Assembly (NCBI GenBank): GCA_965644295.1 | Contig: CBFFRP010000393.1 | Span: 1-49,472, forward strand | DNA: 49,472 nt | Reading direction: 5' to 3' | Origin: Paraphysomonas bandaiensis | Taxonomy: Eukaryota; Protista; Chrysophyceae | In this document: positions 1-49,472 of the stretch, piece after piece | Position numbering within the stretch: position 1 is the stretch's first letter | How the letters are laid out: every line of letters begins with the position of its first letter | Translations under genes and position numbers: made by a program | The notes under the pieces: generated by a model | Database searches by the model: none | The model's input: the letters and a program-made list of their open reading frames with translations, nothing else | What the model was told of the DNA's origin: nothing

Positions 1-2411
1 GACTTGTTGTGCAATGACGATATTCTATTCACGGCGTCTATTACTATTTGCGTGGTCACCATCTTCACCCAGTTGGTCCTACTCACATATTTATTTGTTT
101 TAAGGTTTAAAAATATCCAACTCCCGTTTGCGTTGCCGGATGGGTACAGCGCGATACATGGTTCTGTTCTGTCCTGCTCCGCGTTATTGCTCTTGACCTT
201 CGGGTCATAGCATTCTACGTAGTCCCCGAAAGCCAGTGACAGTTCCTTTTTATAATTGGGTTTCCGACCAGTCAATGCCACTCGCGGTGCTACAGTTGTG
301 CCATTGGTGGATGGCCTCCTCAAGTTCATGCGGCTGTTGGCGTATCTCACCAGGTCTCTGACGTTGGCATCTGGTAGGTTCCATGGTAGCCCTGAATGTA
401 CACTGCGTATTGTCTCTTTGAGTCGCCTAATCTTCGCGTCGATCTTGTCCAGGTGATCTCCAGCCCCTGCCACGTCAATCTCCATCCCTGTGATTTTGCC
501 TCTCAGGGCCTTGAATCCCGGCTGAGGGTCCAGGTAGGTAACTGTCGGTATGTACCCGTAGCTTCTTAACAGGTTTACTTGTTCCTGTAGGGCCAATCCC
601 AACTGATCCGTTGTTTCGTTTTCGAGTGAAGTAACGATGGTTAGTCCCAATGGTTCCGCTAGTGTGAGCATGAACGATTGCTGTCTCACACTGAAGATGT
701 CTGTGTACAGCCTTTGCTCCTTCTGCTGTTCTGCCTTCAGTTCCGGATCCGCGTATTGCCGGCTGACTTTCTTATTCGTCTGCTTGCCTCTCACCGCTTC
801 GAACGGTCTCCCATATATGTCAAAAGCTCTTCTGATATCACTCGGGGTAAGTCGCACCCCTGTAACGTTTCCGTCGCTCACTAGCTGCACAGCATCTCTC
901 TCCGAGTCGAAGCCCGAGTTTCGGATCAGGTCTCGTGCTTCTCGTGCTCTCGCGACTTCTACTTTCGAATATTGGGCTTCGCGCTCCGCTACAGTCGTTA
1001 CGTTGACTTTGGCCGTTGCCCAGTCGCGCATGTCGGCCACATACATCTTGTTCTTTCGATAGAAAGTCAAATCACTGTCAGGTAAGTGCACAGTGAAAGA
1101 CTCTCCCTGCCTATATGTCACTTCATATATGTCTTCTACGTCCGCCTGGCATAGTACGCTTGCCCTTAGCTCATCCGCTGTCTTACAGGTGAAGAATTGA
1201 TCCAGCTCGCCTACATTCGGTAGTTCCAGTGCGTGTCCCGATAATCCCGCCACGGTGCATCCTCTGGACGCCGGTCTTACATTGTTCAGTAGTCTTGGGT
1301 GTACTACCGAGACATCCGCCTGATTGTCGAGTAATACTTCGTACCATTGGAATGGCTCGCTTCCTGACGTGAAGGCGTTCAACATTGTTGTCGTGCAGTG
1401 CTTGTTTTCTGATTCTTGACTGCTGTCTGGACATTCGTTCATTCTGTGGCCTGGCTCACCGCAGCCCCAACATATGAGCTGCCTTTTTTTCTGACCACGT
1501 TTACTGTTGTGCGATTTCGTGTCGTTCCCTTGTTGCTGCTCTGGTGTATCATCGCTATCTGCTGATTTCTTGCCTTTGTCAGACTTCGATTTGCTCACGA
1601 ATGCAGATCCGCCGCCTGCTCTCGTTGCTCTCTTCGGCGTTAGATATTTTGATGCTTTAGTATATATTTCATTTACGTGCGTAGGTGCTGCTTGCGTTCC
1701 CATTGTTAGATCGTTGAGATAGCTAGTTTTGAAATCGCCATATCTCATGTCGTCCAGCCCTTCGAAGAAATCCATCGCGATGTCTTCTTCATTCATTTCC
1801 GCGTTGTTCATGTCTTTGTAGGCTTCTAATAGATGATCAAACCTCTCCTTATAAGTAACTATACTCTCATATGCTCCCTGTTTAGCGTCTTTGTACCTTT
1901 TCCTCGCTTCTGCTCGTACCACTGTACTTACGCTGGAGTTAGTGGATACTTTGTGGGTTTGTTTGATAGCCAGCCATAGTAGTAGAGGATCCTTAGTCCT
2001 GTTCATGAGCTCGTATTCATCTAATAGCTTGACTGCATCCATTGATTCGTGGCTCAGATGGTCTACCATGAATGAGTAGAATGCCGATCTATCGTTCCGC
2101 ATCTTGTCTATTAATCTCCCTCTGGTCTTGGTCTTGTCCTTCATCAGGTCGAGGTTAACTCCATAGGGGTCGTCTTCCAAATCAAAATCCTCTGGGTTTA
2201 TCGCATCGGGCTCATAATATTTGTCCAGCTCTACTAGGCGTGCAAGATCACCGTACTTTTGCATGCCCACCACTACAAGCCTCTGTTTGAATGTGGCGAA
2301 GTTCGAGTTGGCACCGTATCTTAAAGTCGGTACATGTTCTGGTCTATCGGTGCTCGGTTTCTTGCCGAATCTTGCAAATCTTGTTGGCTTGTCGTTCGTT
2401 GTCTTCTTCAT
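1..2411 (-). CDS. Copia gag-pol polyprotein (partial, open past the window edge; absent from the ORF track)
   Basis: Hand translation from ATG 2411 (MKKTTNDKPTRFARFG...). Zinc knuckle CWGCGEPGHRMNEC (~1430-1472), aspartic protease EVLLDNQADVSVV (~1300-1340), integrase core YTDIF...YLDPQ...HLDKIDAKIRRLKETIR...LPW...TGRKP...FGDYV. ATG, knuckle and integrase checked as same frame. Confidence 0.9.
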   Translation of the reverse strand, partial: MKKTTNDKPTRFARFGKKPSTDRPEHVPTLRYGANSNFATFKQRLVVVGMQKYGDLARLVELDKYYEPDAINPEDFDLEDDPYGVNLDLMKDKTKTRGRLIDKMRNDRSAFYSFMVDHLSHESMDAVKLLDEYELMNRTKDPLLLWLAIKQTHKVSTNSSVSTVVRAEARKRYKDAKQGAYESIVTYKERFDHLLEAYKDMNNAEMNEEDIAMDFFEGLDDMRYGDFKTSYLNDLTMGTQAAPTHVNEIYTKASKYLTPKRATRAGGGSAFVSKSKSDKGKKSADSDDTPEQQQGNDTKSHNSKRGQKKRQLICWGCGEPGHRMNECPDSSQESENKHCTTTMLNAFTSGSEPFQWYEVLLDNQADVSVVHPRLLNNVRPASRGCTVAGLSGHALELPNVGELDQFFTCKTADELRASVLCQADVEDIYEVTYRQGESFTVHLPDSDLTFYRKNKMYVADMRDWATAKVNVTTVAEREAQYSKVEVARAREARDLIRNSGFDSERDAVQLVSDGNVTGVRLTPSDIRRAFDIYGRPFEAVRGKQTNKKVSRQYADPELKAEQQKEQRLYTDIFSVRQQSFMLTLAEPLGLTIVTSLENETTDQLGLALQEQVNLLRSYGYIPTVTYLDPQPGFKALRGKITGMEIDVAGAGDHLDKIDAKIRRLKETIRSVHSGLPWNLPDANVRDLVRYANSRMNLRRPSTNGTTVAPRVALTGRKPNYKKELSLAFGDYVECYDPKVKSNNAEQDRTEPCIALYPSGNANGSWIFLNLKTNKYVSRTNWVKMVTTQIVIDAVNRISSLHNK

Positions 2412-2710
2412 AATTTCCTCTTACGCAGAGAAAAATACGGTACTCGGTCGAATGATACGGATGTTACTAATCAATAAACGGACGGAATACCCCCGTTGCT
2501 TTTACACAGTCTACACTACAGGTAGTCAAAGCAAGGTTCTCTTTATAGTTACTACAGAACTTCTCAGTAAGAGGAAATTATGCCTCTATTCTACAGCCGT
2601 ACACTACACACTGCATAATATAACACCATACACCTCTATGTGCCCTATGCATATCTTATACAGTCACTTCAAGTACTAAACTGAAAAGAACATCCTCTCA
2701 TTCCTCTACG

Positions 2711-2802
2711 CACATCACCATGTCCATGTACCTGTCTACCTGTACTGTTGGACACATCACCATGTCCATGTACCTGTCTACCTGTACTGTTGGACACATC
2801 AC
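2711..2802. repeat. 42-bp tandem duplication in the retrotransposon leader
   Basis: CACATCACCATGTCCATGTACCTGTCTACCTGTACTGTTGGA twice, plus the start of a third copy. Confidence 0.9.
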
Positions 2803-3300
2803 CAGCTCTCTCTCTCTGTCCAACACACTCATAACACCACTGCAGTGTCATACACACACACAGTACACTCTACCTCCTCCTAGAAAACCCCCAGACAAAC
2901 TATCGTCTCTCCCTTCGTCTCTGATACCTTGCCGTCATCTTCCTTACACACACTCTCTATGCCTCAGTCTGTACCCCCCTGCACCAACACAGACACTAAC
3001 AAGGGCAGCTGAGGACGTCCGAGTGTCTCCTCCAGACCATCATCATCATCACGATCATCTCGTGCATAGGTCTATCAGAGTACTCGACCTCAGTGACTCT
3101 TGTTCTGTTGCGCAGTCTCACTCTCCTCAATCAGATGTTGCCTCTCTTGCACCATCACACTCCCTCTCGACTCCCTGTAGCTGGACACACCGGATGACCC
3201 TCACATCCCACCCCTGTACAGCTATACACCCTCTTGCATGTGTTCTCTACCGCTGGCTAAGACAGCAAAAGAGCCGATTTCGACGCTTCTTCACAGTAGG

Positions 3301-3308
3301 CCATAACC
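3301..3308 (-). promoter_or_regulatory. Putative primer-binding site (half-tRNA-iMet type)
   Basis: GGTTATGG on the minus strand right after the inferred LTR end. Matches the first 8 nt of the copia-type PBS GGTTATGGGCCC, then diverges. Confidence 0.5.
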
Positions 3309-3755
3309 TTTTGCAAGACCTTCATCCACATACCTCCGAGCCACTTGGAACAATGCCTAAAGGAAGGCCACCAGATCGCCAATCTCAGAAGGGCATATTA
3401 CTGTTTCCCCTAACTGCCATAAGGCTAATAAGTCAGTCCCCGTGAGGTACATAAGGCTATCTATCATATAGCGAGTGGAGTCTCATCCCAAGAGGAGACC
3501 TCCAGATCACACGCGCCGGTGAGTCCCAGGACACACGATCATGGCGAGCCTCATAACACACACTAAGAACGGAAGTGGTTGCACCTTGGTGCTTGCGGCG
3601 ACGCACAAGCAGCTTCTGTAGCGTTAAATAGTAGGATAAAAGAGTTTGTATTGATTAGTTACGGGTAGTAGTCTAACTAGTATGACTAGCATTCTTCTAG
3701 CCACTAATTGGTGCAGGCTTTCAACGCCTATTGCTAAATAATCAGACATTCAATA
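3309..3755 (-). repeat. 5' LTR (~447 bp)
   Basis: Minus-strand ends TATTGAATGTC...GTCTTGCAAAA (imperfect inverted termini). 3473-3755 is strongly similar to 12340-12627, and the left end is shared with copies at ~4667 and 38838. Confidence 0.7.
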
Positions 3756-3769
3756 TATATGTACATTAA

Positions 3770-4398
3770 CATTGTCATTATTATCTCTACATCCTTATAC
3801 CACTATGCTACTACCTGGATTGCAGTGTACGACATACTCTGCACGATCTAGTTAGACTGACAAGTGTCCTGACACAGAGCCTCTAAAGAGGCACACAAAA
3901 CTTTTCTGGCCTTCCTTTCCCTGGGTTGGACAAAGTGGCCAGTGCGTTCGACTGGAGTCGGATTGGTCTGATAAACGTACTACGAGGGGTTTCCCGATAG
4001 CAATATACTCGCATGGAATGTACTCTTGGCGCCAACTTTCTTCTTCTATTTGTGAGAAATTAGCCTCTAACGGTTACATTGTCTACGCGGTCGACCATTT
4101 ACCATCCGCTATGATGGCACGGCCATACAACTCTCCCGCAGACAGTATTGTTTATGACTACCTACTGCCGGAAAGTATCAAACCTGGTAGTCGTGATGAA
4201 CGGATGTATTACATGGGTGGAATGGATCGTCGAGCCAAAGAAGTTATCACTCTCATCGACCATTTGTCGCGACCCGAATTATCTCTAAGGAGTATGCAAT
4301 CGACATGAAGCAGGTGAATTTATTTGGACATTCGTTTGGCGGTGGCACATGTGCCACTGTAGCCTGTAGAGACAAACGCGTTACGAGTTGCGTTTTAT
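3770..4398 (+). pseudogene. PAF-acetylhydrolase-like alpha/beta-hydrolase fragment, frameshifted
   Basis: FPIAIYSHGMYSWRQLSSSICEKLASNGYIVYAVDH in one frame. Nucleophile elbow VNLFGHSFGGGT...DKRVTSCVL in another frame after ~4285 (GAATTATCTCTAAGG). No N-terminus or catalytic Asp/His exons found. Confidence 0.75.
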
Positions 4399-4666
4399 GT
4401 AAGTGTGCATACATATACTTCTGTCCACAGCTCGTTTGATAGATGTCGGAAACTTATTGTCATACACATGTGTGTTGTATTGTAAGTTGCTGCTATAATA
4501 CTTGTAGCTACATGTCACAACAGTCACTGTTCTGACTCTTTCAATGATAATTATATGAATTCAATGAAATGATAATAATGTATTTTAGACAATCTGAAAT
4601 ATTGTAAGCCTAACAGTATGGAAATTAGCAATGTAAGATGAGAAATAATTGTCACAATTTTGATTA

Positions 4667-5036
4667 TATGAAAGTCTTATTATTAGCAATAGGCGTCGAG
4701 AATCAGCACCAGATTAGTAGCTAGATGAAAACTAGTCAAGCTAGGTAGACTTCTACCTGTAACTAGTTCAAATTCTCATATCCTATATCCTACTATGTAT
4801 CGCTACGAAAGCTGCTTGTGCGTCGCCGCAAGACAACTTCCATTCAATTTTGATTATTAATTGATAGATAGTGTGTTTTCTCTGAGTTCACTTTTATTTA
4901 CTTCTAAGGGTAAATATGTCAAAATTTGACACGCTGTACATCACTGAGTGTATCATGTTGCTGCTCTGGTTTAGGTCGAAATAGTAGTTGGCGCATGATT
5001 GTGATAGTCAGATAGTAATTAGTTTTGATTTCAACA
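4667..5036 (+). mobile_element. Solo LTR related to the copia LTR, opposite orientation
   Basis: Starts TATGAAAGTCTTATTATTAGCAATAGGCGT and contains AAGCTGCTTGTGCGTCGCCGCAAG (reverse complement of the LTR core). Candidate end GATTTCAACA. No TSD seen. Confidence 0.6.
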
Positions 5037-5148
5037 TCTAGACATCGGTTTTATCATTTAAACCCACACATTATTCATTTTATTCTTGCAAGCAATTGTG
5101 CTCTGGGGCCCGATCACCAGAATATAATAAGATATTCCACATTATTAT

Positions 5149-5173
5149 CCTAACCCTAACCCTAACCCTAACC
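5149..5173. repeat. Interstitial telomere-like (CCCTAA)~4 tract
   Basis: CCTAACCCTAACCCTAACCCTAACC read directly. Confidence 0.85.
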
Positions 5174-5984
5174 AGAATTGGGGTCAACAAAACACTCATA
5201 TTATCACCGGACAAATATAAACATTCAATTCAATATTTACAATTATCTTTATTAGAAATTGATAGTTTTTCGAATGTGATTTGCTATATTTTAGGGAAAC
5301 AACTTTCGAAAGCATGTCATCAAGCACTCGTAGTTTTGTTCCCTCCTTTTTGTCTGATGTAGAAGATCAGTATGATCTATCATTAACACAATGCTTAAAG
5401 AATATTACTGGAGAATTCAATGACACAGCTAATATGCTGAAAGTGGGAAAACGGAAACTAGACTGTGTACAGATATTAAAAAATCAAGCATCTAAATGTG
5501 CTCATGCAAGGTCTCAATAGTATCTCGCTTACATATGATTGTCGTATACTTGATAATCACGCCCAGTACTTGAACAACTTATCTCCCCTTCCAGTTACTT
5601 TTTTCCACATGGCATAGGCAAGTTTCGTTAGTTACGTAAAGTAAAGTATAGTTCCTATTGGTTGTGTTTATTATTTATTGGGTTGGTTTTATAATAATCA
5701 GAGATAACTTCCAATAAATAAAGACAGATGCCATTCTCTGCAAAAAATAGATGCATCACAGGTAAACTACACAACTAAGACACAAACAACCATACATATA
5801 CACCAATCAAATACTAAACTGTAGACACACAATACAACAAGTACACCGTATAATTCCGATATGGCGGTCAGAGTATTCTTGCTGAATATTTATCTCCATA
5901 TAGGCAACAAAGATAGGAAGAACAATAAAACCAGAATGCTTCATATGGTAATCTCATTACACTACACCAATGCTGTCAGGAGGA

Positions 5985-6345
5985 AACGGAAATATACCAC
6001 TTTCAGGGGAATGCTATTGACTAGTTCTCTGCCATTGATCGAAGGAGGGCACAACACTAGTAGCTGCACCATTCTTGGACGTTTCGAATGTTGCCTTGTT
6101 GGTGTTACCACCAGCAGGAAGTGGAGGGGTACCATATTCAGGGGCGTGTTGCGAATGAGTAGTTCTCTGCCATTGATCGAAGGAGGGTACCACACTAGTA
6201 GTTGCACCATTCTTGGACGTTTCGAAAGTTGCCTTGTTGGTGTTACCACCAGCAGGAAGTGGAGGGGTACCATATTCAGGGGCGTGTTGCGAATGAGTAG
6301 TTCTCTGCCATTGATCGAAGGAGGGTACCACACTAGTAGCTGCAC
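5985..6345 (-). repeat. 138-bp coding tandem repeat (~2.5 copies)
   Basis: GCCATTGATCGAAGGAGGG at 6031, 6169, 6307. Confidence 0.95.
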
Positions 6346-7525
6346 TACTCTTTGCATTTCTGAATGTAGATATACTAACATTGGTAATGGGTGCCATACC
6401 TGCATTACAGTAACGTCCATTCGACTGACTGCAAGTTAGTGCAGGAGTAAGTGGCATTGAATGTGGTATCGACGTTACGTAGGCATTTGATGGCCATAAC
6501 CTATTCGATGAACTTAACACAGAATTTCTGAATGAAGGAGAAAATACACTAGCAGAAGACTCTCCCGAAACAAAATATGGAATCATAGATCCACTACGAG
6601 GCGAAGCAGATGATCGATTATTATTCGATACACTGCGAGTGTCTTTATTCGTAGCAGACGTTAACGAAAGTGAATTGGATTCAGTATGTGTTTTCTGATC
6701 AATAATGACATTGACAACCGCATCCTCCATCACTGTCATGACAACTTCAGATACTTCTTTGAGTACAGTTTCTTTGGGTCTGGCCAAAAGCCAATTGATG
6801 ACAACAGCATCGACACACAGATCAAGTATACACCAGAAGTTACATGCGTATGCTGCTTGGGTTCCATGTGATAAAGTGTTCATCAAGAAGTTGATAAAGG
6901 TAGTACTGAAACTTAGTATCGCGCCGGTTAAATTTTCCCTGGCGAGCACTTGCACAGTTCTAGAATCATTGGCATAATCAAAGAGTGGAGCTATCAATTG
7001 ACACAACATTGTTAGGCTTAGTGATACATCGTAAGCAATTAAAATGATCGACGCTCTATCTAGGATGCCAATATGACATTGTCCATCCTGATCAATGTAG
7101 AACTGAGCCCCCATAATTGCCCATATCAATACAAAAGGACTTGGAACCAACAATGCAATGTTGAATAAATACTGTCGGGAGTGCAGTCTATTCGAGACTG
7201 CCTTATAAAATAAACACCTCGTTCGATGCACAGCTTCTATCAGAAAAATATAAATCAGTATTTTAATGGACACATAAAGTATGACACATGACCATAACCC
7301 AACACGACAATATACATCAGTGTTTGAATGATACTGCATCGGACTAACAATAACCACTTGTATGACAAATACAAGTGATAAGACCAATACAGCGATTCCA
7401 ATATGATCAGATAGACGTATATCATCCATTTTTCTCATGATTTTAACTCTTTTATAGATTATATACAGTATAAGTATAACTGTAACACCTGCCAGTGCTG
7501 TGACTATAATATCAAGCACTGTCAT
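6014..7525 (-). CDS. 7TM GPCR-like protein, paralog 1, with 46-aa PSFDQWQ tail repeats
   Basis: 503-aa intronless ORF with seven hydrophobic segments in the first ~250 aa. Cys at TM3 start (YCRVG) and in ECL2 (GQCHIG), FLIEAVHR at TM3 end, Ser/Pro-rich tail. Confidence 0.85.
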   Translation of the reverse strand: MTVLDIIVTALAGVTVILILYIIYKRVKIMRKMDDIRLSDHIGIAVLVLSLVFVIQVVIVSPMQYHSNTDVYCRVGLWSCVILYVSIKILIYIFLIEAVHRTRCLFYKAVSNRLHSRQYLFNIALLVPSPFVLIWAIMGAQFYIDQDGQCHIGILDRASIILIAYDVSLSLTMLCQLIAPLFDYANDSRTVQVLARENLTGAILSFSTTFINFLMNTLSHGTQAAYACNFWCILDLCVDAVVINWLLARPKETVLKEVSEVVMTVMEDAVVNVIIDQKTHTESNSLSLTSATNKDTRSVSNNNRSSASPRSGSMIPYFVSGESSASVFSPSFRNSVLSSSNRLWPSNAYVTSIPHSMPLTPALTCSQSNGRYCNAGMAPITNVSISTFRNAKSSAATSVVPSFDQWQRTTHSQHAPEYGTPPLPAGGNTNKATFETSKNGATTSVVPSFDQWQRTTHSQHAPEYGTPPLPAGGNTNKATFETSKNGAATSVVPSFDQWQRTSQ

Positions 7526-7775
7526 TATTATATCTGATTAAATAAGACTCATGTAGAAGGGGGGGGAAGGAAAGTATAGAGCACAATCCTGACTTATAAC
7601 GCACCTAATTCCAGAGGTGTTGCTATAGCCCCCATTGCTCTGTGTACGATATGTGGATTCGTCACTTGTCTATCCCTTCAGTCCCTGTCCAGGCCACATA
7701 TGTATGTACTGTACTGTGTATGTATGTATGTATGTACTGCTGTGTATATATACAGTAGTACACTACGTAGTACAT

Positions 7776-7920
7776 ATCGGCATCATTTGTATATTTTTGT
7801 TCAGAGATGCCTCTAATATTGAGACAATAATTATTTGTATTCTAGCCGTATTTATACTGCAGTTATATAGATTATATTTGCTTCATGTTATTACCGAAAA
7901 ATAAGATGCTGACTGCCGAT
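7776..7920. mobile_element. ~145-bp MITE-like dispersed repeat, copy 1
   Basis: Ends ATCGGCA...TGCCGAT. Clear homologs at 28256-28401 and (reversed) 30937-31080. Confidence 0.8.
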
Positions 7921-8186
7921 ACTAGGATATAGACAGCAATAGAATATGGATGGATATATGTACATATGTACATGTGTACGTGTACCTGTGTACGTGTACA
8001 TGTATGTGTACAGACATCCAAACAGCACACCCTCTTCAACGAAGGGACGCTGTCAAGGGAATGGAGTACCTTCTCTCATATATATATATACATACATACA
8101 TGTACCTGCCCTCTTCGTCTTCTCCTTCTCACAGCATCTTAATATACTCACACCTCATATGAATATTATCATACCACAATACACTA

Positions 8187-10520
8187 ATGAAACCACATGA
8201 TATTGCTGTTGAAGTAATATCTTGTATATCTATCCTCCTTATACTCTACTTATTATACTGGCGATTCAATGCATTCACTCACTATACCCACCTCCTTCCT
8301 ACAGACTATATAGGCATTATATTCCTTATCTTATGTCTTATATTCTCTATACAAGCAGCAATAATTGCTGGTATACAAGCACAATCAGGATCTCTTCTAT
8401 ATTGTCGTTTAGGGGACGAAATATCTATTGTCCTTTATATGACCTGTAAGATGATGATATATATATTTCTCATTGAAACTGTACATCGTGTAGCATGTTT
8501 ATTTTATGAAGGAAAGTCTAATAGATTTCAATCCAAACAATATTGTGTTAATATACTTTTGCTAATTCCCAGTGCAGTTATATCTGTATGGGCGATGCTG
8601 AGTACCACATATCACGTCGACGCCCGCGAAATATGCCATTTTGGACTACAGCAAAAAGGGGCAATTCCAGTGATTATTTATGACGCATCATTAAGTGCAG
8701 TTATGGTATCTCAACTACTGCATCCACTGTTCAAGTTTTCTACTGACTCGACCACTGTTCGTTCTCTTGCGAAAAAAAATTTTACTGGAGCTACTCTAAG
8801 TTTCTCGACCGTTATGGGGACTTTCTTAGTCAATACCGCGCGAAATGGAAACCAAGAGGCATATCTAACGTACATTTGCTGCCTTATTGACCTGTGTGTC
8901 GATGCTGTTGTCATCAATTGGCTTTTGGCCAGACCCAAAGAAACTGTACTCAAAGAAGTATCTGAAGTTGTCATGACAGTGATGGAGGATGCGGTTGTCA
9001 ATGTCATTATTGATCCGAAACAGCACACTGAATCCAATTCACTTTCATTAATGTCTGTTACAAATAAAGACACTCGCAGCGTATCGAATAATAATCGATC
9101 ATCTGCTTCGCCTCGTAGTGGATCTATGATTCCATATTTTGTTTCGGGGGAGTCTTCTGCTAGTGTATTTTCTCCTTCATTCAGAAGTTCTGCGTTAAGT
9201 GCATCGAATAAGTTGTGCCGAACGTCTACTCCAAGCAGCAATTCTTCAGGGTCTCCATGTTTAGAAACAGATGTATCCACGAATGACTTAAAATCGAGTT
9301 CTTTGGAGCCATGCCTAAAACCGGGGAGGCGTCTTAGTGGCCAAGGAGGCACCCTATTACCGATTCCTGGTAGTCATAATATGACTCCACCGGGAAATGT
9401 GACGAACGTTGGTGTTGCTAGTGTGAGACGAGTATCTGGTCAGCGGCAGAATGCTAGTCGACCATATAGTATTGACAATTGCAAGACGACACGTGGAAGC
9501 AAAGATTGGACCTTACATTCTGATGGTGCATCAATGGTGCCACCATCATTCGATCAGTGGCAGAGTACTATTAAGCTAAACGACAATGATAGTAGCAGCA
9601 CTCCCGCACTTCCAGATTCCAGAAATAGTGAATTTATACGAGGGAACGTTGGGAAAGGTGACTCTGTGGCACCATCCTTTCATGAGTGGCAGAAATCTAT
9701 TCAGCCACAACCCGTAGTTGAAAGTAAACCCTCTGTTCGTCAGGATGTGTGTACTAGAATAGGTAAAATGGAAGCTGGCGTTGGCCGCGCCGCCCCATCA
9801 TTCGATCAGTGGCAGAGTACTATTAAGCTAAACGACAATGATAGTAGCAGCACTCCCGCACTTCCAGATTCCAGAAATAGTGAATTTATACGAGGGAACG
9901 TTGGGAAAGGTGACTCTGTGGCACCATCCTTTCATGAGTGGCAGAAATCTATTCAGCCACAACCCGTAGTTGAAAGTATTCAGCCACAACCCGTAGTTGA
10001 AAGTAAACCCTCTGTTCGTCAGGATGTGTGTACTAGAATAGGTAAAATGGAAGCTGGCGTTGGCCGCGCCGCCCCATCATTCGATCAGTGGCAGAGTACT
10101 ATTAAGCTAAACGACAATGATAGTAGCAGCACTCCCGCACTTCCAGATTCCAGAAATAGTGAATTTATACGAGGGAACGTTGGGAAAGGTGACTCTGTGG
10201 CACCATCCTTTCATGAGTGGCAGAAATCTATTCAGCCACAACCCGTAGTTGAAAGTATTCAGCCACAACCCGTAGTTGAAAGTAAACCCTCTGTTCGTCA
10301 GGATGTGTGTACTAGAATGGGTAAAATGGAAGCTGGCGTTGGCCGCGCCGCCCCATCATTCGATCAGTGGCAGAGTACTATTAAGCTAAACGACAATGAT
10401 AGTAGCAGCACTCCCGCACTTCCAGATTCCAGAAATAGTGAATTTATACGAGGGAACGTTGGGAAAGGTGACTCTGTGGCACCATCCTTTCATGAGTGGC
10501 AGAAATCTATTCAGCCATAG
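8187..10520 (+). CDS. 7TM GPCR-like protein, paralog 2, with 84/93-aa tail repeats
   Basis: 777-aa intronless ORF colinear with paralog 1 (YCRLG, FLIETVHR, EICHFG, CLIDLCVDAVVINWL). Repeats carry PSFDQWQ and PSFHEWQ. Confidence 0.85.
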   Translation: MKPHDIAVEVISCISILLILYLLYWRFNAFTHYTHLLPTDYIGIIFLILCLIFSIQAAIIAGIQAQSGSLLYCRLGDEISIVLYMTCKMMIYIFLIETVHRVACLFYEGKSNRFQSKQYCVNILLLIPSAVISVWAMLSTTYHVDAREICHFGLQQKGAIPVIIYDASLSAVMVSQLLHPLFKFSTDSTTVRSLAKKNFTGATLSFSTVMGTFLVNTARNGNQEAYLTYICCLIDLCVDAVVINWLLARPKETVLKEVSEVVMTVMEDAVVNVIIDPKQHTESNSLSLMSVTNKDTRSVSNNNRSSASPRSGSMIPYFVSGESSASVFSPSFRSSALSASNKLCRTSTPSSNSSGSPCLETDVSTNDLKSSSLEPCLKPGRRLSGQGGTLLPIPGSHNMTPPGNVTNVGVASVRRVSGQRQNASRPYSIDNCKTTRGSKDWTLHSDGASMVPPSFDQWQSTIKLNDNDSSSTPALPDSRNSEFIRGNVGKGDSVAPSFHEWQKSIQPQPVVESKPSVRQDVCTRIGKMEAGVGRAAPSFDQWQSTIKLNDNDSSSTPALPDSRNSEFIRGNVGKGDSVAPSFHEWQKSIQPQPVVESIQPQPVVESKPSVRQDVCTRIGKMEAGVGRAAPSFDQWQSTIKLNDNDSSSTPALPDSRNSEFIRGNVGKGDSVAPSFHEWQKSIQPQPVVESIQPQPVVESKPSVRQDVCTRMGKMEAGVGRAAPSFDQWQSTIKLNDNDSSSTPALPDSRNSEFIRGNVGKGDSVAPSFHEWQKSIQP

Positions 10521-10660
10521 CCCGTAGTTGAAAGTAAACCCTCTGTTCGTCAGGATGTGTGTAATAGAATAGATAAAATGGAAGCTGGCGTTGGCCGCGC
10601 CGCCCCATCATTCGATCAGTGGCAGAGTACTATTAAGCTAAACGACAATGATAGTAGCAG
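9540..10660 (+). repeat. 252/279-bp coding tandem repeat (~4.3 copies), continuing past the stop codon
   Basis: CCATCATTCGATCAGTGGCAG at 9543, 9795, 10074, 10353, 10605. The 279-bp units carry an extra 27-bp IQPQPVVES duplication. Confidence 0.95.
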
Positions 10661-12165
10661 AAATCTATTCAGCCATAGCCTGGAGATTCATCAGAATGAC
10701 GTTAGTGCACGTCGATTGGAATCCCGCACATGTACAGCGACATCAAATAAAGAGACACATGGTTATAATGCTGCCGGTATTATTCCATCACACGGTCAGT
10801 AGCAGAACACTATTCAATAGCCACTCACTGTCGAATGTGACTTTCGGTACGAATCGAGAATTGCTTGTGTGGCACCCTTGTTCACCAATTTATGGTGTTT
10901 CTCCACATTGGTAATCCTCTATTACCGGGGCCACAATTAGTAGTTTTTCTTTATAGTGATTCGAGGAACCTGCGCTGAATTTTGACCGTATATATAAAAC
11001 ACGTCCATTGGTATTTCCTCTCCTGTTTCAATGCTAAATTGATTTTGTACTATTCTTTTATATACATAATATGTATATGTAAATAATTACTCTGCCTTCA
11101 TAGTAGCAGTGCTATGTAGTATTAATGTTCTAGTGCTTGTTTAATTTAAGATCTTGCTGGTTAAAATTCACATCCCGAAGTCGCCGTAATCCGTAATGTA
11201 GTATCTTGTAATTGAGTTACTAGATATATGGATTTGTGTAGATATGTAAAAATTGGACCAGTAAATTCCATGATTTAAGTGTTTAATTTATGAGCTCTAG
11301 TTACTGGAGATAAATTTATAATTTATGACATTAGAAATCGACAGATATCCCATTTTATATACCACAATTTTCGGAGTTCCATTCGAATTTTTTAATCTTA
11401 AAGAGTAAATAGTATATTGAGCATAGTATATCATTATCCCCATTTTGCCTCAAAAAAAGCTTTTTTTTGACTTGATTTTGTCTCAACAGGGCGCTCATAT
11501 CAGTACCAGGCAAATATAGACATTCAACTTCAATATTCGGTTCAACAGAAGCTCACTTCTATCTTCATTATGATAATGACAGTCATATGTACGTGATTTC
11601 ATTATAGTACGCAATTATAGAGAAACCACAATCATAAGCCTAATATCAAGAGCAGATCATCTAACTCCAAGTTATATTCCATCCTTCTACTGCTGTAGAA
11701 GTTCATAATGAGGTCAGTGCAAGTGATCTGTCTTCATATCCAGGACTTCGAAACAACTTCAAGAATATTACAGGAGAGTTTAAGTACCATATCTGATGCT
11801 ATATAGGTGGTTAGGAGCAGTGGCACCCAGTTGTTTCAGTTGGAGCCATATCGTGCTTCTCAGGATATTGTGTGTCTCATATCATACACACATCTTTCGA
11901 TCAGGTACACTTGCAGAGGTAAAGCCTGCTGTATATAAATGTGATGATGATGCTAATTAAGGCAATAAGAAGCCTCTCTCTCACCTTCAACTGTTGACAT
12001 TTATCATCACACTTACAGTATACATATCATTCATTTGAAACTATATGAGTTCTCATTTGTGTTATTAATGTAATCAAGGAACATCTATTTCTTAATACAG
12101 CAAGCATGCTACAAATAGATATACAATGTAATATTAACTTTTCAACGTCATGAGGATAAGCTACA

Positions 12166-12285
12166 ATTTAACCTAGGGATAAGGAGTATCGTACCTTGTC
12201 TAAATTTTAAAACTCGGGCTTTTCGCCCTCGTTTCAAAATTTTGAGCGCGGGACGATATAGCCTCCTTATTGCCCGTGGTTAAAT
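12166..12285. repeat. ~120-bp imperfect palindrome (foldback element)
   Basis: Paired arms: ATTTAACC/GGTTAAAT, ATAAGGAG/CTCCTTAT, TATCGT/ACGATA, AAATTTT/AAAATTT, GGGC/GCCC around a TTTTC loop. Confidence 0.8.
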
Positions 12286-12339
12286 ATAACTATAGTTGAT
12301 AATTTTAATGATGCATATATGCGACAATATCATCAATCA

Positions 12340-12627
12340 GAGCCAGGCGGAACCTTATCCCAAGGGGAGACCCCCGGACAACAAGCGCCAGTGAGTCCTC
12401 AGACACACGAGCAGGGCGAACTCACACACAACAACAAGAACGGAAGTGGTTGCACCTTGGTGCTTGCGGCGACGCACAAGCAGCTTCTGTAGCGTTAAAT
12501 AGTAGGATAATAGAATTTGTGCTGATTAGTTATGGGTAGAGGTCTAACTAGTAGATCTAGCATTCAACTAGCCACTATATCGGAACGAGTTTTTAACGCC
12601 TATTGCTAAATAAAAAGACATTCAATA
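12340..12627 (-). mobile_element. Truncated or solo LTR of the copia family
   Basis: Near-identical core AAGAACGGAAGTGGTTGCACCTTGGTGCTTGCGGCGACGCACAAGCAGCTTCTGTAGCGTTAAATAGTAGGATAA and the same terminus GACATTCAATA as at 3755. Confidence 0.85.
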
Positions 12628-13429
12628 TGGCATATAATGATATCTGTAGCACCATGACGAATCTGGACAAGTTCATTATAATACTTCACAATAAATTTAT
12701 GAAAATATATTGCCGTATGCTATTCGAGAGAGATAAACGAACAATCTAGATTGACATAGACTAATGAATTAATCGGATTATTTCAGGTCAAAATGGGTGC
12801 TATTATTATTTAGGTAGGTACATCAGCCATCAGTATGTAAGAGCCACCATAAACCATAGAGGCCTCACAAGTCTATACGTCTATGCTGCATTATTATGTC
12901 GTTTTATAACAAGTACTTTTGTACTGCTTCTTTTCGTGCAGTTTTCCTCAAGGATACATAACTACAGTGCGTACTTTGCCAATTGTAAACGCACAATAAC
13001 TCATGGTATTACTATAATTTCAAGTAAAACGAACACATTATTCATTAATACGGATTAACAATGATGAATATGTATGCACAAGAATAGGCGGTCAAAAATG
13101 CACAGTCTATAGACTTGAGAGGATAATGCGCAGGGACCAATCATATGTATATTAAAAATGATCAGGAATTTAATATTCATAAACAATACGGAGAAAGCAT
13201 CTCCGGAAAAAGGTATTCCGAAAATCACAATCATGGCAGGGCAGTGCTTCCAAAAGATTCACTAGAAAGAGTGCCTTGTAATGTACCTTGGTAAACGAAT
13301 TAGTACCACTGTAGCCGTAGTGTACCATATATCGAGAAAACGGTGATGATTCTCGATAAAGGCACAATCGCTAGGGCAACAACATTTAGTGGTCCGTCAA
13401 TCACTCCGGAATCGGAGAGATACCGTGTT

Positions 13430-14773
13430 GACTTTGTCTCCTGGCTGAACAGTGCTCTACCACTGACCACTTGAAGGGGGCCCACCACCAACAGCACAAC
13501 CACTTGGCTTACTGGACGATGCCGACTGGCTGTTACTGATGGTAGGGTGTAAAGGGACTTTAATATCATCAGATGATGGCGGCTGAATAGCATTTTGCCA
13601 CTGATCGAATGACGGTGCAATATCAACACCAGCACCATTACGACCCGCAGAAGAAAGTGGTGGGACACCGTGTTGAACTTTGTCTCCTGGCTGAACAGTG
13701 CTCTGCCACTGACCAATTGAAGGAGCACAACCGCCTGGTTTATTGGATGATGTAGACTGACTATTATTGATGGAGGGATGTAAAGGGATTTTAATATCAT
13801 CAGATGATGGCGGCTGAATAGCATTTTGCCACTGATCGAATGACGGTGCAATATCAACACCAGCACCATTACGACCCGCAGAAGAAAGTGGTGGGACACC
13901 GTGTTGAACTTTGTCTCGTGGCCGAACAGTGCTCTGCCACTGACCAATTGAAGGAGCACAACCGCCTGGTTTATTGGATGATGTAGACTGACTGTTACTG
14001 ATGGAGGGATGTAAAGGGATTTTAATATCATCAGATGATGGCGGCTGAATAGCATTTTGCCACTGATCGAATGACGGTGCAATATCAACACCAGCACCAT
14101 TACGACCCGCAGAAGAAAGTGGTGGGACACCGTGTTGAACTTTGTCTCCTGGCTGAACAGTGCTCTGCCACTGACCAATTGAAGGAGCACAACCGCCTGG
14201 TTTATTGGATGATGTAGACTGACTATTATTGATGGAGGGATGTAAAGGGATTTTAATATCATCAGATGATGGCGGCTGAATAGCATTTTGCCACTGATCG
14301 AATGACGGTGCAATATCAACACCAGCACCATTACGACCCGCAGAAGAAAGTGGTGGGACACCGTGTTGAACTTTGTCTCGTGGCCGAACAGTGCTCTGCC
14401 ACTGACCAATTGAAGGAGCACAACCGCCTGGTTTATTGGATGATGTAGACTGACTGTTACTGATGGAGGGATGTAAAGGGATTTTAATATCATCAGATGA
14501 TGGCGGCTGAATAGCATTTTGCCACTGATCGAATGACGGTGCAATATCAACACCAGCACCATTACGACCCGCAGAAGAAAGTGGTGGGACACCGTGTTGA
14601 ACTTTGTCTCCTGGCTGAACAGTGCTCTGCCACTGACCAATTGAAGGAGCACAACCGCCTGGTTTATTGGATGATGTAGACTGACTATTATTGATGGAGG
14701 GATGTAAAGGGATTTTAATATCATCAGATGATGGCGGCTGAATAGCATTTTGCCACTGATCGAATGACGGTGC
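13430..14773 (-). repeat. 231-bp coding tandem repeat (~5.7 copies) with alternating A/B variants
   Basis: Period 231 (TAATATCATC at 13561, 13792, 14023...). Units alternate INN...QPGDK and ISN...RPRDK. Confidence 0.95.
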
Positions 14774-15904
14774 TACATTGGATGCAGTGTCCAGCGTCTC
14801 AGTGAGATGGTGGTGGGCGGGAGGGCTCGAAGATGGTCGGCTATGGAATGACGACCTTGAACTGTGGTCACTTAGTGGTGGCGTAGAAAACCTGGTGGTC
14901 CTGAATGAAGGAGAGAAGACACTCGGGGGGGATTCTTCGCGAATAAAGTAAGGAATCATGGACCGAAAAGAAGGAGAATGAGATGCGTTGATGCTTTTCG
15001 GGCTGGGCTCATTGTGTCTGAGCGGCACCTCAGTTGGGGCTGAACTATGACTACTAGGCTTAATGGGATTCTGATCAAAGATCACATTAACAACTGCATC
15101 TTCCATCACTGTCAAGACAACCTCGGACACTTCCTTGGCAACAGTTTCTTTTGGGCGGACCATTAGCCAATTAATGACTACTGCATCTACACCAACATCA
15201 AATAAACACCACAAGAAGCATACACTACTCGGTTGGTGCCCATGCGCTAATGTATGCGTCAACAAGTTTGAAAAAGTAGTTGACAAACTCAAAAGTGAAC
15301 CAATCAAATTCTTGAAGGCCAATGTATTAACCGTCTTGGATTCAGGAGAAAATTGAATCAATGGAAACATGAACTGTGATACAGTTACAAGGGAGAGCGA
15401 TGCGTCGTAAACTATCAACGGGACAGATGCTCTGTCTTGCAATCCAAAATGACATTCCCCATTGTTGTCAACAAAGTGCTTCCGGCTCATCGCAGCCAAT
15501 ATCAGTATTCCAATACTGGGAAGTAATAAGGTCATGTTGATCAAATACTGCTTCGATTCCAGCCTAGATGTCGTTCGTTTGTAGAAAATACAGGACATTC
15601 GGTATACTGATTCGATGAAATATATGTAAATAAGAATTTTGCAGCATAAATAAATCGTTAGACAAGTCCACAAACCCAAATTACAATAAAAAGCAACATC
15701 ACTATGGGACAAAAAGGCGGTTATTAGGCATACTTGAGCAACAAAGATGAGAGATAATACGAGAACTATAACACCAATATAATCAGAGACAAGCATACCA
15801 TCCGTCGCACTACGAAGCTCAATGTATCGCAGATAGATGAGATAGAGAATACCAACAAATATGAAACTTGATAAGGTCTCTAATATAATCAGAGAAGACT
15901 GCAT
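13457..15904 (-). CDS. 7TM GPCR-like protein, paralog 3, with 77-aa tail repeats
   Basis: 815-aa intronless ORF (YCNLG, YFIESVYR, GECHFG, WCLFDVGVDAVVINWL, RPKETVAKEVSEVV). Repeats carry PSFDQWQ and PSIGQWQ. Confidence 0.85.
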   Translation of the reverse strand: MQSSLIILETLSSFIFVGILYLIYLRYIELRSATDGMLVSDYIGVIVLVLSLIFVAQVCLITAFLSHSDVAFYCNLGLWTCLTIYLCCKILIYIYFIESVYRMSCIFYKRTTSRLESKQYLINMTLLLPSIGILILAAMSRKHFVDNNGECHFGLQDRASVPLIVYDASLSLVTVSQFMFPLIQFSPESKTVNTLAFKNLIGSLLSLSTTFSNLLTHTLAHGHQPSSVCFLWCLFDVGVDAVVINWLMVRPKETVAKEVSEVVLTVMEDAVVNVIFDQNPIKPSSHSSAPTEVPLRHNEPSPKSINASHSPSFRSMIPYFIREESPPSVFSPSFRTTRFSTPPLSDHSSRSSFHSRPSSSPPAHHHLTETLDTASNVAPSFDQWQNAIQPPSSDDIKIPLHPSINNSQSTSSNKPGGCAPSIGQWQSTVQPGDKVQHGVPPLSSAGRNGAGVDIAPSFDQWQNAIQPPSSDDIKIPLHPSISNSQSTSSNKPGGCAPSIGQWQSTVRPRDKVQHGVPPLSSAGRNGAGVDIAPSFDQWQNAIQPPSSDDIKIPLHPSINNSQSTSSNKPGGCAPSIGQWQSTVQPGDKVQHGVPPLSSAGRNGAGVDIAPSFDQWQNAIQPPSSDDIKIPLHPSISNSQSTSSNKPGGCAPSIGQWQSTVRPRDKVQHGVPPLSSAGRNGAGVDIAPSFDQWQNAIQPPSSDDIKIPLHPSINNSQSTSSNKPGGCAPSIGQWQSTVQPGDKVQHGVPPLSSAGRNGAGVDIAPSFDQWQNAIQPPSSDDIKVPLHPTISNSQSASSSKPSGCAVGGGPPSSGQW

Positions 15905-16206
15905 CTTAAGTATATATATATGGAGATGTATGTATAACTCTCGTGTGCTCTAGTGTGTTAATATCATTGAAACTAATTTATTTTTGTACATGATAATCAC
16001 CACAATATCCTTCTTCCATAAGCTGATGTGATATGTTGTGTTATTGATATGAGGGTTATGTAGATTGTGTTATGTAATAATGCCCTCTGGTTTATCTATC
16101 ACCCAACTAGTAGATACATGCCTACATACGCACATACAGCAGTATATGACTAGTATCTAGTATGTGTACCATACTACGCACGTACTGTTGTGTGGAAGTT
16201 CCTTGA

Positions 16207-16692
16207 GGCCGTTCCTTACGGAGGGTAAAAATAAAAAATGAAATTTTTTTTCTATTGCATTCTCAACACACCGTACCTTACGGTTGGTCAAAAAAAAAGA
16301 TAACATGACATGATGAAAACACCCATTTCTATAGGAGAAACTCTCAAAACCCTGTGTTTTGTAAAGAAAAGGGGGTTTCATGCCATATATATTGAAAAGT
16401 TATATGTAGATATATTGGATGCATTATGCTGGTTCAAGGACACCGTTTGAATCACAACAAGCGCTCAGCCTACTCGACATAGGCTTGGTAAAACTCGTGA
16501 TAACAATATTATGACTCGAGGTTCCTAATATAGGCCGCAATATTATTTCTTACCATACCATGTATGTTGGAAAGAAATGAAATCATTTCTTACCATGATC
16601 CAAAATATTTTTTTTTTTGACCACCGTAAGGAACGGGAAGAGCAAAAAAAAAAAATTTCATTTTTTATTTTTACCCACCGTAAGGAACGGCC
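16207..16692. mobile_element. PIF/Harbinger-type MITE (486 bp)
   Basis: ~45-bp TIRs GGCCGTTCCTTACGG(A/T)GGGTAAAAATAAAAAATGAAATTTTTTTT with one mismatch. 3-bp TSD TGA on both sides. Second CCGTWCCTTACGG motif subterminal at each end. Confidence 0.9.
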
Positions 16693-18194
16693 TGAAGAAA
16701 TATAGAAGTATTGTTTTTGTGACGATCTTGTTCTTATACAGCAGCAGTCGTATAATGGTCGTAGTACTTACTCCCAGTGCAATTTCAGTAAAATTCTGTC
16801 AACATATCCGGATATTTTCATACGAAATTGGAAATTACGAAACCTGAAATCTAAAATCCTATATTTTTAGATTTTAGTGTAGCAATTCCGTCTGTTGAAA
16901 ATCCCCAGCATCCAGCCACTCCAACTGCCGCAGCCAAGAAGCAAAAGATATCATGATACCATCTCTTAGTATATTTAAATTAACTACTGTATATCTATAG
17001 TTCTGCAAGTAGAGACATCTAGAACAAGAACAAATAGTGCATGGACAATAAGCATATCATCACACAAGCTTTGATCTAGAGAATAGTTTGATTTGTTCTT
17101 TAATGTCTCGTACATGTGATGATCGTATAGTATAATGAGCTTTCTCTATCACAGCTACGAACTGGAAGAGAGTGGCATTCAATCCTGAGTAGTTTACAGG
17201 AAGACCAAATTGCAGATAGTTGCTCACTTGGGTCGTCGGCCTGTGGGTAGACGTGACAGTGTGTTTTGTGAACACAATATTTAAGAAAATTGGAACAAAT
17301 AGTTTTTTGTCAGTTATTTTTAGGTCTCATAGCATTTGTCGTGATCCAAAAACTGAACCACAGCTTTTATTCTCATGTCAGCATGGTGGAGAGAAGTGAA
17401 TGACCCAAGAATTCATAAGAAAATAACCGAATGGACAAAGTCAACAAAATCCGTTATCAAATCGAACGAGGTCTTGATATACGGTGCACAATGCTTGACA
17501 ACCTTGCTCATCTTAGAGCTCCGTAAATATCATCAATCATTACTCCTTTCTTTCTTTGTTCTCTTTTAAAATCAATTCATCTCATCACTGTTATAATATG
17601 CTCTATACCTTGGGTCATAGGTCCAAGAACTAGCATAATTACACTATTTTATACATATAATATGTACAAGCATAAGCATATATAATAGAGAGATCATAAC
17701 ATAAAGTCACCAGATTGCTGGTTTTTATACCTGTTAATGATACTTACGTACTTATACTAGTACTATGTACTATATATACACAAAAAGTTTCTGACTCAAA
17801 GGATGAGAGTAAACTTATGATGCAAACTGAGAAAAGTTCAAGTTATAGTAATTTACTTCGCATTGCTTACTAAAATCTATTTAATCATTCGCTTCATAGC
17901 GTACTTTGTATTTTTCCAACCAAATCAAAATATGTTAACGTTAGAATATGATTTTGTCTGAGAGTATTGTTAGAGAGTTGTCGTACATCGAGTAAAATAT
18001 TATAATATAATTGCATCATAGTGTTGTTCTTTGATTAATTACTAAAAACAACCGGCCCTGATAACATATGCCCCATGCATATACCGCACTGTAGCTATCT
18101 ATCAACAATAGAATTGATAATACATCAGGTAGATATAAAACGGCACTAATCACCCCACTTGGCGAGATCACCCTCACCAAACAGTGCTGTAAAT

Positions 18195-19457
18195 CTACTG
18201 AGCCTTCTTGCTCTCTTTTATTTGACTCTCGGAAGTTTCAGCATTAGGTCCGTCAATGTCGTCGTCATCATCATCAGATCGCTCATCTTTCTCAATGCCT
18301 GTGGTGAGAAGACGATAAATCATCTTCGAAATGAGATAAAACCAGAAAACATGTAGTAATTGAAGGGCCATCAGTAAACCGAAGTAAATCCAAAAGCCCG
18401 TCCAATTCGAACCCATAGACCCCTCTACAACCACATAAGAGGAATAAAAAACCCAATAAGGGTATATCACAAGTCGAAGAACGAAGAATGATATGGCAAA
18501 TATTGCGAATAGAACATCACATAAGTGACTCCAGTACTCGCGGCCTTTCACTTTAGAGACATAGTTGACGACCTTCGCTGACTCCAGGAATACATCAGAG
18601 GGATCGTGCAGTATAAGGACGGTGGTCCCTATGCGAGTGAAGTTGCACAAATAAGAAAGAACTATCAGAAATATAGTAACAATATGATGAATGATCATTT
18701 CAAGGCTGTCGGATCGAGATACATCAGTCCAAAGCAGCTGGTGGAAGTATGCACCAAGTTCCACGAGGTAATAGTACTTTACCATTGGGTACACAGGCTG
18801 CATTGGCCATCCTGTCCAATGGTCCTCTGTCCGTAAAACCCAAGGTACAGGGGTTGGAACAAACAATGTGTAATAGCCCATTATGCAGAATGCAGTGTAG
18901 AATATAAATCGCCACGAGGCTTCGATAAATTTGACCATCTTCTTATTCTGTACAAGAGAGCGCCGACGGGACCATATCTCATCATTTACCTCTTCAATAG
19001 ACATTCCTGTCTGCTTAGATATACTCTCAATTTCTTGTTTCTATAAATTGTGACGTTACATGCACGGAACAAGGAAAGTGCACACAAAGAGAGACTTACA
19101 GAAAGTCGAGTTTTTGAACTCTTTACTCTCGCAGCTATATCTTTATGAACCTTGATATCAACCGCGTCTAATTTCAAGGCATATATCGCCAAAGGCTGCG
19201 CATGTATAAGATAGCTACGCAATAAGCAACACACAGCTTACCTTGAATAGTATTTGCTGCAGTACTAGTCGACACAAACTAAGTGCCAGGCAGTAAAATA
19301 AAGACGGGTATAGTTGTGACAATTTCGTGAAATGGCCTTCTGCAGCCATAGCATCTATATGAGGAAGATCTAGAGTAATATACTCTGGACTAGATATATA
19401 TTGAATATAGTTTGAAGGGTGTTCAAAGTATGACACAATGGCATTTATAGTATCCAT
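18195..19457 (-). CDS. LAG1: Ceramide synthase (LAG1/CerS, TLC domain), 3 exons
   Basis: Exons 19457-19242, 19195-19100, 19040-18195 with GT-AG introns. KFIEASWR, Lag1 motif RSDSLEMIIHHIVT...LHDPSDVFLE, DERSDDDD acidic tail, C-terminal KKAQ ER-retrieval signal. Confidence 0.93.
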
Positions 19458-20164
19458 TTCCTGTAGATAACAGACAGAAATATATCCAATAAAGCAATTG
19501 GTTAAAAAGAATTCACAGTCCTTGACCCTAAATATCTACCTAGAATCAATATAATGTATAAGTTACTATAAATTATTCAATGAATCATGTAGTAATAGCA
19601 TGTACAGTGACTGTTATTGATCATCAATCATTTCATGGCGATGAACCAGTGAATAGTACAAGTACTACGAGTACGTGTATATAGTGTTGTAGTGTTATGT
19701 AGACATCATACATACATACATACAGCAGACTACGTACAATTACAAAATACAAAATACAAAATACTGCTTGTTGGAGTACAGTACTACAGTCGAGCAGGAA
19801 TACTCTGTATTCGTATACTGTATACAACATATGCGTAGTCAAATCTAGAAGGTACCATTTCTAACGTACAGCAGTATGATAGCATACATACCATCATATG
19901 GCATACCGTCATATGCATGTAATCCTACACATCCTACGTCGTACTGCTATAGAGTGGAAGATAAGGTGGGGAAATTTATCTGGATATACTAGACTGAAAT
20001 ACACTGTATTGTTGTCATGTGCATATATATATACAGCGAACAGACTATGGCATAATTATATAAGCAGAGCACTGGAAGACTGACATCACCAACAACGACA
20101 TTAATATCTCAAAAAAGAATTAAAATTATAATATATCTGTTGCCAGTTATTACACTGAATAGTG

Positions 20165-22634
20165 ATGTCGTGTATGAGCTTGGCTGGAGAGCAGGTTATA
20201 AATATATTGGGATTATATTGAGTTAGTTATATAGTTGTCCCAACAGGTTAATGAGCTCCTTTATGTGGGCTTTAATCAAGACAATGGATGCTTTGCTTGT
20301 GGTACAGGTATCTAATAGTGTGTTATATATTATATCTTTATTAGTATATATTTATTAGAGTCGTTGATATGTATGTAGAGTGATTGTGAACTGCTCTCAT
20401 GTCCTGATACTATATAATACCCATTCACTGTTTTATTTTGCGTAGACAACGGGTTCCGTATATACAACGTAGATCCATTTCGAGAAACCTTTCGAAGGGT
20501 GTTTAGTAATGGTGGAATCGGCATTGTGGAGATGCTGTTCAGATGTAACTTATTGGCTCTTGTTGGAGGAGGGCGGAACCCACGATACCCCACTAATAAG
20601 GTAACCATAATGAATGAGTAAGATAGCGGCCAACACAATATAGGTTATGATATGGGACGATCATCAAAACAGATGTATTGGAGAGTTGATGTTTAAGAAC
20701 GAAGTGAAAGCAGTAAAGCTCAGACGGGATAGAGTTGTCGTTGTGCTCAAGACCAAAGTATATGTGTACAGGTGCACTACAAACTAGTGTATTGTTTAAG
20801 AGATTTTCCCATTATGTGAACTGTAGTATATGTAGTACAGTGTATATAATAGTGAATGTGTGTGTAGTTCATGTGATGTAACGCGACACAGTGGATCCAA
20901 CATGTCGTGTGTTATATATGAGATGACTTAGTTCCCTTTCGCAGGTTCTCCGACCTGAAGTTGCTTGACCAAATAACGACAATGCCCAACCCAAAGGGGT
21001 TGGTGTCACTCTGCCCAGATTCTTCCCACACTGTCCTGGCATGCCCCGGTATCCCTACCTGAATTTTATCTACAACTGTGTTCTATGTAATTCATATTTT
21101 TACAACTTTTAAACTTGGTCTACTACAGTCAATAGTACTGAGTGTGTATTTGACACTATGTCTGACTTATGGTACTCATATGGTGTAGGTCTTGCCCGGG
21201 GATCTATAAGAGTGGAGCTCTATGATGTCAATAAGGCTATGCTCATTAAGGCACATGATGCAGATCTTGCACAGTTTGCACTAAATGTAGACGGAAGGTG
21301 TACATACTGTACCAATATATGTGCCATAATATATTGTACTCTGTATAACTTGGACATTGCAATCGTAACTTACATTGATTTTTTATCGTAACTTGTATTT
21401 CAGTCGCATTGCGTCGGCGAGTGAAAAGGGCACACTCATACGAGTCTGGGACTGTCATACCGGAGACCCTCTCAGGTTTTGTGGCGATGTGGCGTTTTTC
21501 TGTGCTGTGTTTTTCTAAAAGTGCAGTACAGGGAACTGAGGAGGGGTATGGACAGGGCAGAAATATATTGCCTGTGTTTCAATTCAACATCTACCTTCTT
21601 AGCATGCTCTAGGTAAGTTACTGGTGCCTAATTACCGGACATCTCATGGTGTTGTATGTACAGTGACAAGGGCACCGTTCACATATTTTCACTGACTGCG
21701 GAAACAGGCCAGGAGATGAGTGGCCACTCTCCAGCTACACTTACAGGCGCGTCATCTAGTGTAGGGTCCAGCAGCGTTAAGGTAATAACGGCACATTGCT
21801 CTCGCAGTATAGTGTAAATGTGACACCTTGGAGGGTGGTATATGCAATGTATGCAGCAGTGTGGTATATAGGGTGGTGTCGCATGATATTATCTGCTACG
21901 CCTCTTTGTTGCTGAATGTTTGTGCTTCTAGGCCAAATCATCTGCTGGAGGAAACAGACCGGCCCTTTCTTCCAGTGCTGCTGATGAGTCTGCGGCGAAC
22001 ACGAAGTCGGGGTTGTCATTTATGAAAGGTACAACACGCGATACATTTTTAACTAAAAGATTTATCAGATCATTGACGTTTGTTCTGTGTGATTTTTCTA
22101 TGTACTGAATTATACACACTTGGTATATTAAAGTGGAAGTGGGGTTCTCACTCATAGTGCTCAGATATATTGCCTGTGGGCCTTGTCCCCAAATACTTCG
22201 GCAGTGAGTGGAGCTATGCTCAAGTCAGAGGATTGGAGGGAAAGTGTATATGTGCTTTTGACAGGGACGCCCCGAAAATAACGGTAGCGGTCATACCATA
22301 TATTGCTATGGCGTATTCTGATTTGTATTGTGTGCATAAAATGCTGTAACATGTGCAGTCAAGCACTATACCTTTATATCCATATGCACTTCCTACTAAC
22401 TCCAGTAACTCTTGTCAGGTTATATCTGCTGACGGCACCTTCATGACCTCTTCCTACGAAGAGGGCGGAGAGTGTGTCCGACTGGCGTATGCAAAGTTTG
22501 TAAGAAGCGATGGGGAACAAGATGAGACTCCGGGCCCTTCGGAGATTACCACAAGCACTGGAAGTGCAGCTAACTCCAATATTTCACCAGATGAAGCTCA
22601 GCATGACAGGTACATATCTAACACAGTTATATGA
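20165..22634 (+). CDS. WDR45B: PROPPIN WD40 autophagy protein (WIPI3/WDR45B, ATG18 family), multi-exon
   Basis: Spliced by hand: [94 protein letters not shown] (LRRG motif), [18 protein letters not shown]. Confidence 0.9.
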
Positions 22635-23379
22635 ATGTGTACACCCGCTATGTGCACGCATTTCTGTACCACACAGTGACACTTGATGTAATTTTGCGGT
22701 TTTACATGTGATAAAGTGTATCAATTTTCAGACGCAGTGCTGAGGCTACTGGTCACATAGGAGAAGTCTGAGCCTAGTAGCATTCTTACTAATCATTACA
22801 TGGCATGTAAATTTGATCGTACGAAGAATGAACCCTTAAACAATTAAATGATTCAGTAAATAATAATGGCGATGATAGTGATACCGTGAATCATTCATAT
22901 CGCATTACCGCCATGTCGAAGTTAACTAGAGCAAGTTACAGCACCATGTCACATTCAGAGATGAGTGATAATAGGTTTCAGTAAATATCTGCTTTAGACT
23001 TTATCAACGATACATTTATTTCATACCACAATTCATATTGCAATACTATATATCAGGCGCTGATATATAGTATACAGTCGGTGATATTTCTATTGCCATC
23101 TATAGCTTCCAGATACTAGCTAGCTAGTATCATTCAAACAAAAAACGAGGAGCGATTCAAAACTAATGTCACCGTTAGAGAACGCATTACTAGAGCATTG
23201 CGGATCAACAAAAACGATGATATAGTAAAATGCGTATGATCTGCGAACTTTAGTACTCAAGCGTTTTAAACTGATTATAACCATATCACCCGCAATCACA
23301 TTAATATCTCCAAAGCCTCAAACTCATGAAATAAAACACTACTCCTACACAACTAGAATGATATCCAAATTCTCGTTCA

Positions 23380-24775
23380 TCAATCCGAAAATTTGTATTT
23401 TTTTCTCTGTGGTACATCAGTCATGCCCTGCCCACTTCCGGTCACCCCGACTCTTCCATCTACGGCCTCCGGGGATGCAAACATGCTTGACTTCTTGACA
23501 ACACCTTTCGACTTCTTTTTCGTACTCTACACAATAATCAGTCACTCAAATCAACCAGTACAAAGCATTGACTATATGTATATCAAATAGTAATCGTGCC
23601 GGAAAACAGAATGTATAATTCAACATTACATAAGGAGCAGTGTACAAATATAACATATATATAAGTAGTTAGCTCGATATATATCATTCTTCACAAAACT
23701 AACTATACCTTACTAACGAAAGCTTTCCAACTGTTTTGCACTGCTGACTGCTCAGCCTCTAGATTTTGAATTCTAGCTTTTCCTTTAATTGCCTTAATCT
23801 TCTTCTTCTTCTTTGCTCGAATCTAGGGATGATAAATTAACACTTTTACATAGCAGGCAGAGCATGGCATCATGCCCATGGATACTAAGGTACCATATGA
23901 AATAAATCAAGGACAGCAGTATATCGCATTCCTGACATAAAATACATATATCAATATGCCATGCACACAATACCTCCTCAGTATCTGTAGGCTTAATCTT
24001 GAGATTTTCAGGTATTACCACCGAGCTCATGCCGCTATGCATCTTCTCTACAGCAACAGCTGTTCGCTTGCTAAGAACTGAAAGTGGAAGGGGTCTCAGA
24101 TACTCTAGACACACCTGCACATACAAACAGCATATTACAGAATTTATTACAGGTACACCAGAATAATGGATCAGATACAACACACAAAAACAGCAACACA
24201 ATTCCGGATGATTCATATCTAGCATGTACACAACTCTACGGATTCTATGCACCTACCTCTGATTGAGTATTAAATTGAGTGAATGTTATTTTGTAACCGT
24301 CCGGAGTCACGCTATCAACAACAGCATCATACCACTTCTGATCGACTGCATATTTGCACTGACACTTCAGTCCTGGAGCTACCTTATCACTTGAAAATGG
24401 TCCCGTATTAGATATTTTACGTAAGCTATTGAAGGGTAGGGTTACTTCAGTACCATATTCATAATACTTTAAATTACAGGTGCCATCATCAGAGTTGATT
24501 GCCGTAATCACACCTGGATATGGCCGATCCCCTGAAATAACCTCAATACGATCTCCCACTACTAAATCCACTGCAGTAACTGGTGCATTACTTCCACGCT
24601 GAGCCTCAACTAATGACTCTGTTGTTTGTATGGCATCCTCAATATCTCTTTTTAAAGTTAATAAATCCTCATTTGTAGAATCTGATTTTAAATAATCTGT
24701 AACCTGAGCAAGATGTTCCTGTAGTTGTTCTTTGTCTATTGAGCTGATATGATCCTCGTGTGTTGTGTCTTCCAT
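23380..24775 (-). CDS. SMNDC1: SMN-related splicing factor 30 (SPF30/SMNDC1-like) with two Tudor domains, multi-exon
   Basis: N-terminal helical hairpin (EQLQEHLAQV...DLLTLKRDIEDAI), Tudor motifs, IPENLKIKPTDTEE, SWKAFV, SMFASPEAVDGRVGVTGSGQGMT. Confidence 0.85.
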
Positions 24776-25235
24776 ATATACTAATTACTGTATTCTAGAG
24801 ACTGAAAAGAAGAGTAAATGTAGATGTGGTGATGGGTGTGATATTGTGAGTTGTAGGACTAGTGCCTGGAACGGTATTGATGGAATCAAATTGTGTCTAG
24901 CAGTTCCAGTTAATGAGTACACTGCCTTCAGTTAATATACACATACATGTATGTGTATGTGTGATGCTGTTTTTTTCTATTGCTGTGCTGGTATGCTCTA
25001 TAGACTCTGGTATATAGTGTACTACTGTATATATAGAAGTAGTACTTGTGTTACAACAAACTGAAAACTGAAAAACAGTTTTGAGTGTCCCCTGAAGGTG
25101 TAGTAAATACAAGGTGATGTATGAGTGGCGTAGTTGTGGTTGTGTTGAATGAAGAAGTATGTATGTATACGATATTATTACTAACATATTAAATAGACTT
25201 TTGGTGGAGGAAAGTTTACCTGAGAAACCAAAAAA

Positions 25236-25571
25236 ATGGCACCTGCAACTGGAAAGAAGTCGAAGAAGACTGTCGAGTCTATCAACTCGAGATTGCAGCT
25301 CGTGATGCGATCTGGAAAGGCCGCTCTTGGTTACAAGACAACCATGAAGTCTCTCAGAAGCACCAAGGCGAAGATGGTTATCATCTCATCCAACTGCCCT
25401 CCTCTGCGCAAGTCTGAGATCGAATATTACGCCATGTTAGCTAAGTGCTCCGTGCACCACTACGCAGGCAACAATAGCGATCTCGGCACTGCTTGCGGTA
25501 AGTTTTACAGAGTGTCCATGCTCTCCGTCACTGATGCTGGAGACTCCGACATCCTCAGACCTTCTGCTTAA
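25236..25571 (+). CDS. RPL30: 60S ribosomal protein L30 (eL30)
   Basis: [21 protein letters not shown]...[17 protein letters not shown]...[11 protein letters not shown]...DAGDSDI. Confidence 0.98.
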
Positions 25572-26278
25572 GTTATTGTATTTACGATTTCCACTTGCGT
25601 CTAATTAAAGGAGCCATCATCTCAACTATTTTTTCTTGTTACCTTTTTTAGCATCTGTTCTGCATATAAGTGGACGGAGTGTACCTCATGGTAAAGTGGG
25701 TGTTGTTCACACGTTATATCCCAATACGTTATAGTAATTACAATTAGGGAGTTCGTAGTAACGCACATCTCGTGGATGAAATCTACGATTGAAACCCAAA
25801 CATTAGTGTAGCAAGATATATAGTAGAGCTGCATATGCTGCAATATGTACAATCAGACAATTCGGGGGTTGCAAATAGCTGCCATATCAACATAAAACTA
25901 GTTGTACTCAGTTTGCTTCTTTAGCCTAGTTAGTGCATATATTATTAGTTTAGTTTGTCAAGTGCATTGTATTTTGTATATTGGAATGAGTGCTATTGTA
26001 AGTTGTAGCCTAGCCAGTACACACATCATATCATGTGTATATGCAGTGGAGTTCCCTACTATACTACATCTGAGGGAGACCAATTAGCGCCTAGACTTAT
26101 TATACACAGATTATAGTCCATAAGCAGCATATTGAATGAGCTGAATACTCAGTTGTGCATGGTGCTATTAAGTACTCATATCTTCAAAAACAGGATAACT
26201 ATCTAATTATTGAAGTGTGCCGTCCAACACGAGGTGTTATCAAGATTTTGATAATTACAGATTTAGTTAACAAAGTCT

Positions 26279-28048
26279 CTATGGCCAAAAGTGTGATCTG
26301 ATACCATTGTGTCTAACTTTCTGGAAAAACTGCATCACTGGTAATCTGTCGAGCACAATCTGACGTTTCTCCGTGTCCTTGATGGTGCCCCAGCCGCATG
26401 CCATCATAACATCACATCTAAAGTGAGCCTCGAAAAAAAATTCATCTACAAGTTCTATTAAATATTGGTCGTTAAGAAGCTCCACAGCCAGGTCCAACTC
26501 AGTTTCCGGATGGTCTATATCTAATTTAAATGATATGAAGTCAGCCGGCCTTGAAGTACGTCTTATAAATGCCGTTGGTGAAGGTGACGTCGAGTTGCTG
26601 GTGCCTACCACAGAATAGAGATGCAGTCAATAACCGTGCGTATCGTAATAGACATATATTTAGGCACAAATACATCTTCTGCATACACTAGGCATATACA
26701 AGTTCAAATTTTTCTTTGTGGCGACTTTTCACCTATAGGGGTATTGTAAAATGACCAAAAAGGCTGCCACTTAAGGGGTATCCTCGACCAATACTCCACT
26801 GGGTCCAAGAGACTCTTCTCCCATGATAGAACTTTGTCAAATGACATACCCACCTGCACGTATGTATACATTATGATAATACAAAATAGCGGATTGTCTG
26901 ATGCATGTACACATTTATATACACGAATGTGATCGCAACCAAATGGAATGAGGTGGGTAATACCTGTGAATAGGCACATGTCAACCACTTGAGGGAGCTG
27001 TCAAACAGTGACGTCCCAGCATCGTATAGTACATGTTTATTTCTTCCCCTCAGCATCAATGTGGACCCATTATTCCCGTACGTCATATGATTGGTTGACA
27101 GAATGAGGTAATCTGACGACATGATGGGAACATCCGAGGCTATGCGTTCGTCTACATTTCGGCCGCTATTAAGCCGTCTCAGCAATTCTTGATGCGAGTT
27201 CACATTTGGATAGGCATCTACAACAGCCTTTATATGGCGGCACGCTGCAAAAGCAAATGGGTGACGTCCATGAACGGTTATGGGCTCAATCCATTCTATC
27301 CAACTATAGGTGGAGTCTTTGCATGTCTTGACCACGTTAAACCGTGAAAGTACACTGCTCGCATCATTATCTTGGAGCCTTGAGGTAAATATATATATTA
27401 GTTCTAATACAAACGAGATGTTATTGTGTTCATACCACTGGGACTTATCCTCTGGACTCTGCATAATTTCCCTTGCTAGCTCAAGCCATTTGTAATTTTG
27501 ACTGAGCTCCTTTTCCGTTGTCAATTGCCTCAGTAACTCATTAAGTCTTTGGTTAGGATCTGAAATTGATTCTAGTACACTAGCCAGACGCATATGGTGG
27601 GTTTCATACGGGCTTGGGATGTAAGTGCGAGTAATATGACACTTTCCAGATATATTTTTCTTTTTCGAGTTTTTCCCATTTTTACTATTCTTAAAGCTCG
27701 ATTGAGGTATTGCTTGTATTTTCTCGTAACCAATACCTCTAGGTTCCCTTACTGGATTGAGATCACCTTGTGCAGCACAACAGACTTCTCTATTATCAGG
27801 TGTGACACAATCCATATGCACATTATCCGATTTAACTCCTTCATATATTTTCTTAAACTTAACACAATTAGCTTGTTTTATAGTAGTCGTTGAAGTTGTT
27901 TGACTTTGAACAGACAATAGAAGCCCAATCCAGGACAATAATATCAATAACATTAAGCACACTATAGAAACATACAGATGACAATAGTACAGGTATATAT
28001 AGAATAAAGCGGGAATCTACCAATATGGTTATCCAGACATAACTTCAT
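26279..28048 (-). CDS. Secretory-pathway protein with C-terminal FkbM-like methyltransferase domain, multi-exon
   Basis: Exon 1 28048-28021 splices in frame to 27961, followed by a hydrophobic signal/anchor. Motifs LYDAGTS, FDKVLSWE, FISFKLDID, LVDEFFFEAH, IRSHFWP resemble FkbM-type SAM methyltransferases. Confidence 0.65.
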
Positions 28049-28255
28049 GTTAATGAATATGGAAAGAGCTTCATGATATCAGCAAATCGAGAAAGAGATA
28101 TTACAGCCACATTATATCAGGCATAATATAAGCATGTCCTGTTGAGCTGAGTACTCGTAGCCATGACGTAGGAATACAAAGTGTTCAAAATATCCATTTT
28201 TTATTGCAAAAATCCAGAAATTTTGACAGCAAAGCAATCAGGACAGAAATAATGC

Positions 28256-28401
28256 ATCGGCATCCTTAGTATATTTTTGTTCAGAGATGCCTCATATATT
28301 GAGACAACAATTATCTGTATTCCAGACGTAGCTATAGTGCAGTAATGTAGAGAATATTAGTTTCAATTTATTTCCGAAAAAATAAGATGCTGACTGCCGA
28401 T
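28256..28401. mobile_element. ~145-bp MITE-like repeat, copy 2
   Basis: Colinear with 7776-7920, same ATCGGCA/TGCCGAT ends. Confidence 0.8.
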
Positions 28402-29008
28402 ACGAAATGCATTTCATATAGGAGAAAACTAAGGTACAGCATGATTCTAACTTAACCACGCCACATGAGAGTTGAATGAGGCATTTCTGTTAGCAAGTTG
28501 ATTGTACAACACAGTGATCACCTATCTCCGTTGTTTTTCCTTTGCATTCCTATTCTCTAATGTAAGAAGCATGTAAGACTCTATCTTCAACTGAATTAGT
28601 GATTTCTATGAATGTTATACTACTGGATGTCAAACGTAGTATAGCATGTCACAGATAATGTAGGGTTGCGTGCATTCATGCCTTTTGGATAGATGCATTA
28701 GAGCAATGAAGGTGATATCCAGCCTAAGTGAATGCTGTAGAGTGTAGACATCGAACTTGAAGGCTATCAGACGTATACGATTGTACTTAGTACTTAGCAT
28801 CTTGACATACTCTAATTAGTCACTAATCACTAATGAGCTGTGTTCAATTCACAAAACCCTTGTAGCATTCATCTTCCACTATTTCAATTGTCGTTGGCAT
28901 GTAATGTCGAGTTGATATAAACGTGTTAACGACTCTACTTTATGACAGCACCATTAATTTAAAATTGTCAAGGAATAGTATCATTACATTAAAGCGTTCA
29001 AGTATATA

Positions 29009-30704
29009 CTAAAGCATGAGGAGTGTTGGGTTACTAAGATAGTACTGAAATGCTTGCAAAAATTGTGAAGCAGTAGCTTCGTCAACAACTCTTCTGTCAG
29101 AGGACATTTGGACAGTCATTGTTGTAACCACGCGCGGCTCACCACCGTGCTCAACAGGTGGGAGTACACGTTGAATACCGCCTCCAACAGCCAAGATGCA
29201 TGCTTGAGGGGGGTTGATGACAGCTGTAAATGATGATATCCCAAACATTCCTGCGCGTTAAAAACAGTGTAATTTATGCAGGAGAAATATGTTGAGCTAC
29301 GCACCAAGGTTTGATATAGTAAAAGTGCCGCCTTGGTACTCCTTAGGTTGTAGCTTTCCGTCACGAGCGCGTGTAGCGAGGTCCTTCACTGTACTGTTGA
29401 TGGCAGATAGACCCAATTGATCAGCCCCACCAAGAATAGGAGTTATCAGTCCAGTGGGTGTAGCCACTGCGACTGATATGTCGACAGATTGGTTCAGCTC
29501 AGCAGAGCCTATAGAACAGAAGTGGACGTCAGGTGAGAAAAATCAATAATATGGGTAAAGTAGTACCTGTCGAAGAAGACCACCGACCGTTACACTCGGG
29601 AACGTCACGTAAAGCCATCGCAGCAGACTTAATGACTAGGTCGTTCACTGATACCGCGACTCCGAAGTCATTCTTTAGAGTTTTTCTCAGCTTCATCAAG
29701 TTGTCAATTTCACATTCAGCCGCACAATAGAGATGAGGAACTGTGGCTTTGGATTCGGCTAGTCGCTTCGCAATTACCTTGCGCATGTTGGAGTTGGGAA
29801 GGTCCGTGTATGAACCATTTGGTGAAGCGGTATTTGGTGTTACGCTGCCACTATCTGTACATTCGACGGGGTTCTTGTCAACTACGGAAGTATTATCATG
29901 AGCAGTTTCTTTAGCAGGTGACGACGCGGGCTTGGCGTTTCCATCCTGAATGGCTCGAAGTACGTCCCCCTTGGTAATAATACGCCCTCCTTTTACTGAC
30001 CCGCGAACACTACTAGCGTCAATGCGTCGGGATTGAACAATATGTCGTGCAGCAGGGGAAAATATGCCGGTTTGTGCAGGTGACTCGGAGGTAGAGGTCA
30101 ACGAAGTGGGGGCTAAAATGCTGGTATTAAACAAACGCAACATTCATAGGTGCAGAACTCACCTGACGCAAGAGAAGCGTCAGAAGTGGATATATCTGCC
30201 GAGCTCCCTTTGGTAGCTGTAGACGGAATCACTGATTCTTCTGGTAGAGTCAAATATTCTTTGTACTCTGCCTCATCGTTAACCATCAATGCTATGGGTG
30301 AACCACACTGAATCTCTTGGCCTGCAGTAATAGGCTTACACAGTCACCACACTTCGCTATACGTACCACCGGCTTCAACCAAAATTTTAGCTAGTACACC
30401 TTCATCCTGTACCTGCAAGGGACCATAAAAAGTTATAGATTTGATAGAAGACATGATACAGCCTATTCACCTCAAACCCAACAGACGCTTTGTCAGTTTC
30501 AACCTCGCATAGAACATCACCTGGTGCAAATGTATCACCTGGTTGCTTATTCCATGCAGATATCGTGCCATGCGTCATTGTAGGGCTTAGTGACGGCATC
30601 GGAATAGTTGTCACTTCTATCGAGGAACAGTTTCTTAGAAAAACACTGCCATATGTACTTCTCGAGCAACGGGAAATAAATCCAACGCACTTTCGTGTCA
30701 GCAT
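29009..30704 (-). CDS. PDHX: Pyruvate dehydrogenase complex E3-binding protein (protein X), E2-like, mitochondrial, multi-exon
   Basis: Transit peptide, one lipoyl domain (MPSLSPTM...EVETDKA), subunit-binding domain (SPAARHI...[10 protein letters not shown]), core domain. The DHRxxDG catalytic motif reads [10 protein letters not shown], lacking His as in E3BP. Confidence 0.8.
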
Positions 30705-30936
30705 TGCCGTATTTACCGTCTTAAATCACTATCAGTCAGAGGTTACTCAATCTAAATTATCTGCCTTATAAACAGATATCTACGCGTTGCAATGTATGAT
30801 ATATATACCGTAGACAGTGAAACTAAAGAACATGAATTTTGAATAGAGCTGAGTAGTTATTACCACTCCTCTTATTAAGTGTTATGGTGTGTACAGATAA
30901 CTGCATGATGATTCGTCCCACACCAGACATACTCGT

Positions 30937-31080
30937 ATGGGCAGTCAGCATCTTAGTTTTCGGAAATAAATTGAAGCAATAATACTCGATATTACTGCCA
31001 CACAAATACGTCAGGAATACAGATAATTGTTGTCTCAATACTAGAGGCATCTTGGAACAAAAATACACAAAGGATGCTGT
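30937..31080. mobile_element. ~145-bp MITE-like repeat, copy 3 (reverse orientation)
   Basis: GGCAGTCAGCATCTTA...ATAATTGTTGTCTCAATA...GAGGCATC is the reverse complement of copies 1 and 2. Confidence 0.75.
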
Positions 31081-31400
31081 GCTACGTACAGTTTACTGTA
31101 GATATACGATATATACTGCTGTATACAGACCAGCAGTTTATCATGAAACTGAAATTTTAGTAATCCACTCAAGATACCAACCGCATCTTTAAATATGCTG
31201 TTGTGACGGTTCAAGATCCAATATCTTTGATGACAACCTCACATCCATCATACATCCAGCAAAAGATTCGTACTTTTATTGTTGCACTTCATACTAACTT
31301 CATTACACTTCACAACGTCTTTTTATAGCGATCTTCATAACTTTCTATCTCAACGTATCATATACCATACTAACATATTGGATTATATATACTACGAAGA

Positions 31401-34400
31401 ATGGAGTTACCCCCTATAATGGAGTCTGGGACTCGTCCGATGATATCTACACAGTTGAAATCATCAAATAAGATCCTCGGTCCAAGCTATGAATGGTCCC
31501 CTATGCCAGGTGGATCCAAACAAGCCAGTACAAGAAGAGGGTTCAGTGTAAGGAATCGCAATCCATCAACCACTCATTTCACGGAGATTGCATCCCCTAC
31601 TCCAGCACCTGTACGAAGCCCTCAGAAATCATCACGTTTTGCTAACCAAAAGTCCGCTAGAATTGCAAGTCAGCAATCAGCTAAACTCGGTATTCAGCAA
31701 TCAGTGAGGCCCACAACAGAAGCTGATTCTCGTCGTTTGGGTAAAAGAGTATCAACACACTTTGGATTTTCTCAGAGACTTGCTAAGAGTAGCGCCAGCT
31801 TCCGTGAGTATACCTTTGTGGATACTCATACGAACACGACATTCAAATCCTCAAACTTGCTACTGGATCCAGTCAGATTCCGTAGAGTTGATGCCGATGG
31901 AACCCTAATGTCTACTGGTGGAGTGATGGTACGGGGAGAATCTGTGTCTCGACTAATGGCAGAAGACGAAACGTCTATCCGCGATCTACGTTATTACCGA
32001 GAAGTGGAAGTTCTGGGCTACGTATGGAGGTGGGTCCTTAAATATCTTATGCTCCTCACTAAGGACGAAGTAAACGCCCTACGCTTTACGAGGGGTTTGC
32101 AACTGTCATTGCCATTTTTGTATGGCTACGAGTCTTATTTGATGAGCGAAGTGATTGGTGCCTTCGAGAAGCGGGATAGTTATACCCTTGCGTACGCTCT
32201 CTCTTTAGCATTTAAGAACAGGAATGTCAGCCGTGTTTTGGTGCAGCAGATGATGCGATATGATATCTTCTGGCATCAGGATACGCAGTTTAAATGGAAC
32301 CGCCTCTTCGATGCTTTCGGAAACGTCCCAGTATTAGGAATGTTCACAAGTTTTCCGTCAACGGAGAATTTCCCAGATACTCGCAGTCACACAATCGCTG
32401 CTGTTTTCCGAGTTGTCTTGGGAAAAGGGTTTTGGTGGACACGCGTGCTTACCGGCCGACAAGAAATTGTAACAGATAATGAAAATGCCATCGCCCAGAA
32501 CCTTGCTGCCGAAAGTAATGGGTTTGAAACCGCAAACCGCAACCAACACGGTACTTTTCTCGGTCGAGAGAAAACAAATGCATTCCGACTACATCACCGT
32601 CTTCCTACTGATGAGAGCATTGTGCGAACTTTTATTGTGCAGCCGCTATCTACTATACTTAACAACGGTGTGGAACATGTGCTTCGCCAGGTGGCGCGGC
32701 ACTTTCATAATATGCTTTATCAGGATTTCGGAAACTTTGCACATCAACGCATGGAGCAGCTTAATCCATTTGAATTCCTCCGATTCCATATGCCTGTGAT
32801 CATGGTTGCGCTTACCACTCTTAGGGGTCTTACTACCTGGGACTCGCAGGTACTTGCCCCTTTCGTTTCGAGACTGCAACTCATTGGCAATATTGCTGAT
32901 GTCGAGGACGTTCGCGCCATCGTAAAGCAAATGCAAGAAGATATTGTGCTAAACTTGTGTGGAGGCATTGCCTCCCGGGTTGATATTATGCGCAGTCTTG
33001 TAAATGCCATTGATTCGTCCCTGACATATATTCAAAGTGAAGCAGCAGAAGTAAACGACATTGTCGAGTCTGTCGAAGCAGGATTGGACTTGGGCATGAA
33101 GCTGATCACAGGAGTGAAATGGACTGTTCCCAGTGATAGTGTTCTCTCTGCAGCTGTTGTAGCAGTATGTAGAAACAAACATACGGACGGTGTGTGCCCA
33201 CATGCGGTGAGGAGGGCTTTGAACTTGCTGGCCCCGAAGGATAAGCGAACGTTGATTCAGTTATGCTCTGCGGGGCACGAAGGTACTCATCCGGCAAAGC
33301 TTTTGGTGGCAAGGACTGTGACTTTGCTACAGCGGGAACTCCGTCGGGCAGTATGGGACGAAAAGCTTTTGGAGCTGTCTGTGGGTGAGGAGACAAAGAA
33401 GTATACTCCACTAAGTGTGTATTGGCTTGAGGATAAGGAGAGGAGCGCTGTTTACGTGTATGAAGGTAAAAAGCCAGGTAGCAATGAGCACAAATTTACG
33501 CACCGCGCCAGTGGCCATGTTCGCTGGGTCACACCTGGTGAAAATGTCACAGTGTACGAATATGTGGAATGTGCTGAGACCATTACACGAGCGCAACATG
33601 CTTTTATGACTATTGAACTCGAGAATGGCAAGAAATTCACTTACGATGCGTTTATGGAGTTTACCCAGTTAAGAGAGCCCCTGCGAAAACTGATAGTATT
33701 ATCTCAAATTCACTGTGAGGCATTGGATGACGCACGTCTGAATGTGCTACAGTCCTTTCAACGTGGGGCCCAAACGGAGATGAACGTTCATGCCATGGTT
33801 CCCGGTGAAACATATTACGTGTACAAGAATAAGCAGTACGAACCTTTCACCCCAACGAAGCCGTACTCAGCCGGCGATCCTGAATTTGAGGAGATCAAGG
33901 GGTTGCCCCTTTTTACTGTACCACCGCAATCCATGATCGTTATCGGTGGAGGCCCTACAGGACTTTTAACCACAATGCACTGTTTAGAGAACGTTCTACA
34001 AACCAGTGGCACTATGAGACTGTACGAGTCGCGCGATGCATTTGCTAAAGCTGGTGCTACTTTTGAGCGCTCCCAGATTGTACGACTTGACTCAAGATGG
34101 ATTGCCATGCTTCGCTATCACTTGGGCACCGTGTTTGAGGATGAGTTCATTCCTGCATCGGGAGAAACTGATCCGCATTACGGGAATACTCTCCCGAGCC
34201 AAGGTTTTATCGAAATTACCATTAAAGATATGGAGGCCATTATGAACTTGCAAGTTGCGAAGTTATTATCACGAGGTCTTCTCAGGCACGACACCAGCAG
34301 CGGAGCACAGTACGACCATAAGAAAAATAAGCTAATCAAACTGGGGAAAGCCCTTAAGAAAGATGACTTAATTCTGCGAAAATTTAATCCTGCTGGACAG

Positions 34401-37400
34401 CCCTGTGAAGAAGATTTTACGTGGAAGGTGGCGGAACTAAAGTATGCGAAGATTCTGGGGCCGTCGGACCTTCAGCTTGGCAACGAGTATGCATTGTTTA
34501 TTGCGAGTCGAAAGCAAGTTTTCCCTTTCTTTCTTGCTGGAATTAATCTGGCATCACAGGAGTATGTTTTCCAGTCACTTGATCCCAAGGTGGACGACGT
34601 ACTGTGTACAGCAACCACACTGCCTTTCGTGTACGCTAAAGGCACTAAGGCGCACTCGTTGTGTACGTCAATTGTCGTCGAATGCGTTATTCAGGACCAC
34701 GGTGGATACTCTCAGGAGGAACTTCCATTCTCGGAGGTGGAGAGCCAGCCTTTCGTAATTGATATTGGTCACTGTCACGTTGCGGAAGCCATTGGAAAGC
34801 CTCATGGCAGTCAGGTTCACTTTCAAGCTACTACTCTTGAACCATATGGGGTGTGCTGCTTGTCCGGGTTAAAGGTGTCTATGGGAATGCATAACTTTGG
34901 CACCCGTCGATGGAAAGTAGGAATTGTTGATGACATACGTAGTCACACTGACCAGAACACTCGTGTTATTGGTGATTTTACGAAGACTGTCAACGCCAGC
35001 ATTATTGCAGAGAATATGCACAAGTATTTGGTTGAAGACATGAACTGGAAGTTACACTTTGAGAAAGTAGTGGGAGATCTCGGATACAGCGATGATTTGG
35101 GATCCATTTGGACGCTGATGTGTGCTCATACTAAGGTGTATAGGGATATGGCTCCTTTCAAGCGATCCCATCTCCAAACACGCTTTTTCGAGACCGGTGA
35201 TAACTATTACCTAGGAATGGAGTTTACCCGTGAGTATGACAAATGGAAGCAAGCAACAGTTGCGTCATTGACTGCCAATATTTCTGCTTCTTCGGATGCA
35301 GAAAAGAAACAGCTGCGCATGTTGCGAGGAGCACTGACACATAATATTGATCGACTTTGGTATGACTCAGCCTTGGAAACTATCAGATCTGGTGATGTAT
35401 ACAACCCGGGAGGGCAGAGCAAAGTTCCAAGACTTTATGTAATTGATTCTCTGATCGACGTTGAGCTTCAAACCCTAGATATCGGTGAAAGCTTTAGGCT
35501 AGTGGCAGAACCCGCCAAACGATACGAAGTTCTGGTTAAAAAGCTAGGAAGTATCATTGTACGCGACGTTGAGGGCTTTATCTCCACGCTGAGTCCTTCA
35601 ACTAAGGTTAGATTAGGTGGTAACTTGACTAGGTCTCCGGACGGCACGGAAGAGTCTAAAGTTTCGATTGCAACTTTTCCCGTTGCGCACTATGTCAATT
35701 ACCGCACCATGAGGCTTAGCAACGCCAAGCGTGGCTACGTGTTCGCCTTTCTTGGTGATGAACAAGCCACTCCACACTTTATGAGGTACAGTGGACTTAC
35801 TGGTGCAGCCATCAATGCCATGCTGTTGGACAATTTTATTGGTGATGCTTTTGTTGGAATACCTTTCATAGACCGGTTCAGAAATTACTCTGCCGAAACG
35901 AATTGGTCAAACGGGGAAGTTGTACAGAGAGGAACTGGCGCCAATTATGGCGAGGATGGTTTCCTAGCTCCATCCTTTAAGTATGAGAAAGGGCTCGAGT
36001 ATCTATATTCAAAGGTCATGGAATACCGTGAATGTAAAGAGGATATGGAGTTTTTCCTCACTAGGGATTGGAGGATTAAGTTCGCAGCAGCCTTGGTTCC
36101 ACGTGGAATGGAATTTAACGAGGACTATATCAACGCTATGACTGGAAAAGTTAAAGATCTTATATTTGATCAGCTTGTTACTAACTCGAAGTCGGATATT
36201 GGCCAAGATGTTGCTGATATTGAAACTATATTACGTGATCGGTTGGAAGAAATGAAAGAGTGCGACGAAGGTGATACTGAAGATTACTGGGAGGAATTTG
36301 TTGAAGGCCTAAAGCTGGATAGCGACACCAAGAAAAAGTTGCAAGATACTCATGTGTTCATGGCCATGCATCTCGAAAATGCCCTGAATAATATTGTCAA
36401 AATGGCTGCCGATCAGTACGAAACTAACGAGCGCATATCATCACAATTGTATAACCAGCCGAAATCTGCTGATTCTATTATTGATGATTTTGCCGTAGAA
36501 GCGCAGACGTTCATTGTGAGCTTAAGTCAGATTGGAACATTATCTGCTATTGGTCTTGCTTTGCAATTCATCACCACAATTGGAAGTGCTGTGATATCGG
36601 TTATCGGTATTTGGTTTGCTATTGGTTCAATCACCAACGCTTCCAGGTATAAGAATCGTAACGAGTATTTCCGTGAGAAATTTTGTGATGAGCGGTTGAT
36701 TCATGTGATCAAGGCAATTTATTCTTGCATGACCACAGCTGATCGTGAGAGTATCCCTAAAGAAAAAAACCCTTTTGTCGCGATCTTGGAGCAGCAGAAA
36801 ACTACATTTGTGGAAAATGTCAAGTATTATGATTTTCCTAAACCAACTGACTTCTTGAGCGCATACAATGCACTTCTCCAGAGACTTCATGATCCCGAGG
36901 CAATCTCTGTGTTTTTGAAAGAATTGGCGTCCAAATTCATGGCCGATACCTATCACTCCAACATTTACTTGAAGCGCGACCTTGTGGAAATTTATGCCAC
37001 CGTAGATGAAATGCTTCATGTTGAATCGAGAAATGTGAAGCTTTCTTACCAGGTGTCTGTATCGGTGGTTGCGCTTTTTGAGCGACTATGGCTATTTGTG
37101 CCTCGGTTGGATTCATCTCTTCAGCGTGGATCTATATTCTTCGGTGCGTTTAAGAAAAGAGGTTTTAAGCACAGTCATGTCGCAGATCTATTCCACTACG
37201 TCTGGGCGCAAATATGGTGCCCTAAAACTAAAGAGGCTGGGTGCTGCATTCTTCCACGAACAGTAGAAGAGTCAAAAGCTGCGGCGTCTTCTGTGGTGAA
37301 GCCTGTTGCGGTTGAAACTTGGGAACTAACTTCGCAAATGAAGTCTCTCTCATCTGTGTTGCCTTCGTCGTCTCTGCATCGCGAGGTGTTGGATATGCAA

Positions 37401-38252
37401 AGCGTTTATTATGCAACCAAGGAGAGTTACGTCAGCAGCTTCATTATTCTGGCCGGTTGGCTTTCATTCATCACCAGCATTGTGTTTTCCGTTGGTAACA
37501 TCGGATTAGCTGCGAATTCGAATGCGTTGTGGGCATCTCGACTAGTCTTGGGTGGTTCGTTTTCGTTTGGTATTGTGACTCCCCTCAGTGCTGCGCTCGC
37601 ATTTTTCTACTTACTGAGAAAACTGCGACATATATTTTCTTGTGATTGGGCATTGGGTAAACGAATGTCTTCTACTCTTGACAAGGTTGCACACGATCGT
37701 CTGAGAAGTATTCGCAAGGTTGTTAAAACACAGGAGATTGTAAGCATTGTGCGTACTATCGCCATTGGTGCCGCTGCAGTCTCGCTTCCCTGGTCACTTG
37801 CCGCTGCAAGAGGGTTATATCCTAATCGCTCGATCCCTCTGTATGTTGCACTCGGAGCGGTTGCACTGCAGGGGGTTGCACTGATAATGATCTTTATGGT
37901 GGAGTACTGTATTCTTTTTAATTTGGATCCAAAGCTCGGCGAGTACATATGTGTTGCCTTTGATGATGAACTGAGGGAGATCAAGGATGACATGACTGTC
38001 CGCAAGAACAAGATTCTTACTGATCAAGTACAGGAACGTGCAACTTGGGAGTATGTGGCTCGTTTATTTTTGCACCGCTACCGTTTTGACACAATATTTG
38101 CTGCTGATCGATTTGGTTCGATTCTACAGTACATCCAGAGCGGTTTACAGCTCCGAGAGGATGTAAAGGTCCCCACTGATGACGACAGCAATGACGGTGA
38201 CGATGATGAGGATGATGAGGACGACGAGGACGATGAAGACGCATTTGAATAA
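31401..38252 (+). CDS. Giant uncharacterised membrane protein with a MICAL-like FAD-dependent monooxygenase domain
   Basis: 2283-aa intronless ORF. Rossmann IVIGGGPTG...LYESRD, RSQIVRL, ITIKDME, FLGDEQATPHFMRYSGLTGA, about 6 hydrophobic helices in the last 600 aa, acidic C-tail. Confidence 0.8.
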   Translation: MELPPIMESGTRPMISTQLKSSNKILGPSYEWSPMPGGSKQASTRRGFSVRNRNPSTTHFTEIASPTPAPVRSPQKSSRFANQKSARIASQQSAKLGIQQSVRPTTEADSRRLGKRVSTHFGFSQRLAKSSASFREYTFVDTHTNTTFKSSNLLLDPVRFRRVDADGTLMSTGGVMVRGESVSRLMAEDETSIRDLRYYREVEVLGYVWRWVLKYLMLLTKDEVNALRFTRGLQLSLPFLYGYESYLMSEVIGAFEKRDSYTLAYALSLAFKNRNVSRVLVQQMMRYDIFWHQDTQFKWNRLFDAFGNVPVLGMFTSFPSTENFPDTRSHTIAAVFRVVLGKGFWWTRVLTGRQEIVTDNENAIAQNLAAESNGFETANRNQHGTFLGREKTNAFRLHHRLPTDESIVRTFIVQPLSTILNNGVEHVLRQVARHFHNMLYQDFGNFAHQRMEQLNPFEFLRFHMPVIMVALTTLRGLTTWDSQVLAPFVSRLQLIGNIADVEDVRAIVKQMQEDIVLNLCGGIASRVDIMRSLVNAIDSSLTYIQSEAAEVNDIVESVEAGLDLGMKLITGVKWTVPSDSVLSAAVVAVCRNKHTDGVCPHAVRRALNLLAPKDKRTLIQLCSAGHEGTHPAKLLVARTVTLLQRELRRAVWDEKLLELSVGEETKKYTPLSVYWLEDKERSAVYVYEGKKPGSNEHKFTHRASGHVRWVTPGENVTVYEYVECAETITRAQHAFMTIELENGKKFTYDAFMEFTQLREPLRKLIVLSQIHCEALDDARLNVLQSFQRGAQTEMNVHAMVPGETYYVYKNKQYEPFTPTKPYSAGDPEFEEIKGLPLFTVPPQSMIVIGGGPTGLLTTMHCLENVLQTSGTMRLYESRDAFAKAGATFERSQIVRLDSRWIAMLRYHLGTVFEDEFIPASGETDPHYGNTLPSQGFIEITIKDMEAIMNLQVAKLLSRGLLRHDTSSGAQYDHKKNKLIKLGKALKKDDLILRKFNPAGQPCEEDFTWKVAELKYAKILGPSDLQLGNEYALFIASRKQVFPFFLAGINLASQEYVFQSLDPKVDDVLCTATTLPFVYAKGTKAHSLCTSIVVECVIQDHGGYSQEELPFSEVESQPFVIDIGHCHVAEAIGKPHGSQVHFQATTLEPYGVCCLSGLKVSMGMHNFGTRRWKVGIVDDIRSHTDQNTRVIGDFTKTVNASIIAENMHKYLVEDMNWKLHFEKVVGDLGYSDDLGSIWTLMCAHTKVYRDMAPFKRSHLQTRFFETGDNYYLGMEFTREYDKWKQATVASLTANISASSDAEKKQLRMLRGALTHNIDRLWYDSALETIRSGDVYNPGGQSKVPRLYVIDSLIDVELQTLDIGESFRLVAEPAKRYEVLVKKLGSIIVRDVEGFISTLSPSTKVRLGGNLTRSPDGTEESKVSIATFPVAHYVNYRTMRLSNAKRGYVFAFLGDEQATPHFMRYSGLTGAAINAMLLDNFIGDAFVGIPFIDRFRNYSAETNWSNGEVVQRGTGANYGEDGFLAPSFKYEKGLEYLYSKVMEYRECKEDMEFFLTRDWRIKFAAALVPRGMEFNEDYINAMTGKVKDLIFDQLVTNSKSDIGQDVADIETILRDRLEEMKECDEGDTEDYWEEFVEGLKLDSDTKKKLQDTHVFMAMHLENALNNIVKMAADQYETNERISSQLYNQPKSADSIIDDFAVEAQTFIVSLSQIGTLSAIGLALQFITTIGSAVISVIGIWFAIGSITNASRYKNRNEYFREKFCDERLIHVIKAIYSCMTTADRESIPKEKNPFVAILEQQKTTFVENVKYYDFPKPTDFLSAYNALLQRLHDPEAISVFLKELASKFMADTYHSNIYLKRDLVEIYATVDEMLHVESRNVKLSYQVSVSVVALFERLWLFVPRLDSSLQRGSIFFGAFKKRGFKHSHVADLFHYVWAQIWCPKTKEAGCCILPRTVEESKAAASSVVKPVAVETWELTSQMKSLSSVLPSSSLHREVLDMQSVYYATKESYVSSFIILAGWLSFITSIVFSVGNIGLAANSNALWASRLVLGGSFSFGIVTPLSAALAFFYLLRKLRHIFSCDWALGKRMSSTLDKVAHDRLRSIRKVVKTQEIVSIVRTIAIGAAAVSLPWSLAAARGLYPNRSIPLYVALGAVALQGVALIMIFMVEYCILFNLDPKLGEYICVAFDDELREIKDDMTVRKNKILTDQVQERATWEYVARLFLHRYRFDTIFAADRFGSILQYIQSGLQLREDVKVPTDDDSNDGDDDEDDEDDEDDEDAFE

Positions 38253-38837
38253 GTGGCATGGTTGAATTATGACAAGCAATACTTTTATGTTTTGAAACTC
38301 TTTGCCTTCGTTCACTGGCTTAAATGTATGAGTTTTCAATTTATCGATAACATGAAAGTAATTAATATTCGCGAATTGGTTCTTAAATTTTGATGTAGCG
38401 GGTCTCCAGCTTACAACATAGTTATAGTGTTGATCGTAACTGCATTATTTTAATATATAACGTACAACTAATTGACTATTGTTTATCTAGGTCGAATTTT
38501 TTTGTTGGTTAGTCACATTAGAGCATTGGATGGTACATGTGTAAACGAACCACTATCTTCTCTTTTCTCTTAATAGTATGAAACTTCTCTTCTTTATAGC
38601 AGGGCTAGGAAACAATATATTGAATTGCAATATATTGTAAAGTATATTGACTGGTCGACCGGCCAAAACTCCCATCAGTATTGTTTATGTTAAAGTAGCT
38701 CACAATATAGTATGATATATCATACGTACAACCTACAAGGCATACATTTACATTTTATTCCCATTTTTTCTAAAAATGTATATTTGACTAGCATTTAGTT
38801 ACAAGACGCTGTTATTAATACTTCGAAAGTATAGATA

Positions 38838-39292
38838 TATTGAAAGTCTTATTATTTAGCAATAGGTGTTAAAAACTTGTACCAGATATCCAATAGACTA
38901 TAGACCTTTTCCCTTGCTAACTTACTAACACCTAGATCGTTGAAGGAAAGTTAAGCTGTCTAACTAGATATTTGATAATTATCATTATAAACAATTTTAG
39001 GAAAAAAGTGAAAGCAGATCATTTAACACTTGGTTATATCCTTCGTGTGATGTAGAAAATCATTATGATGTCAGTGCAAGCAATATATCATGATGTAACA
39101 ACAAATTACTAGAGAGTTGACATGTGCCACATCTAATGCTAAAAGTGATTTTTTGAAGTAGTGGCACTCTGCTTTTCTGGGTTTGGGTCTCATCCTGCCT
39201 CTTATCATTCTATACACACAGCGTTCGTTTAGTTCATTACTATTTCCTTAGTTTAGCAATATATATAATATGTTGAAAGCGGACTTTCAACA
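38838..39292 (+). mobile_element. Probable solo LTR of a related copia subfamily (455 bp)
   Basis: Starts TATTGAAAGTCTTATTATTTAGCAATAGG like the other LTRs and ends in the inverted GACTTTCAACA. Length close to the 447-bp LTR. No TSD. Confidence 0.55.
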
Positions 39293-40248
39293 CGAGGAGG
39301 GGGCTTCTTCACACCCTTGAAAAATGAAGTGGCCTCCGCATGTGTAGAAATAAACAGCAGGTATCTGTTTAGATTTTTTTAATCGCGTGACCATTCATCA
39401 AGGTCCCGATAATGTAGCCTGCACAACGTATCGAGAGGTAATATGGCCGATACGGACAACTTAGGCCACGACACATATCTACTATATGATACCTAGACTC
39501 ATTCTCGAGAGGTGAGGTGTAAAGTATCTTTAGAGCTATCTTCACAAGTAAGGAAGAACGTAGAGGATGAAGACAGAAATAAAATCTTTTCGCAAACAAT
39601 ATATATAGTGTGACTATGAATGCAACCACTTTTTCTCTGTCACTCAAAGCAAACGAAGTGAGCAAGCAGAGTGTTGGTATATATGACATCTTCTGACTTC
39701 AGGAATTTTGAGTCCTTAAGGTGAACAGCCAGGATGCTTGACTTCAGCAGGCAGCCCAATTCCCCGGATTCTCTCAAGTTGAGGTGGACCCATTCTCGGA
39801 TGCCTGTTTATTCGTCGAGACCCAAAGACGTCTACTACACAAGTAACACTCATATTAGTGTCCCTTGTGTACCACACAAACGTTTGGCTGTGAGTGGGCA
39901 GCGAACAATATCTGTGTACTATATGCGGCTCACGTTAGTTTCTTGGAGAAATATATCCGGTACTTATACTTAATACTTATCCCCCAGAACAACACGAAAA
40001 GGTGCGAGTCCGACGTTGTTGAGGGTAGTAAGTGTTGTTGATATGTCCAATTCTAAAACTTAAGCATATATGACCACACTAGAAACTCAAAACTTAAGTG
40101 AAAAGGAGAATGCCAAGCTCGTGCAATACCCCGGAGGAATAGGAATTGTTTCAACTAGTGTCCTTACAATTACTGAAGTAAGGTTAACACCAGCTTGACC
40201 TTCACGACGTTTGTACATTGTTTGACGAACTCTTCATAATGCACCCGA

Positions 40249-40600
40249 TTGTTGGTGTTGCTTTCGAAAAGGCAATGTGGCAACGAAGTCGTAACTCGGA
40301 CGGTAAAGGATCAAACTAAAATATTTTTGCTCGATGAGGGAGTAGAAGTTTATGATGGTGCGAGTCTAGTTCCGAATGACGACGCAACGCAACGTTTGAT
40401 TGATGGTAGCAGGCAGCAGAAGCGAGCAAGATTTAACCAGAGAACTCGTTACTGCAGCATGAAACACTTACATGCCACAACCAATAAGGTTGAAAGGTTG
40501 TTCAGTAGAGCTACGATTGTTATGACGGGCTTGCGCAAGAGCTTGACTCCTCAATATTAAGAGCTAATTATGTTTTTACGCATGAATCGTCTCCTCTGAA
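40249..40600 (+). pseudogene. hAT transposase dimerisation-domain remnant
   Basis: ATTNKVERLFSRATIVMTGLRKSLTPQY*ELIMFLRMN fits the hAT C-terminal ERxFS...R..L...E...FL..N pattern, with in-frame stops. Confidence 0.7.
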
Positions 40601-41002
40601 ATGACAGTAGAGGTAGCTATATTGACAGCTAGTGCATTTTAGTACTAAATAATTGCAGTTAACTGCAATAATTGAAATTGAGACAGCAAGTAATAATTGC
40701 AATTGTAGTTGACTACAACCTGCGTCAATTAATTGATACGCAGCCCTGGTTAAGTCTGCATATAAGATATTTTGAATGGAACGTAGCTGGAAAAAAGGAA
40801 AATATTAGAAATATTATTGAACCTAGTCACACACACTGATATAAAAACCTAGTAATAAATTGTACTCACATATAACTACACATTAAAAAGCATTTTTTTT
40901 TAAAAGCCACAGCTAATGGAGAGTAGAAATAATTTTTCGTATTAAAATTAATTTACAAAATCACAACCTTATATACAAGCAGGCCCACTCTTCTCTAAAT
41001 AT

Positions 41003-42188
41003 TTAACTATTCTCTCCCAATATATCCGTAGACATCACCTCAGCAGAGGTTGGTTTGTCTTGGATCACGGCCGCTATCCTGTCTACTGCTGATTTGACCA
41101 TGGAGCTTGGGGCACCGCCGGAGTGGTACAACACCAGACCACTGGCCGCAAGAGCAAAAGCCAAATAATATAGCCAATGCACGGCATTTCCAAATACTAA
41201 ATACGCTATAGCTACTGCGTACGCATCTGAGGTTAGGAGGGATAAATTGAACAATGCAGCATCGTTAGCCTTTAGAAAGACAGAAGTATTGCAGTACATG
41301 AGGAAAAGGCACACTACGAATCCTGCGGAGAATGAAACAGACTCGTAGCCCCAGTACACAGAAGTTATCTTTTTCAACTCGAAGGCTGCCATCTGAACAC
41401 CAGATATGAGCGCTCCATTTAACCCAAGCATTCCGAGAAATTCTATACGGTTATGACTCTTCACGAGAGTTTCCTGCAGAACGTTGGATGCAGCATATAG
41501 ACAAGCGCCAATCTAAAGAGAGTGATTGATGAGATGAGCATATATAATGTAAAATTAAACCCACCAGACATAGCACATCTCCTTTAAGAGGCTGGCTGGC
41601 AGCAGAGTCAGAATTTGACAGCGTATCTGAGTACACTACACAGCCCAACCCAAGAAGACATATGACCACACCACCCAGATGATAGCGATTATATGTTGCT
41701 CCTAAAAATACAACCGACAGTAACATCACGCAAGGTATTGTAAAGCAGTCTAGCAACATTATAGAAGTAACAGATGTGTAATTGTAAGCTGATATAATCA
41801 GAACATTGGCTTCCACGTCGAGAAGTGCAGCCACAAAATACACCCAAAACGGCCACTGCAATCTAATACCACAAGACCACCATTTCTCTACACACATATC
41901 AATCTCACGATTATATAACAACCTCACAATATGTAGTGATAGAAAGAAATAATTAAAGAAACTGAGCATCATCGGACAGTTTGCTTGTTTAGATGCTAAT
42001 AATGATGCAAAGAGTGCCGTTCCAGATATTAATAATGATATATATTGTCCATGTAGTAATGGTGTGATTCTTTGTATCCATTTCATATGACAGATTCCCT
42101 CTTTATCGATAGTAGCAGGAGGTCTATTAAGATTCTGTGTGTTGTCTTCATCAGATATTAACTCGTAGTTGTTCATGACAGCTGACAT
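41003..42188 (-). CDS. SLC35F: SLC35F-family (F1/F2-like) DMT transporter, 2 exons
   Basis: GQYISLLISGT, LLDVEANVLIISAYNYTSVTSIMLLDCFTIP, GDVLCL, NVLQE, EFLGMLGLNG, FNLSLLTSD. Intron ~41514-41563. Start uncertain (42209/42188/42176). Confidence 0.9.
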
Positions 42189-42367
42189 GGGAAGTTCATT
42201 CAAGAACATATTAAGAATATGAGATGCATATGATGTATATGTATAGATGAATAGATTGGGATTAGATGGATTGGTGTATGTATATGTATGCACCTTAATG
42301 GGGTTTATAGATGTACTGCTCTATCATAGTGTTGTACATACATACATACATGCATGCATAGTACATG

Positions 42368-42428
42368 CATACATACATACATACATACATACATACATAC
42401 ATACATACATACATACATACATACATAC
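42368..42428. repeat. (CATA)n microsatellite, about 15 units
   Basis: Read directly. Confidence 0.97.
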
Positions 42429-42928
42429 ACGCCTACTGCTACATAGATTGAATTTTATTGGTTCTCAATGACTGTATGTCTGTATGGAGATGTACTGCTG
42501 TAGACATACTGTGTGTACCGATGTACATAGAAATATCTGTTTGGTGTATTGTCTCTGCTCCACAAAGAATTCATACCACTGTATACCAATAGAAATACAT
42601 ACCCCGTATATATATAAGAATACAGTGTGTAACTCCCTTTGTATGATACATACGTACAGCAGTATACCGCACACTGGAATGTCGTCTCCACACACATATA
42701 CATGTACAGACACCACTATATATACATACATACATATGTACCAGTAGCCCTCTATTAAACCATTATTAACACAAACTATTGTGTTCGGTATCACATTTTC
42801 TCTTCATTACATGTCTGTGATACCACTATCTAGCCCATATTATAGCTAGATATCATTCCAATCCAAAGTTTGCTGGATTTATCTCACTATACCTACATAC
42901 ATACATATATACATACAATGCTGTCATA

Positions 42929-44729
42929 ATGTCTGGTTGTTTTGCTGAACGCATCGAAATACTTCCTGGTAAGAATAAGATGATCATTACAACCTCATTA
43001 ATTAATGCTTGTTTATGAATAGGCCAATTATATTTTTGTTGCAAAGATGATAATAAGGCTCTGGAAACCTCACAGAAGTACATATACTTTTCAACTGATA
43101 ACACCCTGCAATACACTGCATTCTTCGCTGACTTTGGACCATTGAATATTGGACTTACGTATAACTTTTGTGAACAGCTTGACACACTACTGACTCAATC
43201 AAGTGTCGAGAGAAAACCAGTAATATACTACTCATCAACACACCCTCACAAACGGGCAAATGCAGCCGTATTGCTATGTGCCTACTTGGTATGTGGCTAC
43301 ATATAGAAAGAAAGATTGTGTTAACACCTTATGATGGTGCAGATTTTTGTAAAAGAATTAACAGTGGAGCAGGCATATGCCCCTTTTATTGGTACCATGT
43401 GCTTTATCCCTTCCTCACTCTAGATAACTCTTTTCTGCAGGAATCACACCGATGCTGACAACGTTTAGGGATGCTGCTTTCTGTATCAACACTTACCCGG
43501 TTACTGTACTTGACTGTACTCGCGCCTTTTATCGAGCTCATTGTCTGAAACATTTCGTATACTCAACGTTTGATGTTCACAAACATGACCATCTCGCTAA
43601 ACTAGAGAATGGAGATGTTTCGTGGATAATTCCTGGAAAGTTCGTCGCCTTTAGTGGTCCTACCAGCGCCCCCCGTGAACTTTCCCCTGGAGTCTTTGCA
43701 TTGTCTCCGGAAGGTTATGTTCCTCTATTCAAGAGTCTTGGTGTTACTTGTATTGTCCGGTTCAACAAGAAATGTTACGACAGGAATATATTCGTACGGG
43801 CTGGAATTCGTCATGTAGATCTCTACTACGAGGACGGAGGCAACCCTTCTGATTCTATTCTTCAGGTAGCGTTCCATAAACATGTGCATTTCATTTTATT
43901 GAATTCCCTACTGCAGGCGTTTCTTACCACGTGCGAAAAGGAGAAAGGTGCTATTGCAGTACACTGTAAAGCAGGTCTTGGACGAACTGGAACCAATATC
44001 GCAGCCTACATGATGAAGCACTATGGCTACAGTGCAAGAGAAAGCACAGCCTGGTGTCGGGTATGTCGCCCTGGTTCTGTGGTTGGCCCACAGCAACAGT
44101 ATTTGGAGACAATTCAAGAACGTATGTGGGAAGAGGGACGTATATACAGAAATGAAGCCCGCGGGACAAAGGGTGATAACGGAAGTGCACTACCCTCCAC
44201 TGGGAAGACATCCCAGACACATATTAGGAGAAAGTCTAGTGGAAGTGCGCGCTCATCTGCGGAGACCGTTGAGAGTTCTCTGACGGCCCGACTTCTACGA
44301 AATCATCAGCGGCAAGCGCATCGCACGAATGACGGCGAATCAGCTGTGCGAGCGACAGCATCAGGGCGGGCGCGATCAGAAGATTTCCTGAAGCGGCCAA
44401 ACACGTCAGGCGGGGCAAGTGGTGATATCAGTAACAGCAGAAATTCTGGCGGAGAACATGCCCGACAGAAATTAGTTGTGGAAGAGCGACCTAAGACCTC
44501 TTCTCGAGCTGCAAGTGGTAAGATATCCACGGAGTCCTCTTCACATCTGCCGTCAGCGAGTAACGGTAGTCGCGATAAGAAGTCTTCCACCACTGGAGGT
44601 CTATGGGCATCCAGAACGCATTCCCCCAGCGGAATCAAGGCCAACAGTACGAGCTTGAGTCGAAGGAATATTGTGCGTAAAAATAGTTCATCCGGTAGTG
44701 CTAAACGACCAGCAAATAAATATGTTTGA
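42929..44729 (+). CDS. CDC14: Dual-specificity phosphatase CDC14, multi-exon
   Basis: A-domain FFADFGPLN, KRANAAVL, FRDAA; ENGDVSWIIPGKF; catalytic VHCKAGLGRTG; RPGSVVGPQQ. Confidence 0.95.
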
Positions 44730-45647
44730 ATTTTTAGCTGGCAAGTTGTTTCTATTCCCTTGAAGTTGTGGTGTATGTGGGATGTATAGTGTGTAATGCG
44801 GAAGTTGAAGCTAAATCAAAAATGTGTTGTTAACAGTTGCATAATAAAGAAGTGATCTTAGTAGTAGTAAACAATGTTGTGATTATTAGAGTGTAAAAGT
44901 GATGAACACAGTAAAGTAAGAAATTATGAATAACAATATAAAACATAACTATCATACACAACTGAATAGTTGTAGCTGATAATGACGATCGTTATGATGA
45001 CGATCATGTATCTTCCATAGATACTCTCTCTAACTCAGTTATGATATATTTCATTGAATATTATAACTCACAGATAAGCTGAATTATAATATGCATTCGG
45101 GCACATAAAAATTTAGAGTTTTCAGTTTATGTTAAGCTATTTTTGTAAAGTTGCTTGCATTGCCGGGATGCAGGTATATTATATCGTGTAGCTATGACAA
45201 CTAGCAGCATCAAGCATCAGGCCTATGCACTATGCACATCCCTTAAGCGGAAAAACTGAACTTAATATTAGAATTGAGGTGGTCATTTTGCTGTGAATAC
45301 TGTGTACATAATAAACATTCAGCATAATGCATATCACGATATCGCCAGCATCACTACACCTTTCAAATAGCAGTATTATTAACTGTATACTATTGTCCTT
45401 CATAGAAAATAAAAAATACATCACTATCTTTGAATACTATGTGTATTCCAACTGTACTACGAAGGGATAATATAATATATACTACTGTAAACAAAATACA
45501 AAAAAGATACTTGATTGACTTCGTTTGAGGCGTATTAGAATCAGAAAAAGAAAACGTTTATAATTCTTCTTTTGTCTCTGCGAAATGACTGTAATAAACC
45601 ACAAAACCGTGGTAAAATTATGTTACGTAACACAAGTACGACTAACG

Positions 45648-46841
45648 CTACAAACTTTGAAATAGTTTCATTTTTTCCTCCACTTTCGATTCATCCCAAT
45701 ACAAGCTCATGAATGCATCTACAGCGCTGAGCCCAACTGTGGTATTTAATCTATCCATGTCGTGACCGCCTTCAACAACTCCCCATATCTCAGCCTGAAA
45801 CTCTTCCTCTACCCTGGCTGCAGCCTTAGCCTGCTCGAAATCAATATACCTACACATAAGAGCTAGTGCAATGACAACAGACTTGCATTCCATGGTGGCC
45901 GACTGCAAACATGCCAGCTCAAAGTGGTCCTGTAAATCCCGATTAGAGGTAAATATAATTATGAAGGAAATTTCACATACCAGACTCTCAATAATTCGTG
46001 TCACGCGCTCAACAGATGCCTGAGGATGTGCTACTCTTCCCCCCATATTATCGGTGGTTTTAAGCTCAACACCTAAAGCCCGCTTTATCCACTTATGTAG
46101 TGGGTGGAAGTGTTTTTTTTGAGCCTTGAGAAGTATCCTGTCCTCAGGAGTGGTGAAGAAAAGTGTGGAGTCTAAACACTCCGTCACACATGAATGTAAT
46201 ATATTGTACACATGTGGCGTACCTGTAGGAAGAAACCTGAGACATGTGCGCCGTGCATCATTGGGGTCCAGTCGTATCTGGTCCAGGGCGGTGGCTGTGA
46301 ACATATTACTACGGCGAAACCAATGAAACGTACGTACATGCTAGAATGGTATATGGCATAGACGCCGGGACTATACCGCGGGATTTGTCTAATTGAGCAT
46401 CCCACTCCAAGGCTATCATCGAAGCAAGTTCAGCATTGGGAAGCTATTTACTTCGTTAAACAAAAATTTTCATAGCACGAGAACATACATGCAGTGTATT
46501 CCTCGCAGGAGTCTTTAAATTCCTTCCATCCAGCATGATCTTATACAACTGTATACTCGTTTAATCGTATAAATATCCCCAAATTTATATAACCTTATCA
46601 GAGCCATCATGAGGGATGACATCAACATATTTATAGAATCGCATACGTCCTCCAATTCTCTGATGAATAGTTTCTGCATGTAATCCAGATTCAGTATGAC
46701 CTGAAAAGATATATATGTGAGTATGGGTGACTATAGTGTGACTATATATATGATACCACTGCATGGACGTATTAGACGATACCATGGAGAAGACACACTG
46801 CTTAGAGCTGATTTTCTGGCAGATCGTAGTGCCCAAGACAT
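45648..46841 (-). CDS. ATP12: Mitochondrial F1-ATPase assembly factor ATP12 (ATPAF2), multi-exon
   Basis: Transit peptide MSWALRSARKS..., RFYKYVDV, LDGRNLKTP, AARVEEEFQAEIWGVVEGGHD. Confidence 0.92.
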
Positions 46842-47312
46842 ATCAAAACCAAGTTCAATTAATTAACTCGGTTAAGACACCTATATACTTGAGATATATA
46901 GATAGATGATGTATATGTGTTGCAAACAGTGCAATCGTCTGGACCTCACCACTATGCATATACTGACTGTAAAGCTCTTGTTTTCAGTGTAAGTCACTGG
47001 AAACCCTGCTTTTCTTCATTTGATTTTCTATTATTTTTCCATTTTTGAGATGACATAAACCATAAAAGCCCTGCTATATGTCTTCTCTACAACAACATGT
47101 CCTGAGTATGCCTGTATATATCCTACTATTATTATATGCGTTTTTGTTGCTTGTTTTTTTAGTTGCCGTTGTTATCATATCATACATATACAAGCCTATG
47201 AGAGCTCCAATCCATATATATTAACACTATATATAATATATACTTCGATAGAATCATTTGTCACACTCTCTCATTTATCGAGTACATCCTATTTCTATTA
47301 TTTTAGGGAGTA

Positions 47313-48961
47313 ATGGCTACTGATAATGAGTTAGATTCATTACAGGCGAAAGTAGTTGTACTTGGCGACCCCCGTACAGGGAAATCTAGTATTGTTAGAT
47401 CACTGGATCCATATTGTCGAAGTGTAAGTCAAACAGGATCATCTGGAGAGCAAACTAGTTTTACTGTGATAGAAATTCCATCGAATGAATTAGACGCTGC
47501 TGTGGCTAATGTGTATTTAAAGTTTTGGGAGTATACGGGAGCTGGAAAAAAAGAACAGGAAGTCGCATTTCCTGGTGCTCTATTTTGTATTATTACACTT
47601 GATATGAGGGCACCAGAAACAGCTAATTCTGCATTTAACAAATGGATTGCATTGAAAGAAGCACATATGCCAGGTCAGTTTATCCATTACATATCACGCA
47701 TAATGGTTTAAACTTATCAACAACAGAAAGCTTCCTTTTCGTCGTGGGCACGTTTTTAGATTTTGCCGCCCAAAGACGAGTCGAAATTGCCGATATATGT
47801 AAAGCTTGTGCTCAAAAGGAAGCTATATATATTGAAGTTTCTAATATGGATGGCAGCAATATTACGCTACTCCGGCGGTTGATTTGTCAGCGATTAAACC
47901 AAATGCTGAAGATCCGGGAGGAACAGAAGCGGCTGGCAGCCACCGCTGCATCCAGAGGAGAGCCGAGTAATACCGCTCAGGAAGGTAAGCAGGACGTGGA
48001 GGGTGGTGCGTACTCAGACGAGTCTAAGAGCGCACCCGTGGATCTCATTCTGGATTCTCTTAGTCCTGCTATCCTTGAACGTCATATTCTGGGGAATAGC
48101 GTGGGAAATATACTTGCAAGCACATTGAATTCCTCTGTAGTATCTGGCTTAGATGAGCAGTGGCAGGGCTTTGATGCTGAGCAACAGAATCTTTCACATG
48201 TCGGAAAACGCATCTCATCTTTTATTGACCAGTTAAGTCAAGGTGGACGATTATCTCTTCCTGAAGACGCGCCACCTCCCCCTCCACCGGTCAATAGGGG
48301 CACCCACCTCTCTGAGCCCGATTCTGAAGAAATACGCCACCTTTTTGATATGATGGGTCTTCCTTTACCTGCTTCCCTACGTGTTGGCCACGATGAAGGA
48401 GACAATGGGAAGAACAGGGTCTCTGTCAAACTCAAAGTGCGACTTCCAGACAACAGCTTTGCACACCTAGTTTTGCGTTCGGGAGATGATATCGAGCGTA
48501 TGGTGCATCACTTTGCTGCTGGGCATGGAATGCTGGACAAAGGATCAGTCAGTCGACTGGTGGACGTTGGAACTCGAATGCTGCGACGTGCAGAAGCTGA
48601 AAACGATTCAGGACAGCACGATACTGGAGCATCCAGCAAACCAGTAATTAGCCCAGGAGAAAAAAGTGTAGGGTCAAATGCAAGCCCACGTAAGCCCCGT
48701 CGTTGCAAAGCCAGGATCCAGCTACCGAATAATCAGGTCAGCAGTATGTGTATGCATGCGGTAATTACATTTGTGTTCACAATATGGTTGTAGGTCCTAG
48801 AGACTGTAGTTACAAGGGGTGAGGATGCTATGGTTATTGCTAGACGCCTATCTGAGGAGCATGGACTTTCTATGGGATTTCAACATAAGATATGGGAACA
48901 GTTACAGTTAGCACTGGACTCTTTAGAAAGGTCTGGCAGTAATTCAGTGAAGAGGAATTAA
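47313..48961 (+). CDS. Atypical Rab-like small GTPase domain protein with long C-terminal extension, 3 exons
   Basis: G1 VVVLGDPRTGKSS, degenerate G3 LKFWEYTG, G4 VVGTFLD, G5 IEVSN. Introns ~47674-47726 and ~48737-48793. Ends TAA at 48961. Confidence 0.75.
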
Positions 48962-49210
48962 GTTACTAAATCCTTGGTTGGAACACACCGGTATTTGCTT
49001 GTGTTGGTAATTTTGTGCTGGTCATATCTTCGTGTAGCATTCGTAGTGATTATTGCCTGTACACGGTTGATATGTTCACACGGTTGTAATGCATGGGATA
49101 CAATCGTTGTGCAATATGTGTACTGAAATTTTCGTTTATCCGTATATCTGTGCATAGATTAGTTAGAATAATATTTAAAACGGCTGTTTAATTAAGTTAT
49201 TACTGAGGAT

Positions 49211-49345
49211 CAGGGAAAGGGAAAAATATATCGCAATGCTGTTGTCGGATAGCGTTCCATCAATAGTATTGATGGAGTTTCTAAATTGGCCCAACAATAC
49301 TATTGCAATATATTGTGTATAGCAATATAATGTTGCCGAACCCTG
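49211..49345. mobile_element. hAT-type MITE (135 bp)
   Basis: CAGGG...CCCTG ends with CAATATATTG/CAATAGTATTG motifs as at 38600. Left flank CTGAGGAT; right flank CTGAGCTA then CTGAGGAT. Confidence 0.6.
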
Positions 49346-49472
49346 CTGAGCTACTGAGGATCAATAGCTTGCGTAGTACATTGCGAGTTCATATAATTGT
49401 CAGTGACAAATATTGCTGCACAAATATACTTGCAAATCTCATGTGATGTTTAGCTGAGTTGCTTAACAATCG

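Follow-up and report, generated by a model that had tools for sequence, protein, structure and literature searches.

Three intact, intronless genes in the window (the whole stretch of DNA analyzed, 49,472 nucleotides, from the colorless chrysophyte flagellate Paraphysomonas bandaiensis) encode seven-transmembrane (7TM) proteins with long tails in which one heptapeptide is tandemly repeated. They are members of a subfamily that has eight loci and is restricted to this species, within a widespread but undescribed family of eukaryotic 7TM proteins. It is moderately probable that they are undescribed receptors with a GPCR fold and a multivalent docking-motif tail, the array of which is built from an ancestral module within this species-restricted subfamily.

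Genes A, B and C encode proteins of 503, 777 and 815 aa, respectively. As the sequence-only reading had described them, they are intronless paralogs with a common organization: a seven-helix domain, a conserved block after TM7 that is nearly invariant across the three, and a tandem-repeat tail. Both the open reading frames and an alignment of the first 275 aa (47-51% identity) bear this out. In the tails, P-S-[FI]-x-x-W-Q occurs 3, 8 and 11 times, in agreement with the original count of 3, 8 and about 11; in gene C, a degenerate 12th copy is cut by the stop codon. P-S-F-D-Q-W-Q alternates with P-S-F-H-E-W-Q in gene B and with P-S-I-G-Q-W-Q in gene C. Genes A and B are divergent, and the spacer between them is presumably a shared promoter region. 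All three genes end in TAG. Reading of TAG as glutamine was rejected because the standard code leaves an adjoining ORF open over 2283 codons. The exact full-length proteins were absent from the public protein collection searched. The features of the three loci are as follows.

6014..7525, minus strand: gene A, 7TM protein, 503 aa, 3 motif copies, stop TAG
6782..7525, minus strand: gene A seven-helix domain, aa 1-248
6704..6814, minus strand: gene A TM7 end and helix-8 block, aa 238-274
6527..6583, minus strand: gene A conserved linker element, I-P-Y-F ... S-P-S-F-R
6017..6334, minus strand: gene A repeat array, 46-aa (138-bp) units
6305-6325, 6167-6187 and 6029-6049, minus strand: gene A motif copies
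6526..6820, no strand assigned: A-side arm of the A/B gene-conversion tract, ~295 bp
7526..8186, no strand assigned: spacer between divergent genes A and B, 661 bp (coordinates only)
8187..10520, plus strand: gene B, 7TM protein, 777 aa, 8 motif copies, stop TAG
8187..8930, plus strand: gene B seven-helix domain (the sequence used for modeling)
8898..9008, plus strand: gene B TM7 end and helix-8 block
9129..9185, plus strand: gene B conserved linker element
9534..10517, plus strand: gene B repeat array, double units of 84/93 aa, 2 modules each
10521..10800, plus strand: gene B repeat remnant beyond the TAG stop, in frame
13457..15904, minus strand: gene C, 7TM protein, 815 aa, 11 motif copies and a truncated 12th, stop TAG
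15158..15904, minus strand: gene C seven-helix domain
15080..15190, minus strand: gene C TM7 end and helix-8 block
14900..14956, minus strand: gene C conserved linker element, aa 317-335 (calculated by hand)
13460..14779, minus strand: gene C repeat array, 77-aa (231-bp) double units

The AF2 model of the gene B domain, made with 53 homologs (pLDDT 90, pTM 0.85), has seven helices, an ECL2 hairpin at 140-154 and helix 8 at 251-269. This model supersedes a run with only 3 sequences (pLDDT 52). In a Foldseek search of the PDB, the best 50 matches are all GPCRs of class A or class C (E ~1e-4, TM 0.47-0.62), so the GPCR-like fold anticipated from the letters alone is recovered by prediction. The two cysteines noted at the same time, in Y-C at the start of TM3 and in C-H-x-G in ECL2, are present and are conserved in the 53 homologs (C73 invariant, C150 at least 90%); a TM3-ECL2 disulfide bond would presumably join them. 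The conserved set of the family includes K88, E97, R113, D166, N212 and D235 (B numbering), with C228, C232 and D235 conserved in TM7. Assignment to the microbial (type I) rhodopsins was rejected, there being no conserved retinal-type lysine in TM7. Mean K+R is 14.1 in the even loops and post-TM7 segment vs 4.2 in the odd loops, and the conserved cysteines are located in the odd loops. This distribution points to an N-out, C-in topology, in which the tails would be cytoplasmic by the positive-inside rule.

The TM domains of class A and class C GPCRs (somatostatin and opioid receptors, CaSR, TAS1R) likewise have seven helices in N-out/C-in orientation, TM3-start and ECL2 cysteines, an ECL2 beta-hairpin, helix 8 and a long C-tail, which in Paraphysomonas is presumably disordered. 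They differ from the Paraphysomonas proteins in showing no detectable sequence relationship to them (9-16% identity in structural alignments), and the Paraphysomonas family is without DRY or NPxxY. By VIA-align, microbial rhodopsins, TMEM87A and Ste2 score as high as GPCRs (Z 15-18), so that the predicted fold by itself is no proof of G-protein signaling. G-alpha genes are present in the genome; a complex prediction of the receptor domain with one G-alpha, run without controls, scored 0.00 and favors neither outcome. The TMEM87A match (Z 17.0, equal to any GPCR) would fit a 7TM domain that is not a signaling receptor but a trafficking or scaffold protein (TMEM87/GOST-like) or transporter-like, with a tail that recruits a coat or adaptor for sorting. 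An N-terminal ectodomain is almost absent, no GPCR Pfam family is matched, and coats and adaptors typically bind repeated aromatic motifs, all as such a role would have it. Nevertheless, the best 50 Foldseek matches are exclusively GPCRs, the domain resembles a receptor in its TM3-ECL2 cysteines, ECL2 hairpin and helix 8, and the luminal GOLD domain of TMEM87 proteins is absent here. A trafficking or transport function seems rather improbable.

The three receptors had been called orphans, a description that does not hold. The genome contains 11 paralogs of the membrane domain, 8 of them with motif tails, and relatives of the TM domain number 637 cluster representatives at E<=1e-3, from other protists and many fungi. 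These homologs are all unnamed. The fungal and protist proteins (E-values of 1e-15 to 1e-57; predicted-structure TM-score 0.83-0.84) come from Fusarium, Zalerion, Microbotryomycetes, Mucoromycota and others, and are labeled 'hypothetical' or 'integral membrane protein'. They are true TM-domain homologs with the same conserved cysteines and charged residues, but are without the helix-8 block and the motif array. Identity in the helix-8 block is 81% among the long-tailed paralogs vs 11% family-wide.

The impression that no described family has this layout agrees with the Pfam, PDB and profile searches, in which no named family was matched. At E<=1, Pfam searches of 53 family members gave scattered single matches with no family in common, and no GPCR family was among them (7tm_1/2/3, Frizzled, Dicty_CAR, STE2/3, Git3, fungal Pth11-type and others). 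A sequence profile search of the PDB found no match to any solved structure, and a word-indexed profile search returned 8 proteins, all unnamed. Weak Pfam matches in the tails (TrbM, PDE8 and others, and FANCM-MHF_bd at 26.8 bits, for which no individual stretch passed) were taken as artefacts of summing over repeats. According to a 2025 census of fungal GPCRs, many Pfam-less 7TM clusters are still unclassified (PMC12842992). If the present assignment is correct, the membrane domain defines a sizeable eukaryotic GPCR-like 7TM family (>600 cluster representatives in fungi and stramenopiles) that, without a Pfam model, solved structure or name, would be one more 'dark' receptor-like family for the GPCR map.

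The tails consist of 68-78% polar/disorder-promoting residues, with S/G/N/Q-rich spacers of variable length. From this composition and the topology, each long tail is predicted to be disordered and cytoplasmic. At the DNA level, the tandem-repeat period is 138 bp in gene A (46 aa; 2.5 copies, 93% matches), 279 bp in gene B (93 aa; 99% matches, first unit 84 aa) and 231 bp in gene C (77 aa; 5.5 copies, 97% matches), which confirms the unit lengths of 46, 84/93 and 77 aa read from the translations. Single modules are of roughly constant length (36-46 aa). Homology between the units of different genes extends past the motif (Z up to 8), and all arrays derive from one ancestral module of ~40-46 aa comprising the motif and a proline-rich patch. 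A convergent origin of the motif was rejected because of this wider homology. The original proposal of independent amplification is not supported: the module is ancestral, and the gene-specific part of the array history is limited to recent homogenization and expansion.

Sequence exchange between the paralogs is also evident. An A/B gene-conversion tract is 94-99% identical vs ~56% in the TM region, and its A-side arm (6526..6820) forms an inverted repeat with roughly 8892-9186 in gene B. The conserved post-TM7 block is present in A, B and C as reported at the outset, but part of its A/B identity reflects this tract. Motif copy number is variable, as had been supposed: the counts for 7 motif-tailed genes are 3, 8, 11, 10, 8, 10 and 10, the range per tail in the Paraphysomonas family is 1-11, and a second, near-identical copy of gene A has one extra repeat unit. 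In genes B and C the stop codon lies inside a repeat unit, and recognizable repeat sequence continues past the stop in all three genes. Beyond the gene B stop, ~46 codons are near-identical to a unit, and a further intact motif is found at 10605-10625.

Could the arrays be a neutral minisatellite expanding in a disordered tail, the heptapeptide being shared through recent ancestry and gene conversion? Within-gene units are 93-99% identical at the DNA level, conversion between neighboring paralogs is demonstrable, and the position of the B and C stops within a repeat unit, with repeat sequence running past the stop in all three genes, is as this explanation would predict. The between-gene comparison is not. 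Among 17 unit types from 7 genes, all paralogs of one species, P and W are conserved in 100% and F and the last Q in 94%, vs 18-35% for the flanks. Motif codons show 974 synonymous vs 498 replacement differences between genes, and flank codons 856 vs 5951; the flanks are almost wholly diverged (57-94% replacement differences per position). For the motif proline, 79% of codon pairs show a synonymous difference and none a replacement, and the same motif residues are encoded by different codons in different genes. Conservation far above the flanks, suspected from the first inspection, is thus found in both residues and codons. Because motif differences are mostly synonymous and the flanks have diverged by replacement, selection on the peptide is required, and the heptapeptide is under purifying selection within this set of paralogs. 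A neutral minisatellite is very unlikely.

The proline-rich patch is a second, weaker and looser element (T-P-P-L-P-like) that lies ~14 residues downstream of the heptapeptide. Its prolines at +20 and +23 are found in 53-59% of the unit types, and the patch keeps a rather constant distance from the tryptophan. This spacing, together with the roughly constant unit length, would be expected if each ~40-46-aa unit were a small folded or self-associating module, with the tryptophan packed on the downstream prolines (Trp-cage/polyproline), and the array a stalk, spacer or condensate-forming region. Several unit types (B2, G2/G4) retain the heptapeptide although the patch has been lost, and the S/G/N/Q-rich spacers vary in length, both of which argue against such a module and make it unlikely. 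The arrangement of tryptophan plus prolines could itself be an intramolecular mini-fold instead of two docking sites.

The motif is closely tied to this gene family. Back-translated P-[ST]-F-D-Q-W-Q has 46 matches in the 62.5-Mb genome, all at loci of the family, vs 0 matches for a reversed control pattern, and is thus much more frequent than chance would allow. A motif-bearing ortholog was not found in any other organism searched (protein collections and metagenomes). A search with the tail sequence recovered nothing beyond paralog G of this species, and a metagenome scan with the back-translated motif yielded 14 contigs, each with a single match and none with an array; these single matches were taken as chance.

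Multiple copies of short linear motifs (SLiMs) are found in the disordered regions of several proteins, including the DPF motifs of Eps15, the DPW motifs of epsin, the W-box (P-W-x-x-W) of amphiphysin/SNX9 and the W-x-x-x-F/Y motifs of PEX5. Like these, the Paraphysomonas tails repeat a short aromatic core in a presumably disordered S/P/G/Q-rich region, with a conserved core, drifting spacers and variable copy number, and the proline-preceded F-D-Q-W has an aromatic-x-x-aromatic spacing similar to that of the W-box. The tails thus have the short conserved core, unconserved flanks and peptide-level selection of a SLiM array. The consensus exactly matches none of the four motifs, and to our knowledge no nameable short linear motif matches the heptapeptide exactly. 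Arrays of the Eps15/epsin type are located in soluble adaptors, whereas in Paraphysomonas a 7TM membrane protein carries the array. Docking motifs also occur in receptor tails, such as the Homer-binding P-P-x-x-F of mGluR1/5 and the three ITAMs of CD3-zeta, in which the number of sites matters. These are likewise membrane receptors with docking peptides (putative in Paraphysomonas) in a cytoplasmic tail. They have 1-3 sites that are not recent tandem arrays, whereas Paraphysomonas tails have up to 11, with a copy number that differs among paralogs and also between two gene copies that are nearly identical.

The proposed mechanism is as follows. The seven-helix bundle would sense a small extracellular or membrane ligand, possibly with G-protein coupling. 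The tail would act as a multivalent short-linear-motif array that recruits several copies of a putative cytosolic partner, with a presumed effect on avidity. Unequal crossing-over and gene conversion would alter the number of sites gene by gene, while purifying selection holds the module core, P-[ST]-F-D-Q-W-Q, and the remainder, apart from the proline patch, drifts freely. By analogy, the tail motifs resemble the repeated aromatic motifs of endocytic adaptors. A more tentative suggestion is that the heptapeptide is a new docking motif that couples ligand or prey sensing in this phagotroph to endocytic, cytoskeletal or condensate-forming machinery, with valency tuned by repeat gain and loss.

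If true, the docking-motif reading would describe a class of receptors whose output has a variable valency that can evolve. The Paraphysomonas subfamily would then offer a clean natural experiment on linear-motif valency, with 1 to 11 copies on otherwise similar receptors and arrays that unequal crossing-over, gene conversion and nonsense mutations are reshaping. The identity of the partner would yield a new motif-domain pair and the wiring from a 7TM protein to the cell interior in a unicellular predator.

Several members of the family are represented in existing sequence collections. As evidence of expression, transcript-derived MMETSP peptides match paralog F and one short-tailed paralog exactly, and paralog G and another short-tailed paralog near-exactly. 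EukProt entry P0001 is an exact 265-aa fragment of gene C (aa 124-388).

The three paralogous seven-transmembrane (7TM) proteins of the window are each encoded by an open reading frame (ORF) without internal stops:

6014-7525, minus strand: gene A, 503 aa
8187-10520, plus strand: gene B, 777 aa
13457-15904, minus strand: gene C, 815 aa

The first 275 residues of these proteins align with 47-51% identity, and each tail consists of tandem repeats carrying a heptapeptide of the type P-[ST]-F-D-Q-W-Q. A regular-expression count of P-S-x-x-x-W-Q gives 3 copies in A, 8 in B and 11 in C, and a degenerate twelfth copy at the end of C is cut right after its Trp. Tandem Repeats Finder detects arrays of 138 bp x 2.5 in A (93% matches), 279 bp x 3.0 in B (99% matches) and 231 bp x 5.5 in C (97% matches). 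A scan of the 62.5-Mb assembly with the back-translated motif gives 46 hits, all of them in loci of the A/B/C family, against 0 for a reversed control pattern. ORFs, alignment, counts and control thus confirm the sequence-only reading of three paralogs with 3, 8 and about 11 motif copies, and its unit lengths agree with those of Tandem Repeats Finder.

A profile of the A, B and C domains identifies 11 loci of the 7TM domain in this genome, each unbroken across the whole domain:

Window contig: A, B and C (3 of 11 loci)
C384, a 9-kb contig: near-identical copy of A (1 of 11 loci)
Contig C146: D and E, a head-to-head pair (10 and 8 motif copies)
Contig C199: F and G, a tandem pair (10 and 10 motif copies)
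Short-tailed members without the motif (3 of 11 loci)

Outside this genome, the domain profile search recovers 637 cluster representatives at E<=1e-3 (287 at E<=1e-10), among them protist proteins from MMETSP and metagenomes and numerous fungal ones, whose only labels are "hypothetical", "uncharacterized" or "integral membrane protein". No Pfam domain was found in family members, and the domain profile matches no solved structure by sequence. The 7TM domain is thus undescribed, yet it is no orphan: the earlier notion of three orphan receptors has to be given up, and the remark that no described family with this layout was recognised is supported. Paraphysomonas is a colourless phagotrophic chrysophyte, and a literature search found no paper connecting it with GPCRs. 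According to a recent fungal GPCR census, many 7TM clusters of fungi that lack a Pfam domain are still unclassified (PMC12842992).

AlphaFold2 is uninformative with three sequences (pLDDT 52). With 53 homologs (pLDDT 90, pTM 0.85), it predicts seven long helices, a beta-hairpin between helices 4 and 5 (residues 140-154; gene B numbering here and below) and an extra helix of lower confidence (251-269; 53-64). In line with the GPCR-like fold proposed from the sequence, the best 50 Foldseek PDB matches are all GPCRs, of the class A peptide and class C types (E-values of ~1e-4, TM-scores 0.47-0.62). The general 7TM fold of the model is secure. GPCR-specific kinship is not, because a Foldseek-independent structure search gives Z-scores of 15-18 alike for a designed GPCR-like fold, microbial rhodopsins, TMEM87A, Ste2 and many class A receptors. 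A rhodopsin identity is ruled out, since TM7 has no conserved Lys in the 53 sequences. In the ESM Atlas, the nearest structures are those of unnamed fungal proteins (TM 0.83-0.84), with bacterial 7TM sensor modules and TAS2R scoring lower. The cysteine pair noted earlier at the start of TM3 and in ECL2 is upheld (C73 invariant, C150 at least 90% conserved in the 53 sequences), and K88, E97, R113, D166, N212 and D235 are likewise conserved. Because K+R residues average 14.1 per sequence in the even loops and post-TM7 segment versus 4.2 in the odd loops, which hold the conserved cysteines, the proteins are predicted to be N-out and C-in, which would make the tails cytoplasmic.

The block that follows the last hydrophobic segment is near-invariant in A, B and C. 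Its identity is 81% among the seven long-tailed paralogs (A-G) versus 32-60% in the helices and 11% family-wide, and it is a subfamily signature that the short-tailed paralog on contig C435 also keeps. Between A and B, CDS nucleotides 706-1000 are 94-99% identical, with ~56% identity elsewhere. In the head-to-head genes A and B this segment makes up an inverted repeat:

6526-6820 and about 8892-9186: A/B inverted repeat, ~295 bp, spanning the end of TM7, helix 8 and the linker to the arrays

This repeat is a gene-conversion tract. The block singled out by the sequence-only reading is therefore conserved across seven paralogs, but part of the A/B identity reflects gene conversion and not selection. 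The D/E pair is 92% identical in the block. The linker preceding the arrays holds another conserved element, I-P-Y-F ... S-V-F-S-P-S-F-R.

Cutting the tails of the seven genes at every motif yields 17 distinct unit types of 33-50 aa (the first unit of D, 87 aa, was trimmed to 46 aa for alignment). Across these types, conservation is complete (100%) for P and W, 94% for F and for the final Q, 88% for the inner Q, 76% for S and 71% for D, and it falls to 18-35% further from the motif; among paralogs of one species, the motif is thus conserved above the surrounding repeat, as had been proposed. Weaker features include Val at -2, [ST]-[IV]-Q-P after the motif and prolines at about +20 to +24 (T-P-P-L-P-like). 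It is quite unlikely that the units each form a small Trp/Pro fold or self-associate; by composition, 68-78% of tail residues are polar or disorder-promoting. When 25-codon windows are compared between genes (427 comparisons), differences in the seven motif codons are 974 synonymous versus 498 replacement, and those in the 18 flanking codons 856 versus 5951 (odds ratio ~13.6, descriptive because the pairs are not independent), which makes it highly improbable that the arrays are a neutral minisatellite. At the motif Pro codon, 79% of pairs have a synonymous difference and none a replacement. Both the synonymous excess and the spelling of the same heptapeptide with different codons in different genes show that protein-level selection, and not recent DNA identity, maintains it.

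Downstream of the motif, units of different genes still share significant similarity (Z-scores reach 7.6-8.1 for D2/E1 and F2/G3, and several other pairs score 4-7), which rules out a convergent origin of the motif and shows that the repeat module is ancestral. Identity within arrays is 93-99%, and the gene-specific part is recent amplification and homogenisation, often with a pair of old, diverged modules as the repeating unit (B, C, D and G). Of the earlier proposal that the tails independently amplified one motif, the gene-specific amplification stands and the independence does not, as the module is shared by ancestry. All three window genes end in TAG, which in B stands in place of the Gln of Q-P-Q and in C in place of the Gln of W-Q. 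Two further features bear on copy number:

10521-10800, plus strand: repeat remnant past the TAG of B, in frame for ~46 near-identical codons, with an intact motif at 10605-10625
C384, 373-3351: copy of A and its downstream flank, 95-98% identical over ~2.8 kb

Past the intact post-stop motif of B lies a degenerate copy with a stop for the Trp codon. The in-frame remnant suggests recent truncation by a nonsense mutation, a polymorphism or read-through. The C384 copy has one extra 138-bp unit and four DNA-level motif copies, its frame being lost after the first motif. Gene B was not found beside it, as homology to the window stops upstream of the gene; this copy may be a haplotype, a recent or segmental duplicate or an assembly error. 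The extra unit and the post-stop remnants suggest that copy number shifts on short time scales.

MMETSP transcript-derived peptides match paralog F and one short-tailed member exactly; for paralog G and another short-tailed member the match is near-exact. EukProt peptide P0001, listed without a transcript name, matches 265 aa of the gene C product exactly, and no MMETSP or EukProt peptide matching A or B was found. MMETSP1103 (taxid 36769) is given as a Paraphysomonas transcriptome (10.1101/2024.05.15.594285), and the exact matches to its peptides show this genome to be from that genus of the Chrysophyceae. Searches of domain hits, tail clusters and metagenomes find motif arrays in this species only: within the top 150 domain hits the motif is confined to peptides of the species itself, a search of 5.8 billion clusters with the tail returns paralog G alone, and a metagenome scan with the back-translated motif gives 14 single chance matches and 0 arrays. 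Absence elsewhere is weak evidence, because such repeats break short-read assemblies.

The A/B/C type would be a receptor of GPCR-like fold whose motif tail varies in valency, built on a transmembrane family itself undescribed. On balance, we lean towards a receptor-like 7TM sensor whose cytoplasmic tail is a multivalent short-linear-motif array recruiting a cytosolic partner. As the N-terminus has merely 2-4 residues, any ligand must bind the helical bundle or loops, where sensing would occur. The array would bind the partner, and copy number may affect avidity. The 7TM domain may couple to G proteins; G-alpha genes exist in this genome. The closest functional parallels are repeated aromatic motifs in endocytic adaptors (DPF, DPW and the W-box P-W-x-x-W) and in PEX5 (W-x-x-x-F/Y); the consensus here has no exact match to any of these. 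A role of the 7TM protein in trafficking instead of signalling is unlikely.

One intronless G-alpha gene (359 aa) lies at C141:102500-104800 (positions 680-1759 of that stretch, plus strand). The N-terminal M-G-A-C-S of its product is a likely myristoylation/palmitoylation site, and the C-terminus is unusually long; at least three more G-alpha loci are present. Window neighbours encode a TLC-domain (ceramide-synthase-like) protein (18195-19004, minus strand), an SLC35F-type transporter in two overlapping ORFs (41003-42293, minus strand; intron or frameshift) and a dual-specificity phosphatase (43452-44729, plus strand), with no obvious functional tie to the receptors. Long ORFs also occur in another frame or on the opposite strand of the arrays (5861-6439, plus; 5962-6420, minus; 13300-14748, minus), and one (8711-9352, minus) is antisense to the TM7-to-linker region of B. 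The array-overlapping ORFs carry no gene evidence and most likely exist because a stop-free unit is repeated.

What the first reader, a model, noticed from the sequence alone, without database searches (positions are those of the whole stretch)
31401..38252. Intronless 2283-aa membrane-anchored flavoenzyme with a split MICAL-like monooxygenase fold
Seen: GxGxxG (IVIGGGPTG, ~33945), acidic beta2 end (LYESRD), RSQIVRL, ITIKDME, a DG-like strand (HVAEAIGKPHGS, ~34780) and a GD motif (FLGDEQATPHFMRYSG, ~35754). Established: these parallel MICAL/PHBH-family motifs (RxNxLHL, ISIRQLQ, GDxxxxPFWPxGTG), where GxGxxG and GD lie roughly 300 aa apart. Here they are ~600 aa apart, implying large insertions. 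The domain is flanked by ~850 aa of unrecognised N-terminal sequence and ~6 TM helices in two groups plus an acidic tail. Inference: an undescribed redox enzyme fused to a membrane sensor/channel-like module. Absence of introns over 6.8 kb among intron-rich neighbours hints at retroposition or lateral origin.
Basis: partly seen in the sequence, partly recalled or inferred. Interest (0 to 1): 0.75.

Follow-up and report, generated by a model that had tools for sequence, protein, structure and literature searches.

The report
Giant membrane-anchored flavin monooxygenase of diatoms
This is a real, transcribed, intron-free gene of a marine diatom-like alga for a 2283-residue membrane protein whose centre is a flavin (FAD) monooxygenase of the p-hydroxybenzoate-hydroxylase/MICAL fold, swollen by large insertions and joined to a conserved 630-residue domain of no known fold; the family is conserved but undescribed.

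Summary
Transcript assemblies lie on it without a gap.

An AlphaFold model of aa 830-1560 (pLDDT 80.5) matches group A flavoprotein monooxygenases along its whole span (Z 15-19, 300-358 residues aligned). HspB, CmlS, UbiH, KMO, PHBH and MICAL are all near-tied. Foldseek puts MICAL first by a small margin. About 380 residues of the domain are therefore insertions. By sequence, only the first beta-alpha-beta is recognisable.

The N-terminal domain (aa 200-830) folds confidently (pLDDT 83) but matches nothing. Its profile finds only 241 proteins among 1.84 billion; the 150 listed all look like family members or fragments.

The C-terminus has 2+4 hydrophobic segments with tiny loops on the far side, so it is an anchor and not a sensor with an ectodomain.

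About 64 colinear homologues exist in diatoms and Bigelowiella, all unnamed.

The hints of retroposition or lateral origin, and the channel-like reading, are not supported. No closeness to MICAL above other group A enzymes is shown.

Verdict: a new architectural variant of a known enzyme kind, with unknown substrate. The scan had not noted it before.

The parts
31330..38381 (+). Unspliced mRNA (approximate ends)
   Evidence: a 7052-nt contig of run X3 (a run of organism A, guessed to be RNA) lies colinear from 31330 to the end of the laid stretch (36900), with 1 mismatch, no gaps and no joints. By its length it would end near 38381. Poly(A) and cDNA metatranscriptome contigs (X13, X17) would end at about 38375-38396. 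Depth is 0 at 31101-31300.
31401..38252 (+). Coding sequence, 2283 aa, single exon
   Evidence: This is the first ATG of the transcript contig; no ATG occurs in 31330-31400. Against a ~99% identical relative there are 28 synonymous and 8 non-synonymous differences.
31401..31997 (+). aa 1-199: Ser/Arg/Thr/Pro-rich, poorly conserved N-terminal region
   Evidence: Homology to family members begins at about aa 130-210. Composition. No hydrophobic signal-like segment.
31998..33890 (+). aa 200-830: conserved, family-specific, mostly helical domain of no known fold
   Evidence: Alignment A2 has 28 invariant columns. AF2 pLDDT 83.4, pTM 0.77. No Foldseek PDB match at E<=0.001. VIA best Z 6.8, on a 55-residue barrel only. 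Atlas TM<=0.22. No Pfam match. The profile finds only 241 proteins among 1.84 billion.
33384..33587 (+). aa 662-729: small SH3/Tudor-like beta-barrel inside the N-terminal domain (weak assignment)
   Evidence: Tudor, PWWP, KOW and BirA-C barrels at Z 5.7-6.8, 48-63 residues aligned, rmsd 1.6-3.5. This is within the range the tool calls common arrangements.
33915..36080 (+). aa ~839-1560: group A flavoprotein monooxygenase (PHBH/MICAL) fold with about 380 residues of insertions
   Evidence: AF2 pLDDT 80.5, pTM 0.71. VIA: 134 chains with Z>=8; top Z 15-19 with 300-358 residues aligned over model 10..690-731. Foldseek: 257 matches at E<=0.001, MICAL3/MICAL1 first at 5e-8. Language-model features point to FAD_binding_3 clusters at 0.93-0.97.
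33936..34037 (+). ADP-binding beta-alpha-beta: GxGxxG (aa 849-854) to the acidic end of beta2 (E876), followed by RDAF
   Evidence: Profile matches to AfoD 7lo1 (E 2.4e-4), HspB (0.029) and MICAL3 (0.041; shares E-x-R-D-A-F after beta2).
34278..34772 (+). aa ~960-1124: beta-rich inserted module, confidently modelled but poorly conserved in sequence
   Evidence: Model strands E133-E291 with pLDDT about 90. Low column conservation. GxGxxG to the DG-like Gly is 283 residues here. My recollection is that it is about 150 in PHBH; that figure is from memory, not tested. The borders are inferred.
34776..34811 (+). DG-like strand; G1132 and K1133 invariant, the Asp not conserved
   Evidence: A profile of this region finds nothing related in the PDB.
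35748..35831 (+). Second FAD fingerprint: strand, G1452-D1453, P1458, G1465..G1468, N1472, D1477, then a long helix
   Evidence: D1453, H1459, F1460, R1462 and S1464-T1467 are invariant. The model has strand 617-621 followed by helix 635-656. The structural alignments run through it. Not detectable by sequence profile.
36507..36644 (+). aa 1703-1748: 46-residue hydrophobic stretch, either a transmembrane hairpin or a monotopic hairpin
   Evidence: The turn carries no charge. A K/R-rich conserved juxtamembrane motif follows.
36645..37424 (+). aa 1749-2008: soluble region between the two hydrophobic groups, moderately conserved, unrecognised
37425..37931 (+). aa 2009-2177: four transmembrane helices (2009-2034, 2048-2072, 2112-2134, 2144-2177)
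   Evidence: The TM3-4 and TM5-6 loops are about 10-11 residues with few charges. The TM4-5 loop is 39 residues with a family mean of 7.9 K+R.
38013..38150 (+). aa 2205-2250: highly conserved C-terminal segment after the last helix
   Evidence: two invariant Phe and many positions at 80% conservation or more.
38175..38249 (+). aa 2259-2283: Asp/Glu tail
   Evidence: It lies outside the region conserved in the family.

Best explanation
The gene is an expressed, single-copy, single-exon nuclear gene of a marine diatom-like alga. It encodes a polytopic membrane protein of roughly 255 kDa (estimated from its length). The soluble parts all lie on one side of the membrane, most likely the cytosolic side.

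The core (aa ~839-1560) is a single-component FAD monooxygenase of group A (PHBH fold). FAD would be held by the GxGxxG beta-alpha-beta, by E876 at the end of beta2 and by the strand-GD-helix element at 1452-1477. NAD(P)H would reduce the flavin from the protein surface. Candidate contacts are R878 and R890, which sit where the review places MICAL R116/R121 and PHBH Q34/R42. The reduced flavin would react with O2 to form a C4a-hydroperoxide that oxygenates a substrate, or decays to H2O2.

About 380 extra residues (a beta-rich module and helical inserts) remodel the substrate side. A family-specific 630-residue helical domain precedes the enzyme. A 2+4 hydrophobic anchor holds it at a membrane.

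My lean is that it is a regulated oxygenase acting on a hydrophobic small molecule at that membrane, as KMO, squalene monooxygenase and fungal VecG do. The substrate class is not resolved.

Shown: the ORF, colinear gapless coverage by transcriptome and metatranscriptome contigs, conservation, the predicted fold and the hydropathy. Inferred: FAD binding, catalysis, topology and substrate.
For: ORF and motifs. Colinear transcript contigs with no joints, and identical pieces in poly(A) marine metatranscriptomes. Purifying selection, 28 synonymous against 8 non-synonymous differences. Sixty-four colinear homologues at 28-67% identity. Confident model of the core matching group A monooxygenases end to end at Z 15-19 and Foldseek E down to 5e-8. 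FAD_binding_3-type language-model neighbours. The first beta-alpha-beta matches AfoD, HspB and MICAL3 by profile. FAD-contact motifs are invariant. Hydrophobic segments are conserved in position, and the charge distribution fits N-in/C-in. The gene is single copy in the 62.5-Mb assembly. There is a precedent for a flavin monooxygenase core that needs a fused transmembrane region (VecG, PMC13386531).
Against: No Pfam family reaches threshold on the protein. The DG and GD regions are not recognisable by sequence profile against solved structures. The Asp of the DG fingerprint is not conserved, so coenzyme handling may differ or be lost. The fold rests on a predicted model, and I could not inspect coordinates or dock FAD. 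Topology rests on hydropathy and charge only. The C-terminal 720 residues were not folded. Nothing here bears on the substrate.
Confidence: 0.7

Rival explanations
1. It is a membrane-tethered functional analogue of MICAL. The flavoenzyme would oxidise a protein substrate (for example actin methionines) or emit H2O2 locally. The N-terminal domain and the conserved C-terminal segment would act as targeting or autoinhibitory modules.
For: MICAL3/MICAL1 are the first Foldseek matches (E 5e-8), and 344-346 residues align at Z 16.9. The family shares E-x-R-D-A-F after beta2 with MICAL3. Two lower-ranked language-model neighbour clusters carry the Rossman_Mical family (ranks 19 and 23). The giant multidomain layout with long conserved non-catalytic regions is more like a signalling enzyme than a metabolic one. 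A possible SH3/Tudor-like barrel is present. One Bigelowiella paralogue (P0056) has a WW domain on precomputed record.
Against: In the Foldseek-independent alignment MICAL ranks below or ties with many small-molecule enzymes: HspB 19.1, CmlS 18.7, UbiH 17.9. The MICAL3 profile match is E 0.041 and covers the dinucleotide-binding fold only. No CH, LIM or Rossman_Mical Pfam match was found.
Confidence: 0.2
2. The monooxygenase fold is a catalytically dead remnant. It may or may not still bind FAD, and it would serve as a structural or ligand-binding module in a large membrane scaffold.
For: The DG-fingerprint Asp is lost and the GDAAH-type His is absent. Sequence similarity to active enzymes is confined to the first 60-100 residues. 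Half of the domain is insertion.
Against: The residues that contact FAD in this fold (GxGxxG, E876, R890, D1453) and many residues on the strands of the substrate side are invariant over 28-67% identity. That is not expected once catalysis is lost. MICAL also departs from the PHBH consensus and is active (PMC3645671).
Confidence: 0.12
3. The C-terminal hydrophobic module is a channel or a sensor that the redox domain regulates.
For: Six hydrophobic segments in two conserved groups. A conserved juxtamembrane motif lies after the second segment, and the post-membrane C-terminal segment is highly conserved.
Against: Residues within the helices are poorly conserved, mostly 20-50%. The far-side loops are 8-11 residues with no domain to sense anything. 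No Pfam or PDB sequence match to any channel or transporter was found. This part was not folded, so the reading is not excluded.
Confidence: 0.05
4. The gene reached this genome by retroposition or lateral transfer, which would explain the lack of introns.
For: 6.85 kb without an intron. G+C is 43-47% in the gene against 37-42% in the flanks.
Against: The G+C rise is the usual difference between coding and non-coding sequence. Other ORFs of 500-800 aa in the window are also unbroken. Homologues are spread through diatoms with the same colinear architecture. The Nitzschia orthologue has a single ~80-nt intron. No poly(A) tract follows the gene. Of the homologues whose source gives a name, none is prokaryotic.
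Confidence: 0.05

Closest known systems
Group A flavoprotein monooxygenases (PHBH fold): HspB 7da9, MHPCO 3gmb, UbiH 7mwa, KMO 5x6r, PHBH 8weq, AfoD 7lo1
   Same: One Rossmann-type FAD domain with GxGxxG, an acidic end of beta2 and a strand-GD-helix element. No separate NAD(P)H domain. The predicted fold aligns over 300-330 residues at Z 16-19.
   Different: The domain is about 720 residues instead of 370-450. GxGxxG and GD are 603 residues apart. The DG Asp is not conserved. No Pfam FAD_binding_3 match. It is embedded in a 2283-residue membrane protein.
MICAL1/2/3 monooxygenase domain (2bry, 6ici, 9ewy)
   Same: Best Foldseek matches, with 344-346 residues aligned. E-x-R-D-A-F follows beta2. 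Both are giant multidomain proteins in which the enzyme is one module.
   Different: No CH, LIM or Rab-binding coiled-coil domains. MICAL is soluble with its enzyme at the N-terminus. Here the enzyme is central, carries about 300 more residues, and is followed by membrane segments. Structural similarity to MICAL is no higher than to bacterial small-molecule hydroxylases.
Membrane-bound flavin monooxygenases: KMO (C-terminal anchor, 6lkd), squalene monooxygenase, fungal VecG/AtnA-type large FMOs with a fused transmembrane region (PMC13386531)
   Same: A flavin monooxygenase core joined to hydrophobic segments in one polypeptide. For VecG both parts are needed for activity.
   Different: Those proteins have 450-805 residues and no N-terminal 830-residue extension. 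Homology of the membrane parts was not tested, because I held no sequences of them. VecG acts in a fungal secondary-metabolite cluster.
P0065-P0067: unnamed ~1300-residue proteins from metagenomes
   Same: They share the first ~100 residues of the flavoenzyme at 43% identity, including the family's R-x-Q-I-V-R-L-D motif (hhalign E 3e-24), and give a weak FAD_binding_3 match.
   Different: They have no counterpart of the N-terminal domain, and similarity stops after about 100 residues. They look like a sister family with another architecture.

Membership tests
Group A flavoprotein monooxygenases (PHBH fold) | N-terminal ADP-binding beta-alpha-beta with GxGxxG and an acidic residue ending beta2 | tested here: met
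   GGGPTG at aa 849-854 and E876, conserved in 90-100% of 37 homologues. Profile match to AfoD at E 2.4e-4.
Group A flavoprotein monooxygenases (PHBH fold) | Whole-domain PHBH fold (FAD domain plus substrate-side sheet plus C-terminal helices), without a second dinucleotide domain | tested here: met
   On a predicted model only: Z 15-19, 300-358 residues aligned across model 10..731; Foldseek probability 1.00 for more than 50 group A entries.
Group A flavoprotein monooxygenases (PHBH fold) | GD fingerprint (strand, Gly-Asp, Pro, Gly-rich turn, Asn/Asp helix) contacting the ribityl chain | tested here: met
   The pattern G1452-D1453..P1458..G1465..G1468..N1472..D1477 has an invariant Asp and lies on strand 617-621 followed by helix 635-656 of the model. 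No sequence-profile match, however.
Group A flavoprotein monooxygenases (PHBH fold) | DG fingerprint (Asp-Gly after a strand; FAD pyrophosphate and NAD(P)H contact) | tested here: not met
   At the candidate strand (aa 1126-1137) the Gly and the next Lys are invariant, but the preceding residue is Ile or variable, not Asp. No profile match.
Group A flavoprotein monooxygenases (PHBH fold) | Pfam FAD_binding_3 (PF01494) above the gathering score | tested here: not met
   No match for the protein or for any of 37 homologues. Only weak DAO, NAD_binding_9 and NAD_binding_8 hits on the first beta-alpha-beta.
Group A flavoprotein monooxygenases (PHBH fold) | Bound FAD, NAD(P)H-dependent flavin reduction, substrate oxygenation | not testable with these tools
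   Needs expression and spectroscopy or assay.
MICAL family | Monooxygenase domain closer to MICAL than to other group A enzymes (Pfam Rossman_Mical) | tested here: inconclusive
   First in Foldseek by less than one order of magnitude in E. Z 16.9 against 19.1 for HspB in VIA. MICAL3 profile match E 0.041. No PF25413 match.
MICAL family | Calponin-homology and LIM domains, plus a C-terminal coiled-coil (Rab-binding) region | tested here: not met
   No Pfam match anywhere in the 2283 residues at E<=1, nor in the homologues' flanks.
MICAL family | F-actin-stimulated NADPH oxidation and oxidation of actin Met44/Met47 | not testable with these tools
   Biochemical assay needed.
Flavin-dependent halogenases | WxWxIP motif | tested here: not met
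   No W-x-W-x-[IV]-P anywhere in the protein, although CmlS, CndH and Mpy16 are among the good fold matches. The catalytic Lys of these enzymes was not examined.
VecG-type large fungal FMO with fused transmembrane region | Sequence homology of the core and of the transmembrane region to VecG/AtnA | not tested
   I held no VecG sequence from a tool. Only the architecture is compared (PMC13386531).

The most novel reading that the evidence does not exclude
Diatoms and chlorarachniophytes would possess a membrane-tethered counterpart of MICAL. It would be a regulated flavoenzyme that writes oxidative marks on proteins, or releases H2O2, at one particular endomembrane. Control would come from a 630-residue domain of a new fold and from a conserved C-terminal segment. 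This would be a redox-signalling device with no described equivalent outside animals.
Probability: 0.18. Interest if true: 0.8.

Novelty: new variant of a known kind. Interest (0 to 1): 0.58.

Why it matters
Group A flavoprotein monooxygenases are among the best-studied flavoenzymes, and this family stretches the fold in three ways. It nearly doubles the domain by insertions. It drops one of the three classical fingerprints. It places the enzyme in the middle of a 2283-residue membrane protein, next to a confidently folding domain with no structural or sequence relative.

The family is conserved across diatoms, which are major marine primary producers, and in a chlorarachniophyte. It is under purifying selection and turns up in poly(A) ocean metatranscriptomes. 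Yet every database member seen here is 'hypothetical' and no Pfam family covers any part of it.

Finding its substrate would either add a membrane-bound oxygenation step to diatom lipid, isoprenoid or quinone metabolism, or reveal a MICAL-like redox signalling enzyme outside animals. The N-terminal domain is a candidate for a new fold family.

Tried and rejected
- Pfam on the whole protein, and on 36-37 homologues of each of the three regions, gave nothing above threshold.
- Sequence and profile searches of solved structures with the whole core, the N-domain, the C-region, the DG region and the GD region returned only dinucleotide-fold matches or chance hits.
- The language-model atlas gave no usable hit for the N-domain.
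- Foldseek PDB, VIA wide and the ESM-atlas shape search found no fold match for the N-domain.
- A profile of the N-domain against 1.84 billion representatives found no relative among the 150 proteins listed that carries a different architecture.
- Complex prediction of the core (with FAD riding along) against the most conserved N-domain stretch (aa 299-479) gave score 0.00, 'no answer'. The controls were not run. This is no evidence either way.
- The halogenase reading is rejected because there is no WxWxIP motif.
- Literature searches for a description of the family (MICAL with diatom; flavin monooxygenase with transmembrane and stramenopiles; MICAL phylogeny in protists) found none.
- A first full-length MAFFT run timed out and was repeated with a faster mode.

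Full report
**The observation.** The window holds one uninterrupted ORF at 31401-38252 on the + strand, 2283 codons from an ATG.
- IVIGGGPTG, aa 846-854. This contains the only GxGxxG in the protein.
- LYESRD, aa 874-879.
- RSQIVRL, aa 890-896.
- ITIKDME, aa 939-945.
- HVAEAIGKPHGS, aa 1126-1137.
- FLGDEQATPHFMRYSG, aa 1450-1465.

GxGxxG and GD are 603 residues apart. Hydropathy gives a 46-residue hydrophobic stretch at 1703-1748 and four helices at 2009-2034, 2048-2072, 2112-2134 and 2144-2177. A run of Asp/Glu ends the protein.

**Is it a real gene?** Yes.
- A 7052-nt contig from a 2015 run of the same organism lies on 31330-36900 with one mismatch, no gap and no joint. That run has 42,341 contigs and 24 Mb in all, which fits a transcriptome rather than the 62.5-Mb genome, although the tool marks 'RNA' as a guess.
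- Nothing lies on 31101-31300.
- By their lengths, this contig and contigs from two marine metatranscriptome studies (one poly(A), one cDNA) would end at about 38375-38396. That is 125-145 nt past the stop codon. This step is inferred, because only 6000 letters could be laid.
- There is no ATG between 31330 and 31401.
- A second organism about 99% identical differs at 36 listed places in the ORF. Of these, 28 are synonymous and 8 are not, which indicates clear purifying selection.
- The gene is single copy in the 62.5-Mb, 669-contig assembly.

**Relatives.** A word-indexed search with aa 830-1560 returned 64 proteins of 1300-2530 residues with 28-67% identity over that region. BLAST shows them colinear with the query from about aa 130-210 to about 2250. 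The sources that give names call them unnamed, hypothetical or 'expressed unknown' proteins. The named organisms are:
- the diatoms Nitzschia inconspicua, Seminavis robusta, Cylindrotheca closterium and Ditylum brightwellii, and a Bacillariaceae MAG;
- an Ectocarpus fasciculatus assembly (partial; possibly an epiphyte);
- Bigelowiella natans, which has at least two paralogues.

Other agents of this scan took this genome for a marine diatom. My hits agree, but I did not identify the species.

**The core is a group A flavoprotein monooxygenase.** Pfam finds nothing on the protein. In the homologues only weak DAO, NAD_binding_8 and NAD_binding_9 hits fall on the first beta-alpha-beta. Language-model features place aa 830-1560 next to FAD_binding_3 clusters at 0.93-0.97, including two with the Rossman_Mical family.

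An AlphaFold2 model built on 37 homologues has mean pLDDT 80.5 and pTM 0.71.
- Foldseek against the PDB gives 257 matches at E<=0.001. MICAL3 and MICAL1 come first (5e-8). Flavin halogenases, kynurenine 3-monooxygenase, PHBH, phenol hydroxylase and TetX follow.
- The Foldseek-independent aligner gives Z 19.1 for HspB, 18.7 for CmlS, 18.0 for MHPCO, 17.9 for UbiH and 16.9 for MICAL1/3. Each has 300-358 residues aligned, and the alignments run from model residue ~10 to ~690-731.

So the N- and C-terminal motifs belong to one PHBH-type fold, and roughly 380 of the 731 residues are extra. From the model's secondary structure and the conservation profile, the extras are:
- a beta-rich, confidently modelled but poorly conserved module at aa ~960-1124;
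- helical inserts at ~1195-1250 and ~1277-1330;
- beta-hairpins at ~1340-1420.

These borders are my inference. I had no coordinates and no residue-level superposition.

**Fingerprints.**
- GxGxxG, the acidic E876 and R890 are conserved in 90-100% of homologues.
- The GD element has the canonical layout of strand, G-D, P, Gly-rich turn and N-x4-D helix. D1453, H1459, F1460, R1462 and S1464-T1467 are invariant.
- The 'DG' fingerprint is not kept. G1132 and K1133 are invariant but the preceding residue is not Asp.
- Profiles of the DG and GD regions find nothing related among solved structures.
- A profile of the first 125 residues finds AfoD (2.4e-4), HspB (0.029) and MICAL3 (0.041). The MICAL3 alignment shares E-x-R-D-A-F after beta2.
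- The review names MICAL K115, R116 and R121 in that stretch as possible counterparts of the PHBH NADPH-contact residues. R878 and R890 would be their equivalents here (inference).
- No halogenase WxWxIP motif exists.

In sum, the fold is group A. No closeness to MICAL above other group A enzymes is shown.

**The N-terminal part.** Residues 1-199 are Ser/Arg/Thr/Pro-rich and not conserved. Residues 200-830 are strongly conserved, with 28 invariant columns, many of them Arg, Asn, Glu or Gly. They fold confidently (pLDDT 83.4, pTM 0.77) into a mostly helical domain with one small beta-barrel.
- Foldseek finds no PDB match at E<=0.001.
- The wide aligner's best is Z 6.8 for Tudor/PWWP/KOW-type barrels on aa 662-729 only. 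That is inside the range the tool calls common.
- The ESM-atlas shape search gives TM<=0.22.
- A profile of this domain against 1.84 billion representative proteins finds only 241 at E<=0.001. The 150 listed all look like full-length members or fragments of this family. The domain is therefore family-specific.
- Its most conserved stretch (aa ~310-400) is its least confidently modelled part. I read this as a possible interface, but the one docking test gave no answer.

**The C-terminal part.** It has no Pfam match and no match to solved structures. The hydrophobic segments are conserved in position across the family, but their residues are poorly conserved.
- The turn inside 1703-1748 and the TM3-4 and TM5-6 loops are 8-11 residues with few charges.
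- The stretch after 1748 and the 39-residue TM4-5 loop are K/R-rich, with family means of 5.2 and 7.9 K+R.
- With no signal peptide (my reading of the N-terminal sequence and), this fits N-in/C-in. Every soluble part would lie on the cytosolic side and nothing substantial on the other.

That is an anchor and not a receptor with an ectodomain. A pore cannot be excluded without a model. The last 45 residues before the acidic tail are among the best-conserved in the protein.

**Origin.** The lack of introns is real, but it is not evidence of retroposition or transfer.
- The Nitzschia orthologue is two ORFs separated by about 80 nt, and a divergent Cylindrotheca paralogue has about five exons.
- Other 500-800-residue ORFs in this window are also unbroken.
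- The neighbours are ordinary eukaryotic genes: a TLC-domain protein, 2-oxoacid dehydrogenase E2, SLC35F and a dual-specificity phosphatase.
- No poly(A) tract follows the gene.
- The higher G+C of the gene is the usual difference between coding and non-coding sequence.

**What it most likely does.** It is a membrane-anchored, cytosol-facing, FAD-dependent monooxygenase. NAD(P)H would reduce the flavin, O2 would give the flavin hydroperoxide, and a substrate bound in the much-remodelled substrate side would be oxygenated. Uncoupled turnover would give H2O2.

I lean to a hydrophobic small molecule at the membrane. The precedents are KMO, squalene monooxygenase and the fungal VecG, whose fused transmembrane region is required for activity (PMC13386531). 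The main rival is a MICAL-like protein oxidase or local H2O2 source, which the multidomain layout favours. A dead-enzyme scaffold is less likely given the invariance of the FAD-contact residues. None of these can be separated without biochemistry.

**Novelty.** I found no description of the family and no Pfam family for any part of it. The enzyme kind is known. What is new is the architecture, the doubled domain and the N-terminal domain of unknown fold.

Noticed in passing
window 30934-31077: A short stretch just upstream of the gene is matched in part by many separate contigs of the transcriptome and metatranscriptome runs. Each contig runs on into unrelated sequence (loose ends at 30934, 30979, 30987 and 31077). 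It looks like a dispersed repeat or mobile-element fragment.
   Followed up: no
window 41003-42293 (-): An SLC35F-type solute carrier is split into two overlapping ORFs: profile positions 9-176 in one and 188-299 in the other. This suggests one short intron or a frameshift.
   Followed up: no
window 29529-30143 (-): The ORF carries an E3-binding domain and only the first third of a 2-oxoacid dehydrogenase acyltransferase domain. It is an exon of a split E2 gene that diverges head-to-head from the big gene.
   Followed up: no
window 18195-19004 (-) and 43452-44729 (+): A complete TLC (TRAM/LAG1/CLN8) domain protein, E 1e-46, and a dual-specificity phosphatase. Both appear as single ORFs.
   Followed up: no
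P0065, P0066, P0067 (metagenome proteins, ~1300 aa): A sister family shares only the first ~100 residues of this flavoenzyme (43% identity, same R-x-Q-I-V-R-L-D motif; hhalign E 3e-24). It lacks the N-terminal domain.
   Followed up: partly
P0056/P0205 and P0058 (Bigelowiella natans): The chlorarachniophyte has at least two paralogues of the family. One of them (P0056) carries a WW domain (PF00397) on precomputed record. A WW match (E 1.5e-4) also came from one member of the N-domain alignment, but the tool did not say which.
   Followed up: partly
window 31405-36900, run X11 (organism B): A second cultured organism carries the gene at about 99% identity (55 differences in 5.5 kb). Of 36 listed differences, 28 are synonymous. 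The 8 replacements fall mostly in the N-terminal 830 residues, and one falls in an insertion of the core.
   Followed up: yes
window aa 1153 (nt ~34857): An invariant Cys in a strongly conserved strand (E-P-Y-G-V-C-C) of the substrate-side sheet of the flavoenzyme. It is a candidate active-site or redox residue, but its position relative to the flavin could not be checked.
   Followed up: no
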